A stretch of 64,000 nucleotides of DNA from Haliotis rubra (Eukaryota): the NCBI RefSeq assembly GCF_003918875.1, contig NW_025766968.1:5270001-5334000 (forward strand), in the 5' to 3' direction. The notes beneath the pieces are model-generated. The model had not been told where the DNA came from, made no database searches, and saw only the letters and a list, made by a program, of their open reading frames with translations. This document shows, in pieces, positions 1 to 64,000 of this stretch (positions are counted from its first letter, which is position 1; every line of letters starts with the position of its first letter). The position numbers and the translations under genes were made by a program.

Positions 1-194
1 TTGTTTGTTTCCATGAGTATGTAATACAGTAGTCTAGTTCTCAATATACAACAAAATACCTGAGACATGTTTATACCTTCTCAGAAACCAAAATGCATGT
101 AAATACCATTATTCTGATCTCTCTTGCATACATACACAAAGCCTTCATACAGGTCTGTTCATAGTATCCATCACAGATTCTAACCTCAACATGT

Positions 195-3100
195 TCACAA
201 ACACCTGGATTTCTTTAAGAATTCATGGATATCTTCTTTTATTATGTTTACCAGTTTCTCCTGGTCCTCTGCTCCACTCAAAACCTGTCAAAAGATAGGA
301 AAATCTTTAAAACTTTGATGGAAACCTGGAAAGGCTAATCTACCATCAACCTTTAACCTCATAATCTGCCTGTGAAAAATATATTCACTTCGATGGACAA
401 CTCATATCTATTAACATGTATATTTCAAGTGTTTCAAAATTGTTTGTGTTCGATTATGAGAAAACATGATCGATTGCTTGGTCGTTTAGTCATTGCGACC
501 AATCTTCGATTATTTCAATTAACCGGACCACCACCAATATGAACCAGATATAATATTGTCATATCTAACACAATCTTAGTTATAGACAGTAGGGTCAGAA
601 TCAAGTGAGTGAGTGAGTGAGTTTAGGTTTACGCCGCACTCAGCAATATTCCAGCTATATGGCGGCGGTCTGTAAATAATCGAGTCTGGACCAGACAATC
701 CAGTGATCAACAGCATGAGCATCGATCTGCACAATTGGGAACCGATGACATGTGTCAACCAAGTCGGCGAAACTGACCACCCGATCCCGTTAGTCGCCTC
801 TTACGACAAGATAGTCGCCTTTTTTATGGCAAGCACATGGGTTGCTGAAGACCTATTCTACCCCGGATCTTCACGGGTCCAGAATCAAGTATCAGGCTGC
901 AAGCCAAGTACTTTTCATATCAATAAATGACAACATTAGGAGACTGTCACCAGACGATGATGACTTGGTTTTCACTAACCCACTACAGTGACATTGTGCA
1001 AATTTTTGTTGAAATCATTCACACAGGTGTCTTGTTTAATCAGGAGTAGGAGGTTGGTTGTTGCCAAAACAGAGTACATAAGTAACTTTTCCAAATTAGA
1101 TGTTTCATAACAGAAGAAGATAATCTGTTTTCTTTAAATGTCACATACTGTACAGCATATAAAATATAGTTTATATGAAATATAAACAAGTTGAAGTAGT
1201 TTCAGTCTCTAATAATAGCTGACAAGAAACTTGAAACCCAGATCAAGTAAACCGTTAAAACATAAACTCTATGGAGCTGCAAGTCTTCACCCAAACAATA
1301 AAAAAATACAAAATAACATAAATATTTAATAAAAATAAAGTCAATTACAAAACTATCCATAGTCACACATTCAATAAATGCATCGATAGTTTTTAGTTTC
1401 TACCGTCGATTAATTGCTATCGAAACTCAACAATTGCAATCGATCGATAGTTCAATGCATTGTTATAGCCCTACCAACTACCAACCTACCATCAACATCC
1501 TATTGGTCGAGCACTGTGCATGCCCACCTACAATATCTACTACATTCATTTGGGAACTGACTTCAAATGAGACAATTCAAGGAGAGAGAAAAACGATTGC
1601 AATAGTTGGTCACAATAGACTATCACTAGACTTTGGTAGGTTGTAGGGAGGATACATCATTTCCTTATACTGATAATACAAGTGCCAACATAATTCAGAG
1701 AAACTCACATATGTCATTCTGGGCCCTGATCTCTTCTAGATTGAGGTTATACATTGGCCACACCACCTCCTCAAAATACCAGGGAGGATCTGCCGGCACG
1801 TACACCCTCTCACTGAAGAGTAACACATCAACACATTAATATCGGGCAAACATGGAAACTAGAACACAATGTCATCAATACTGCCTTATGCAAATTATCA
1901 TAACATTAGAATATATATATATATGTCATTTATCTGAGTGTACCTATTGAAATCGTGTTAAGTCTTGATGCTTGCGAGTACATGTCACATTTTGGTGCAT
2001 CATGTACGCTCATCTCACTATGCTAACTCTACAAACCACTGATACCTTCTTTCCTTTATTTCCAGTCAAGTGAACTTCGAATGTTACTGATTCAAAACTT
2101 CTCATTTAGAAGAACACAATCGTCAAAGGGCTAATTCAAACAGGGCTGATAGTAAATTTGTTTTTCGAAATCTATATTATTTCATACTGAGGAAAACACA
2201 TAATGCAACATCACTTCAGTGCAGTGTTCCTCTATTTATTATCAGATTTTCACCCATGGCGCAATAGAAAGCATGCAGTACAAGAGAATACAGGGAACTT
2301 GTACCGTGATTTGTGCTCGGGAAACTAAATCCAGCTCATGGAAGAATTGACGAAAAAACACCCTGTAACAGTATCTTCCTCCCACCTCGTGGCTGGGAAA
2401 TACAAATAGTGATACAGGTCCTAATGGTGCATGATGTGCATACAGCATGTACAAGTCCACCACTGAAGTGTGTTGACTGATACTAGGCATCAGTGGATGC
2501 ACTCAAAGGAAGAAACAAGTGTCATACCTCCGTCGATCTTTACATGTCTCCTTGTCAATGGTGAGGAAATACTTCCTGTCAAATAACTCTGCCAAGGGAC
2601 TGTAACACAACATAGCAATTAAAATCTCAAATATACAGTGAGTGAGTGAGTGAGTGGGGGTGAGTGAGTGAGTGTGAGGTTTTATGGAGCTTTTACCAAT
2701 ATTAAAGACATCAGTTATCACACACTATACTAATGTGGGAAATCCAACTGTATTATAACATTAAACAGAATAAAAAGTTGAATAATTTATTAAGAATTAA
2801 ATTGCAACAAGAAAACAAATCCGCAACAATGCTCATTTTCATAAAGCTAAATATGAGACCCTGAATTATCTACAGAACATGTACTGAGAGCATAAAGTAA
2901 ACATTTTGTATAGTCAGTTTGTTGTTTAACACTACGCTGTGCAATATTCCAGCTATATGATGGCAGTCTGTAAATAATTGAATCTGGATGAGACAATCCA
3001 GTGATTGACAATACAAGCATCAATGTACACTATTGGGATACGGTGAAATGCATCAATGAGACTGAACGCTCAACCCTATTCGTCACCTTTTGTGACAAGC

Positions 3101-5119
3101 GGGGTTGCTGAAGATCTATTCTAGTCCAGAATCTCCTCAGAGAAAACAGATTGGGTCCTTCAATGGTGTGTCATGCATACACAGTACAATTACAAAAACA
3201 AAATGACCCAGACTGTGAACGTTCTGCATCCAAACATGGTTTACCCTGGTGCAGATCACCTCCTAATCATGGCATTCAAGTCATTTTACAAACAGCTAAT
3301 ATAAAGATATCCTATTCAGTTTGACTTTGAAGTATATGTCTTCCATCCCACCAATATGTGACACAGACATGCTCCCTTACCTACCTATAGTTGTAAATCA
3401 GGAATCCGTCAATGAAGAGAAAACTGGGGGGAGTTGCTTCTCTTGGTTTGTTGGTACTGTATCCACTTATGGACATTATTCACCATTGACTTCATATCAA
3501 TTGCAGACAGTTCTGTAACAGTGAGTGAGTGAGTTTAGTTTTACGGGGATTTTAGCAATATTCCAGCAATATCACGGCGGGAGACACCAGAAATGGGCTT
3601 CACACATTGTACCCATGTGGGGAATCAAACCCAGGTCTTCGGCGTGACGAGCGAACGCTTTAACCACAAGGCTACCCGACTGCCCCAGTTCTGTAACAGT
3701 GCACACATTTCCTATTGACATTCAGCAGTGAAGTATATGAATGCTATGTTGTTTCCTGCACATCAAGGCTTAGTCGTTCATATACTAGACGCCATACTGC
3801 ATTACAATTTCATTAACAGTAAAATAATCCGAAAAGTACCACTTTCTTACCATTACTAGGAGACCCCAGTAAATAATCCAAATCCGATGGTGGTGGTATA
3901 CAAGCCTACGACAATGTCTAATTGGATTGTTGTTTAATATGAGATATATCAACCAGAGCTTGGCCACATCATTTTTAGTCACTTCTGCAGGGAAAAACAA
4001 GGCAAGACATGATAAACTTACTTTCCCAGTTGGCATGGTTTCGTTGTGGTATCATCTCTAGCCTTTCATCATGAGGATCCTAGAATACATTCACAACCAA
4101 TTATTAGAGTAACATTGACAGACGAATTATGACATCTTACTAAATCTATGCATCCATAATCTTCCTTGCCAATAAAAAATACTTCATGTGTCATATGAGG
4201 GAGTGAGTGAATTAGGTTTTTTGCTGCTTTCAGTAATATTCCAGAAATATATGCAATATTCACAGTGGGGACACCACAAATGGTCTTCACACATTGTACC
4301 CACTTGGAGAATCAAAACACAGGCCTTTGGCTAAACACTTTTACTACTGGTTCCAAAACGACCTGTGTCAGTTGATGTAGATTATGTTATTCACGTCCGA
4401 CAATTAATAAGGATCGAATGATAAAGAGTAGAGTTCAAAGTGTGAATAGCAGTGTTTGCAGGGAAGAAATATACACTTTCCTCTCTCATCATGCATACCA
4501 CTTTGTTTTAATATAGAAAATAACCGAATACCTCCCTCCTACTTTTGAGAAAATTGCATCTCAAAATCATTTGGGTATTCTTAACATTCTTGTTGAGCAT
4601 AACCATAATCTTTACAGTTTTTATTGGCTGTCTTAAATATGAACCAACCAGGAAGTAGCAATCTTGACACATTGTGGTAGACCCAGGAAAAGTTGCACGT
4701 AGTTTTCTCACAGCAGTTGTTTTCCCACTGTTTGTTGTACTGAAAATTATTATGCTCAAATTGAAGAAATACTTATAAATAAACACCAAAACATGAGACC
4801 AATTTTAACCCAAGTATGCGGAATGCTTCACGTATAAAAGAGATGACGGTAAGAGTTACGTACGAGTTACGCGGGGGGTACGTAAGGAACTCTTTCCGAA
4901 AGGGTAGGCCATCTCAGTGACTGACAGCTGCCGTGGACACCAGTACTTCACATATTGTACCCATGTGGGTAATGGAACCCCAGCGTGAAGAGTGTAGCAT
5001 CCACCATAGGCAAAGCACCACCCACCAATAGACCGTGATTGTGAACAATCGAATTACTTTTATTACTTATTCAGTTCAGCTTACCCTGAAATGCCAATTA
5101 CGAAATAGTTTCTTGCCAT
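195..5119 (-). CDS. NMRK1: Nicotinamide riboside kinase (NRK1-like), 7 coding exons, two apparent +1 frameshifts in this assembly
   Basis: GT-AG exons: 5119-5085 (MARNYFVIGIS), 4739-4649 (GTTNSGKTTAVRKL...MCQDCYFL, P-loop), 4079-4022 (DPHDERL...NHANWE), 3512-3385 (LSAIDMKSMVNNVHKW../..FLFIDGFLIYNY), 2599-2528 (PLAELFDRKYFLTIDKETCKDRR), 1812-1709 (RVYVPADPPWYFEEVVWPMY), 284-195 (LSGAEDQEKLV...). Motifs match the NRK family (GISGxTNSGKTT, QDxYF, EGFL, YFLTI, PPxYFxxxVWPMY). Confidence 0.88.
605..879 (-). mobile_element. SINE-like family B (non-tRNA head, shared gctggaatattgct...(ACTC)n tail)
   Basis: TSD cagaatcaagt. Homologous to copies at 6545, 10808, 12183, 38598 and 53818. Confidence 0.85.
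2915..3135 (-). mobile_element. Degenerate SINE family B copy
   Basis: Similarity to 605-879. Confidence 0.7.
3524..3686 (-). mobile_element. tRNA(Asp)-like SINE family A
   Basis: A/B boxes and a GTCAC anticodon-like loop. 16-bp TSD cagttctgtaacagtg. Confidence 0.88.
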
Positions 5120-5124
5120 AGTGA

Positions 5125-5400
5125 TTAGTTATGCTCGTCAAAACTGTCTTCCTTCCTTTCGTCTTCCTCCGGTTTATTGGCAGCAAGAGCAACAGAATTC
5201 TCGTTGGTGTTCAGGCGAGACAGGAAGGCACCAAGCAATTTCTTGTTCAAGTGATCTGTTTGAGTTATTTTTCGTTCGTTCTTTTCGTCTTCGTTAGCAG
5301 ATGCATCTGCTTGAAGACTGGTTTCACTTATTTTCTTTTGGACACTTAATAATTCACTTTCGTCTGTGTTATCCCCATGTGAGGAAACTTTGTCAGCCAT
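5125..5400 (-). CDS. Uncharacterised 91-aa acidic small protein; upstream ORF in front of NMRK
   Basis: ATG at 5400 in strong context (A at -3, G at +4) and TAA at 5127-5125. Charged, protein-like composition with an amphipathic core TQTDHLNKKLLGAFLSRLN. Confidence 0.65.
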   Translation of the reverse strand: MADKVSSHGDNTDESELLSVQKKISETSLQADASANEDEKNERKITQTDHLNKKLLGAFLSRLNTNENSVALAANKPEEDERKEDSFDEHN

Positions 5401-6185
5401 ATTGTGTAAATAAGTGGTTTGTATTTGATGCGCTATAAATCTACGCTGCATATAAATATATAGACAGGACACCAGTTTGCAAAATGAATGCTCCTCGCAT
5501 TACTCTTTATGCTGCAAGGAGCTTTATGCTTGGTTGACTTAAAATTGGTATCCTTTGTAGTAAATGCGGAATTTGGTAATTGGGTTTGATCAAATAGTAG
5601 TTTGCTTGATTGTGCTGTTTAACTGGGATAAATAAATTAACATGTTTCACAAAGAAAATTTGCTCTGCATATATACAGTTGCATCGTGAAACGTTTGAAG
5701 ATTGAGGTCGTATTTCAGAATTTGCACAATGATCCATTTCAGTTCCTGTAGTTTCACTTCCGTTTTGCGTGTAAATATTGCAAAGTTGTGTGAAATATTA
5801 AAGTCGGCTGCCTTTCTGTGTGTAGGACTCAACTGATGGTCATAACCAGTCTGTTTAACCATTTCGTTAGTCCAAAGGAAAAGTTTACAGGTAATTTGTG
5901 CAACAGTCAGACATATTGTCTGAGCAGCAAGCAGACGAGAGTGTGTTCAGAAGTTTGGAGTGTATGTTTGATATGAGAATTTTTTCTTTAGCTTTGATAA
6001 ATGCAACGTATAATAATTTTAGAAAGCAACACTGTTTGTGGACGTTTTTCAAAGTTTCAAACCAGTTTGTTTGACTTTCCGAAGCCGCCAATACTCTCGT
6101 CAGGTTCACTTCTACCATACATTTCTTGGCTCCCATTTCCCCGCTTCTTCGACAGCTGTTCGAAGTTTTCTGTTCTTTGTTTAGC

Positions 6186-6355
6186 ACTTACTTTAGAAAT
6201 ACTGGAACACTTTACTTAAACCGGAACCATTGTCTTAGCTACTTCCCGTTGTTGTACCTAGGAGTCAAACCCTAACCCTGCTAACCCAAACCCTAACCTT
6301 AAGCTTCCTTCCGATCTCGCGCAGAAACTATATTTTGTGGTACCGGTATAAGTAA
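6186..6355. promoter_or_regulatory. Probable bidirectional promoter and non-coding first exons for the uORF-NMRK transcript (-) and CCDC124 (+)
   Basis: Lies between divergent genes. Contains a minus-strand donor gtaagt at 6191-6186, a CCGGAA (ETS-like) site, AAACCCTAA telo-boxes at about 6268-6300, a pyrimidine tract cttccttcc, a TCTCGCG motif and plus-strand donor-like GT sites near 6345-6352. Confidence 0.55.
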
Positions 6356-6544
6356 ATCTACCCGAAATACCTAATTTTACAATTATGGTCTGTAAGTAAT
6401 CAGAATGTGAATAGGTCCTGTTTATGAACTTTGCTCTACATTACTACATTGCACCAAAGCGTGCATAAACATGTCCATATTTATTCTGTGTTCGAATCCC
6501 AGCTAAACAAAGTGGTAAATATCTGAGATGTTCATCACTTCAGG

Positions 6545-6763
6545 GACCTGTGAAGATCCGGGGTAGAATACTTAGGTCTTCAGCAACCTATGCTTGTCGT
6601 AAGAGGCGACTAACGGGATAGGGTGGTCAGGCTCGCTGACTTGGTTGACACATGTAATCGGTTCCCAGTTGCGCAGATCGATGCTCATGCTGTTGATCAC
6701 TGGATTGTCTGGTCTAGACTCGATTATTTTCAGACCGCCGCCATATATCTGGAATATTGCTGA
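6545..6763 (+). mobile_element. SINE family B copy, runs into gap
   Basis: gacctgtgaagatccgggg...gcttgtcgtaagaggcgactaa...ggaatattgctga. Confidence 0.85.
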
Positions 6764-7100
6764 NNNNNNNNNNNNNNNNNNNNNNNNNNNNNNNNNNNNN
6801 NNNNNNNNNNNNNNNNNNNNNNNNNNNNNNNNNNNNNNNNNNNNNNNNNNNNNNNNNNNNNNNNNNNNNNNNNNNNNNNNNNNNNNNNNNNNNNNNNNNN
6901 NNNNNNNNNNNNNNNNNNNNNNNNNNNNNNNNNNNNNNNNNNNNNNNNNNNNNNNNNNNNNNNNNNNNNNNNNNNNNNNNNNNNNNNNNNNNNNNNNNNN
7001 NNNNNNNNNNNNNNNNNNNNNNNNNNNNNNNNNNNNNNNNNNNNNNNNNNNNNNNNNNNNNNNNNNNNNNNNNNNNNNNNNNNNNNNNNNNNNNNNNNNN
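6764..7100. other. Assembly gap
   Basis: N run. Confidence 1.
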
Positions 7101-7388
7101 ACATCAACATGATCAAGCTGACACTTTGTGATGTATATATAGCCCCTAGTCCAGCATATAACTAGATGACTTTGCACTGTACCAAGGTGTGCCTCGCTGG
7201 AATACAAGTTTATTTAAACGAACTATAAATCCCCCACTCCTTCTCTCCCATCCCTCCCTCAAACTCAGAATAGCCACAGGTTTGGTATTTAACCCCAAAG
7301 GATTAAGTTTTCCTTTCCAGTTGTTTACCTTTGTTTTGTGCATATTTTTCAGATATATTGAAGTACTGGACATTTTGATATTTCAAAA

Positions 7389-10300
7389 ATGCCGAAGAAA
7401 TTCAAAGGAGAAAATTCGAAAGCAGTAGAAGCAAGGGCAAGAAGAGATGCCCAAAAATATGCTGAACAAGAAAAGAAACAAAAAGAAGCTGAAGATGAGC
7501 TTTGGAGAGATGATGACAAGCATGTTGCAAGAAAACAGCAACGTAAAGTAAGAACAAGTTGATAAAAATCAGCAATGTGAAAAAAGAACATGTTATTCAT
7601 TCTTATAGCTTGTAACATGTATGCAAATGTGGAGACGAAACCATCTTTAGTCAGAACTGTGCTAGTGCTCTATTAACTGTACTGATCTGATGAATATCCA
7701 TAGTTTCTGTGTCTTTGAGACTCATATTACCATCACTCTTAAGTCTTCAGTCACAGGCAAAAGATAACATCATTCTGAACCAAAGCCTCATAAGCCATTG
7801 CTTTCTTATTATGGTAGACATTTATCAAAAAGTTTCATTGGTAAGTGTTTGACTTACTTCATATGTATTGTACACAGATATATGTATATATACACACTAT
7901 AGTGAACATGTGTAAGATGGGTGGTAGTGTTGTGGGTAAAGTATTCACATACCATACTGATACAAGCTTACAAATTCACTCACTGTTTGTTCAGGAGGAC
8001 AAGGAGAAGAAGCGCTTGGAGCAAGTGGAGAAGAAGAAAGAGCTGCAGCAGCTTCATGACGAAGAGATGAGCAAGCTGAAGAGTGCAAAACCTGTGGCTG
8101 CAGCCAAGTTAACACGTGCAGAAATTGCTGCACAGCAGGAGAGACTTCAAGCAGCAGCTGCAGCAGGTACAATCAACTTACTTACCACCACCATTAAAAA
8201 AATCCAGATCCCATTTTCTTGTCATCAGAGCTGTGATAAAATCAATAGATTTGAAGATTTCGCTTGTATGCCACTGATAACAGGACTAGTGAGGTGAGGT
8301 GAAATTGGGTTTTACGTCGTGCTTGAGAATATTCCGCTCATATGACGATGTGCATGCGTGTGTATGTGTATGTGTGGCTGCTTGCACTAGCCCAGACTTA
8401 AGCTGGTGTTATAGTGCTAGCCCACTGAGATACCATGCCGCAGTGAAGCATGAATACCCCACTCAGACACATTATACTGACTCCGAGCCGACCAGTCCTT
8501 GTTGTACCCATTAATGCCGAGCGCCAGGCAGGGACCAACAAGTACCATAATTTAATGCATTTGTTATGACGCGGTCGGGGATAGAACCCGCGACCTTCCA
8601 CTCTCCGGGCGGACGCTCTAACCACTACACCACGGAGGCGGTCTGATAACAGGACTAGTAAAGAGGAGGAGGAGACTTTTCAGTACTGAGCACAATGTTA
8701 AAAATTATATTATAAAATACATCTGAATTTACAAATATAATGTCTGTTTAAAAATTCCCAATTTTGCACAAAGTAATTCCTTTCCTCCAATTTGCCTCCA
8801 TGAGCGCTTGGTTTGGAATCTGCCATAAGTCCCTGTTAGCATCAGCGTGAATTTCTCCAGTCTTTGGATAAGTGTGCTTTCAAGTTTCATTCTTGGCCGT
8901 CTTAGGTCTAAACAAAACAAACTTTTAGAGGTCACAGATAGGTTTGCAGTTTAATTGCCTTCTCATCCTACCAGGTACCCATTCACTGCAGATTTATAAA
9001 CAAAGTGTCTGGCCTGAGGAGGTGCCACTTTTGACCTCATGTCATTAGAGCCAACTTCAACTATTTTCTGTTTTCACTCATTTATGCTCTCATGCAGTGT
9101 TTACCTTATTAAATATCACATGGTGGCATCTTCCTCTAGGTGTCAAGTGTTTGACTCTTCCATTGTTGTACAGGGCATGGTGGCCTCTATCTTTGTTGTA
9201 CAGGGCATGGTGGCCTCCATCTTTGTTGTACAGGGCATGGTGGCCTCTACCTTTGTTGTACAGGGCATGGTGGCCTCTACCTTTGCTGTATAGGGCATGG
9301 TGGCCTCTACCTTTGCTGTACAGGGCATGGTGGCCTCTACCTTTGTTGTACAGGGCATGGTGACCTCTACCTTTGTTGTACAGGGCATGGTGGCCTCTAC
9401 CTTTGTTGTACAGGGCATGGTGGCCTCTACCTTTGTTGTACAGGGCATGGTGGCCTCTACCTTTGTTGTACAGGGCATGGTGGCCTCTACCTTTGTTGTA
9501 CCGGGCATGGTGGCCTCTACCTTTCTTGTACCGGGCATGGTGGCCTCCACCTTTGTTGTACAGGGCATGGTGGCCTGCACCTTTGTTGTACAGGGCATGG
9601 TGGCTTCCACCTTTGTTGTACAGGGCATGGTGGCCTCTACCTTTGCTGTACAGGACATGGTGGCCTCTACCTTTGCTGTATAGGACATGGTGGCCTCTAC
9701 CTTTGTTGTACAGGGCATGGTGGCCTCTACCTTTGTTGTACAGGGCATGGTGGCCTCTACCTTTGTTGTACAGGGCATGGTGGCCTCTACCTTTGTTGTT
9801 CAGGGCATGGTGGCCTCTACCTTTGTTGTACAGGGCATGGTGGCCTCTACCTTTGTTGTACACGGGCATGGTGGCCACCATTTTGGTGTCTACCTTTGTT
9901 GTTTAAAACATTGTGGTGTCTACCTTTGTTGTTTAAAACATTGTAGTGTCTACCTTTATTGTTTAAAACATTGTGGTGTCTACCTTTGTTGTATAGATCA
10001 TTATTGTGTCTACCATGTTGTATATCTCACAGTGGCATCTTCCTCTGTTGGATGTTTAATGGTGGAGTCTATCTCTGGTAGCCTGGCAAACAAAAGATTA
10101 TTGAGATTTTATCGTGATTATGAATTTACCTAGTAACATAAAAATCGATAGTATATATAGAAACATTACTTCATGTAGTCATGTTTCATGTCATAAATAA
10201 CATATGTTTTAACTGACTTCCTGCTTTCATTGAGATTAAAATAACACATACAATCATCATGATTATACAAGGTATATTAATATGGATATCCTGTGTGGAC

Positions 10301-11476
10301 AGCTGTGTATAGGTTCATGACTTAGTATGGTGTGTCTCCCTTGACCCAGACTGTTTGCTGTTAACCAGTTTCAAATATTCTTCCACAGCTGAGAAGCAGG
10401 AAAAGGAGTTAGTGCATGATGAAAAACCCCTTGAAGAAAACATCAACCGCCTGGACGTGGAGGGCCAGGAAGCAAGAACTGTTGAGGAGGCCATTTCCCT
10501 TCTCAGGTGCGAACTACTAATGAAACTGAAAAGGTTGACCTTGTCCATGTTGTCCAAAAAATAGTTGGTTACAGTTTTATACAGAAGAAAATTTGGGGAC
10601 AGACTTTTTCAGAGAAAAATTTAGGTTCTCTTCAGGAGAAAAGGATAGGACAGTAAATTTATTTTCTATGTTCTTGGATCAGTATTGAAAATTATAGGGT
10701 TGATGATGATGATAGGAATAATAATTGAAAGCTTCCTGTGCACAACTTTGAACCATGTCTTGACGTTATATGTATTTATTTGTCATTGATGACCTCTCTG
10801 TTGTTAGAGACCCATGAAGATCCGGGTTAGAATATTGATCTTCAGTAACCCATGCTTGTCATAAGAGGCGACTAACAGGATAGGGTGGTCAGGCTCGCTG
10901 ACTTGGTTGACACATGTCATCGGTTCCCAATTGCGTAGATCGATGCTCATGTTGTTATCACTGGATTGTCTGGTCCAGACTCGATTATTTACAGACCACC
11001 GCCATATAGCTGGAATATTGCTGAGTGCAGCGTAAAAACTAAACTCACTACTACTACTACTACTGTTGTTAGAGGCATCCAAAGTGGTTGGGCTTTGTGA
11101 CTTGTAAAGGGATGTTGCTTGGAATACGAATCTCTGGATTGTCTGGTCCACATTTCGTTATTAACACCCTGCTGCCATCTGCCATATAGCTGGAATATTG
11201 CTGATTGTGGTGTTAAACAACAAACTGGGAAAAGAAAACTTTATGTTTATTATATCTTTCCTTTCTTTCAGTATTAAACAAGAAAAACTTGAGCGACATC
11301 CCGAAAAGCGTGTCAAAGCAGCATATACTGACTTTGAAGCAGAGCATCTTCCACGTCTCAAACAAGAAAATCCCAATCTCAGATTATCACAGTTAAAACA
11401 AATGTTGAAAAAAGAATGGCAAAAGTCACCTGACAACCCACTCAATCAAAGGTCAATTTCATATAATTCAAAATGA
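7389..11476 (+). CDS. CCDC124: Coiled-coil domain-containing protein 124 (Lso2 ortholog, ribosome hibernation factor), 4 coding exons, about 217 aa
   Basis: Exons 7389-7547 (MPKKFKGENSKAVEARARR...LWRDDDKHVARKQQRK), 7995-8166, 10389-10506 (PLEENINRL...ARTVEEAISLL) and 11272-11476 (ERHPEKRVKAAY..FE...LPRLKQENPNLRLSQLKQMLKKEWQKSPDNPLNQ). All GT-AG with consistent phases. Confidence 0.96.
8291..8642 (-). mobile_element. tRNA-derived SINE family C (MetaSINE-like central domain)
   Basis: Head ccgtggtgtagtggttagagcg...gggttctatcccc, body ccctgcctggcgctcggcatt, (CCTCA)n tail and 17-bp TSD ctgataacaggactagt. Confidence 0.82.
9163..10020. repeat. 30-bp minisatellite (about 23 copies plus a diverged tail) in a CCDC124 intron
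   Basis: Unit cagggcatggtggcctctacctttgttgta. Variant unit ttgtggtgtctacctttgttgtttaaaaca after about 9880. Confidence 0.97.
10808..11050 (+). mobile_element. SINE family B copy
   Basis: Full-length match to the family. Confidence 0.85.
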
Positions 11477-12182
11477 ACTGTTTTTAAAATGGCAGATGTG
11501 TTACCTTCTGTTGTTAATCCCAAGTGAAGTCTTATTATTAAATAGGTTACTTCAGGTTACACAAGCTGCCAGTACTGGTGAACTCAGTTTGGAGGACGGT
11601 GAGAGACCTGGAATGTACATGTTTTGAATAATATACCCTCAGTGTTGTCATGGTGACAAGAACCATGCTTTGAAACTCCATATTGTCGATCAGTATTGAA
11701 ACAGTGCTACTCCAGCACGTGCTACACACTCGATCTGATCACACATGTGCACACAAATCCAAAGAGGCATTAAATATGTTGATTGATGTGAAAACTGTTT
11801 ATTATATCATGTGGCTTCTTCGCACTGTCCCCGCCATGATATTGCTAAAAGCAGCATAAAACCATACTCACTCTTCGCACTGCGTGTATTTTGATTTCAG
11901 GTTCTGAATATTGTCTGTACACACTAAACAAAAGTGACTATTACAAACGATTGAGAATTAGGATATATAGTTTTCTCTTTGAATCGTGCTTGAAAGGACA
12001 TGATCCTTTCCAGTGCCCCAGTTTATGAAGATGTGTTTGTTATATTAAATCTAGTGTGTTAAGTGATCTTGTAAGTGCACTGAAACCTGTACTGTTTCAG
12101 GATGTACCCATACATAGGCATTATTGTCATAGTAACAATCATTTCTACTTGGTTATAAACACTACTCCAGGACCCAAGTGAC

Positions 12183-12428
12183 CGGGTGAAGATTCGGGTT
12201 AGAATTGATCTTCAGTAACCCATGCTTATCACAAGGGGCAACTAACAGGATCGGTGGTCAGGCTCACTGACTTGGTTGACACATGTCATCGGTTCCCAGT
12301 TGCGTAGAATGCGATGTTCATGCTGTTGACCACTGGATTGTCTGGTTCAGACTCGATTATTTACAGGCCGCCACCATACAGCTGGAATATTGCTGAGGGC
12401 AGTGTTAAACAACATCCAAACCAAAACC
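12183..12428 (+). mobile_element. SINE family B copy
   Basis: Full-length match to the family. Confidence 0.8.
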
Positions 12429-12886
12429 AGGACCCAATACATGTCGCTGAAACCAGTGTCAGTGTAATTTGCACTACTTTCTCCATTACCAGTGAATATG
12501 TACAGTTGCTGCAAAGTTGTGACTTTTTTGGTCAGATGATGACGATTTGTTTATCTGATGGAGGTAAGAAGATCAAGACTCTATGCATATAACTCTGGCA
12601 TATTTCCCCATTCTGCATGAACAAGACCACAGCTTGATTCTTTAAAGGAGCAGCTGCACCACCTGGTGTTTGTGTATTCACTATGACTATGTATTGACTA
12701 TGGTGGGAGGGAGGTATCAATCCACAGGGTGTTAAGTGGTATAATCCCTCAGAGGCTAATGTCTGAACATCTGGGTGCCATTGAAGAAAGCAAGCAAGCA
12801 AGCAAGCAAGCAAGCTTAGCACTAAGACTGTTGTAAATCTTTGTTTATGTATGGGAGTTACAATCACCTTAGTGCTAAGATCCCTT

Positions 12887-13592
12887 TGAGTGAGTGAGTG
12901 AGGGAGTTTTTGTTTTACACCGCTTTTAGCAATATTCCAGCAATATCACGATGGGGGACACCAGAAATGGGCTTCACACATTGTACCCATGTTGGGAATC
13001 GATCACAGGTCTTTGGCGTGACAAGCAAACGCTTAACCACTAGGCTACCCCACCACCCAAGAACCCTTTGAACAACGGCACCCTGGTTTACGGAGAATTC
13101 CAGACTTCTAAGTTTGAGATTGAACTGTAATGTGGTGTTTCTTCTCTAATATATTTTCTTATTTTGAAGGGGCGGTGGGGTAGCCTAGTGGTGAAAGCGT
13201 TGGCTTGTCACGCCGAAGACCCGGGTTCGATTCCCCACATGGGCACATTGTGTGAAGCCCATTTCTGGTGTCCCCTGCCGTGATATTGCTGGAATATTGC
13301 TAAAAGTGGCGTAAAACCATACTCACTCACTCACTCTTATTTTGAAATAAGCTGCAATGGAAACAATCGTGAAAGATCGCTTTCAGAATCTGCAGTAAAA
13401 ATGATGTATCAAGTAAACACATCTTGTAAATGAACCGGGCCGGCATGGTAGCCTAGTGTTTGCTCGTCACGCCGAAGAACCGGGTTTCATTCCCCACATG
13501 GGTACAATGTGTACAGCCCATTTCTGGTGTCCCCCATCATGATATTGCTAGAATATTGCTGAAAGTGGAGTAAAACTAAACTCACTCACTCA
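12887..13592. mobile_element. Cluster of three SINE family A copies (12887-13055 -, 13168-13337 +, 13436-13592 +)
   Basis: ggggcggtggggtagcctagtgg...gggttcgattcccc...(actc)n. The middle copy has TSD tcttattttgaa. Confidence 0.88.
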
Positions 13593-14916
13593 CACAACTG
13601 AACCACTATTTGACATGTATTAAAAAAACTGGTTGTTTAAAGTGCTATTTTCTTATTTACTATTTTTATGTGGTTATTTGTTTTGCTTATGAAGCGGTCA
13701 TTTATTTATTCTACCTTGCTGTAAAGTGTACATTTTAACTGTGATGAATTTTGTACAGGTTTCCTTATTTTTGTACACTACTTCAACTTGTTGGTCAGTA
13801 GATATTGGTAGAGACATTCTCCAAATACTTGCCCTACCTTGCACACCTAACAATAAATGGAACTTAATTTTGCAGTTGCTTTTCAAATAAGGGAATGAAA
13901 TTCAAAGCAGGTAGATATGTTATGTGGCATCTCTTACAGTTAACAGCATTAAACTTATGGTTGAGGCTTTTACCTTCAGAGACAAGAATTTCAGGATTGA
14001 GTTTCTTTTTGATCCATGCATTGATAGACTTTGTATCCACTGAAGGCGTAACAGGAATAGCCTACATCAGAAAATCCACCCAACCACATTTCAATAAACA
14101 AAAACTAAAGCACTAGTTTATTTGCATTCATCAGGGATAATAGGTATATGCACCAGGTGAAAAAACCACCACCACCAAACTTAAATTTAATGTTTTGGAA
14201 ATATAAATTACATTTGACATTGCTCATTTCGATATGAGTCTTAAGAGTATCAGATAAGGGCAATGTTAACATGCCAAAATATACATGTATCCAGATTATA
14301 CTGTATGGAACATGTCAATATACTACTCAACTTTTGACAGGGATCATCAGATGTGTCATTCCATTTGAAAATACCCTACATAATATACAAATTGGTTTTG
14401 TGTATCATAGAGAAAATATGTCCTTATCAAAAGTGGAGTGGTATATATTCCTCAGATCATGCTACAGTGTTGCATGTGAGCTATGTGCCAAGTATATCAC
14501 CTGGATATTTCATGGTGATAATTCATTGAATAATGAATGCATCACTTTACTGAGAATACTTTGGAATGAATGAGGCCATTTGTATTTACCACTAGGACCA
14601 TGGAATTGTTCAGATGGGATAATAAAAAAATGGAATGGACACCAAAGCAGCTGAGTGTCTATCTTGGCACCTTGGTCAAAAGTTTATTGTATGTATATTC
14701 AGTGGAAGCCAAATAATATTTTTCACCCATAATTTTAAGTTTTCCCGAATAAAAAAGGTTGGCATTGAGATATGCAGAATCTTAAATGGGATCAGAGCCT
14801 TGTATTGGTTAATTTAAATGAATGGTGTTTCCCTCTGTATGGCAAACCTGTGAAATAAACGTTCCAGATTGGATGCTGTTCATTCTCATTTGCTTGCATA
14901 CACTTCTCACAAGAAG

Positions 14917-15265
14917 TGGGGCGGTGGGGTAGCCTAATGGTTAAAGCGTTGGCTCGTCACGGCAAAGACCTGGGTTCGAATCCCCACATCGGCACAATGT
15001 GTGAAGCTCATTTCTGGTGTCCCCCGCCGTGATGTTGCTGGAATATTGCTAAAAGCGGCGTAAAACCAAACTCACTCAGTCAGTCTCACAAGAAGTATAT
15101 TTTAACAGTTTTTTTTTTTCATATGGCCTTTTGAAATGTTGGGGCGGTGAGGTAGCCTTGTGGTTAAAACGTTTGCTCGTCACGCCGAAGACCTGGATTT
15201 CTTTCCCCACATGGGTAAAATTTGTGGAATATTGCTAAAAGTGGCGTAAAGCCAAACTCACTCAC
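14917..15265 (+). mobile_element. Two SINE family A copies (14917-15085, 15140-15265)
   Basis: Consensus match. The first copy has TSD tctcacaagaagt. Confidence 0.85.
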
Positions 15266-17797
15266 CTTGTGAATTGCCATATCAGACAAACTATAGTCAT
15301 ATCAAACAGCTGTGGGTTCTTTAAACTTCTTTTGAGTAATAAAAGTAAATGATTTTATTGATAGCAGAATACAACTCATGTGATGGAACCATTTATTCTT
15401 CATAAAAATAGACTTCATCTACCATGCAACATTCTAGAGAAATCATTTACTCCACACAATATTTGCATATCTCTTCCAAGCAGTAAATCTACAGCTATCT
15501 GCATGCAGCTGTATGGGCCATGAAATTAGCACCAAGTAACAACATGTTTCTGTTTTAAAAAATATACATTAAAATAGTATTTGTGTTCAACAGACCAATG
15601 ACACAATGTGATATAAATAACAGGGATGGCAATTTTCTGCTGATCCGCTGATTTCCGCCAATTCTATTTCAAATTGACCATTCTGAACCCAGCATTCGTT
15701 GACACAATATTAAGTTTTCAGCTGAAAATAGATTTTCCTGTTGCCATGCCTGAAATACGGGGAGAATTGTTTCAGATTATAAGGTTATTTATGAGGAACA
15801 ATGTACTGAAATATATGCTTACTCTTTCATCAGGAGATTGAGTTAGAATACATTCTACAATGTTGTATTCCTCATACAGAAGTTGACATCCATAACATTT
15901 CTCACCCCTGACGTTCATACTGTAAAAAATATATAGACACTAACAAAAATAACACTCAAATATATTTTAAGTACACACAAATTGTTTTTGACTCTGTAAC
16001 CCTGATAAGAATAAAAATGACCAACAGAAATTCGCTGATAGGAAAGTTATGACATTGGTGCTGCCCGACTAAGGACTGGAGGCATTCAAACCTTGTCAAC
16101 GGATCCTGGCACGGCAAAGGGATGGAATGGTGCAATCCACATTGCAGTCCTTGAAAAAATGTCCCTTCATTCCCCCAAACAGTTAGCAAGGTACATCCAG
16201 GTACAAGGTGTTACAGCTGACACAAGTTGCCAGGAATGATTAATGTGGTCAATACTTCACTGATTTTGCCAGTATTTTCTAATGTACTGATGAATATGAA
16301 GGACTATGATGTGAGTGGGCATTATAACATTAACATCACACATTTGACTTCTATGGTCAAACACTTAATATAACTGCTCATATGTGTTTGATTATGCTTG
16401 AAACAAATAAGTCATAAAACTGTCTCACCTTATAATTTCGTTTATATTGGGACCATTAGATATAAAGCTGAAAACAACAGAGGGGAGAGAATATACAAAT
16501 AAAAGTAAACAGTTTCAAAAACAATACTTGAGATGATACAAGTAGAAATGTAATGAAATGAAATGACATTTTCAAATGGCAGTGATGTTTACAATCTGGC
16601 CAGAAAAGCAAAAGCCGAGCCAATGGGAGAATACAAATCCTTTAAATCTGGATAAAAGGGTCAAAGAACATACATATGTTAATAATTATTACATGCTAAA
16701 TGACATATATCACATTGTCATCTGTAAAATTTATCACAAACAAATCTGCAGGCACATAAAGAGACACCTTTGCTAGCATCACCCTTGGAAAGTTTCAGGT
16801 TAAAAGCATCATCTACTTCAGAGGGAGTTTCCAGAGATGCACAGTTAAAGAAGAATGCAACTTATGTATGACCGACATGACTTACCATTAGGTAACATGA
16901 AATAATAGTTCTAGTCAGCTTAAAATATACGTCACCTACAGGAGTAATGGATCATCATGTAAGATCTACTTAAAAAAATATAAGTATCAAAATATTCTGC
17001 CTCAGAAAATTCTCTAGGCGTCAATAAATGAGATTTTATCACAGACCAAAAGAGCCAGTTTTTCCATTTGACATTATTTTTCAGCACTGATACAACTTGA
17101 CTAAGACAACAAACTCTCGAACTAAGTCTTAGTTTGTTTGTTGTTATTAAAAGTTTGTCTTTGAAACAAAGATGTTTGATACAGTTCTGTACAGATCCTT
17201 AATGTAAATAACTTTTAGGAATGGTTTCACAAGTGTTTTTTTTACCACACAAAACCGTGAAAGGTAAAATTTGTAATTGAAATTAAATAATTTAACAAAA
17301 TTATACATGTACATAACAAAGTGTCTCAGTCAGCAAATACTCGTTAAAACTTCAACTTGAGAGGTGAGAACTTCATTTTTAAAAACTGCTACCATCACGT
17401 CATTATGTTAATTTCACTGTTATAACTTGTACAATTCAATCTTAGTTTTGGTAAACAATTATCAAAACTGAAACATGAATCAAATTGAATCATCTAAGTT
17501 GATTGTCAGATGCATCACTCATACAAAACCTTCTAATGGATATGCCTAAGATATGATTTAGAATAAGGCAATTTTCAAGTTTAAAAAGGCAATACTTTCT
17601 AAAAAATATTTTCAGTGAGAGCTACACATCGAGAGAGAAATTCTCATTACAATATATTAAAACACTTTCTACACACTTCATAAATATGGTCCCTTTGGCA
17701 AAGTATATTATGCTAAATCATCATAAAAATATATAAACACAGTAATGAGATTAAGACTAAATACTACCAAATATTCTTTTGGGCATAAAATATATAA

Positions 17798-20700
17798 TCA
17801 CAGCTCAGTTTTATCGCTGTACTCATCACTGTTAACAAGTTGCAAAGCTTTCTTGATGAGTTCAATAAACTCTGCTACTTTAACTGTAGTGTCTGATTGT
17901 CCGTGATAGGGATCATTTGGGAGTTCTTGAGATAGCTCTGCATGTTCATTGTGCCACTCAAGGTAAGGACCACGGTTCCTGAGAAGGACACCAAATTCCT
18001 TGAAGTTGACATCAGCCCTGAATGGCACCAGCTGGACCGTGACGGCGCCCGGCGAGAGAAACAGACCATTCATGAGCCCGGCCCCATTCATGCCCACAAA
18101 CACAGAGTACTCCTGTACCTTCTCAACCTGTAGTAAAGAGACACATCAGGCTTATCCTTTTATTTTACAGGTTTAACCTAAATCAGTGATTTTTGTGTTG
18201 TTTTTTGTCACAGATCACTATGAAATTCATGTTCTTGAATCAGATGCATCCAGATATTTTAGAAAAACAAAGCAATATATTTTAATAAAAACAGACACTT
18301 CATTTAAAAATTTGTTATCCCTACTTAAAAAAAGTCAAAATAAAACAAATTAAGGCAACTATTTGGAAACCACTTCCTCAAGAATGCAGCTGCCCTCTTC
18401 TCCTACCAGTACTAATGTTATCTCCCTTAGCACATGTTATGAAAACACTTGTGACATTACACTCCAGACTCCCCACAATGCCACAATTTATCAGCTGTTA
18501 CAGGTCATTGGCGCCCTCCCTCTGCAAGCCGTCTGCGTTCTGCTATTTATTTTGTTGACAGTTACATAGACAGATTCTTTACTACAAATGCATAAAATCG
18601 GTGATTTACAATGTGATTAGGTTGTCTGACAAAACATCCACTTGCAGAGTTTGAGATCGATTGGGTGATTGGATGAAGAGATATTTACAAAAAAACGGGT
18701 CCACATGCATTTCATGCCAAACAAGAAGACAAAGTCATCAATATCCCCCACAATGGCAAAATACTCGTCATGATTATGTCTACGAGTTATGATTATGTCA
18801 AATATTTAGGTGTGTATATAGAAAGTGGAAGGAGAGTATTGAAAGGTTTTTAAAGTTCTGCTCCAGAAAGGAGCACTATCACCAATTTCTGTCTATGTCA
18901 AACTTGTTGCCATGGAAATGCAAAAAATATTTTATTCAGAAATCCAAAACTACCAAAAGGCACCAGTACACCACCAGATCTATCTATGTGCCAAGTTTGA
19001 TGAAGAAATATTGAATGGTTTTAGAGCTCAGCTCCGGAAAAGAGCACAACCACCAATTTCAGGCTGTCAAACTTGTTGCCATGGAAACGCCAAAAATATT
19101 TTATTCAGGATTCCAAAACTACCAAAAGTCACCAGTACACCACCAGACCAATCTATGTGCCAAGTTTGGTGAAGAAATAGTGAATGGTTTTAGAGTTCAG
19201 CTCCGGAAAAGAGCACAACCACCAATTTCAGGCTAAGTCAAACTTGTTGCCATGGAAACGCCAAAAATATTTTATTCAGGATTCCAAAACTACCAAAAGG
19301 CACCAGTACACCACCAGATCTATCTATGTGCCAAGTTTGGTGAAGAAATAGTGAACGGTTTTAGAGTTCTGCTCGGAAAAGTGACAAATGTGTCAGGCAC
19401 AGTCAAACTTGTTGCCATGGACGCAAAGAGTCCATTTTAATACCCCATCTATGTGCCAAACTTGTTGCCATGGAGACGCTACAGAGTCCATTTTAATACC
19501 CCCGCAAGCGTTTTGCGCCATAAAAGCAAGATCATGTGGTGATCCAGTGATCAGCAAGCTAAGAACCTTGAGGCTGGCAATGTGCAGTTTTAGGCCCTAG
19601 ACATGATGGCACGTTATTTCCTGCACAGGGGCGGTGGGGGAGCCTAGTGGTTAAAGCGTTGGCTCGTCACGCCGAAGACCTGGGTTTGATTCCCCACATG
19701 GGTACAATGTGTGAAGCTTTAACTTAGCCAAGAATGAAAAGACTCAAAAACATATACTAAGCAGCAAAAGAAACGTCAGTTTGGAATTTTCCGTCACAGA
19801 AACGGATAACTGTAAACTCATTTAATGTTTTGATTGTATACTTTTTACAACATCTCCAACTTTACCTGAGCAAAGACATTCCTTCCCAAACTCAGAATGG
19901 AACCCAGGAAATGGTCTCAAAAACCTGAGACCTGATCTCGGAGATGGTACAGTGTTCTGCATGTTTTTCATGCAACTCATGCTGCATGTGCTGTTCACAA
20001 GGACCAGCCCTATAAAATGCACCCCCAAACCTGGTTGAAACATTCACATTACAACGTCAGCAGGATTCCGCAACTCATGACAGCTCAGAGGAACCAGGCG
20101 CTAGGAAGACTTGAAGCTGGCCACACTGCTCTTCCAATCACTTCCAGGTCAACGTTCGGACCATCTACAGGCTGCAGCAACATTTCCGGGCCACCAACAC
20201 CACAAATGATCACCCCTGTACTGGCAGACCAAGGGTGACCACAAGACGTCAAGACCGCCATGTTATGCAACAGCATGTACAGAATCGCTTCATGCAGGCA
20301 TCCGAAACAGGACGCCAGACAGTGGGAACACACGGAAGACCGATCAGTACTGATACAGTACGCTGACATCTTAACAGCGGGAACCTCCATTGCCGTAGAC
20401 CTTACCGTGGACCTATCCTCACCCCTCGTCATCGGCGTGAACATCTACAGTTTGCCCTACAACACCAAAACTGGAGATACAGGCAATGGAGAACTGTTCT
20501 GTTCACAGATGAGAGTCGGTACTGCGTTATCAACTGCAGATGGCAGAACAAGAATATGGCGACGACGTGGCCAGCGTTACTGAGACCAATGTGTTATGGA
20601 AAGAGACTCATGGGGAGGTGCAAGCATCATGGTATGGGGTGGAATAGGCCTGAACCAGAGAGTGGGTCCTGTGGTGTTCCACAACCTTAGTCCAGGCAGA

Positions 20701-23700
20701 GGAGGCGGGCATCACAGCAGTGCACATCGACCAGGCTCTCAGACCCCACGTCATACCACATTTCGCACGTCACTGGAACATTTTCCAGCATGATAACGCC
20801 CGGGCCCATGCTGCCAGAGCTACACGGAACTTCCTACAGCAGAACGGTGTCAACATTATGCAGTGGCCAGCCCTTAGTCCTGATTTAAACCCAATTGAAC
20901 ATCTTTGGGATGAAATTCAGAGGAGACTGAATAATGTCATACCAAGGCCAAACACAGACGATTTATTGCGCCAGGACTTTCTCAGAGTGTGCTTCCAGGT
21001 GCCAATGGCCTCCATCAATCGATTGGTGCACTCCATGCTTAGACGCTGTGCTGCAATTATTGCCGCTCATGGTGGTCACACTTGATACTGACGTCAAGAG
21101 TCTGAATGGACTGCAAACATTCACGCAATGTCTTGAAATTGTGCTGTTATTCATTGATGTGTCAAGATATTGTACACAAAAAATGTTTTTGATCTGCTTA
21201 TTATGTCCATTTCTGTAATGATTTGATTACAGTGCCTGTCTAATTTTGAATTCGTACTGACGGTTTTTTTGCTGCTGAGTAATGTAATTTTCTGAGTAAA
21301 ATTGATATTTTATACTTATCCTGACTCATGTATTATTGCTTGTCTCCTTCCTTTCGCGAACGTTAGTGGAACACTTGTATCTCCTTTTTGAAGCTCCCTT
21401 TCAAAAGAGCAGACGTAAAATCACTACTCACCATGAGTTATGTCCCTCTGGTTTTGGCGGGAAAACAGCGCCACCTGTCTTCCCACGCTTCACTCTCTCC
21501 GATTTGCTAGTCCGACACTTTAATTTCCAGGGAAATCCAAAGTGCCTAGCGGGGAGGTTGGGAGGGCTTACCTCATGAGTCAGGATAAGTATAAAATATC
21601 AATTTTACTCAGAAAATTACATATTTTTCCTTATCCTGACTCATGTATTATTGCTTGTAGAATCCGTCGGATCTGGTGGTGGGACAAGCCACTTCTGGAT
21701 TCCAATTAGTGATTTACGTCCTGCATACCCCCCTATGGGAACTTCCTGGTAGCTCTTCTATTTACTGCTAGGCTCTGCTGCTGCTGTAACCCTTTACTTC
21801 CAGCTTTCTCTGATGGGGGGACCACAATTGTTAACTTTTGGTCCTTGTCTTCTGTTAACATTATTATGTGGATTTGCAACTCCATCTCTTGATGCAAGCA
21901 TCAGTGGAGAAGCGACCCTTTTTATGTACGAGTAAGTCCTTACAAGTACTGGGTCTTATCACTTATACTAGTCTGTCTTAGACGTGCATATGGACTTTAA
22001 AGCTGTACTCTCCTGAGTGTAGGCTTTTGCAAGTCATGTGATAAAAGGGCGAGACTCCGTCTCAGCGCCTTTGTGGAACTGTCAATTGTTGTGCTACAAC
22101 AAGTGGGCCGAAATGGTGAATGCCAGAGACGTCCTCGGTGGCGATGTCTCTCAGGTAGTGGTTGGCAAACACCATGTCCGATTTCCAGAAGCAGGCCTCC
22201 ATTATCGTCGTGATAGAGCAATTCCCATGTAGAGCGAGTGTTGACGCCAGAGCTCTAATTTCATGTGGATTGGAGGCTCTTGGAGGATCAAGTCCTGCTG
22301 CTTTGTAGGCCCGTAGTATGACAGTTCTCATCCATATTGATATCGTAGTGCAAGAGATCTCCGTCTGTGTCGCTGTCGATATAGGGATGAAAAGACGCTT
22401 GAATTTTCATCTCCTGGTTCTAGACCTTTGTAGGTAGACTTTCAATGCTCTTACTGGGCATAAGGATAGGTCCTGTGTATCCTGTGGCCCAAGGACTGAT
22501 GATAGTGCCGGGATGTGGAATTGTCTGTCCGGTTGACCTGGCAGTTGATTCTTTGCTATAAAGTCCCATCTCAGTCCCATATGCACGATGTTTCGATTTT
22601 CGTCAAATCGTGTCCTCTCAAAGTCTAGAGCATGTATTTCCGACATCCTTGCTGCTGTTGCTAAGGCGATGAGGAATAGAGTTTTCTGCGTCAAGAACTC
22701 AAAAGATGTCCTATCTAATGGTTCGTAAGCGTCACTGGTGAGATGCCGTAGCATTATGTTGAGGTCCCACGCGGAGCTTTAAATCTCTGTTGTTGGTCCT
22801 CCAGTTTATAAGAGCGTAGTAAGGCCAGTAACTCTGGTACCTTAGTCAGTTTTACACTCGTCCTCATAGTAATAACTGAGCTCAATGCCGCTAGGTATGT
22901 TAAGAGTGTTGACCCTTTCAACCGCTTCGTTTGTCTTAGGTGACAAAGATAGTCCGCCACTTGAGGGTGTGTCTGCTTTTATGGCTGTGAAGCCTGTTTT
23001 CAAGGCGTAGGTCTCGAAGCTTCGCCACTTGTCGTCGTACAAGTTGCGTGTTGACTTGCGTAAAGCTAGCGTGACTGCTTTCGCTGCTCTGGCGGAATAT
23101 CCTCTCTTATTCAAGCACGCCTTGATACGCTCCACGCGTGTAGCCGGAACACCTGTGGGTTGCCGTGTGCTTGCTTTGTGTGTGGATGTACTAGCAAGTT
23201 CGGTCCACTCTGGTAGTTGCAGTTGAGGTGGTCCTAGTTCTTGTATGAGAATGGGGAACCATATTCTCGCTGGCCAGTAAGACGCGACCAAAATCAGTTG
23301 CAGGTTCTTCGTCTGTATGATTTTCTGCAACACTTTCGGTATTAGAGCTGGTGGTGGAAACGTGTAAGCATTTAGTCCTTCCCAGGAGATGCTTAGAGCA
23401 TCTGTTGCCCATGCTCGTGGATCTGGTATTGGAGAGACGAATGTTACCAGTTGATTGTTGAATCTTGTGGCAAATAGGTCTATTAGTGGAGCTCCTATCT
23501 CTTGTATGATCTGTTTGAAGATCTCTGGATGTAGCATCCATTCTGTTGGGGATGGTTGAGTTGGTTGAGATAGTGCGTCTGCTATCACATTCTTGGCTCC
23601 TGGGATGTGGCATGCTTTTATGTGGATGTTCAGATTGTCTATTATGCTGAACAGTTGAAAGCAGAGGTTCAGAAGGTTCGCCGACCTTGTTGATCCTTGT

Positions 23701-26700
23701 CTGTTTATGTAGAACGCCACTGTGGAGTTGTCCGTGTGTACTGTTAGATGAGCATTCTTGAAAATGCTGGTCCAGTGGAGTATGGCGTTTATCACTGCTT
23801 TCATTTCCAGCATGTTGATGTGCAGATCTTTCTCGTCTATTGTCCATTTCCCAGCTGACACTTCGTTGTCGAGGTGTGCTCCCCAGCCTTGGAGCGATGC
23901 GTCCACATAGAGATGCGTCTTGCACTCCGGCTCTGCTAAGTAGGTGCCTCCGCAAACATTCGATCTCTGAGTCCACCATAGTAGATATGGTTTTAGTCTG
24001 TCCGGGAGTCCGAAGGAGTCCGGATCGTCAAGATGTACATTCACGAAGACCTGTAGTGGGCGTAGTTGTAATCTCCCTCTGCGCGACATATCTTGTGCTG
24101 ATGTGAGGAGACCCAACAGGCTCTGCCACTGTCGTAGTGGCCACGGAGAGAGTAGAGCTTGCGATACCATCTGTTGTATTTTGAGCCAACGGTCCTCTGG
24201 TACTGTTATGCGGTTTTCTGTTGTGATGAGCCGAATTCCTAGGAACTGCAGGTCCTGTGTAGGCTCTAGTTCCGACTTGAGGAGATTCACTAGCCACCCT
24301 AGTTGTGTGAGAAGCCTGATGGTAAAGTCCAGCTGTAGTCTGAGATGATTGGGATCTTGATGAGCTTGAGGTCGTAGAGACGCACTGCGTAGACCTCGAT
24401 GATGTAGGTATGTGACTATGGGCTTCGTCACTCTTGTAAACAACCAGGGGGCCGATGATATTCCAAATGGCAGGACTTTCCATTGGTAGTGTCGTCCGTC
24501 TAGTACGAACCTCAGGTACTTCCTTGATTCCGGATGTATAGGAATATGCAGGTATGCGTCCTGTAGATCTATGCTGGCCATGTGGTCCAACGGACGGACG
24601 AGATGTAGTAGTTGTGGTAGATGAATCATGCTGAACTTTTGTGGTTTGCATAGATAATCTCTGTTGAATGTCCTCATGTTGTAGATGAGTCGGAACTTTT
24701 CTTTGGAGTTTTTCTTTGGTATGAGGAAAACTGGGGAGTAGAATCCTGGTGAGATTTGGTCGTGGTTTATCACTTCTATGGCGTCCTTCTCTAGTAGAGA
24801 TGTGACCGCTTCTTGTAGCCTCTCTGTCCGCTGGGTTGCAAAGTTGAACCTCTGAGGTGCATTTGTTAGTGGAGGGGCTGCTTGTAGTTGTATGTGATAT
24901 CCGTCTCTTAGGATGTTGGTTACAAAAGGATCCTGAAGAATTCCCCAGTTCTCCCAGTAGTGTTGTAGACGTCCACCCACTTGGGAAGGTTGCACAGGAA
25001 CGGCTGGGGGTGGAAGACTCCAGTCGTTCCGAACCCGCCTTTCATCGTCTATAGCCTCTGGCGCCTCTGGGTGCCCTGCCTCGTCCGGATCGTCCTCTGT
25101 AGTTGCCGGATGGGCGACGAAAAGAGTCCTTTCCTCCTTTGGAGGTCCCCATTTTCTTTTCTCTTGCTTTCTGGTTGCCTGCAAATTTGGATTTGCCCGA
25201 GTAGCGTTGGGACGTCTTCCTGATGACACTGGCTAGTGTATCGATGGACTTTATCATCAGGACCTCCCTTGATTCCTTCGTGACTTCCTTGGCGACCTCG
25301 TCAATCTCCTCTGCGAAGATGGATGTTGTAGACCATGGAGCTCTGTACAGCGCCTTAGTGAAGCGTTCGCTCCAGTTGCATGACGACAATAGTCCTTGTC
25401 TTCTAGCTAGCGTCAGCGCTGCTGATATGGATGATAGGTGCTCCGACATAAATTGGTGGTCCTTCTTCTGCGTTAGTAGGGCAGAATAAATCATCCGATC
25501 TTCCTCTGCAGTAGAGTTCTTAAACTTGGTGATCAGCGTCTCATTAACTGCCCTGGATCTGTTAAGTCCGAAGAAAATCCTTCTGGTCATAGTGTCTATC
25601 TGTGCCAGCTTTTTGTCCTCAATCTTGTAAGATTTGGTCCGGGAGTCGTTGATGATTTTATAGTTCTCATCTATTTCTTGCGCCTTCCTGAAGGGGTCCA
25701 TGTTGTGTAGTGAGAACTTCTTTGCGTTGAACTGTGGGATATTAGGAGCCTGGAACTTCGTTGCCTTCCTGAAGGCTGCGTCTAAGTCCTCCGGTACTTC
25801 CGAGATGGGATCAATTGGTGGTAGAGTGGTCGTGTCCACATCATCATCCTTCATTAGGTACGTGAGTGCCTCATTCTCTTCCTTAGAGGGTGACGCTAAG
25901 TCCAGTCCATTAGCCATCCAATATTTTATCTCTGAGTCCGAGAATATGATACCGCCATCGTCTTATCATGTTCACTGGCATAAGATCGTTGATCATCCTC
26001 AGTTGGGGATCTGCGTGGGGATCTGCGTGGAGACCTGTGTGGCGATCTACGTGGCGACCTGCGTGGGGATGAGCATGCTGAACTACGTGTAGTTCTAGGC
26101 GACGATCTGTAAGGCGACCTGCGTGTAGGTGAGCGTCTTTTAGTCCTGGATTGCCTTCCTGACGATCTTGTTGACCCTGTTGACGATATTGTAGATGACC
26201 TTCGCGCAGGTGAGAGATTCTGTTGAGGGTCTGAGTCCCGAGATGTCTCTCTCGACCTTCTAGGTGGTGTAGGTTTCCTTCTCTGTGAAGTGGGTAGCCT
26301 GCGTGAAGGTTCTTTGTTAGTCTCATCCTCTGATGACGATCTGATTGGTTCTGAAGAGCGTGCCGTCCTGCGCGCAGGCTTGCTGACGTCATGTAGCATA
26401 GATCTGCTCTTGGTCCTAGAGCTAGATTCACTGGTAGGCCTCTCAGATGTATCATCAGTGTGGGGTCGTTCGTGCAGGTCTGCATCCTCTCTCAGGTTGA
26501 TGACTTGAGCATGAGAGCCGCCTGGCTGTCCATCATGCGATGCTCTTTCCTGTGCAAAGTGCTTCTCCATCATCTCCATCATCTGTTGAGAGAATTGCTG
26601 CATGAAGGCCCCTGGGTTGAATGTCTGCGGCGATTGTAGAGATGTCGTCTCTGCGATGGTAGCGATATGGTCCAGGGATCGCTTATCTGCCGTCAGTGCA

Positions 26701-29700
26701 GACTCGGACTGCGTAGATAAGGCTGCTGACGTAACCGTTGCTGAGGGCTGCTTCCTTTTCTTATGCTGTATCTTTGGGTTGATCAACAGCGGTTCATCGT
26801 AGAGTCCTCTCTCTGCCATCGGGACGATCTCGGACGCAAAGGTCCTCGTCATCTGCGAAGAAGTCCCCGTAGAGCTGCTTGAAATCTTAGAGGTGTGAGG
26901 CTTTCTCTGCGTTGAAGATGGCCTCTTCTTCTTCGCCTGGGTTGAGGAGTTGTCCGAAGAAGAAGACCTTCTCTTCGTTGATATGGCGGACAACGTCCCA
27001 CGCCCATCTTCCGAGGACATCTCCGGCAGGTCACTGGACGGCAGCATGTTGTCGGACAACGATGGACAGCTCTGGATGGCCTCAGCCGATTTATCCATGA
27101 CTTGTAAAAATCGACGGGATTTATCATTAGCACGCCTAAGTACAGAGAAATAATAATTATTAAATTGAATTTGTGTTAATTGCAGACAAAAGTTTTACAG
27201 CGAGAGCTGGAAGTACATATTGTAGTGCAGCTAGGGCACAGTAGATGCGGGTCTGCAGCAGATAACCTAAACCTACAACGAAAACAGGTTTTCATGAAAT
27301 GTAAACAACTGAACAATCACGTAAAATACGTGAATAAACAGTCAAATTACGAATAAATTTCAAACCATATTGTAGAAGGATACTCCCTAAAGCCTTATAA
27401 AGGTATATTACAGGGAAATAACTAATTAATCAAAGGATATAGTGCCGTATTGGAGACACAGGCGCTCTCCCAACCATCCACTAGGGCGAAGAAGGAGAGA
27501 GTGAAGCGTGGGAAGACAGGTGGCTGTTTTGCCCGCCAAAACCAGAGGGACATAACTCATGGTGAGTAGTGATTTTATGTCTGCTCTTTTGAAAGGGAGC
27601 TTCAAAAAGGAGATACAAGTGTTCCACTAACGTTCGCGAAAGGAAGGAGACAAGCAATAATACATGAGTCAGGATAAGGAAAAATTATATTTTTCTTAAC
27701 AAGATATGAAGGAGGGGGTATTTCAGAAGCCATGTTTATGCTAAAAGCTACTTATATTCAAAACAAATAACAAATCAATAAATGAGTACAAATACAAATA
27801 ACAGTCCAAACCTGTTGCTTAAAGGTGAGTCCAGAGAAGTCGACAAGCTCCACACTGGCAATGTTGGATATAGCCTTTACCAGTTCTCCTTCATTCAGGA
27901 TTCTGCGACGGTTGGTTCTGAAATAATGAATTTCATGATACACCAGCTCAAGATGCATCGTCTGTCTGTTCTGCTGTATCGCAGTAAAAATTATATATTG
28001 AGTAATCACATAAAATAACTAAGCCAGGCCGGCGGTGTAGCCTAGCGGTCAAAGCGTTTGCTTGTCATGCCCAAAACCGGGTTCAATTCCCTACATGGGC
28101 ACGATGTGTGAAGCCCATTTCTGGTGTTCCCTGCGGTGATATTGCTGGAATATACCATATTTTCTAGTGTACAATCACAGTGTGGCATGATGATGCTTGC
28201 TGCAGCCTGATGACGTTGACAAGGCCAACATCAATCTCAACAATACATTACACTATAGGATTTATTGAATATTGATGAGAGTTGTTTCATAAAGTGTTTA
28301 AATGATCTTCACATCACATCATTTGCCTTAGTCCTAATAAATATTTTACATTTAACTTAGACTTATTCATTCAATCATTAAAACAATACTAACCTCTGAC
28401 ATGTACAAGTGTTTATAGAAATGAAATAAGCTTTTTTTCAAGGTTATGTTATTATAAATGAAATGTAAGTGATTCAGTAGTATTTGAATGTCTAACCTAG
28501 CCAATAAACCTAAACACAAACACAGCTACGACGTGTCCATTCCACAGTAGATGACTTCCACAGGGTATTGCAGTACTGCCTTAATGATGTCACTCATTAT
28601 GTATCATTTACCCTGTGACTTGATGACAGACAGATTACCTCTTGATAATACCAACTTTATCCTTTGTGACTTGATGACTGACAGATTACCTCTTGATAAT
28701 ACCGACTTTATCCTTTGTGACTTCATGAGTGAGAGATTACCTCTTGATAATACAGACTTTATCCTTTGTGACTTGATGACAGACAGATTACCTCTTGATA
28801 ATACCAACTTTATCCTTTGTAACTTGATGACAGACAGATAACCTCTTGATAATAGCGACTATCCTTTGTGACTTGATGACAGACATATTACCTCTTGATA
28901 ATACCAACTTTATCCTTTGTAACTTGATGACAGACAGATAACCTCTTGATAATAGGGACTATCCTTTGTGACTTGATGACAGACATATTACCTCTTGATA
29001 ATACCAAATTTATCCTTTGTAACTTGATGACAGACTGATTACCTCTTGATAATACCGACTTTATCCTTTGTGACTTGATGACAGACAGATAACCTCTTGA
29101 TAATAGCGACTTTATCCTTTGTGACTTGATGACTGACAGATTACCTCTTGATAATACCGACTTTATCCTTTGTGACTTGATGACTGAGAGATTACCTCTT
29201 GATAATACCGACTTTATCCTTTGTGACTTGATGACTGACAGATTACCTCTTGATAATACTGACTTTATCCTTTGTGACTTGAAGAGTTAGAGATTACCTC
29301 TTGATAATACTGACTTTATCCTTTGTGACTTGATGACAGACAGATTACCTCTTGATAATAGCGACTTTATCCTTTGTGACTTGATGACTGACAGATTACC
29401 TCTTGATAATACCAACTTTATCCTTTGTGACCTTTGTGAATGACAGATTACCTCTTGATAATAGCGACTTTATCCTTTGTGACTTGATGACAGACATGAT
29501 TTACCTCTTGATAATAGCGACTTTATCCTTTGTGACTTGATGACAGACAGATTACCTCTTGATAATAGCCTTTTGTGACTTGATGACAGAGACTTGATGA
29601 GACTGATGAGTGAGAGATTACCTCTTGATAATACAGACTTTATCCTTTGTGACTTGATGACTTAGATTACCTCTTGATAAAACCAACTTTATCCTTTGTG

Positions 29701-32700
29701 ACTTGATGACTTTATCCCTTTGTGACTTGAGATTACCTCTTGATAATACCTCTTGACTTTTATCCTTTGTGACTTGATGACTTGAGAGAGATTACCTCTT
29801 GATAATACCGACTTTATCCTTTGTGACTTGATGACAGACAGATTACCTCTTGATAATAGCTGTGACTTGATGACCTTACCTCTTGATACTATCCTTGACT
29901 TGATGACTGAGATATCTTGATAATAGCCTTTTGATCCAACTCTTATAATAGCCTTTGTGACTTGATGACTGAGAGAGATATTACCTCTTGATGACTGAGA
30001 GATTACCTCTTGATAATACCAACTTTATCCTTTGTGACTTGATGACAGACAGATTACCTCTTGATAATAGCGACTTTATCCTTTGTGACTTGATGACAGA
30101 CAGATAACCTCTTGATAATAGCGACTATCCTTTGTGACTTGATGACAGACAGATAACCTCTTGATAATAGCGACTATCCTTTGTGACTTGATGACTGAGA
30201 GATTACCTCTTGATAATACCGACTTTATCCTTTGTGACTTGATGACAGACAGATTACCTCTTGATAATAGCGACTATCCTTTGTGACTTGATGACTGAGA
30301 TTACCTCTTGATAATAGCGACTATCCTGAGAGATTACCTCTTGATAATACCGACTTTATCCTTTGTGACTTGATGACTGAGAGATTACCTCTTGATAATA
30401 CCAACTTTATCCTTTGTGACTTGATGACTGAGAGATTACCTCTTGATAATACCAACTTTATCCTTTGTGACTTGATGACAGACAGATTACCTCTTGATAA
30501 TAGCGACTATCCTTTGTGACTTGATGACAGACAGATAACCTCTTGATAATAACGACTATCCTTTGTGACTTGATGACAGACAGATCCTTTGATGACTTGA
30601 TCCTTTGACTTGATGACAGATTACCTCTTGATAATACCGACTTTATCCTTTGTGACTTGATGACAGACAGATTACCTCTTGATAATACCGACTTTATCCT
30701 TTGTGACTTGATGACTGACAGATTACCTCTTGATAATACCCTTTGACTTCTTGATAATAGCGACTCCTTTGTGACTTGATGACTGACTTGATGACAGATT
30801 ACCTCTTGATAATACCTCTTGATAATACCGACTTTATCCTTTGTGACTTGATGACAGACAGATTACCTCTTGATAATACCGACTTTATCCTTTGTGACTT
30901 GATGACAGAGAGATTACCTCTTGATAATACCGACTTTATCCTTTGTGACTTGATGACAGACAGATTACCTCTTGATAATACCGACTTTATCCTTTGTGAC
31001 TTGATGACAGATAATACCGATTTTATCCTTTGTGACTCTTGATAATAGCGACTTTATCCTTTGTGACTTGATGACTGAGAGATTACCTCTTGATAATACC
31101 GACTTTATCCTTTGTGACTTGATGACTGAGAGATTACCTCTTGATAATACCGACTTTATCCTTTGTGACTTGCTCATGTCTCACACCAAGCTCCTCCTTG
31201 ATGAACTGGATATAGGGCAGAATGAGTCCTATGTCCCGGCTGGAATACAAGGGTGTCTGCAACACAATACAGCATTATTTCAAATGGACTCATGGGAGTT
31301 TTATATCATTTATATAAAAACTGTTACAATTTTAACATCAGCACCTTGAATTATTCAGTAATAGGAATACATTTTATTAAGTCAGTATTTTATCAATTGT
31401 TTATAGGGCAATATTCATTCCTATTATGACATTATTATTTCAGAATTATTGTATATTTATATGGGCCCCATTCAACAAAGCTATCCTAGCACTATGATGA
31501 CCAAAAAAAGCAGATATTAAAATGTGGGACTTATGGTCACCTAAGCACTATGATCACTTTGTGGAATGGGCCCCTGTACATGGCATGCAATGAAATGCAC
31601 ACATGCAAGAAAGACACTGTAATTGTAATTAAACAATAAAAGTGGTTGAAATTTGTGTGCATAGCTTTACGCTGTTGAGCGCATGTTTAGTCGTGAATAT
31701 TCATCAAATTTAATGGTTAGTTTACTTCATTCAAGTGTGTTACACTAAAACAACAAAATTCTGATTAAATGAAAACCTGTTTTTAACAACTGATAATTAG
31801 TTTTAATCCTTCTTTCGATTGATTTTCTATTATTTTCCATCATCAGAACACCACTAAGATTAACTATTGTCATCAGAATGAATCGGGTGTTCTTCATGTT
31901 CTTATGAGTGGTATACAACCATTATTTTTTCCAACCAGGGCATCATTGATTTGGAAAGTTTCCTTTGACAGTCTGACTCAAAGTAACATGATTTCAATTA
32001 ATAACTGCATTCTGTATTGAGGATAAATCAATCATTCTGAATGTCTACAGCTACAAACTACCTATGTAGGTCTGCAACTGATTAATATAATGATAAACAT
32101 AAACTAGGCTGATCCATAAAAAGTCAAAACTGAATTTCATTATCCATCTGAACAATCATAAACTTCATAAACGTTCTATGGGAGTGAATTCAGTATTGAT
32201 ATTCACAACCTTGTATTGACACAACTCCCATATTAATAATTTACTGCACCAAGACACCGAGATATTTAGATGCAGAATTTCATCCCTAATCAGGGGCAGT
32301 GGGGTAGCCTAGTGGTTAAAGCGTTGGCTCGCCACGCCAAAAACCCGGGTTCGAATCCCCACATGGGTACAATGTGTGAAGCCCATTTCTGGTGTCCCCT
32401 GCCGTGATGTTGCTGGAATATTGCTAAAAGCGGCGTAAAACCAAACTCAGTCAGTCAGTCATCCGTACTCAAGACTGGAGATGACACAACTTGAAGGATA
32501 ATCAACTTCTTCTGTATACCACCAACTTGTAGAATGCCACTCAGACAAAACTAATCCAGACTATACTGTAGCGGACAGAAAATGCTCACTACTACAAAAG
32601 GTATATCATATATCTGGCTCCAGATGGAGATGCAAGTCCCTGAAACCTAGGATCAAAATCGTATTACTGACCCCAAAGTTGATGGACTTGAAGCATATGT

Positions 32701-35700
32701 TGCCATGGTTACTGTGTATCCTGTCATCCAGTGGTAGGAGTGTGTGGGAGGAGGCCAACACCTGCAACATCATCATCACACTGGTCACACAGATTATTAC
32801 TAGGGATGTTATGATTCACCTGCTTATGTGGTGAATTGATCTGTACTCCTTCATGAATTTAATTCCTTATTTATGAACACTGGAATAAAATGTTCATGAA
32901 TATTTATAAAAGAATGTCTTCTATTTGTGGTCACTAGTCATTGTCATGTCAAATCAACAGGGTCAAAACATATCAAATAACATATTTTGCTGTTATCTGA
33001 CTGAATATAAGTATTCGTTACCTTATACTTGTGTTACGTATCATATTCACCTTATACAGGGATACACTGCAGCCCTAATTATTATTAGTTTTATCATGGC
33101 GTATCTGTAAGAGAAAATCCTGGCTTCAGGTCTTAACTATTTATGATTTTGGTAAAACCCACGAGTATGAATGTGTCAAGTGTTCCTGACATTGTCAGTA
33201 ATTCACAGCTTTGTATACTCTAGATTCCTCCATCATCTGAGAACACACATAGCTGTTTAGCAGTGTAGTCACTAATTTTAACCAGATTCCAGTGAGAGGG
33301 ATCCTGCAGGTATTAATACCGACAAGCACTCAGGTTTACTGGTTACCATAAGGGTCTTTCATTAATTGCCCGACCAAGTAGGGCAGTTGAAAAGACCAAG
33401 GGCTTCTGCAAATGATAATGCCCTGAAAAATAGCATTACCGTTCTTATAGCTAAAATGGATAGAATTTTTTATAAAATAAACACAAACAATTAGGGGTGG
33501 GTATTGCAGAGAATATTCATATTGCGATATATTGCGATGCGAAAGCATGTATTGCGATATGTATTGCAATATATTGCATGAAGTATTTTTAAACAAAAAA
33601 CTACTTATAATCGAGTTACTGCTTGATTTATAGAGCAAAAACACAACAAAATCACTATGCTTTGATTAAGCTTTAATAACAAAATGTTAATCATGATAAA
33701 ATAAAAATGTGAATAATATTTGGCACAAATAAAACAAGGAAATATCCGAAGAATTCCGAGTGTTACGATGTTTTCCGAATACAAGTCAAAATACCGGTTT
33801 TCGATCAGCGTATCGCAATACGTATCGTTTTCATGTCTGAACCGGTTATATTGCGCAGCCCTACAAACAATGGCATTGGTTTTGAAGCATTTATTGCTAA
33901 CAACAAACGACGGAGGTCACTGACACACTTTTTTACAATATGGAAACGTCATAGAACAAAACAGATGACATCACTATTGTCAGTGACGACATTCGACCTT
34001 GACCTTTGCCCATACTACCAGCTGCCATTTGTTTCATTGCTCAACAAGGTTAAAGTTCCAGTCAATGTTTTCATTGCTGCATGTTGTAATTTATGGTACA
34101 ATTGTTAAGGTTGGCACCAGCAAGAGAGAGCATAATGACACAGGTACATGTGACAAATGTGAATCAGAAATATCGTCAAGATTGAACCCAATTTCAAACG
34201 AGCCGTATGTGATTGAACATCAACAGCTGAGCTCCTTATGACGTCACCTAACAACAGGTATGATAATGGCCTGTCGTCAAGCAATATGGGGGCATTATCA
34301 AGTTATTTCGCTCATTTCTGATAAAATACATGCGCTTTCATGATAATTCTATCCATTTTCACTATAAATTGCCATGGAAGGGTTTTCACAAGGTACAATT
34401 CATGACTTATATCCATTAGTGACTGAATGCTACATATTCTACTACACAGAATATCTATCCAGATATTAATCATTGTGGAAGAACTTTGTGAAATGCAAAT
34501 CTATGAAGAAGTGATGATGATTCCTTTGGAATCATTATGAAAAAAACTCCACTCACCTTCAGCATTTGGTACCAGTACTTGGATTCATCCTGGAATGCCT
34601 GTGTCTCCCAGTACATAGCCTATATAAACACAGGGAATAGTAGGATCTCATATGCATCACACTTACGAATACATCTCAAAATCATTAAACTGTACTAAAC
34701 AATAAACTGCATAATTATGAAAATCTCAGAATAAAAAGAAAAGTTATATGAACATTGTGACTATTATGACTACTATCAACATCAGACATGAGAACGGCAA
34801 AGCACAAAAACACTGGAAATTTAGCTGAGGGTCTTGGGCCCGGTCTTTTATTGCAGATTTACATCCATCTCAAAAACGTTCAAAATGAAACAAAAATCCC
34901 GGAAATCTGTGGATCCGCGGGCTAATTCTCATGTCTGCAACATATGTACTACTAGGGCTGCAATGATTCCAGACCCAGACCTCGATTCGATTTGATTTTT
35001 GATATTGGACCCGCTATTCGATCATTTTCGATACGATACTTCATACAAGTAAAAATGTCATATGTCATTTAACTCTGAGTTTATTAAACAAAACATATCG
35101 CACTGAAAACCTTTTCCAAGATTTGACTAGGAAATCAGGAATGTAAATGATGTTACCTTTTTCATACAAATAAAATATGATGTTTAAACACAGAACAGCA
35201 CTCAAATATCGAATCGAAATAGTGATAATGGTTATCGAAAATTGAAGCCAAGGTGTCAAATTACATTTTCGATGAATCGAGCTGAATCATTGCAGCCCTA
35301 ATATGTACACAAAGTGTCAAGAAGAAACATATGCTTTGTAAATTGAATGTAAAAGATGGATAGAGGCAATGTATGAAATAAGCCAAAAATCCAGCCAGAC
35401 ATCAGGACTGGTAACTTCAAAATGTTACCAGCCCAAAATGGATTTAACCAGACCAAATATGGTGAATTTACTCAGATGTATGGAACATCTAAAGATTTTA
35501 CCACACCATCGGGCTGGCTAACTGTAAATTTAGACCATCCATCAGAAATCTAGACCATCTCGGACAGGCTTTATGTCATACACTGATAGCAGGTCTTTCT
35601 AGATCTAGTACTTATTTGGGCTTGGGATAATAATCTTAATCTTAACACCAGCTCGAATTTCCAAATGAGACTGAATAATCAATGCAATTATTTCAAAACA

Positions 35701-36311
35701 TCAACTACTGCAATCCAACATCAAATACAATAACTCATCTATTTGGAGAATTATTATTTACTTGAATACTGCCAAAGTGGCGTAAAAAGCGTACTCGTTA
35801 TCACACACTAGACCCCATTTTACTTTAGGATACTAATCCCAACACTTACTTGTAAACGAACTGACTCGACTGAGGGCATGAGCACAATCTTCTTCCCCTT
35901 GTCCTTATTACGCAGCTCAGAAAACAAGGGAATCATCATGTCGTAATGGAGATGGAAGTAGTTACTGCCAAAGTAGAAGTACATCGTAAACACATACCCT
36001 TCGTCGTATGTCTTATCACAGGTCATTGAGTCCGACTGATCATCGGGGCGAACGGACCATATTCCTGCCGCTGCTCCACAAGAACTGTCGTAAGTGTTCA
36101 GGGAAGAAGGATCTTGCTTGTACTTAAACACTTTGTCTTTGGCATCGAGAAGGACATGCGACATCTTGCAGAACACTGGGGGGTAGTGACCCCGCCCGGG
36201 GGAAATGCTGGAGGTCGGCCATGTTGCTGTACACAGGTTTGTGAATATGGTAATGAAGAATATTGCTTTGGGTGCCAGCAGCTTGGATAATTCCTGATTG
36301 TCGTTGGCCAT
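17798..36311 (-). CDS. Glycosyltransferase family 61 protein (EOGT/POMGNT2-like), 6 coding exons, about 389 aa, C-terminal KTEL
   Basis: Exons 36311-35850, 34619-34557, 32761-32672, 31256-31138, 27917-27812 and 18127-17798 join in frame (1170 nt). N-terminal hydrophobic segment; NYFHLHYDMMIPLF, RRILNEGEL, LTFKQQV and VGMNGAGLMNGLFL..GAVTVQLVP are GT61-type motifs. Confidence 0.88.
18719..19520. mobile_element. Helentron/Helitron-type non-autonomous element carrying about 170-bp internal tandem repeats
   Basis: Unit aacttgttgccatggaaa... recurs at 18901, 19070 and 19241, with partial copies at about 19406 and 19459. The end aacaagaagacaaagtcatcaatatccccc has an inverted homologue at about 46760-46790. 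Family assignment is an inference. Confidence 0.55.
19627..19718 (+). mobile_element. SINE family A, 3'-truncated
   Basis: tRNA-like head only. Confidence 0.8.
19755..21281 (+). mobile_element. Tc1-like DNA transposon (DD34E), decayed transposase
   Basis: TIRs TACTAAGCAGCAAAAGAAACGTCAGT and ACTGACGGTTTTTTTGCTGCTGAGTA with TA on the left. Fragments VLFTDESR, IMVWGGIG, FQHDNARAH and WPALSPDLNPIEHLW, with 34 residues between D and E. Stops and frameshifts present. Confidence 0.92.
22062..23190 (-). pseudogene. DIRS tyrosine recombinase, frameshifted
   Basis: Fragments LIALATAARMSEIHAL, LCPVRALKVY, HEIRALAST and WKSDMVFANHY supply the R-H-x-x-R-W-Y catalytic residues. Confidence 0.88.
22842..25229 (-). 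CDS. DIRS pol: reverse transcriptase, RNase H and N6-adenine methyltransferase-like domain (RT YxDD absent)
   Basis: VGGRL, GFYSPVFLIPKK, DLQDAYLHIPI, LPFGISSAP, VDASLQGWG, HINMLEM, TDNSTV, HIPGAKNVIADALS, DLFATRFN, YTFPP. Confidence 0.9.
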   Translation of the reverse strand: MSSGRRPNATRANPNLQATRKQEKRKWGPPKEERTLFVAHPATTEDDPDEAGHPEAPEAIDDERRVRNDWSLPPPAVPVQPSQVGGRLQHYWENWGILQDPFVTNILRDGYHIQLQAAPPLTNAPQRFNFATQRTERLQEAVTSLLEKDAIEVINHDQISPGFYSPVFLIPKKNSKEKFRLIYNMRTFNRDYLCKPQKFSMIHLPQLLHLVRPLDHMASIDLQDAYLHIPIHPESRKYLRFVLDGRHYQWKVLPFGISSAPWLFTRVTKPIVTYLHHRGLRSASLRPQAHQDPNHLRLQLDFTIRLLTQLGWLVNLLKSELEPTQDLQFLGIRLITTENRITVPEDRWLKIQQMVSQALLSPWPLRQWQSLLGLLTSAQDMSRRGRLQLRPLQVFVNVHLDDPDSFGLPDRLKPYLLWWTQRSNVCGGTYLAEPECKTHLYVDASLQGWGAHLDNEVSAGKWTIDEKDLHINMLEMKAVINAILHWTSIFKNAHLTVHTDNSTVAFYINRQGSTRSANLLNLCFQLFSIIDNLNIHIKACHIPGAKNVIADALSQPTQPSPTEWMLHPEIFKQIIQEIGAPLIDLFATRFNNQLVTFVSPIPDPRAWATDALSISWEGLNAYTFPPPALIPKVLQKIIQTKNLQLILVASYWPARIWFPILIQELGPPQLQLPEWTELASTSTHKASTRQPTGVPATRVERIKACLNKRGYSARAAKAVTLALRKSTRNLYDDKWRSFETYALKTGFTAIKADTPSSGGLSLSPKTNEAVERVNTLNIPSGIELSYYYEDECKTD
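25042..27098 (-). pseudogene. DIRS gag-like ORF1, split into 27098-25926 and 25917-25042 by a probable frameshift
   Basis: S/R-rich (RRSP)n region followed by the DIRS gag-like segment ...LTLARRQGLL...APWSTTSIF. It is the first ORF in the element. Confidence 0.75.
28025..28152 (+). mobile_element. SINE family A copy
   Basis: Consensus match, tail truncated. Confidence 0.78.
28614..31172. repeat. 51-bp minisatellite (about 50 copies) built from a GT61 exon end plus its splice donor
   Basis: Unit cttgatgacagacagattacctcttgataataccgactttatcctttgtga. Confidence 0.97.
32292..32461 (+). mobile_element. SINE family A copy
   Basis: Consensus match. Confidence 0.85.
33492..33862. mobile_element. 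hAT-like MITE (TAGGG...CCCTA)
   Basis: Termini plus subterminal tattgcgat repeats. Confidence 0.6.
34953..35299. mobile_element. hAT-like MITE
   Basis: TIR tagggctgcaatgattc / gaatcattgcagcccta, with atatgtac near both flanks. Confidence 0.7.
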
Positions 36312-36839
36312 GGTGCTGTCTGCAAACAAGAAACATATATCAGAAAACATGAAAAATACCAATAGTGTTTGAGAAATAACTGTTGCAAAGCAATAGTGAT
36401 TCAATTCATGATTATATTTTACATCTATTCAAGTGTTCTAAAATATACCAATGTTATGAATTAATATCTTAATTTTTCTTATAGCTTCAAGAGCATGTTA
36501 CTATTTGGCACAAATAGAGCAATACCACTTGATGTTTCTGGTAGATAAAAGCACTGCAATATAATGTAAGACTTGGCCCTGTTGTATGGAGTAAGTCTCA
36601 AAGTATTAACACGTGTTTCATACACAATATAATATCCAGAAAGAAAATATATTAAAATCATAAATCAATAAATATTGTGCTCATTCTCACAGCTTTCAGT
36701 TTAATGTGACACAGACCTGTCTTGTTGTAGAAATATATATGACAGTAACAGGTGTGTGGGAAGTCTACAGTTTTTAAAGAGCATCATACAACTCTTGCTC
36801 AAATGTTGTTTCATCAGGGTTACAACGTTTAACATGTTC

Positions 36840-37000
36840 AGGGCGTGGTGGGGTAGCCTAGCGGTTAGCATTCGCTCATCACACTGAAGATCCAGGTTCG
36901 ATTCCCCACAAGATGTGTGAAGACCCTTTCTGGAGTCCCCTGCCATGATATTGCTAAATATTGCTAAAAGTGGCGTAATGCTAAATTCACTCACTCACTC
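36840..37000 (+). mobile_element. SINE family A copy
   Basis: TSD aacatgttcag. Confidence 0.85.
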
Positions 37001-38597
37001 AACATGTTCAGTAAAGCTTTAAAATCATTTTATGGGGTGGACATTCTCTTATTTCATGCATCAATAACCAAAATCATGTCTGAAGCTAGTCCCGATTTTT
37101 ACTTGTACTACATGTTCCCATTCATTTTCAGTGAATGATTGATTTGACTTTATAGGTGTTTGTGATGGGTGCCACTTGTTGGGCCGGATATGCTCACCGT
37201 TTTGCAAACACCTGATATCATCATCATGCTTTTCATAAACACACGCTTATAATTAGGTCAGAATCATGCAATGGACAAGTATTTATTAGGAGTAAGGAAA
37301 AAGTTATGATACTTTTTTAAGTAGATCATCATAGCTAGGTCAGGCCCGGAACAGACACACCAGTGACTGACGGAATGAGCACCAATCCATGACACACAGC
37401 CAGCCAGGTCACCCTAAATCTTGACAACAGACTAAAATTACATAATTACTGACCACTATTATCTTGATAATTAAATCCTCCATATGCTTTTTGGAGCATC
37501 CTAGATTAAGTATTGCAGAGATAGAATTGCAATTTTTTATGGGTGCCATAGGGCACCAGACAGATAATTTAGACGTGCCTTTGTGAAAATAATCATGCCC
37601 ATGATCCAACTAAGCTTCCAACATCCCAACAATTCTGTCATTTCAATCTATTGTTCAATAAATCAGTAAACATCATATCAACTTCTAAACTTGTGAGCTG
37701 GATTTCCTAAACACTATCATGACTGCAAGAATATTTCAGCTTCAGTTGTCCTGGACCCATAAACTAACTCACGAACTATGTTATCATTCAAAATGGGATT
37801 TCCTGTTATGGGCACTGGCATTGAAAATGGCCATGCCCATATTTAGCTGCGAGATTGAGAGTGCCACAGATAAACAGTTGAAGCGGGTGCATAAATTATG
37901 GTTTTGAATCATTTCAGTTGGTCAAATTTATTGCATTTTCCCTTAAATGAATCATGTTGTATATTATTTTTATAATTTCAATTGTGCCACCAGGGCACAT
38001 TGAAAATATTTCATTCGTGCTATTTCAAGAATTACTATGCCATGGCATGCAAATGAAGCACTATTTCCATTCCTGCAATGCATTAAATCTAGATTATCTT
38101 ATGATAAATACCACAAACATATTTGCCACTGTACATTTAAGAAGAAATTTAATATATAATTTCTCTTGCTTGGAAGAGTAATTTGTTTGGATGGCTAACT
38201 TTAGCATCAAACACTTTGAATGGGCCTTGAATAAAGCCACTGTGGCAAATGTGCCCAGGATATTGATCAAAACATAAGGGATATTTGGGGATGGTTGATC
38301 TGTAGCAAAAATATTTTGTTCAGAATTTCCACTATTTATCTATTTAACACAAATGTTTGACGCAACATCAGGGATCGAAGTCATTAGTACATTCTTGAAT
38401 ATTTCAAAGATTTAACTAATTTCTAAATGAACTTTACCTCTATCTATTTGACATTGGACTTTTGACATTTTGGATAAAAATCAATGTCCTGGAAAATGAT
38501 CCCTATTGAGACCCTGAATCACTCAATATGTGACATGGCAGCCTGTGGCAGTAGATAACAAAATACTATTTTGACTTTCATACAGAGTATTCACAAT

Positions 38598-38761
38598 GAG
38601 TGAGTGAGTTTAGTTTTACACTGCACTCAGCAATATTCCAGTTATATGGAAGTGGTCTGTAAATAATCGAGTCTGGGCCAGACAATCCAGTGAATAACAG
38701 CATGAGCGTTGATCAACTCAATTGGGATACGATGACATGTGTCAACCAAGTCAGCGAGCCT
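38598..38761 (-). mobile_element. SINE family B copy, 5'-truncated
   Basis: Matches the 3' half of the family. Confidence 0.8.
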
Positions 38762-39406
38762 TTCTGAATGAAGGACGTGTTTTGCATGTAGGTACACAAC
38801 AGAATCTGACCCAACTGTCTTTTGATGTCAAATACATAAAGACAAGTCGATACAGGTTTAATATGTGAAGATGAGATTTTATTTATTACCCAAAATTATT
38901 CTTTGAACTTGTTTTCAGTTTGTAAACAATGGTTACCAGTGTCTCAAGTGTAAAATGTAAAGGTAAGCAACTTCAGCTTCACTGAATTGAGATAAATGGT
39001 AACAACCAGATGATGTCACAGTGATCTGAAAACCATTGTGATGCAATTGTATTGATATCTCCTCATTCATCTACTTGAAAACACAGCTGTGCCCACACAA
39101 AAACACTCACTTATTGAGCCATGTTATCAACAAGCCAACATTTTCCTGAGTACATGTATAACTTTGTATTCCTGTGCTTGATCTCACCAAGGAGATATCT
39201 TCTAGGAAAACCATTTACTTCAGAAAAAATTTGGATAACATTATCTCCTACAAAAACCTATACTCAAATAGATACTTTAGTTTTCTGAACATACTAACAT
39301 ACTATACATTTCATCAATGGATACTAGACTATCCGTATCCACAGACATTTATGGCTAACTCATACCTAATATTCTCATTATTTTCATACTTATTTTATAG
39401 CATGTG

Positions 39407-39577
39407 AGGGGTGGTGGGGTAGCCTAGTGGTTTAAGCGTTGGCTCGACCACACGAAGACCCGGGTTCGAATCCCCACATGGGTACAATGTGTGAAGCCCA
39501 TTTCTCGTGTCCCCAGCCGTGATGTTGCTGGAATATTGCTAAAAGCGGCGTAAAACCAAACTCAGTCAGTCAGTCAG
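39407..39577 (+). mobile_element. SINE family A copy
   Basis: Consensus match. Confidence 0.85.
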
Positions 39578-42500
39578 TATAGCATTTGTACCTTTTTGGG
39601 TTGACCCGTACACATATTTAGATGCCTCATATCCAAATTTGGTTGACTCATACCCAGCTGTGGATGATTTGGTGACTCAGTCATCAAGTAGTTTGGATGG
39701 ATGGATGGATGGATGGATGGATGGACATAGATATCTATGTATTTACTCTTATATATGTATGCATATTTTCATTCATTTATATTGTCTAAAAGAAATATTA
39801 ATAACAATTTACAAATTAAAACAACTACATTGTATATGGAAACATGAAGCAAAGAGTTTCAGATATTTACCGATTCCACATATGCGGTGAGATGTTTTTG
39901 ATAGTGTCTTCTAAGATGATTCCCTAAAAGACCAAAGGCACCTACAGTACTTTATCAGGCATAAAGTATGTTTTTGCATTATGGCACACTGAAATGACAT
40001 CACTGAGCCATTCTAGTCTGCCCCCAAATAATCAAACAACATATATATATACCCTTTGGTAACCGACATCATGATGAACGTCAGTTGCCATTGCCATGTA
40101 CAATCTCTTACAGCGCGTTTCATGGTTTGCAGTTGCTAATGGAACATCACAGATGGAAACATTACGTTTTCGATGAAAAAAATGCCTCAGCTTGATGCAC
40201 AATTAAACAGTAACGCAGCAATGGTTGCTAACTAGACCTATGTCCACAGTCCCACAATGCATCAGTAGAATGTCACATGACTAGTCAGCTTCATCTGGGT
40301 GTATTGATCTAAACATACTGGCATTTAAAATGTGACATTCATATTGTCCCATGTGGTTTACGAAAATCATAAATGTAATTGAAATAATAAAGAGATCATG
40401 TTGAAACTTTGTATCATTTGTTTTCGTGGTTTTGTGTAGGGGTGCAGACACATTCATAGAACAGCATGTCAGTTAGCCCTGAACAATTGTTAATGTAGGT
40501 AACCCACAACATTGTTTTTCTTATTGCTTTGTGCTTTAGATGAATTGTCCTCAAGTATATAATTTGGCATCGTACAAAAGAATTATATTTCGCTTCATAC
40601 TCATGTAAGTACAGCTTTCCCTGAACTATTACAACATTAAGCACTCGAACGGAATCATCTTCATGATTTAACTATAATAGTTCACGGCAAAGCTTTACTC
40701 TATTACACTATACATGGGGGTTAACTGAACTGTATTTCTTAAACATATACATCTGTGCGCTATATTTGGCAGTTGTTTTGGCATATAAAAAAGGTAGGCT
40801 TGGAAGTCCGTGAGAGAACATAAAGGTGAATGTACAACACGTGTTACTAGAAGCAGAAATCAAACGAAGTCTCAGTTGAGAAAGCCACTCGTTTCGATCA
40901 AGTTTAGTCCATGTACTCGATATGCTGCAGTTCAATAGATATTTTCATTAAATGAGTTAATGATTTGGTATCAAACGAGCAAAAGTGAGTTTGATACTAA
41001 ATCTTTCATGAATTTTATAAAAAATGGTATTTTACGGAAGCTAGTTTAGTATTCTGTTTATTACTCTCCAACATAAATTGATAGAAATGTCCTACAATGT
41101 GATGACTCTCAGCTTTCCATGAGCCAGGCAAGGTCTAATGCCATTGTGACAAGAGGCATTAGCATTGTGAGGTCATAACTGTAAACAATTATGACGTCAT
41201 ACGTCCGGCATCACACGATGTTATTACTAAATGTTTAATATCATTGTAGATTTATTAAACAGTGATATCTTCAACGGGTGAGTAATAAAGATTTATTACC
41301 TACGAGGGCGAACATATCTGGGTTCATATTTTTCATACGATGCCCTAGGGCAAAATATCACTTTGTCATGGTGACGTGACGTCATGAACAATGCTATGAC
41401 GTCACGTTTCTTCTGTGACGTTGCCTTCTACATGCAGCGAAGGCAGGTAGACAGCCTATGTTTGAAAGTAGATTTGGGTTATTTTCCTCAATTTGACGAC
41501 TTCGGTAATATATTCTTGCCCATATCATACTATGTTTATGACACTCGTGCCTAAAGATCGGTATATCCCTCGCTCTCGCCCGGGAAATGCCAACATTTGG
41601 GCACTCGTGTCGTAAACAAAGTATGACATGGGCACTCATATAATATCCTCTATATATTTTCACAATGATTGGCTTTTTTGGGGTACAAGTGATCCATTTG
41701 GATAGGTACAGGGGGTATGGGTCGTCCAATATTTGAGTACAAGTTTGAACAAAAATATTGCTGGGTACGAATCTCCACGGAATGGGTTGTTCAGTTCACC
41801 AGATGTACGAATCTGTAATAATTAGTTTCCTCTTTGTTCCAACAATAACTTACATATGAAACCAAAGCCTTTTTATGCACAAGAACTGTGAATAAGTAGA
41901 TGTTAGTATCATGAAAAGTAATACCCATAATTCAATATTAACATACCTTAGATGGATATGTGAATGGGTTGAAGCTGTGAAACTGTATAAGGATACTGTA
42001 ATGATTTGTCCCCTGGATAAAAATGCACGGGCTACTTTTTCTGACTTACACCGAATGCTCATATGGGAAGCGTTTGTCAAGTGTTCAGATTTCTGATGTT
42101 GATCCAGCGTTTTGAAAAAGACAGGGTACATAGATGGAGACGAAGTGTCTGAAAAGGGGATCCACAAGTAAACCTACAAAAATGCACAGTGCCGGTGACA
42201 TTTTGATTCCATGCAGCCATTTTCTGTCAATATTGGCAATGGACCAGAACTGTTTAAAACTAAACGCCAACGGGTGTCAAATGTCACATTATCGTCCGTG
42301 CATGATTTACTTCGGGTCGTTAAAAAGTATTAAAAAGCTGAAAAACTAGTTTGTACTAATCCAATAAAACACACTTACTGTCGTTACTTAGACTTTTTTG
42401 AGAGATGCAGATCTATGCTCTACTTCTTGCAACTTGGACACACCTGTTGCCTTAAGTAGAGCTCCAGATGGTCTAAGGGAGGTAACTGTAATTTCACGGT

Positions 42501-42755
42501 TGTTACTTTTTGGAATGTTTTATTGCTCATATCAGAGGTTCAAATCTTCTAAATCTTTAATCCACTTACATTGACCTAAACTTGTAAAATCCAACATGTT
42601 TACCTTGATATAATCAGTAGTAAATGCACGTTCTTTCAAATTTGAGATGAAAAAAATCGGAAAAAACTGGCTCGTTTCTGCAGTATAATTACTATCGAGG
42701 ATAATTCATAGATTATATTTTTTTCCGTTGACAACACTCATTTCCTCCCAAACCA

Positions 42756-42892
42756 NNNNNNNNNNNNNNNNNNNNNNNNNNNNNNNNNNNNNNNNNNNNN
42801 NNNNNNNNNNNNNNNNNNNNNNNNNNNNNNNNNNNNNNNNNNNNNNNNNNNNNNNNNNNNNNNNNNNNNNNNNNNNNNNNNNNNNNNNNNNN
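42756..42892. other. Assembly gap
   Basis: N run. Confidence 1.
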
Positions 42893-44384
42893 ATAGGTTT
42901 TCGGACATTATACGTTGTCGTACGGCAGTGCTTACTTGTGCTGAAATGAGGGGTGTTGCGTCGCATTGTAAATTATTGAATGACGGTTTGGGTATATGAT
43001 CTCTTTTAAGTTTGTGAGATGTTTTATAGTCGTTCAACTGATTAAAAGATGTCAACGAATGTTTCTTAAGTGTAAAAAAAAACGTAATACGAGGTATGGA
43101 TGATAGTTCGTATTACAGTCGGGGTGCCTCGGTATGGCATCATAATCAGATTGGAAACAAAGGCAAGTTTCTTACTTTTATGTTAATTATATATTCATAT
43201 TTATTCACCTCTATCAAAACTTTTAGTACATCGTACAGCAATTTGTTTAAGAACATTACATAAAGTAAAGCAGTCGGTAGACAGTTTGCTATTAATGTAT
43301 ACGTATTCCAATACCGATGAAGATTTCTACATTGATCTTTATATTGCCCCCATCAAATATTACACAGAATAAATTCATTTCTTGAGCATTAGCTAGCCGT
43401 TTCAGGTAAACTAAACAGAAACGATTTTGTCTTTAAAAAGTACATTATATTACCACAATAAATGAATAATATAACGACGAGCCACATTGTTTATCCTCCG
43501 ATAGGGATACGGTGATTTCGTAGACTAAACCAGTTCGTAGACGCGATGGATTCGTAACCCAGACTGGTTCGTAGACGGTGATTTCGTAGACGTGTATTAA
43601 TAATTGAATAATAGTATATATTAAGTTTGATTTTTACTTAGAATGTGTATAACGAAAATGATGATAAGGAGATGTAGGGTTCGTCGACGATGATAAGGCT
43701 GATGATAAGGACAAAATTAGTCTACTCATCATAATTTCCCGACTGTTTTCATTGTTGTGGGAGGATTAACAGGTTTCCCTGAGTTGTTGTGATTTTGATT
43801 GCGAAATACTCTGTGTAGGAGATGCGTTTCTTAAGAAGTGTTTTCTGCTACTTCTCTGCTGGTCTGCGTAGTTGAATGTTGAATAACGATACTTACCTAA
43901 TACATATCTTTTAATTTTACACCAATTTGTCGGACGTGGACCGCTGTGAAGCATATTATATTATTTTATTATTTTAAGCATATTTTCACCGCCGATCATA
44001 CTTACCTGATATATTTTATTTATTTAACAAAATGCAAACACTTTTCGTCGATTTTCATCATCATTGAGGTTAAACTTTTCCCATTTTAATAACGTCTACG
44101 AATCCACCGCGGGTCTTGCGCGGGTTCGAGGCAGTAACGGGATATTTTACAGCCGCTTCCCAGACTATACTTCTTTTACCAGATTTGAACTTAAATGAAC
44201 ATATTTTACAGTAGAAAACAGTATATGGAATATAATATATTTGGCTTACTTTATTCTCGAAACTGCATTAATATAGATCGACTTGACAAATATGATAGAC
44301 GTGCATGGGCTTTTGGATATATTTGTTTTGGGGTCAGTGTGCCAGATTACCGTGTTATCGGAGATACGTTTTAATCCACTTTTG

Positions 44385-44556
44385 AGTGATTGAGTAAGTG
44401 AGTTGGGTTTTACGCCGCTTTTAACAATATTCCAACAATATCACAGCGGGGGACACCAGAAATGGGCTTCACACATTGTACCCATGTGGGGGCATCGAAC
44501 CCGGGTCTTCGGCGTGAGAAGCTAACGCTTTAACCACTGGGCCACCAAACCGCCCC
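44385..44556 (-). mobile_element. SINE family A copy
   Basis: TSD taatccacttt. Confidence 0.85.
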
Positions 44557-46409
44557 TAATCCACTTTGAACATCATTCAAGACCTATTATGCTGGGGACA
44601 CCACGTATAGGTTTGACATAGGAACATTTCAATTCAAGTGAAGATGACATAGGGAAATTTTAATTCAAGTGAGGAATCATATACTTACAAGTGAACAGAT
44701 ATGTTATTAATGAACTACCTCGAACTTGAGAGAAATGACTTCAGTATCTGGATAATAAATGCATCAAGAAATTCAACCAGCGCGTATTGAATCGAAGCGT
44801 ACGATTTTATTTTGGCGAGATACAAATGGCAGTGGTAAGCTGAACTCTTAAATGAAATTTCATTTCTATTGTTTTTCTTTTCATTTATTCATCACAATGA
44901 TAAGTAGTCATAGGTGAAAATATGGATTCGTCATAATTCGATGTGTTGAGAACCCCTTATTTACATTTAGATGTTTTGAAACATATCTCAGATTAGCGGA
45001 TTTTGCATTACTTCCACTTTTCTTGTATTTATATACCTCTTTCGCTATTCAATTTGTTTAGAAGTCCAGTAAATTTGTCCAGTAAAAAGGAATTCCTGAC
45101 CAAAGGATTTGCATATGTGAGAGTGGTTTGCATCATGTGTATGACCATATTTGATTTGTACCATTAGCTTATTTAATCAGCACAAAACGGGTGAAACCCT
45201 TGCTTTAGAAGGCATGCGCTCAACCACCAAACTGAATCGTCTTCCTAAAACGTAGGAGTTACCTCCTCCTGAAACTGCGCCACCTGTATAATGCTGTCCA
45301 GACAGGTGCTTGTCAGAATCAAAGGTTTTCTTGTCAAATATCCGGATGTATTGCACTGAAATGTACATACCCGCAGGCAGTGACACGCCACGGCTATCAA
45401 ACTACAGCACACAAGATACTTACACATGAGTAAGTGATTAATTACCGTTAGAAATGGATTTAAAGGAGTTCTTTTTGGACGAAATGTAACATATTAGTAC
45501 AGTTCTTTATTCCAATGCTCAAAGGTTAATAATTTGTGACATGTTTGATCGAGTGTATTTGGATTTTGATATTTTCTACTACACTCTGATGACAACCTCG
45601 TGGTTACAGTGTATGTAGATTGAATTTGTTACTTATAAAATCTGTTTATATAGTATCGCAATCGCCAGCAAGGGCAGATAACTCGTGGTGGGAATAAATA
45701 TACCGTTCACGGAACCAAACAGCTACTCTTTCATCCGTGTAATACAGACAATAATCATGATAATAGCTTGAAACGTTCTAGTATTATGTGATTGTGGTTC
45801 TGTATATCGCTTGACTATAAACGAAGGGCACTGGCACGTTCTGTTGTTTTATATTTCACTTGACACTAACTTCTTTAATGAGGAAACAAGGCACTCAAAA
45901 GAAATTTGTATTTCACATACACAGCTGATTGCTTAGCTTAAGCAAAATTGTAAAAGGATATATTTTCCATCCTAACACAGTTATTGTTGCAATTAATTCT
46001 TTAAAGGAATGTTTTATCAGTTGTGTTATCACGATTATGGCTGTTCTGTTCCTGTCCCCAGGCAGAAAATATTATTAAATAAGATTCTGGTGACAATTTA
46101 GAAAAACATCCTTCTGACAAATTTTGATAATTCTGCAAATTTGTAGACTTTTTTTTGGTATTTTCAACAGTTTTGCACCAGTTTCACTTTGGCAGGCATA
46201 TGTATGATCAGTCAAGGCTAGAATAGTTTAAGATAGAGATTACTAGTGTAAAAATACAGACACTTTTCTGGTGAACAAAAACGTGATCATAATTCGATTT
46301 GACTTCAGAACAAATTCAGGAATTTAATAATTTGTCATAGCATAAACTGTTTAAAAATGGTTTGTAATTTTATCTCTTTAACTTCTTCCATCGAACACAA
46401 ACTTTCCTA

Positions 46410-46792
46410 GTTATTTCCCCCTGCCACAAAGTGGGAGGGGTATTCTAAAGGTTTGAGCTCAGTCCGTCCATCCGTCAGAGATGATGGGGACAGATTTTCT
46501 CAGAAACCGTTATAGATAGGGAAACCAAATTTGGTAGGTGTGTTCAAGACATGAATGCCTTGAGGGAGTTCGAAAATGGAAACCATGTTACAATTTGTTA
46601 CAGAGTTATGGTGCTTGTCATACATTTCTTGATTTGGTACATGGTATCTCCAATGGGGACAGATTTTCTCAGAAACCGTTATTTATGGTATGTGTTTTCA
46701 GGACATGAATGTCATGGTGGAGTTAAAAAACAGGAACCAAACAGGAATAGAACACTGTGGCGGGGGATATTGATGATAATGTCTTCTCGTCT
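46410..46792. mobile_element. Second copy of the Helentron-like non-autonomous family, opposite orientation
   Basis: Hairpin cccctgccac...gtgggagggg, TCCG/TCCA microsatellite, internal duplication atggggacagattttctcagaaaccgtta and terminus gggggatattgatga..tgtcttct. Confidence 0.5.
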
Positions 46793-47489
46793 GTTATGAT
46801 TTTACACAATGCACAATTCACATCATAACTTCATTCCATTTAACCTATGCACTTTTTATACATTTAAAACCAGCTTTTGAGTCATATGTTCAATTTATAC
46901 AGTGACTGTGACTAATTCTGTGGCAGACTTCTGCACAAACAATGATTTTCTGTAAAATAGGTACATTTCTGCTCTGAGCAGTGTTCACGAATGGTGTTTC
47001 AAAGTCACAGGACATTGGGTCCTGTAAGTTTCAGATGTCTGTCTGACCCATTGAAAATGCACAGGACCCATGGAATAAAATTAAACAAACATTTCAGATT
47101 TAATATTTCTTATAATTGACATTGAAATTATTAACAAACATAAGATTTATAAACAGCAAACAAGTGTCACATGTCACATAAAACAACTTCAGTCAAAGTC
47201 ATTGTGAAATATACAGTCAGACACTGGGGCCGGCGGGTTGTAGACTTCTGTCTGACCGTTGGCGAATCTGCCGGATTTGTCAGAGGGTCAGACACTATTC
47301 GTGAACACTGTCTGAGTGGATTCAGTCTTACAGCTAGTAACTATGACATTCAAAACACTTTTCTGAAGCTGACAATTAGAGAACACATTCAGACTGTCTT
47401 TGTCCTGATCTGATAAGAGAGACTATAATTGGTCTTATGAAAAGTCATTCTGATGTCACCTGTGATGGAATGACCTCTGGTCTTCCTTT

Positions 47490-47925
47490 CACTGTACCTA
47501 AGGTGATGCTGGTAACGTGCATTACCAGCATCCCAACATGGCGGCAGGTAAGATCGCTTGGCGATTATTTCCCTCGAATTAGCAGTTTTCCACGTGTATA
47601 CAATCAAAATTATTTATGTGGTGAAGAATATGTATTATTAAAATCGAGCGAGGCTGTCGGTAACTCAAAGTCTGGTTATCGGTTGAGTTATCGACATCCT
47701 CGCTCGATTTTAAAAATGCTTATTCTTCAACACATAGACATTAATAAGCAAATTCATTGCATTGAATGTATTTGCACCATCAAGGTTTATCAGTGTGTTC
47801 AATAATTTTGATTGTATACAAGTGGAAGACTGCTAATTCGAGGGAAATAATCGCCAATCGATCTTACCTGCCGCCATGTTGGGATGCTGGTAACGCATGT
47901 TACCAGCATCACCTTAGGTACAGTG
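47490..47925. mobile_element. MITE with about 120-bp TIRs and CAC...GTG ends
   Basis: cactgtacctaaggtgatgctggtaac... and ...gttaccagcatcaccttaggtacagtg. Flanks ccttt / tcttt. Confidence 0.8.
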
Positions 47926-48155
47926 TCTTTGGCTGTAACATGAATTATGATCTACTTTTGATAAGATTTCTTTTCACTGTAAACTTTATTCAAGGTTGGA
48001 ATTTACACAAGCTAATGAAGGTATCATTGTCACATGGCATATTGAAAATGATTAGAGAGTTTTCAGATTCAACAAGTGTTGGCAAAGTCTTCATGCTTTC
48101 TGTATCTATGTTTCAGTTTGAAGCTCTGCACGTTTGATCACTGAAGATCCCCACA

Positions 48156-50879
48156 ATGGATCTGCCAATGCCAGATAACAATGAGAATGTGCTGGTGGTC
48201 ACCGAGGACTTCCAGTACTACATTCCCAACTTGAATCAGGCGCAGGTGCGGCAAGTCCAGCACACCCCAGTCTCTCATCATAACACTATGAACATGGGAG
48301 GTCACATCCCCATGCCTCAAGCCAGCCAGGCCCAGCATCTAGCCCCTCCAAACATCCATGCTCCTCCCCCCATGGGAAACATTGGGGGCATGAGGCCAGT
48401 ACACATGGTTCCCACGGGGATGGACATGGGGGACGGGCTACAGATGCTGGGTAACATCTGCATGCAGACACAGCAGGAGAGTATGGGAGTGCCACGGACT
48501 ATGGGAATTCCACGGACAGCTATGCAACCCACACTTCCAGGGCAGAGTTGCAGCTATGCCCAAATGTCCATGAACGGAGGGTCAATGCAGCAACATCCTG
48601 GGAATACCATGGTGACTCAAGCAAAGGATCATGGGTATTCCAGAAATATGATGCAGCCCCAAAGAGAGAATGTGAACTATCAATCATCTGAGGCTTACAA
48701 AGCTGCGCTGATGATAATGACACCCGATAACATGCAGGACAGCATGACAACATACCAGACAGTTCAACTTAGTAATGTTAATCTCAATATCAATGCAAGC
48801 AATACCAACATTCTACCACAAGTGAACAATCCAGTGAACTCTTTTAGTGCCACTATTAACACTCTCAACTCTGTGAATACATTGAACACCCTTCCTCAGC
48901 CTGCGGTTGTCACCCAGACCATCGACAACTGTCAACTGACGGAACTCAGGGCTCAGTTTCATTCCGACTACAACACGGACCCATTCCAGAAAGAAGTGGA
49001 GGAAGATAAATCTCAGAAGAAGAAGAAAAAGATGACAGTTCTACGAACAGGAAAGGAAGATGATGGGCAGGTAAACCAAGTGATGTTGGACAACGTAACT
49101 CTTCAGATGCCGAAGATACGAAAGAAAGGTAGTGGCAGAAAACCAAAGGTCAAGGCTTGTCACTTCTGTGCAAAGGAGCTTGTAGAACCAGATAAGTCGG
49201 TGTTGTTTAAGATTGGAGAGGATGGTAAGAGTGTGTTCTTTGATACTTGTAATGCTTGTTTAGCTCGGGAGAACTCACAGATTGCTGCAGGGAGGGGTGA
49301 AGTTCAACCAGAGCCATTACCACCAGTTCCAGTCCCTGAAATCCCAGCTCCTCCTATAGTTATACCTAAGGTTAAAACTCCAGAAGACATATGTCAGGTA
49401 TGCATGAAACATGTGGAGAAAATAATGTCTGTAATCGCAAAAATTGAAGATGGAAAAGTAACCTACTTAAATGCTTGTAAGGAATGCTCCTTCAAGCCAA
49501 AGCCCGTTGAAGAAAAGAAGAAAAAGAAATTGAAGGACAAGAAGAAGAAGAAGTTAAAGAAACTGAAGAAGTTGAATGAGGGAGAAGATGTTGCAGCAAA
49601 AGTAGATGAGCCTGTTGTTGAAGGTGGAGACATTGTTGATGCCACACCAGAGGAACCAAAGTCAGAAGAACCAAAAGTGGTGAAGACAATCGGAACTCAA
49701 GTAGACGAAAATCCCTATAAATGGAAGTGTAGTACTTGTAAGAAGCTGTTTGGTTCTAAAAATGAACTGCAGAAACATCGTCGTCAGAATCATCGCTACT
49801 ATCGTCTCTTTCAGTGTGATCAGTGTGAGAGTAAAATCAAGATCTACAGCTCAACGGAGATGGTTGATTGTTTCAACTGTGGTAAACACTTTGACCAAAC
49901 AAACTATAGTCCATATACATTATCGAAACAGTTCTATGTTAAAAGAACTACTCAGGACCTTAAGTGCCCGATCTGTGAGAAGCAGTTTTCTTCGCGACGT
50001 GGTGTGTTGGAGCATCAGAAGATCCACACAAACATTAAGCCCCACCTGTGTAATGTCTGTGGGAAAACATTCCGGACCCTACCACCACTGCGGATCCACA
50101 TGAGGGTCCACACTGGGGAAAAACCGTACCAGTGTGAAATGTGTGGCAAGTGTTTCCGACAAAGTTCAGCTCTCAACATGCATGTGCGTCATCACACTGG
50201 AGAAACTCCTTATTCTTGTGAAGTCTGTGACAAAAAGTTTGCACGTAGAAGCCAATACACCAAGCATATGGAGAGTCATACTGAGAAAACATTTGTGTGC
50301 ACAGTGTGTAGTAAGAAGTTCCCAACAGAAGTCCGTCTGAAGCGACATCACCGTAAGCATACGGACGAGAATCCATACAGATGCACTGTCTGCGGTATGA
50401 ACTATGAAGAAAACAGTGCCTACCGCAGACACATGCAGAAGCATGACGTCATGAACCCCTACCGCTGCACCTTGTGTGGCAAGCAGTTCGGAGGACGGAG
50501 AGGATTGATGGAACATGCCGTGGGTCACCAGGAGGGTAATGAGTTCAAGTGCGGTATCTGTGGGGAGGAGTACACCAACAAGGAGGACCTGGACACTCAC
50601 ATCCAATCCCACTTCATTGAAAAACCCTACAAATGTCAGCACTGTGATCTGTCCTTCTCCACCAAGAGCCTGTTGGAGCACCACACCAACTTCCACTCAA
50701 CCAGGGAGTTCTTTGACTGTAAGAAGTGTGGGAAAAAGTTCACGAAGCGGGTGACATTGGACATGCACATGAGGCGCCATGATGGTGCGAAGCCGTTCAA
50801 GTGTTTCATCTGTGGTGAGGAATACCTATGGAGCACCACCTTAGATTCTCACATGAAGACACATTATGTAAATGTTTAG
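48156..50879 (+). CDS. C2H2 zinc-finger protein, 907 aa, single coding exon (about 12 C2H2 fingers)
   Basis: Long ORF with a Q/M/P-rich N-terminus, Lys-rich NLS-like tracts and 11 tandem C-terminal C2H2 fingers with TGEKPY-type linkers, plus one isolated finger. Splice acceptor tttcag at about 48116. Confidence 0.93.
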   Translation: MDLPMPDNNENVLVVTEDFQYYIPNLNQAQVRQVQHTPVSHHNTMNMGGHIPMPQASQAQHLAPPNIHAPPPMGNIGGMRPVHMVPTGMDMGDGLQMLGNICMQTQQESMGVPRTMGIPRTAMQPTLPGQSCSYAQMSMNGGSMQQHPGNTMVTQAKDHGYSRNMMQPQRENVNYQSSEAYKAALMIMTPDNMQDSMTTYQTVQLSNVNLNINASNTNILPQVNNPVNSFSATINTLNSVNTLNTLPQPAVVTQTIDNCQLTELRAQFHSDYNTDPFQKEVEEDKSQKKKKKMTVLRTGKEDDGQVNQVMLDNVTLQMPKIRKKGSGRKPKVKACHFCAKELVEPDKSVLFKIGEDGKSVFFDTCNACLARENSQIAAGRGEVQPEPLPPVPVPEIPAPPIVIPKVKTPEDICQVCMKHVEKIMSVIAKIEDGKVTYLNACKECSFKPKPVEEKKKKKLKDKKKKKLKKLKKLNEGEDVAAKVDEPVVEGGDIVDATPEEPKSEEPKVVKTIGTQVDENPYKWKCSTCKKLFGSKNELQKHRRQNHRYYRLFQCDQCESKIKIYSSTEMVDCFNCGKHFDQTNYSPYTLSKQFYVKRTTQDLKCPICEKQFSSRRGVLEHQKIHTNIKPHLCNVCGKTFRTLPPLRIHMRVHTGEKPYQCEMCGKCFRQSSALNMHVRHHTGETPYSCEVCDKKFARRSQYTKHMESHTEKTFVCTVCSKKFPTEVRLKRHHRKHTDENPYRCTVCGMNYEENSAYRRHMQKHDVMNPYRCTLCGKQFGGRRGLMEHAVGHQEGNEFKCGICGEEYTNKEDLDTHIQSHFIEKPYKCQHCDLSFSTKSLLEHHTNFHSTREFFDCKKCGKKFTKRVTLDMHMRRHDGAKPFKCFICGEEYLWSTTLDSHMKTHYVNV

Positions 50880-51094
50880 ATATTTGACAGGATGACTTTG
50901 TATGTCACATGTTAAATGATAGATACGTTGTTGCTCCATTGTTTTGCTTGGACCGAGTTTTACAGTCTAATTACTAAAGTTATGGTTTTATGTTTTCTTG
51001 AGTCAAAAATTATATGAAAGGAAGACACTGTTTTGTTACCTTCTAGTAACTCTCTCCGATGACATGTCCCAAAAGAACAATTAGTCATTACTGA

Positions 51095-51510
51095 TAATGA
51101 TAGACACCACAAACATGATAAAGATGACACCACAAACATGATAAAGAAAAGATAGACACCACAAACATGATAAAGATAGATGCCACAAACATAAAGTTGG
51201 ACACCATGAACACGATAAAGATGGACACCACAAACACGATAAAGATGGTCACCACAAACGTCAAAGTTGGACACCACAAACATGATAAAGGTGACACCAT
51301 GATAAAGATAACACCACAAACATGATAAAGATAGACACCACAATCATGATAAAGATGGACACCACAAACATGATAAAGATAGACACCACAAACATGATAA
51401 AGATGGCACCATGATAAAGATGAACTCCACAAACACTATTAAGATGGACACCACAAACATGATAAAGATGACACTATGATAAAGATGAACACACCAAGCA
51501 TGATGAAGAT
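51095..51510. repeat. About 24-bp degenerate minisatellite downstream of the ZNF stop codon
   Basis: Unit gacaccacaaacatgataaagat(a/g). Confidence 0.9.
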
Positions 51511-52534
51511 GATGAGACATGTTCACATTTATGAAAACCCTCATAAGTTCAATCTGTAAACAAGAAAGAAGGATAAGAGCTCTGTGCACCTGTATAGCCT
51601 GTATCCTGTGAACCTGTATAGCCATACTCATCACAGGTAGGGAATTCAGCAGACAGAGCAGCTTTATAAGCCGCATGTTGTTAATTTACTGTAGCTGTAC
51701 ACAGTCACATCACTAGGTGTTTGATGTTGGAGATAAGGTAGGGCATGTTCTGTATTTTATACATAATCCATCAACTTTCCCTTTGTGGGGTACAGGTTTG
51801 GCAGAAGATGCTGACTTATGTCAAATCTGCTATCACAAACTATTTTGTAATGTGTCTGGTTAAGTATAGGCTGGTGTTGTCAGGAGATTTTAAATTAAGT
51901 GAAAAATAAATGTTGCAAAAAGAACGTAAGAAGCGTAAGAAACAGCTCACCTTTGCAGGCCTGCCATTTTAGCCCAGGTATTGTGTACATATGTATATCT
52001 AGTTACTAGGTGTAACACTATGTGGGTAGAATATTGAAATTCACAATGGGTGTGAAGTGATTGATTTGGATATTAGTTGTGACAAGGTAAGTTGTCAAAG
52101 ATTCTGAATTTTTAGAAAGAGAAACCATTCTTTGAAACTGAAACAAGATTAATAGCTCCATGCAGAGATGCTCAAACATTTATTCAGAGAAGGTTGTTTG
52201 AAGAATACTTTGGTAATGAGATCTATAGTTTATGCATCACAAATATTATTTTTGAAATGAGAAAAGTGTCAGGAAATGATGTGTTGATATACATTCTCAA
52301 TAAGATCATATTTTTTTCTCTAATACTCTAACGCCGTGCATGAAGATCTGAGCCCATGTCTTGGTAGTTTGTATCAGGGGAACTTCGTCAGAAGCAATCA
52401 GTGTGGAGACTGTTTAACTCTCACTACAAATGATTAAAGCATTTAAACAAGCAAATGTAATTGCTGTATAAAAAAACCCACTAAAATGAAAAGTTCCCAA
52501 AGTAGACAGTTCAGTGAATATTTTAACATTGTCT

Positions 52535-52701
52535 TGGAGCGGTGGAGTAGCCTAGTGATTAAGGCATTAGCTTGTCACACTGAAGACCCAGGTTCAGTTC
52601 CCCACATGGGTACAGTGTGTGGATCCCATTTCTGGTGTTCCCCACCTTGATATTGCTGAAATATTGGTAAAAGCGGTGCAAAACTAAACTCACTCACTCA
52701 C
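52535..52701 (+). mobile_element. SINE family A copy
   Basis: Consensus match. Confidence 0.82.
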
Positions 52702-53817
52702 TTTCTGAGTCCCATGGCATGTACACCCAAAACAGACTACCTGAGGAGTGTTTTTGTTTGGTGTGGAGTTTCATTTGCATAGTTTGCAATTTCAGAATCC
52801 AGGTTGATAATAAATAAAGTCATATTATTAACAGCTGATTGCTGAATGGCTCAAGAGCTTTTTGAGGTTGGATGGTCAGAGTGCTCTCACTGTTCACCTT
52901 CTGGTTTCTTCTATGGAGGGGTCCTCAGATCATAGCACAGAACTGTCTTGTATTGGAGTGAAAGATATGATTTTATGGGATTGCATTGATTAACAGCTTC
53001 CGAAGGATAGGGGTGAAACGCTCTTACCACAATAAGGTACGTATTGCGGTACAAGACCTTTGGTTCGGTATATGAGAACTTACTTCCGGGAAAATAGCAG
53101 CCATCCAGCAAAGAAATGCATAAAATGATACAATTTCTAGACATTTTAGAAAAGGTTTAAAAAGGTTAATATAATGATGGTACAAAACCCCAAAATACGG
53201 AATTTTTTTATTGCATTACGGTATACCGAACCGGAGGCAAAATAGCGCGGTTCTACTAATGCCGGGGTATACTGTGCATCCCTACCGAAGGAACTATGTT
53301 GAACAGTTTGGTTTGAAGTGGTTGTTAGAAAATCCTGTAAATCTCAATAATATATACATGGTATAGCATGACAATCGTTAGTTCAGGGAATCAGTGACCT
53401 GTACAGTTGATTCCAGGGTTATACATTTTCTGTCTAGATGGTAGATAGTGACAGATTATATATACTGTACATGCATAATTGTTGTTAGTAGTAACTGAAG
53501 GTAACGGTATCACAGGTAGGGCTGTAAAGATATAGGGATGGTGATTCGGGGCAATATTACATTTATGATGTCACAGATAGTTTATTATTACCATATGTGA
53601 GGTATACAGTATACTTTAGAACATCCCCTATGGACGTTAATAGTTTTTGTGTTAAACAAATAGATTTCTTGAATAGGTGTTTAAGTGTAAGAGGTCTGAA
53701 ATACCTAGGTGATGGGCATCTATTCAAGGATTTATGGTAGCTGGCCCAGCATCCACTTGTGCTTCAGCAAAATGGGATTTTATATATTATATATTTGGGA
53801 TGATCTATTATATGATT

Positions 53818-54037
53818 CAGTGAGTTTAGTTTTATGCCGCATTCAGCAATATTCCAGCTATATGGTGGCGTCTGTAAATAAACAAGTCTGGACCAGACAA
53901 TCCACTGATCAACAGCATGGGTATCGATCTACCCATTTGGGACGTGTCAACCAAGTCAGCGAGCCTGACCACCCAATAGCCTCTTACAACAAGCTTGGGT
54001 TCCTGAAGATCAATTCCAACCCGGATCTTCACGGGTC
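53818..54037 (-). mobile_element. SINE family B copy
   Basis: Ends ...ccggatcttcacgggtc. Confidence 0.8.
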
Positions 54038-55175
54038 ATATGTATTATATCAAACTTTGTGCTCAGTCTTCACAACAAAAAGCATCCTCAAAAATGTTAA
54101 TGATGCCTTATTTTTGGGGTTCAGTATGTAACAGAAACTCTGTTTGAAAAGAATACATGCTGAAGGCAATTTAAATAAACTCACTTATCTGTGGTACTGC
54201 TTTTATCAAATTGCCTTGTTTGAATCAGGTCATTATTTTGAGATCCAATACCCTTACCATTGTTACAGTTGCTTTTTACAGAGTGGAAAATGTGTAACCA
54301 TGAATATTCAGTAATGATTTGTGATTTTATTTTGTGAATAAAATGCAATAAAGTGATAATACCACTGTTTCCAAGTGTAATAACCTATCAAAAATAAGAC
54401 ACAATGCAATACAAGAATGACATTTTACTATTAAACTGCTGTCTCCTAGATTTATCCACTGTTATGCCAAACATGGGCAGGGTTTTATTGCATATATATA
54501 CTACTCAACAAATTTCAAGAGCACCTGATTGGTTAATCTTACTGTAGTTAATCAGACATGCTCTGACAGATTAACATAGTAATAGGAAAGAAATGGGTGT
54601 ACGTTAAATATTTGTGTGTGTTATATTTCACATGGAACATAGTAACCAATTAGTGAATATGCAATAAACATCCCAGTGTAAAAAGGAATTACCATATCAT
54701 TCAGGGTACATGTAATTGAGTATTCATGGGGCAATATCACACTATTCCATAATTATTTTGTATGCTAGTTTGAATGCATGAAGTATGACATACGTTTTTG
54801 AAATTTAGATCTTACAATTATTTTGTGTGCCATGAATCTTATGTATATTCTTCTTTCCATAAACATGAATTAATAAATTTCCATAATAGATGAAACATGT
54901 TTTGTGTTTGTGTGTTCTTGCAAATCATGTAAAGCAGAAGGCAAAAGAAAGTACAAGGACACAGTAAATCTATTCTATATTCATTAGAAATAATAAACTT
55001 TGTGAAAACTTTTGATTTTTAGAATGTGGGAATGATCAATGTAAAGAGACACATTGGCTGTTAAAGGGGAGGGGGAGGGGTCCTACAGGAAAGTTTCTGG
55101 TAATTATTACTTCTGTGTGAGTCAACCTCGTGCTGGTTTGCAGCCAGTTCTGCAACTCCACAAGGAGTCCACTAC

Positions 55176-55728
55176 TATAGTCTGTTTGCCTCAAAAGCGA
55201 CCGATGAATTGCAATCTAACTCGAAAACTAATAACCATATAATACTCAATGAAACACTGATCATAATGAAAACACCAGACCAACTCTGTGATTTTTTTGC
55301 AGAATTTATGCCTTAAAAATAAAAGAGTTGTTGAACAAACTATCATTAAAATTTTGACACAGTTCACTATTTGTTACGAGGGAGGAGTGCAAAGAGAGGA
55401 ACAGCCAGGTGTACGAGAAGCACGTGCACAAGTGCCGACAAAGTTATAGATTCATCAACCTGTGCTGTGCCGTCTTCATTGTTTCTCGCACACCTGGCTG
55501 TCCCTTTCTTTGCACTCCTCCCTCGTAACAAACAGTGAACTGTGTCAATATGTTGATGATAGTTTGTTAAACAACTTTTTTATTTTTAAGGCATAAGTTC
55601 TGCAAAAAAAATCACAGAGTTGGTCTGATGTGTTGATTATGATCAGTGTTTCATTGAGTATTATATGTTTATTAGTTTTCGAGTTAGATTGCAATTCATT
55701 GGTCCGCTGTTGAGGCAAACGGACTATA
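55176..55728. mobile_element. Foldback element with about 240-bp inverted arms
   Basis: tatagtctgtttgcctcaa...ttgaggcaaacggactata. The arms are near-complementary throughout. Confidence 0.85.
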
Positions 55729-56065
55729 AGAGTCTCCATGTTCTGGTGCAACCTGGCAGCGTGGATTGGGGGTTCATCCAGGGCATGGTTGGGAGAATGG
55801 TGGCCTTGACAACACAGCACACCGCCCATATTGGGTGTCCGCCTGGGAAAGCCACATTTGAAAAATACCAATTGCCCCTAAAGCCACTTTTCAAGTACAA
55901 ATTTCGGTACCGCGAATCGCCGCAAAAGCCACATTGAGTTCGTGAATCAATACCGTTTTTTTTTCAATAAGCATCACTCATTGATCACAATGGATTAAAC
56001 TTGTTCAGTGACTTGTCCTTTGTTTAGATGGGAGGCTTCTTTATTCTCGTTGAAGTTTATAGTTA

Positions 56066-58040
56066 ACATACATACATACAAATACTTGTATAACGCTAAT
56101 ATCCGTGAACCGCCCAAAGGCGCTTTGGCTCAAAGATGGCATTGATATCACATAGAGATCAAATGCTTCAGTGAAGAGACAAGTCTTTAGATTTGATTTA
56201 AGAACAGCTAAGATGGGAGATTGTTCCAGAGATGATGGCCAGCCACCTCGAGTGACCTGTCACCATATGTTTTTGTCCTAGTCACAGGAATTGTCAAAAG
56301 ACACTGGTCATTTGATCGGAGGGAACGTGCAGGCGTATATAACGGTGGAACAGATCACAGATATACTGAGGAGCAAGACCAAGGATACTTTTGAAAACAA
56401 GGAGAAGAGTTTTATGTTTTTGCGGTAATGGACGGGAAGCCAATGAAGTGAGTGAAGAATGTGAGTAATATGGTCCGGTTTCTTTGACTGAGAGATCACT
56501 CTGGCCGCAGTATTCTGTACCTTCTGAAGCTTGTGTATAAGATGATTTGGGAGACTCACAAGAAGAGCATTACAGTAGTCGAGACGAGATGTTACATATG
56601 CCTGAATAAGAGATACTGTAGTCTTGACGTCCAGGTATCGTCGAATCATGCCGATGTTGCGGATGTGGCAGTACGCCCTTCTACAGATGTTATTGATGTG
56701 GTAGTACGCCCTTCTACAGATGTTATTGATGTGGTAGTACGCCCTTCTACAGATGTTATTGATGTGGTAGTACGCCCTTCTAAAGATGTTATTGATGTGG
56801 CACTACGCCCTTCTACAGATGTTATTGATGTGGTAGTACGCCCTTCTACAGATGTTATTGATGTGACAGTACGCCCTTCTACAGATGTTATTGGTGTGTG
56901 GTTCCATGGACAGTGGGGTATCAAAAATATCTCCTAAGTTACGCACCTCAGGCTTTGGCTGAATCTCACGCTGACCGATTCTGAATTTTTGAAGAGAGAT
57001 ACTGGTTTGGAGACGCTTAGGGTGGAAAACTATAACTTCTGTTTTATCATCATTCAGTTTGAGATAGTGTGACGACATCCAGTTTTTGATGCAGCTGACA
57101 CACTCTTCAATGGTGAGAATTTATGACACGGCTGATGAAGAAAGTATGGGTTTGAAAGATATGTAAATCTGATTGTCGTCAGCATATAAATGCAGTTCAA
57201 GGTTGAAGGATCTGACGATATCACGTAGAGGAGATGTGTCAATGGTGAAAAGTAGAGGTCCAAGAACCGATCCTTGAGGCACGCCGAAAGCAAGATTCTT
57301 AGGACTGGAGATGTGACCATCAATGATCACCGACTGATGTCTACCTGATATGTAGGACTCAAACCACTGAAGAGCAGTGCCTCTAATACCCATCCTGGCC
57401 TCAAGTGTGGACATCAGAATAGAATGGTCAATAGTATCGAAGGCACTACTCAGATCAATTAGAACCAATACTGCAGCACCATCTTTGTCAACAGCTCTCA
57501 GGATGTCACTGTGTGATTTAACGAGTGCGGTTTCCGTGGAGTGGAAATTCCGGTATGCTGATTGCATAACTTCGAAACACCCATTTAAGGTCACGTGTTC
57601 CTTGAATCCTGCTGTGACCACACGTTCAATCAACTTTGCGGTGAATGGTAAATTTGTGACAGGCCGATAATTTTATAAGAGTTCTTGATCTAAACTTTTC
57701 TTCTTTAGTGTGGAGTTACAACTCCATGTTTCAATGTATCCAGCATCACACCCTCCTGAAGAGATTTATTGACAACAGAGGTCAATATAGGGGCAAAGGT
57801 ATCCAGCGAGTTTTTGAGAAGCCATGTACGTATAGGGTCAAGAATACAAGACTTTGTCGGTGACTGAGAAACAGGTTTCACAATCTCTGCTTCTGTTGTT
57901 GGTCGGAAATGGGATAGGCATGGAAATGCAGCTGCTGGTTGGGGGTCACTGTGTGGAACGTCATCATGTGATAGTGATTCTCTGATTGTGGAAATCTTCT
58001 GAGAAAAGAAGTCTGAGAACTTGTCAACTAATTGATCAAG
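56066..58040 (-). mobile_element. 5'-truncated L2/CR1-clade LINE (decayed RT) with (TATG)n tail
   Basis: QSAYRNFHSTETAL, DLSSAFDTIDH, GVPQGSVLGPLLF, YADDNQIY, LKLNDDKTEVI, SRLDYCNALL...LHWLPV. Confidence 0.92.
56660..56895. repeat. 33-bp tandem repeat (about 7 copies) inside the LINE RT
   Basis: Unit gatgttattgatgtggtagtacgcccttctaca. Confidence 0.9.
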
Positions 58041-59754
58041 TATGAGATGGAAGAGACAAGAAATTATCCTTAAACAGAAGCCTGTTAGCTATATGATAAG
58101 ATATGTTTTGAGATAAAATGATACATGCTAATGGATCATTATATAGTAAAGGGCAGTTTCAACTTGTGCTCTTTTATTATATTTTTTATGTCTTCATGTA
58201 AACTAGTTTGGTTTGGATGATTGCATCAGCAGAGAAGTTTGGACAAGAGTGTTCCTTCAAATGTATTGTGACGTTTCCATTTTAAATCAAATTGTCATGG
58301 CAAATATACTGATTTTGGAAAATCTAGTGATAAATTCTGCTTAAAAACAGCTATGAAATGGAAAGAGTTAGGCGTCACATATGTGACTGTTTATAAGTAT
58401 ATGGTGCAATAAATGGTCATGTTTTTAGGTTTTAGCATGAATGTAAACAAAATAACTGAGGCAACAATAGCTGTTATCTCAAACAGTTATCAGAAAAAGA
58501 TAAAACATTGAATTGACCCTCCCATAAGTTAAAATGCTTCAAAGAAATAATTGGTTGTATCATATTTAATATTGAATGTTGCTGTTTAAAGATAAGCTAA
58601 GATCTTAAGGTTTGTTTTGCGCCTCAGGAAATACGGAATTTACAAGGGTCTTACAGTCATGTACATCCTTTCAAAACACCGTGTAACTAAGAGTATCCAT
58701 CACCTGGTGTAACAAAACACTGTTCAAAACGACATCCCAGCTTACAATTTCAGGTTGTCACAACGTTATATCTACGCTGTCATATCACGTCCGTACAACC
58801 AGCCTTCGAAATTAACGTCGGTCCTTAAAGCCCCAAGCCGACTGGAAACCACTCGGACCCACAGCTTTTTTCTGCAGGTCGACAGTTTTTTCATCCCCAA
58901 TAACTAAGAGTATTATTTTTCAGGAAATATTCAGTAATTTCTAGTTTTTAACCCGATCAGCAGCTGTTGTCTGTAAGTGAAACTACAGGGGCCTGTAATG
59001 ATAAAAACTGCCATCAAGGTATATACCGTCACTGACGGGGTCTTAGTACTATATTAAAGGAACAGTGACAGTACATACCTTGATGGCAGTTTTTAGCGTT
59101 ATGTACAAGCCCCTGTGAGTGAAACGACTGTCATTTTCGAGGAAGCAGTTTAGATTACAGACTTTTCAGGAGATTTGGATATTGACATGGGTGTTGATTC
59201 TGTTGTAAAATGAAGACTAGCCAGGCACTAGAGTTAAATTAAACTTTTTAACTCAGTTTGTTAGTTGTCACATTTTTTGTTTGATGGGAATTACTTATAT
59301 TGTAGCTACACGTTCTGATCAGGACACACAACTTTTTATGGTTCTAGGTCCTTAGGCCCTGCAGCTTTTCAGGATAAGGGCAAACACTGCATGCGTACAA
59401 CGTTATTCTGTAGACTCCCATTTATGCAGTCACAACTTATATTAGTATCATGACGTTTCCAGTGTACAGCCCTCCGACAACGTTGAGAAAATGTGTGTTA
59501 GCTGGGATGAGCAATGGTAGGGAAGTTATATGTGACACGAAAAAGCGGCATGGGCAAACCCATTTCACTAATAATCTCTTTCTTGCCAATTATACAAACA
59601 GTCGAATGTATTACGAAGAATATCCTCTTTAAACCGTGTTCAGAGATATACAGGATGAACTTGACAGGCGGCAAGAATGCTGTGTTTAATTCGTCATTGG
59701 TATTGTGGTCCATCTGTAATCATTGCATCAACACCAGACTTAATTGTTCATTAC

Positions 59755-59925
59755 GGTGGAGGTGGGATAGCCCAATGGAAAAAGCATCCGCTCGTCACGT
59801 TGAAGACCCGGGTTCGATTCCTCACATGGGTACAATATGTGTGAAGCCCATTTCTGGTGTTCCCCGTCGTGATATTGCTGGAATATATTGCTATAAGCGA
59901 CGCAAAACCATACTCACTCACTCAC
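59755..59925 (+). mobile_element. SINE family A copy
   Basis: Consensus match. Confidence 0.82.
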
Positions 59926-60250
59926 AAGTTCATTACGTCAACGATACTGTGAAATCCATTGTCACTGATCATTAATAATACATGTGATAACTCGCTTATC
60001 ACATTCCAGCATTTATTGACAGATCACTCAGGAGTGATATTTCCATACGGAAAATGAACGCAAGACCCTCGTTTATCCATTTAACGTACAGTGACCCAAC
60101 AGTCTGGATAAGACGAATGGACTGACGAATGCGGATGTCTTATTGAATAGGCTAACCTCAAAATTTGACAGGATCTCAGAACACACACGTTGAAAGGGTT
60201 GTTTTGAAGTGCATCGTCATTTGAATGCCTCAAATTACCATTAACGCATC

Positions 60251-63200
60251 ATGTCATTTTCGGGAAAAGTTGCACTTATTACCGGAGCAGCTCAGGGCTT
60301 TGGAAAAGCTTTCTCGGAGGTCCTGTTGAAGCGAGGGGCTAACGTAAGCATAATATCTGAAGTGCCCATTCATAACGACCTTTTGCCATGTATTTACAGT
60401 CTAGTTTGCTTTAATGTATTGTTTTTTACAGGAAGTGTCAAAGTTCATAACATAACTGATTAGCTTATGTTTTGTTTACAAACAGGTTTGTGTTGCCGAT
60501 ATCAAAGTCCAAACAGGGGAGGCAACCGTGTCTTCTTTCCAACAGCAGTACAGCAAAGACAGAGCTTTCTTCGCTAAGTGTGACGTGACACAAGAGAATG
60601 ACATCAAGGGTACGGTTCGATTCCTCATTATGAAATATACCTTTAAATATTATTCAATTACACCACTGCACTGGTTGAAGGTACGTGATGTAGCATAAGC
60701 AAATTATTTGGCTCCTCCTGGTTGGTAAAATCAACAACACTAGATCGATAAGGGATCGTTCATAATTTATGGCTAGCGGGGATGATGATGACTTTCATTA
60801 TGGAGAGGCATGTACANNNNNNNNNNNNNNNNNNNNNNNNNNNNNNNNNNNNNNNNNNNNNNNNNNNNNNNNNNNNNNNNNNNNNNNNNNNNNNNNNNNN
60901 NNNNNNNNNNNNNNNNNNNNNNNNNNNNNNNNNNNNNNNNNNNNNNNNNNNNNNNNNNNNNNNNNNNNNNNNNNNNNNNNNNNNNTACAAAAACAAGAAC
61001 AAAAAAACAAACAAAAAGTAAAAAACCCCAAAAAAAACAATTAAACAAAGTAAAAAAAGGCAAAAAACAAAACAAAACAAAAACAAAACAACAACAAAAG
61101 TAAGAGAAGCCCATGCATGTCATTCATGTACAAAATCCATGCCCCCAGTACTTGTTTATGAAATTGATGAACCACCATACCTCCCCAGAACAAAATGGGT
61201 GACCCCCCTTAAAATCATCATCACACCCCCTGGCCATAAATTATGAATGGTCCCTAAGATTTGTTTGTAAATGAAAACAAAACAGGCCACCGATATTGTA
61301 CAATATTGTCAGTTCCTGAAGTTATTTCAAACTTTCAGCCACATTTGATGCTGTGAAGAAACAATATGGTCGACTGGATTTGGTGATAAACAATGCTGGC
61401 ATAGCTGATGAAGGGGCATGGAACAAAATGATTGATATTAACCTGGTGAGTGGAGCCTGGTCTATTATTCTTGGTACATTGTATCCTCTACAATCATCTT
61501 GTTTGAACACATTAATAAAACCAACAGGATAACTGATGCAGATGATACAGTGGTAAAATTGTCCTATATTTTCCTATTCATTAGCTGAGGCCACAATAGC
61601 TGATAACAGAAAAAAAACTAGCATCAAGGTATATACCGTCAGGCCAAATAAAAAAAATGTTGTGGTTCTGATTACACCCCTTTACAATTTAGGGTAGGTG
61701 GGTAGGATTTTTTTTATACTTTTGTTCGTTTAGAAGTAAAGTACAAACTAATAACACATTTATCAATGTGTAATTGTTTATTCCATCAAGCTTGTGGCCA
61801 TCATGTTGACTTTCTCTATCAGAATGACCGATGTCCATCAGTGCCGAGACAAACAATGGTATCTGAAAGCTTTTTATTCATACTGCTTAAAGAAAATGGG
61901 GTGGGCACCAGAATTCAAGGGTAGCTATAGGTAGGGTAATCCAAACCACAACATTTCTTTTTAGGCCTCACTGCTGCAGTTTTAGCAGTGACAATAAAAC
62001 TTAACCGTGATGCTATTTTATAAGCCTCTATGGCAAGGACCTGTGTCCTGGTAAACACAAACTTACAAACTTAACTATTGTCATTGTCTACACTGACAAT
62101 AAAAATATACCTAGGTGCTAGGTTTTCTTGTTACAAGGATCTGTGGCCAAGACCTTTATTCTGGTAAAATACAAACATAACTATTGTCATCATCTACACA
62201 TGTAACTCAAGGTATGTATTAGGCGTTGGGGTAGCCAAGTGGTTAAAGCATTCGCTCATCACGCCAACGGCTGGGGTTCAACTCCCCACATGGGTACAAT
62301 GTGTGAAGCCCATTTCTCGTGTCCCCTGACGTGATATTGCTGAATTATTGCTAAAAGAGGTGTAAAACCATACTCACTCACTCACTCAAGGTGTGTATGT
62401 TGAGTATATATTTTTATATTTTATATTTTATATAAGCAATAAACAAAATGCAACAATACATGAGGTGTCCCATAGAATCATAAGCTGGTTACAACATTAC
62501 AGACTCATAAGAAAAAAATGTTTCATTGAAACATTTCAGAACTGTTCACATTTCTATATTTTCTGTGTTTCCTTCCCTATTAAAGTAACCATAAACATGT
62601 ATAGTTAATACACAGAAAAAATAACTCTGAATCATTATTGTCTGTGATACCTCGTAGCTTGGTGGTTATTTTCTAATTAGTACTGATCAGTATAAGTAAA
62701 GTAGCACAACTGTTATTGTTTGTGTTGAACAGAAGGGAGTTGTCATGGGGTCTCAGTATGCAGTGGAAGCTCTGCGACGTGACAAGGGAGGAAATGGAGG
62801 CCTTGTTATTAATGTGTCGTCTGCTGCAGGTATCTTCCACATCTCCAATTCATTTTCAGTGAAACCCAATATTCTGGACTGTTTCCAGCAAATTGTCCTG
62901 GGGCTCCTTTCATGAAGCAACCTTTACTAAGGTTATCCTTAACTCCTATTCTTTAACATTGCACTAAGTTTACCTTAGTGACTTACGATCACCTTAGTGC
63001 TTTGTGAAAGGATGCTCAGGTATACACATTGTCAAGATGAAGATATTGTTCCAGTGTAGCAAACTGATCAGCAAATTGTCCTCATCAACAAATTGTCCAG
63101 ATTAACAAATTGTCCAGGGGCTCCTTTCACAAAGCAACCTTTACTAAGGTTATCCTTAACTACTATTCTTTATGGTGCACAAAGGTTACCTTAGTGACTT

Positions 63201-63717
63201 ACGATCACCTTAGTGCTTTGTGAAAGGAGGCTCAGGTATACAATTGTCAAGATGAAGATAGTGTTCCAATGTAGCAAACTGATCAGCAAATTGTCCTCAT
63301 CAACAAATTGTCCAGATTAACAAATTGTCCTGATGAACAAATTGTTCAGATTGACAAGTTTACCATCTACGAAGACTACTGTCAGAGAAATATACTACTG
63401 CTGCTCTAGAACCTCTTTTCAGTAGAATGTTTGTATGCCACTGAGATTTGTATTGTGAATGCTTTTAGTATTTGACATGTGAACAGGATCTGTCGTGATG
63501 AGACAAGCGTACAATATCACAAACACTATGGTGTCATATGAATACAGGTCAGCTTGAGGACCTGTATGGGTTTTTGCAAGATGTAACTAGCCAATCAGAC
63601 AGCTAGTTCCTTTAACAAGTAATGGTTCATCTCTTCACAGGTCTGACACCAGTCTATATCACACCAGTGTATGCAGCTTCCAAGTTCGGTGTTGTTGGTT
63701 TCACACGAAGCTGGGCA
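60251..63717 (+). CDS. HPGD: 15-hydroxyprostaglandin dehydrogenase-like SDR, first 5 exons (continues past the window)
   Basis: Exons 60251-60343 ([16 protein letters not shown]), 60486-60609 (CDVT), 61339-61445 ([12 protein letters not shown]...DINL), 62733-62829 ([16 protein letters not shown]) and 63641-63717 ([16 protein letters not shown], YxxxK). All GT-AG and in phase. Confidence 0.9.
60752..61254. mobile_element. PIF/Harbinger-like MITE spanning a gap in an HPGD intron
   Basis: TIR gggatcgttcataatttatggc / gccataaattatgaatggtccc with TAA on both sides. Confidence 0.75.
60817..60984. other. Assembly gap
   Basis: N run. Confidence 1.
61642..61967. mobile_element. MITE with GGCC ends and 3-bp TCA duplication
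   Basis: ggccaaataaaaaaaatgttgtggtt / aaccacaacatttctttttaggcc. Confidence 0.7.
62221..62390 (+). mobile_element. SINE family A copy
   Basis: Consensus match. Confidence 0.82.
62888..63330. repeat. About 220-bp tandem duplication containing a small palindromic MITE
   Basis: ggggctcctttc...gctttgtgaaagga plus its flank is repeated at about 62900 and 63117. A related palindrome lies at 31462-31575. Confidence 0.8.
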
Positions 63718-63774
63718 GTAAGTACATGTTGAAGTTACTGCGGAGGACTGGGTAAATAACATTTTGTAGGGTTG

Positions 63775-63925
63775 TATGCGTGATTATGGTTTTACACCGC
63801 TTTTAGCATTAGTCCAGCAATATCACGTCGGGGGACACCAGAAATTGTACCCATGTTGGGAATCGAACCTGAGTCTTCAGCGTGATGAGTAAACGCTTTA
63901 ACCATTAGGCTACCCCACTGCCCCA
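63775..63925 (-). mobile_element. SINE family A copy
   Basis: TSD gtagggttgta. Confidence 0.82.
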
Positions 63926-64000
63926 GTAGGGTTGTAAGGATACAGCGATGCAGGATTGTATTCTGCTACAAGGCCCACAATACTGTACACTGATTTACAA

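What the first reader, a model, noticed from the sequence alone, without database searches (positions are those of the whole stretch)
5085..5445. Candidate bicistronic mRNA: a 91-aa microprotein ORF ends 5 nt before the NMRK start codon
Seen: the minus strand reads ...CATAAC TAA TCACT ATG GCA AGA.... A complete 91-aa ORF (5400-5125, strong Kozak context) is followed 5 nt later by the NMRK ATG (also A at -3, G at +4), and the first NMRK donor is only 35 nt further on. There is no room for a separate promoter or polyA site, and no AG acceptor in the spacer. A plausible acceptor at 5446 and a non-coding exon donor at 6191 would place both ORFs in one exon. The peptide has acidic disordered ends around a helix-like core (ITQTDHLNKKLLGAFLSRLN) that looks selected, but I cannot name its family. 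Inference: a dicistronic transcript in which the NAD+ salvage kinase is translated by reinitiation or leaky scanning behind an unannotated microprotein.
Basis: partly seen in the sequence, partly recalled or inferred. Interest (0 to 1): 0.8.

Follow-up and report, generated by a model that had tools for sequence, protein, structure and literature searches.

The report
Conserved microprotein gene riding ahead of NMRK
A 91-residue protein from a widespread but unnamed and unstudied animal family is encoded on the same messenger RNA as the NAD+ salvage kinase NMRK, 5 bases upstream of its start; this pairing recurs in gastropods, bivalves and several unidentified animals, and in mussels the two are one fused protein.

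Summary
On the minus strand an ATG-to-TAA ORF of 91 codons (5400-5125) ends 5 nt (TCACT) before the NMRK ATG (5119), and the NMRK donor follows 35 nt later.

The ORF is a real gene:
- It is single copy in this 1.38-Gb genome.
- dN/dS is 0.34 against a close relative.
- It belongs to a family of at least 685 small acidic proteins with a near-invariant core, R-E-I-T-Q-T-D-H-L-N-K-K-L-L-x-[AS]-F-L-x-R-[LI]-N.
- The family has no Pfam model, no solved structure, and no paper that I could find.

Exon-only RNA contigs of two species cover the ORF and the NMRK start in one piece. The order microprotein then NMRK recurs in Batillaria, Dreissena and seven unnamed taxa, with genomic spacers of 4-381 nt. 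Two of these are spliced transcript contigs. Mytilus RefSeq 'NMRK1-like isoform X1' is an in-frame fusion of the two.

In a wasp and a beetle the same microprotein sits ahead of Tipin instead. Insect NMRK is already known to follow a different conserved upstream ORF (Hayden & Bosco 2008).

How NMRK is translated was not tested. The core meets every published sequence rule for an LC8/DYNLL binding site, which is a hypothesis only.

This is a new member of a known kind.

The parts
5450..5462 (-). TATA-like element (tatatatttatat). It probably belongs to the promoter of the bicistronic mRNA (inferred).
   Evidence: Located. The RNA-like contigs end 40-50 nt downstream, at 5410 and 5399. It is only partly conserved in L001.
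5401..5410 (-). Minimal 5' leader seen in RNA. The true start of transcription lies at or upstream of 5410.
   Evidence: The X1 contig of 327 nt is laid on 5085-5410 (table 8). The depth of bin 5400-5599 equals 11 nt of that contig.
5125..5400 (-). Microprotein ORF: 91 codons plus TAA. The first cistron.
   Evidence: Homologues. dN/dS 0.34. Single copy in the genome.
5209..5274 (-). Invariant core R43-N64 (RKITQTDHLNKKLLGAFLSRLN). It holds the TQT triplet (5257-5265), followed by an amphipathic helix.
   Evidence: Family column counts. Invariant columns. AlphaFold helix 47-64 with pLDDT about 90. LC8 motif rules.
5120..5124 (-). Intercistronic spacer TCACT.
   Evidence: Identical in L001. Spacers of 4, 13 and 32 nt occur in L013, L012 and L014.
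5085..5119 (-). NMRK coding exon 1 (MARNYFVIGISG), with the donor GT at 5084-5083. It is part of the same exon as the microprotein ORF.
   Evidence: The RNA-like contigs end exactly at 5085.
4649..4739 (-). NMRK exon 2 (P-loop TTNSGKTT...).
   Evidence: Exon-only depth in X1 and X5.
4022..4079 (-). NMRK exon 3.
   Evidence: Depth in bin 4000-4199 of X1 and X5.
3385..3512 (-). NMRK exon 4. The assembly has one base too many in the G6 run at 3424-3429, which breaks the frame.
   Evidence: The X1 contig piece covers exactly 3385-3512, inside a 670-nt contig. 'Left out 1' at 3426 is seen in X15, X16 and X1 (tables 4 and 8)..
2528..2599 (-). NMRK exon 5.
   Evidence: tblastn match to the NMRK of L004.
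1709..1812 (-). NMRK exon 6.
   Evidence: X5 contig piece 1707-1812.
195..284 (-). Probable last NMRK coding exon (VLSGAEDQEKL...). Its phase does not fit exon 6 as I drew it.
   Evidence: The mismatch is unresolved: a further small exon or another 1-nt assembly error.

Best explanation
The 91-codon ORF is the single-copy gene of this animal for a member of an old, unnamed microprotein family. In this genome it is the first cistron of the NMRK messenger RNA.

Shown:
- The ORF is conserved as protein, from a close relative out to insects, bivalves, gastropods and a hemichordate. Motif copies also occur in choanoflagellate and Syssomonas proteins.
- Its exon runs without a break through the stop codon, the 5-nt spacer and the NMRK start codon, up to the NMRK donor at 5085.
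- The order microprotein then NMRK is kept in many taxa, with genomic spacers of 4 to 381 nt.
- In Mytilus the two are one reading frame.

Inferred:
- Transcription starts shortly upstream of 5410, behind a TATA-like element, with no further 5' exon.
- Most ribosomes translate the microprotein, because its AUG is always in a strong context. NMRK is made by the fraction that scans past that AUG. These ribosomes may also pass through the two short out-of-frame ORFs of 10 and 13 codons, which both end before the NMRK AUG, or reinitiate after the stop. NMRK output would then be capped and tied to microprotein output.
- The microprotein acts through its invariant core. This is a TQT triplet that meets all published sequence rules for binding the dimeric hub LC8/DYNLL, followed directly by an amphipathic helix, between disordered acidic arms.
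- The Mytilus fusion suggests that this module works on or with NMRK in molluscs.
For: Sequence.

Coding selection:
- P0001 is 84% identical with the same junction.
- dN/dS is 0.34, with 12 synonymous against 18 non-synonymous differences, Fisher P = 0.008. There are 4 changes in residues 1-64 against 11 in residues 65-91.
- A profile search finds 230 representatives and 685 proteins.
- The core columns are near-invariant in 138 motif copies.
- There is one copy in the genome.

Co-transcription:
- X1 and X5 have depth only over exons. Their contigs cover 5085-5410 and 5085-5399 and end at the donor.
- L004 and L013 are intron-free contigs with both ORFs, while related genomic loci have multi-exon NMRK genes.

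Conserved order:
- It is seen in the window, L001, L004, L005, L010 (Batillaria), L012, L013, L014, L015 and L022 (Dreissena).

Fusion:
- Mytilus galloprovincialis, M. edulis and M. trossulus 'nicotinamide riboside kinase 1-like isoform X1' has the microprotein at residues 1-85 and NMRK after it.

Scanning:
- Out-of-frame ATGs in the upstream ORF number 21 observed against 32 expected over 10 loci, P = 0.005.
- Eight of the 10 ORFs have no internal Met.
- The family's internal Met frequency is 0.85%.
- In L012 there is no ATG at all between the two start codons.

LC8 rules (PMC6607443) against the family columns:
- T/Q/T at -1/0/+1 in 125, 124 and 138 of 138 copies.
- D at +2 in 138 of 138.
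- I or L at -2, so no aromatic residue.
- E or K at -3.
- R at -4.

Fold: only helix 47-64 is confident.
Against: - No read-level proof of a single molecule. All runs are contigs, the RNA label of X1 and X5 is a guess by the tool, and no contig listed joins the first exon to NMRK exon 2 in this species.
- The upstream AUG has a strong context (purine at -3, G at +4) in all the NMRK-linked loci and A at -3 in the two Tipin-linked ones, which works against efficient leaky scanning.
- The window's own ORF shows no ATG depletion (2 against 2.6). L004 and L005 have 8-9 ATGs between the two starts.
- Reinitiation after 91 codons is usually inefficient (general knowledge).
- The same microprotein precedes Tipin, not NMRK, in Vespa and Diabrotica. 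It has no NMRK within 10 kb in Saccoglossus or in L002/L003. The link to NMRK is therefore not universal.
- LC8 binding was not tested. AlphaFold draws Q47 onward as helix, whereas LC8 clients bind as a strand. Some family members have TLT or TQN in place of TQT.
Confidence: 0.7

Rival explanations
1. There are two overlapping but separate transcription units. The microprotein mRNA ends, and most NMRK mRNA starts, from an internal promoter within or just after the ORF. The contigs merely merge overlapping transcripts, and NMRK is translated from a monocistronic mRNA.
For: Contigs cannot show molecule ends (caveat). In taxa with long spacers (139-381 nt: L004, L005, L010, L015, L022) there is room for a promoter or an intron. 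An AATAAA lies inside the ORF at 5178-5173.
Against: In the window, L001, L012 and L013 the spacer is 4-13 nt, so any NMRK-only start would have to lie inside the conserved ORF. The AATAAA is 46 nt upstream of the stop codon, so cleavage there would truncate the ORF. The X1 contig over the ORF has a depth (9.7) similar to that of the NMRK exon contig (7.1), not lower (weak evidence, because depth is per contig). The Mytilus fusion shows that both parts lie on one mRNA there.
Confidence: 0.12
2. The transcript is bicistronic, but NMRK is made mainly by termination-coupled reinitiation at the nearby AUG. The 40S subunit stays on the mRNA after the TAA and restarts 5 nt later, rather than by leaky scanning.
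For: Very short spacers occur in four independent loci: 4, 5, 13 and 32 nt. The upstream AUG is strong everywhere. Another locus of this genome has a 2-nt stop-start spacing (earlier finding s1-329450).
Against: The upstream ORF has 91 codons. The TURBS motif-1 pentamer UGGGA is absent within 120 nt upstream of the stop in 4 of 5 short-spacer loci. There is no special RNA structure around the junction (z = +0.9). Spacers of 139-381 nt in other taxa, and ATG depletion in the upstream ORF, fit scanning better.
Confidence: 0.25
3. The upstream ORF is only a cis-acting translational brake on NMRK, and its peptide has no function of its own.
For: Many upstream ORFs act this way (general knowledge). 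NMRK also sits behind an unrelated upstream ORF in insects (PMC2276209), so the position may matter more than the peptide.
Against: The peptide motif is near-invariant across phyla while the flanks diverge freely. The family also occurs ahead of Tipin, alone, in tandem copies, fused to NMRK, and inside a D123 protein of a choanoflagellate. That is the behaviour of a protein module, not of a brake.
Confidence: 0.03
4. In this species too the two ORFs give one fusion protein, as in Mytilus, by splicing or frameshifting across the stop codon.
For: Fusion isoforms exist in three Mytilus species.
Against: NMRK is in the +2 frame relative to the ORF. The NMRK frame itself has a TAA four codons before its ATG (read). 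The RNA-like contig is collinear with the genome across 5085-5410. NMRK here keeps its own ATG directly before the P-loop strand, which Mytilus has lost.
Confidence: 0.02

Closest known systems
Conserved-peptide upstream ORF of insect NMRK (Drosophila CG12016; Hayden & Bosco 2008, PMC2276209)
   Same: NMRK is the downstream ORF of an mRNA whose upstream ORF (81 codons) is under purifying selection (Ka/Ks 0.12). The pairing is kept from flies to an aphid. CG12016 is the NMRK1 orthologue according to PMC8664455.
   Different: The upstream peptide is unrelated. It is a hydrophobic two-helix membrane protein (by my reading DPM2-like), not the acidic TQT microprotein. In this genome DPM2 lies on another contig. 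The microprotein-NMRK pairing found here is not in that paper or in any paper I could find.
Mytilus RefSeq 'nicotinamide riboside kinase 1-like isoform X1' (XP_076105253.1, XP_071170386.1, XP_063434168.1)
   Same: It has the same two parts in the same order: the microprotein with its TQTDHLNKQLLNAFLERLN core, then NMRK.
   Different: There it is one reading frame of 279-280 residues. NMRK lacks its own start codon, and an alternative first exon gives isoform X2. Here there are two ORFs in different frames, separated by a stop codon and 5 nt.
Other conserved animal bicistrons, such as the NDUFB1 pair in this same genome (earlier finding s1-329450), Sloth1/Sloth2 (PMC9681215) and MOCS2A/B
   Same: Two conserved proteins are made from one mRNA, with a very short spacing or an overlap. 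The upstream product is a microprotein.
   Different: The partners differ. Here the upstream partner changes its downstream partner between lineages (NMRK, Tipin, none), and NMRK changes its upstream partner.
Green-algal polycistronic mRNAs translated by leaky scanning (PMC7896298, PMC11291117)
   Same: ATGs are depleted in the upstream ORF, which is a sign of scanning through it.
   Different: By my recollection, the algal upstream AUGs are typically in a weak context. I read only the abstracts of these papers. Here the context is strong, and the depletion is moderate and not seen in every lineage.
LC8/DYNLL client motifs (TQT anchor; Jespersen et al. 2019, PMC6607443)
   Same: The family's R-E-I-T-Q-T-D satisfies each positional rule given there. 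The motif lies next to a helix that could self-associate. Some members carry 2-3 tandem copies, like multivalent LC8 clients.
   Different: No binding was shown. Conservation extends 16 residues beyond the 8-residue LC8 motif, so LC8 cannot be the whole story.
Viral termination-reinitiation (UAAUG with TURBS; PMC3035654, PMC2699510)
   Same: The stop and the next start codon lie within a few nucleotides after a long ORF.
   Different: There is no UGGGA motif upstream in most short-spacer loci, and there are long spacers in related taxa.

Membership tests
Conserved bicistronic mRNA / conserved-peptide upstream ORF | Two non-overlapping ORFs lie on one mature mRNA. | tested here: met
   The X1 and X5 contigs cover the ORF, the spacer and NMRK exon 1 up to the donor. 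L004 and L013 are intron-free contigs with both complete ORFs. The evidence is contig-level, not single-molecule.
Conserved bicistronic mRNA / conserved-peptide upstream ORF | The upstream ORF is under purifying selection at the protein level. | tested here: met
   dN/dS is 0.34, P = 0.008. There are 685 homologues with a near-invariant core.
Conserved bicistronic mRNA / conserved-peptide upstream ORF | The pairing of upstream and main ORF is kept across taxa. | tested here: met
   Ten loci have NMRK exon 1 after the microprotein, among them Batillaria and Dreissena. Mytilus has a fusion. The pairing is not kept in insects (Tipin) or Saccoglossus.
Conserved bicistronic mRNA / conserved-peptide upstream ORF | Both ORFs are translated. 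| not testable with these tools
   No ribosome profiling or proteomics is available here.
NMRK (nicotinamide riboside kinase), for the downstream ORF | An N-terminal P-loop G-x-S-G-x-x-x-S-G-K-[ST]-T, and homology along the length to named NMRKs. | tested here: met
   GISGTTNSGKTT. The window's pieces match the L004 NMRK at E = 1e-12 and 9e-21. The L013 orthologue hits proteins named nicotinamide riboside kinase 1/2 at 40-42% identity. L004 hits Pfam PRK (23.9 bits, above the 22-bit cut-off) and AAA_18 (27.9 bits, below the 29.4-bit cut-off).
NMRK (nicotinamide riboside kinase), for the downstream ORF | The reading frame is intact. | tested here: inconclusive
   The assembly has a frameshift in exon 4, but reads of three runs lack the extra base (table 4). 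The phase between exon 6 and the last exon is unresolved.
Insect DPM2-like uORF / NMRK pair (PMC2276209) | The upstream peptide is the hydrophobic two-helix protein of that pair. | tested here: not met
   The window's peptide is acidic and hydrophilic and shows no similarity to it. DPM2 (PF07297) is on contig C2155, not at this locus.
LC8/DYNLL client | A TQT anchor at -1/0/+1. | tested here: met
   T46-Q47-T48 in the window. Family counts are T 125/138 (S 13), Q 124/138 (L 14) and T 138/138. Rule from PMC6607443.
LC8/DYNLL client | Flank rules: +2 is P, D or E; -2 is not aromatic; -3 is a large side chain; -4 is polar and not hydrophobic. | tested here: met
   +2 is D in 138/138. -2 is I, L, P, T or V. 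-3 is E in 100 and K in 30. -4 is R in 115.
LC8/DYNLL client | The motif lies in a disordered segment that can form a strand. | tested here: inconclusive
   The arms are of low confidence or disordered, but the model starts its helix at residue 47, inside the TQT.
LC8/DYNLL client | Direct binding to LC8. | not tested
Binding needs an experiment or a multimer prediction.
Viral-type termination-reinitiation | A TURBS motif 1 (UGGGA) lies upstream of a closely spaced stop and start. | tested here: not met
   It is absent in the 120 nt before the stop in the window, L001, L012 and L014, and present once in L013.

The most novel reading that the evidence does not exclude
The microprotein is a portable LC8/DYNLL-binding dimerisation module that predates animals, since motif copies occur in choanoflagellate and Syssomonas proteins. 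Animals would express it either as the obligatory first cistron of housekeeping mRNAs (NMRK in molluscs and other taxa, Tipin in holometabolous insects) or fused to NMRK (mussels). Its translation would both gate the output of the downstream enzyme and supply a partner that recruits or dimerises that enzyme. NMRK and the module have each swapped bicistronic partners during animal evolution, which would make this a natural case of cistron shuffling.
Probability: 0.25. Interest if true: 0.8.

Novelty: new member of a known kind. Interest (0 to 1): 0.62.

Why it matters
It adds a well-supported, deeply conserved two-protein mRNA to the small set known in animals. It also brings to light a family of hundreds of microproteins with a near-invariant 22-residue core that has no Pfam model, no structure and no literature.

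The comparative pattern is unusual. The same microprotein leads NMRK in molluscs, leads Tipin in a wasp and a beetle, is fused to NMRK in mussels and stands alone in a hemichordate. NMRK in insects follows a different conserved upstream ORF.

That makes two questions testable:
- Why NAD+ salvage kinase output is kept under an upstream ORF in distant lineages.
- Whether the TQT-plus-helix module is an LC8 client acting on NMRK.

For annotation, gene finders split, merge or drop these ORFs inconsistently. They appear as a hypothetical protein in Batillaria and Dreissena, as an isoform in Mytilus, and are missing from most records.

Tried and rejected
- Pfam on the window's peptide and on 44 family members gave no family, only scattered chance hits.
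- A PDB sequence profile search gave nothing at E <= 10.
- ESM Atlas searches with the window's peptide and the Saccoglossus homologue gave no usable feature hit and only helix-like structural noise.
- Complex prediction of the L004 microprotein with the L004 NMRK gave 'no answer' (score 0.02). This is evidence neither for nor against binding.
- Rfam on 5000-6600 gave no match.
- An RNA fold of the junction was not more stable than shuffles.
- An exact look-up of the window's peptide in public assemblies found nothing on record.
- Searching the own genome with an NMRK protein gave no match, because the exons are too short. This is uninformative.
- tblastn for NMRK within 10 kb downstream of the homologues in L002/L003, Saccoglossus, Vespa and Diabrotica found nothing.
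- Literature searches for the motif letters, for NMRK or Tipin together with bicistronic terms, and for the contig accessions gave no relevant paper.
- The taxa of L004, L005 and L011-L019 could not be named. The word search with the L013 NMRK returned only distant named hits from Hymenoptera.
- I considered programmed frameshifting or readthrough into NMRK and rejected it. The frames differ, and the NMRK frame has its own stop four codons before the ATG.
- The remaining 129 nt of the X5 contig could be downstream exons or a 5' leader. The depth arithmetic fits exon 2 but does not prove it.
Full report
**1. What is in the sequence**

On the minus strand, ATG at 5400 (cacaatATGG) opens 91 sense codons that end with TAA at 5127-5125. 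After the five bases TCACT comes ATG at 5119 (atcactATGG), encoding MARNYFVIGISG. A GTAAGC donor follows directly after 5085.

The next exon (4739-4649) continues TTNSGKTTAVRKL, the P-loop of nicotinamide riboside kinase. I could place further NMRK exons at 4079-4022, 3512-3385, 2599-2528, 1812-1709 and probably 284-195.

The window's NMRK pieces match the NMRK of another species at E = 1e-12 and 9e-21. That orthologue group hits proteins named nicotinamide riboside kinase 1/2.

The two reading frames differ (NMRK is +2), and the NMRK frame has its own TAA four codons before its ATG. Readthrough or frameshifting into a fusion is not an option here.

**2. The upstream ORF is a real protein-coding gene**

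- A first word-based search found a 90-residue protein that is 84% identical, from a related species. Its genomic contig L001 has the identical TAA-TCACT-ATGGCAAGAAAC junction and the same donor.
- Between the two species there are 12 synonymous and 18 non-synonymous differences. That gives dN/dS 0.34, Fisher P = 0.008. Changes are concentrated in the C-terminal tail, 4 in 64 residues against 11 in 27.
- Two more distant hits share only the core EITQTDHLNKKLLGAFL.
- A profile of these four sequences, run against 1.84 billion representatives, returned 230 proteins at E <= 0.001, mostly 65-125 residues long.
- A profile of 44 diverse members then returned 685 proteins.
- Over 138 motif copies the columns read [EVT]-R-E-I-T-Q-T-D-H-L-N-K-[KR]-L-L-x-[SA]-F-L-x-R-[LI]-N. 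T, D, N and L are strictly invariant at four positions.

The family has these other shared features:
- Most members start with MAD or MP.
- The arms are acidic, rich in Asn, Ser and Thr, and free to vary.
- Of 189 members, 171 have an aromatic residue among acidic ones in the last 25 residues.
- Internal Met is rare, at 0.85%.

AlphaFold with the family alignment gives one confident element, a helix over residues 47-64 (pLDDT about 90), in an otherwise poorly defined chain.

There is no Pfam family, no solved structure and no paper containing the motif. Named members are all 'hypothetical' or 'uncharacterized'. They come from Diabrotica, Acanthoscelides, Vespa, Euphydryas, Pararge, Mactra, Dreissena, Batillaria, Elysia and Saccoglossus. 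Motif copies also occur in EukProt proteins of Syssomonas and the choanoflagellate Stephanoeca.

The window's genome has exactly one copy, at this locus.

**3. Is it on the NMRK mRNA?**

The single read-laying run put four runs on 800-6790.

X15 and X16 are whole-genome DNA of the same species, with even depth over introns.

X1 (same species) and X5 (a second species) behave as RNA:
- Unique intronic bins have zero depth (2000-2399, 3800-3999, 4400-4599, 6000-6399).
- Exon bins have depth.
- Contig pieces end exactly at the exon borders that I had derived from splice consensus. One piece covers 3385-3512 inside a 670-nt contig. Others cover 5085-5410 and 5085-5399.

So the RNA that holds the NMRK start codon and ends at the NMRK donor also holds the whole upstream ORF.

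This is contig-level evidence. It does not prove single molecules, and no contig listed joins the first exon to exon 2 in this species. The X5 contig has 129 further letters. The depth of the exon-2 bin equals that contig's depth times 91 nt, which fits a spliced continuation but does not show it.

Independent support comes from other species:
- L004 (a Logan contig of 1723 nt) carries the microprotein ORF, 175 nt of spacer and a complete, intron-free NMRK of 204 residues.
- L013 carries the microprotein ORF, the spacer TAAT and a complete NMRK of 189 residues.
- The related genomic loci L012 and L014 have the same order with multi-exon NMRK genes.

**4.

- There is no RNA depth at 6000-6399.
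- The contigs stop at 5410 and 5399 rather than at the proposed acceptor at 5446.
- The proposed donor at 6191 (GTAAGT) reads ATAAAT in the relative.
- A TATA-like tatatatttatat at 5462-5450 lies 40-50 nt upstream of the contig end.

I therefore infer, but have not shown, that transcription starts shortly upstream of 5410 and that the ORF lies in the first exon.

**5. The pairing is old, and it is not the only one**

NMRK exon 1 (M-x(2-7)-[IV]-[IV]-G-[IL]-S-G followed by GT) lies downstream of the microprotein stop codon in these loci:

| Locus | Genomic spacer (nt) |
|---|---|
| L013 | 4 |
| Window | 5 |
| L001 | 5 |
| L012 | 13 |
| L014 | 32 |
| L005 | 139 |
| L004 | 175 |
| L015 | 179 |
| L010 (Batillaria attramentaria) | 265 |
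| L022 (Dreissena polymorpha) | 381 |

In Mytilus galloprovincialis, M. edulis and M. trossulus, RefSeq 'nicotinamide riboside kinase 1-like isoform X1' (279-280 residues) is the microprotein fused in frame to NMRK. NMRK there has lost its own start codon. Isoform X2 uses another first exon. Such a fusion is classical evidence that two proteins work together.

The microprotein is not always paired with NMRK:
- In Vespa mandarinia and Diabrotica virgifera it lies 138 and 117 nt upstream of Tipin, on the same strand. The Pfam Swi3 domain scores E = 1.5e-26 and 6e-22.
- In Saccoglossus and in L002/L003 there is no NMRK within 10 kb.

NMRK is not always paired with this microprotein either. That paper lists an 81-codon conserved-peptide upstream ORF for Drosophila CG12016, kept as far out as an aphid, with Ka/Ks 0.12. 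CG12016 is the NMRK1 orthologue (PMC8664455). Its upstream peptide, given in the supplement, is a hydrophobic two-helix protein that I read as DPM2-like. It is unrelated to the family here.

In this genome DPM2 and Tipin lie on other contigs.

So NMRK is a habitual second cistron and this microprotein a habitual first cistron, and they have exchanged partners during animal evolution.

**6. How NMRK might be translated (inferred)**

For leaky scanning:
- Over ten bicistronic loci, the upstream ORFs hold 21 out-of-frame ATGs against 32 expected from codon-order shuffles (P = 0.005).
- Eight of the ten ORFs have no internal Met.
- L012 has no ATG at all between the two start codons.

Against leaky scanning:
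- The upstream AUG has a purine at -3 and G at +4 in every NMRK-linked locus, and A at -3 in the two Tipin-linked loci.
- The window's own count is 2 against 2.6 expected.
- L004 and L005 have 8-9 intervening ATGs.

In the window both internal ATGs open ORFs of 10 and 13 codons that end at 5346 and 5265, well before the NMRK AUG. Ribosomes that use them could still reinitiate.

For termination-coupled reinitiation:
- Spacers of 4-32 nt occur in four independent loci.

Against it:
- The upstream ORF is 91 codons long.
- The viral UGGGA element is absent.
- The junction is unstructured.
- Other taxa have long spacers.

My estimate is that leaky scanning is somewhat more likely than reinitiation, and that a separate internal promoter is the least likely.

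**7. What the microprotein might do (hypothesis)**

R-E-I-T-Q-T-D satisfies every positional rule published for the 8-residue recognition motif of the dimeric hub LC8/DYNLL (PMC6607443):
- a TQT anchor;
- D at +2;
- no aromatic residue at -2;
- a large side chain at -3;
- a polar residue at -4.

An amphipathic helix follows directly, as self-association domains do in many LC8 clients. Some members carry two or three tandem copies (Elysia, Syssomonas, P0004). In Stephanoeca two copies sit inside a D123/CDC123 protein. This is the behaviour of a portable interaction module.

I did not test binding. The only complex job went to microprotein plus NMRK and gave no verdict. Conservation of 16 residues beyond the LC8 motif means a second partner or self-association is also required.

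**8. Verdict**

The kind of thing, a conserved bicistronic animal mRNA with a peptide-coding upstream ORF, is known. So is the fact that NMRK sits behind an upstream ORF in insects.

What I could not find in any paper or family database:
- this microprotein family as such;
- its pairing with NMRK across molluscs and other taxa;
- its alternative pairing with Tipin;
- its fusion to NMRK in mussels;
- the LC8-type motif.

I rate it a new member of a known kind, interest 0.62.

I left the N run at 6764-7100 untouched.

Noticed in passing
window 3424-3429 (NMRK exon 4): The assembly has a run of six G (six C on the coding strand), which breaks the NMRK frame. Contigs of X15, X16 and X1 all lack one base at 3426, which restores ...SNSPSFLFIDGFLIYNY. 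This is probably a homopolymer error of the assembly, not a pseudogene.
   Followed up: partly
window 195-284 and 1709-1812: The phase at the end of NMRK exon 6, as I drew it, does not fit the start of the probable last exon (VLSGAEDQEKL...). Either a small exon is missing from my model or there is another 1-nt error.
   Followed up: no
L009 10232-10240, L008 10232-10243, L010 10289-10297, L002/L003 10262-10270, L022 10240-10622: In Vespa, Diabrotica, Batillaria and L002/L003 the microprotein stop codon is followed directly by GT (TAG|GTTAAG, TAA|GTCAAA, TGA|GTTAAA, TAG|GTGAAT). In Dreissena, L004 and L014 an acceptor-like (Y)nCAG lies 1-9 nt before the downstream ATG. An intron may sit in the spacer, so mature spacers may be short there too. 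This was not checked with RNA.
   Followed up: partly
L009 10001-11203 (Vespa mandarinia), L008 10001-10807 (Diabrotica virgifera): The same microprotein family lies 138 and 117 nt upstream of Tipin (Pfam Swi3) on the same strand, in a wasp and a beetle. This may be a second, insect-specific bicistron.
   Followed up: partly
proteins P0014 (Stephanoeca diplocostata), P0071, P0007 (Syssomonas multiformis), P0005 (Elysia marginata), P0004: The motif occurs in two or three tandem copies in some small proteins. In a choanoflagellate, two copies are inserted into a D123/CDC123-domain protein. P0116 and P0125 carry it near the C-terminus of 220-243-residue Ser-rich proteins.
   Followed up: partly
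window 5830-5930: This block of non-coding sequence upstream of the ORF is clearly better conserved with L001 than its surroundings (by eye, near 90%). X1 shows a small depth (2.3) in bin 5800-5999. There is no Rfam match. Its nature is unknown.
   Followed up: partly
window 6268-6296: A short degenerate telomere-like stretch (TTAGGG / TTTGGG units on the minus strand) lies next to GGAAGT / TTCCGG (ETS-like) motifs at about 6225-6245.
   Followed up: no
window 800-880, 2640-2950, 3520-3680, 6575-6763: These are very high-copy dispersed repeats, with summed contig depth in the hundreds of thousands to millions in the DNA runs. They are also present in the RNA-like runs and in the second species. 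Loose ends read ...GGTTTTACGCCGC..., so they are probably SINE-type elements in NMRK introns and upstream.
   Followed up: no
L007 10289-10521 (Saccoglossus kowalevskii): Two bases after the microprotein stop (TAA CA ATG) a 75-codon ORF without a Pfam match begins. It may be chance, or the first exon of an unidentified downstream partner.
   Followed up: partly
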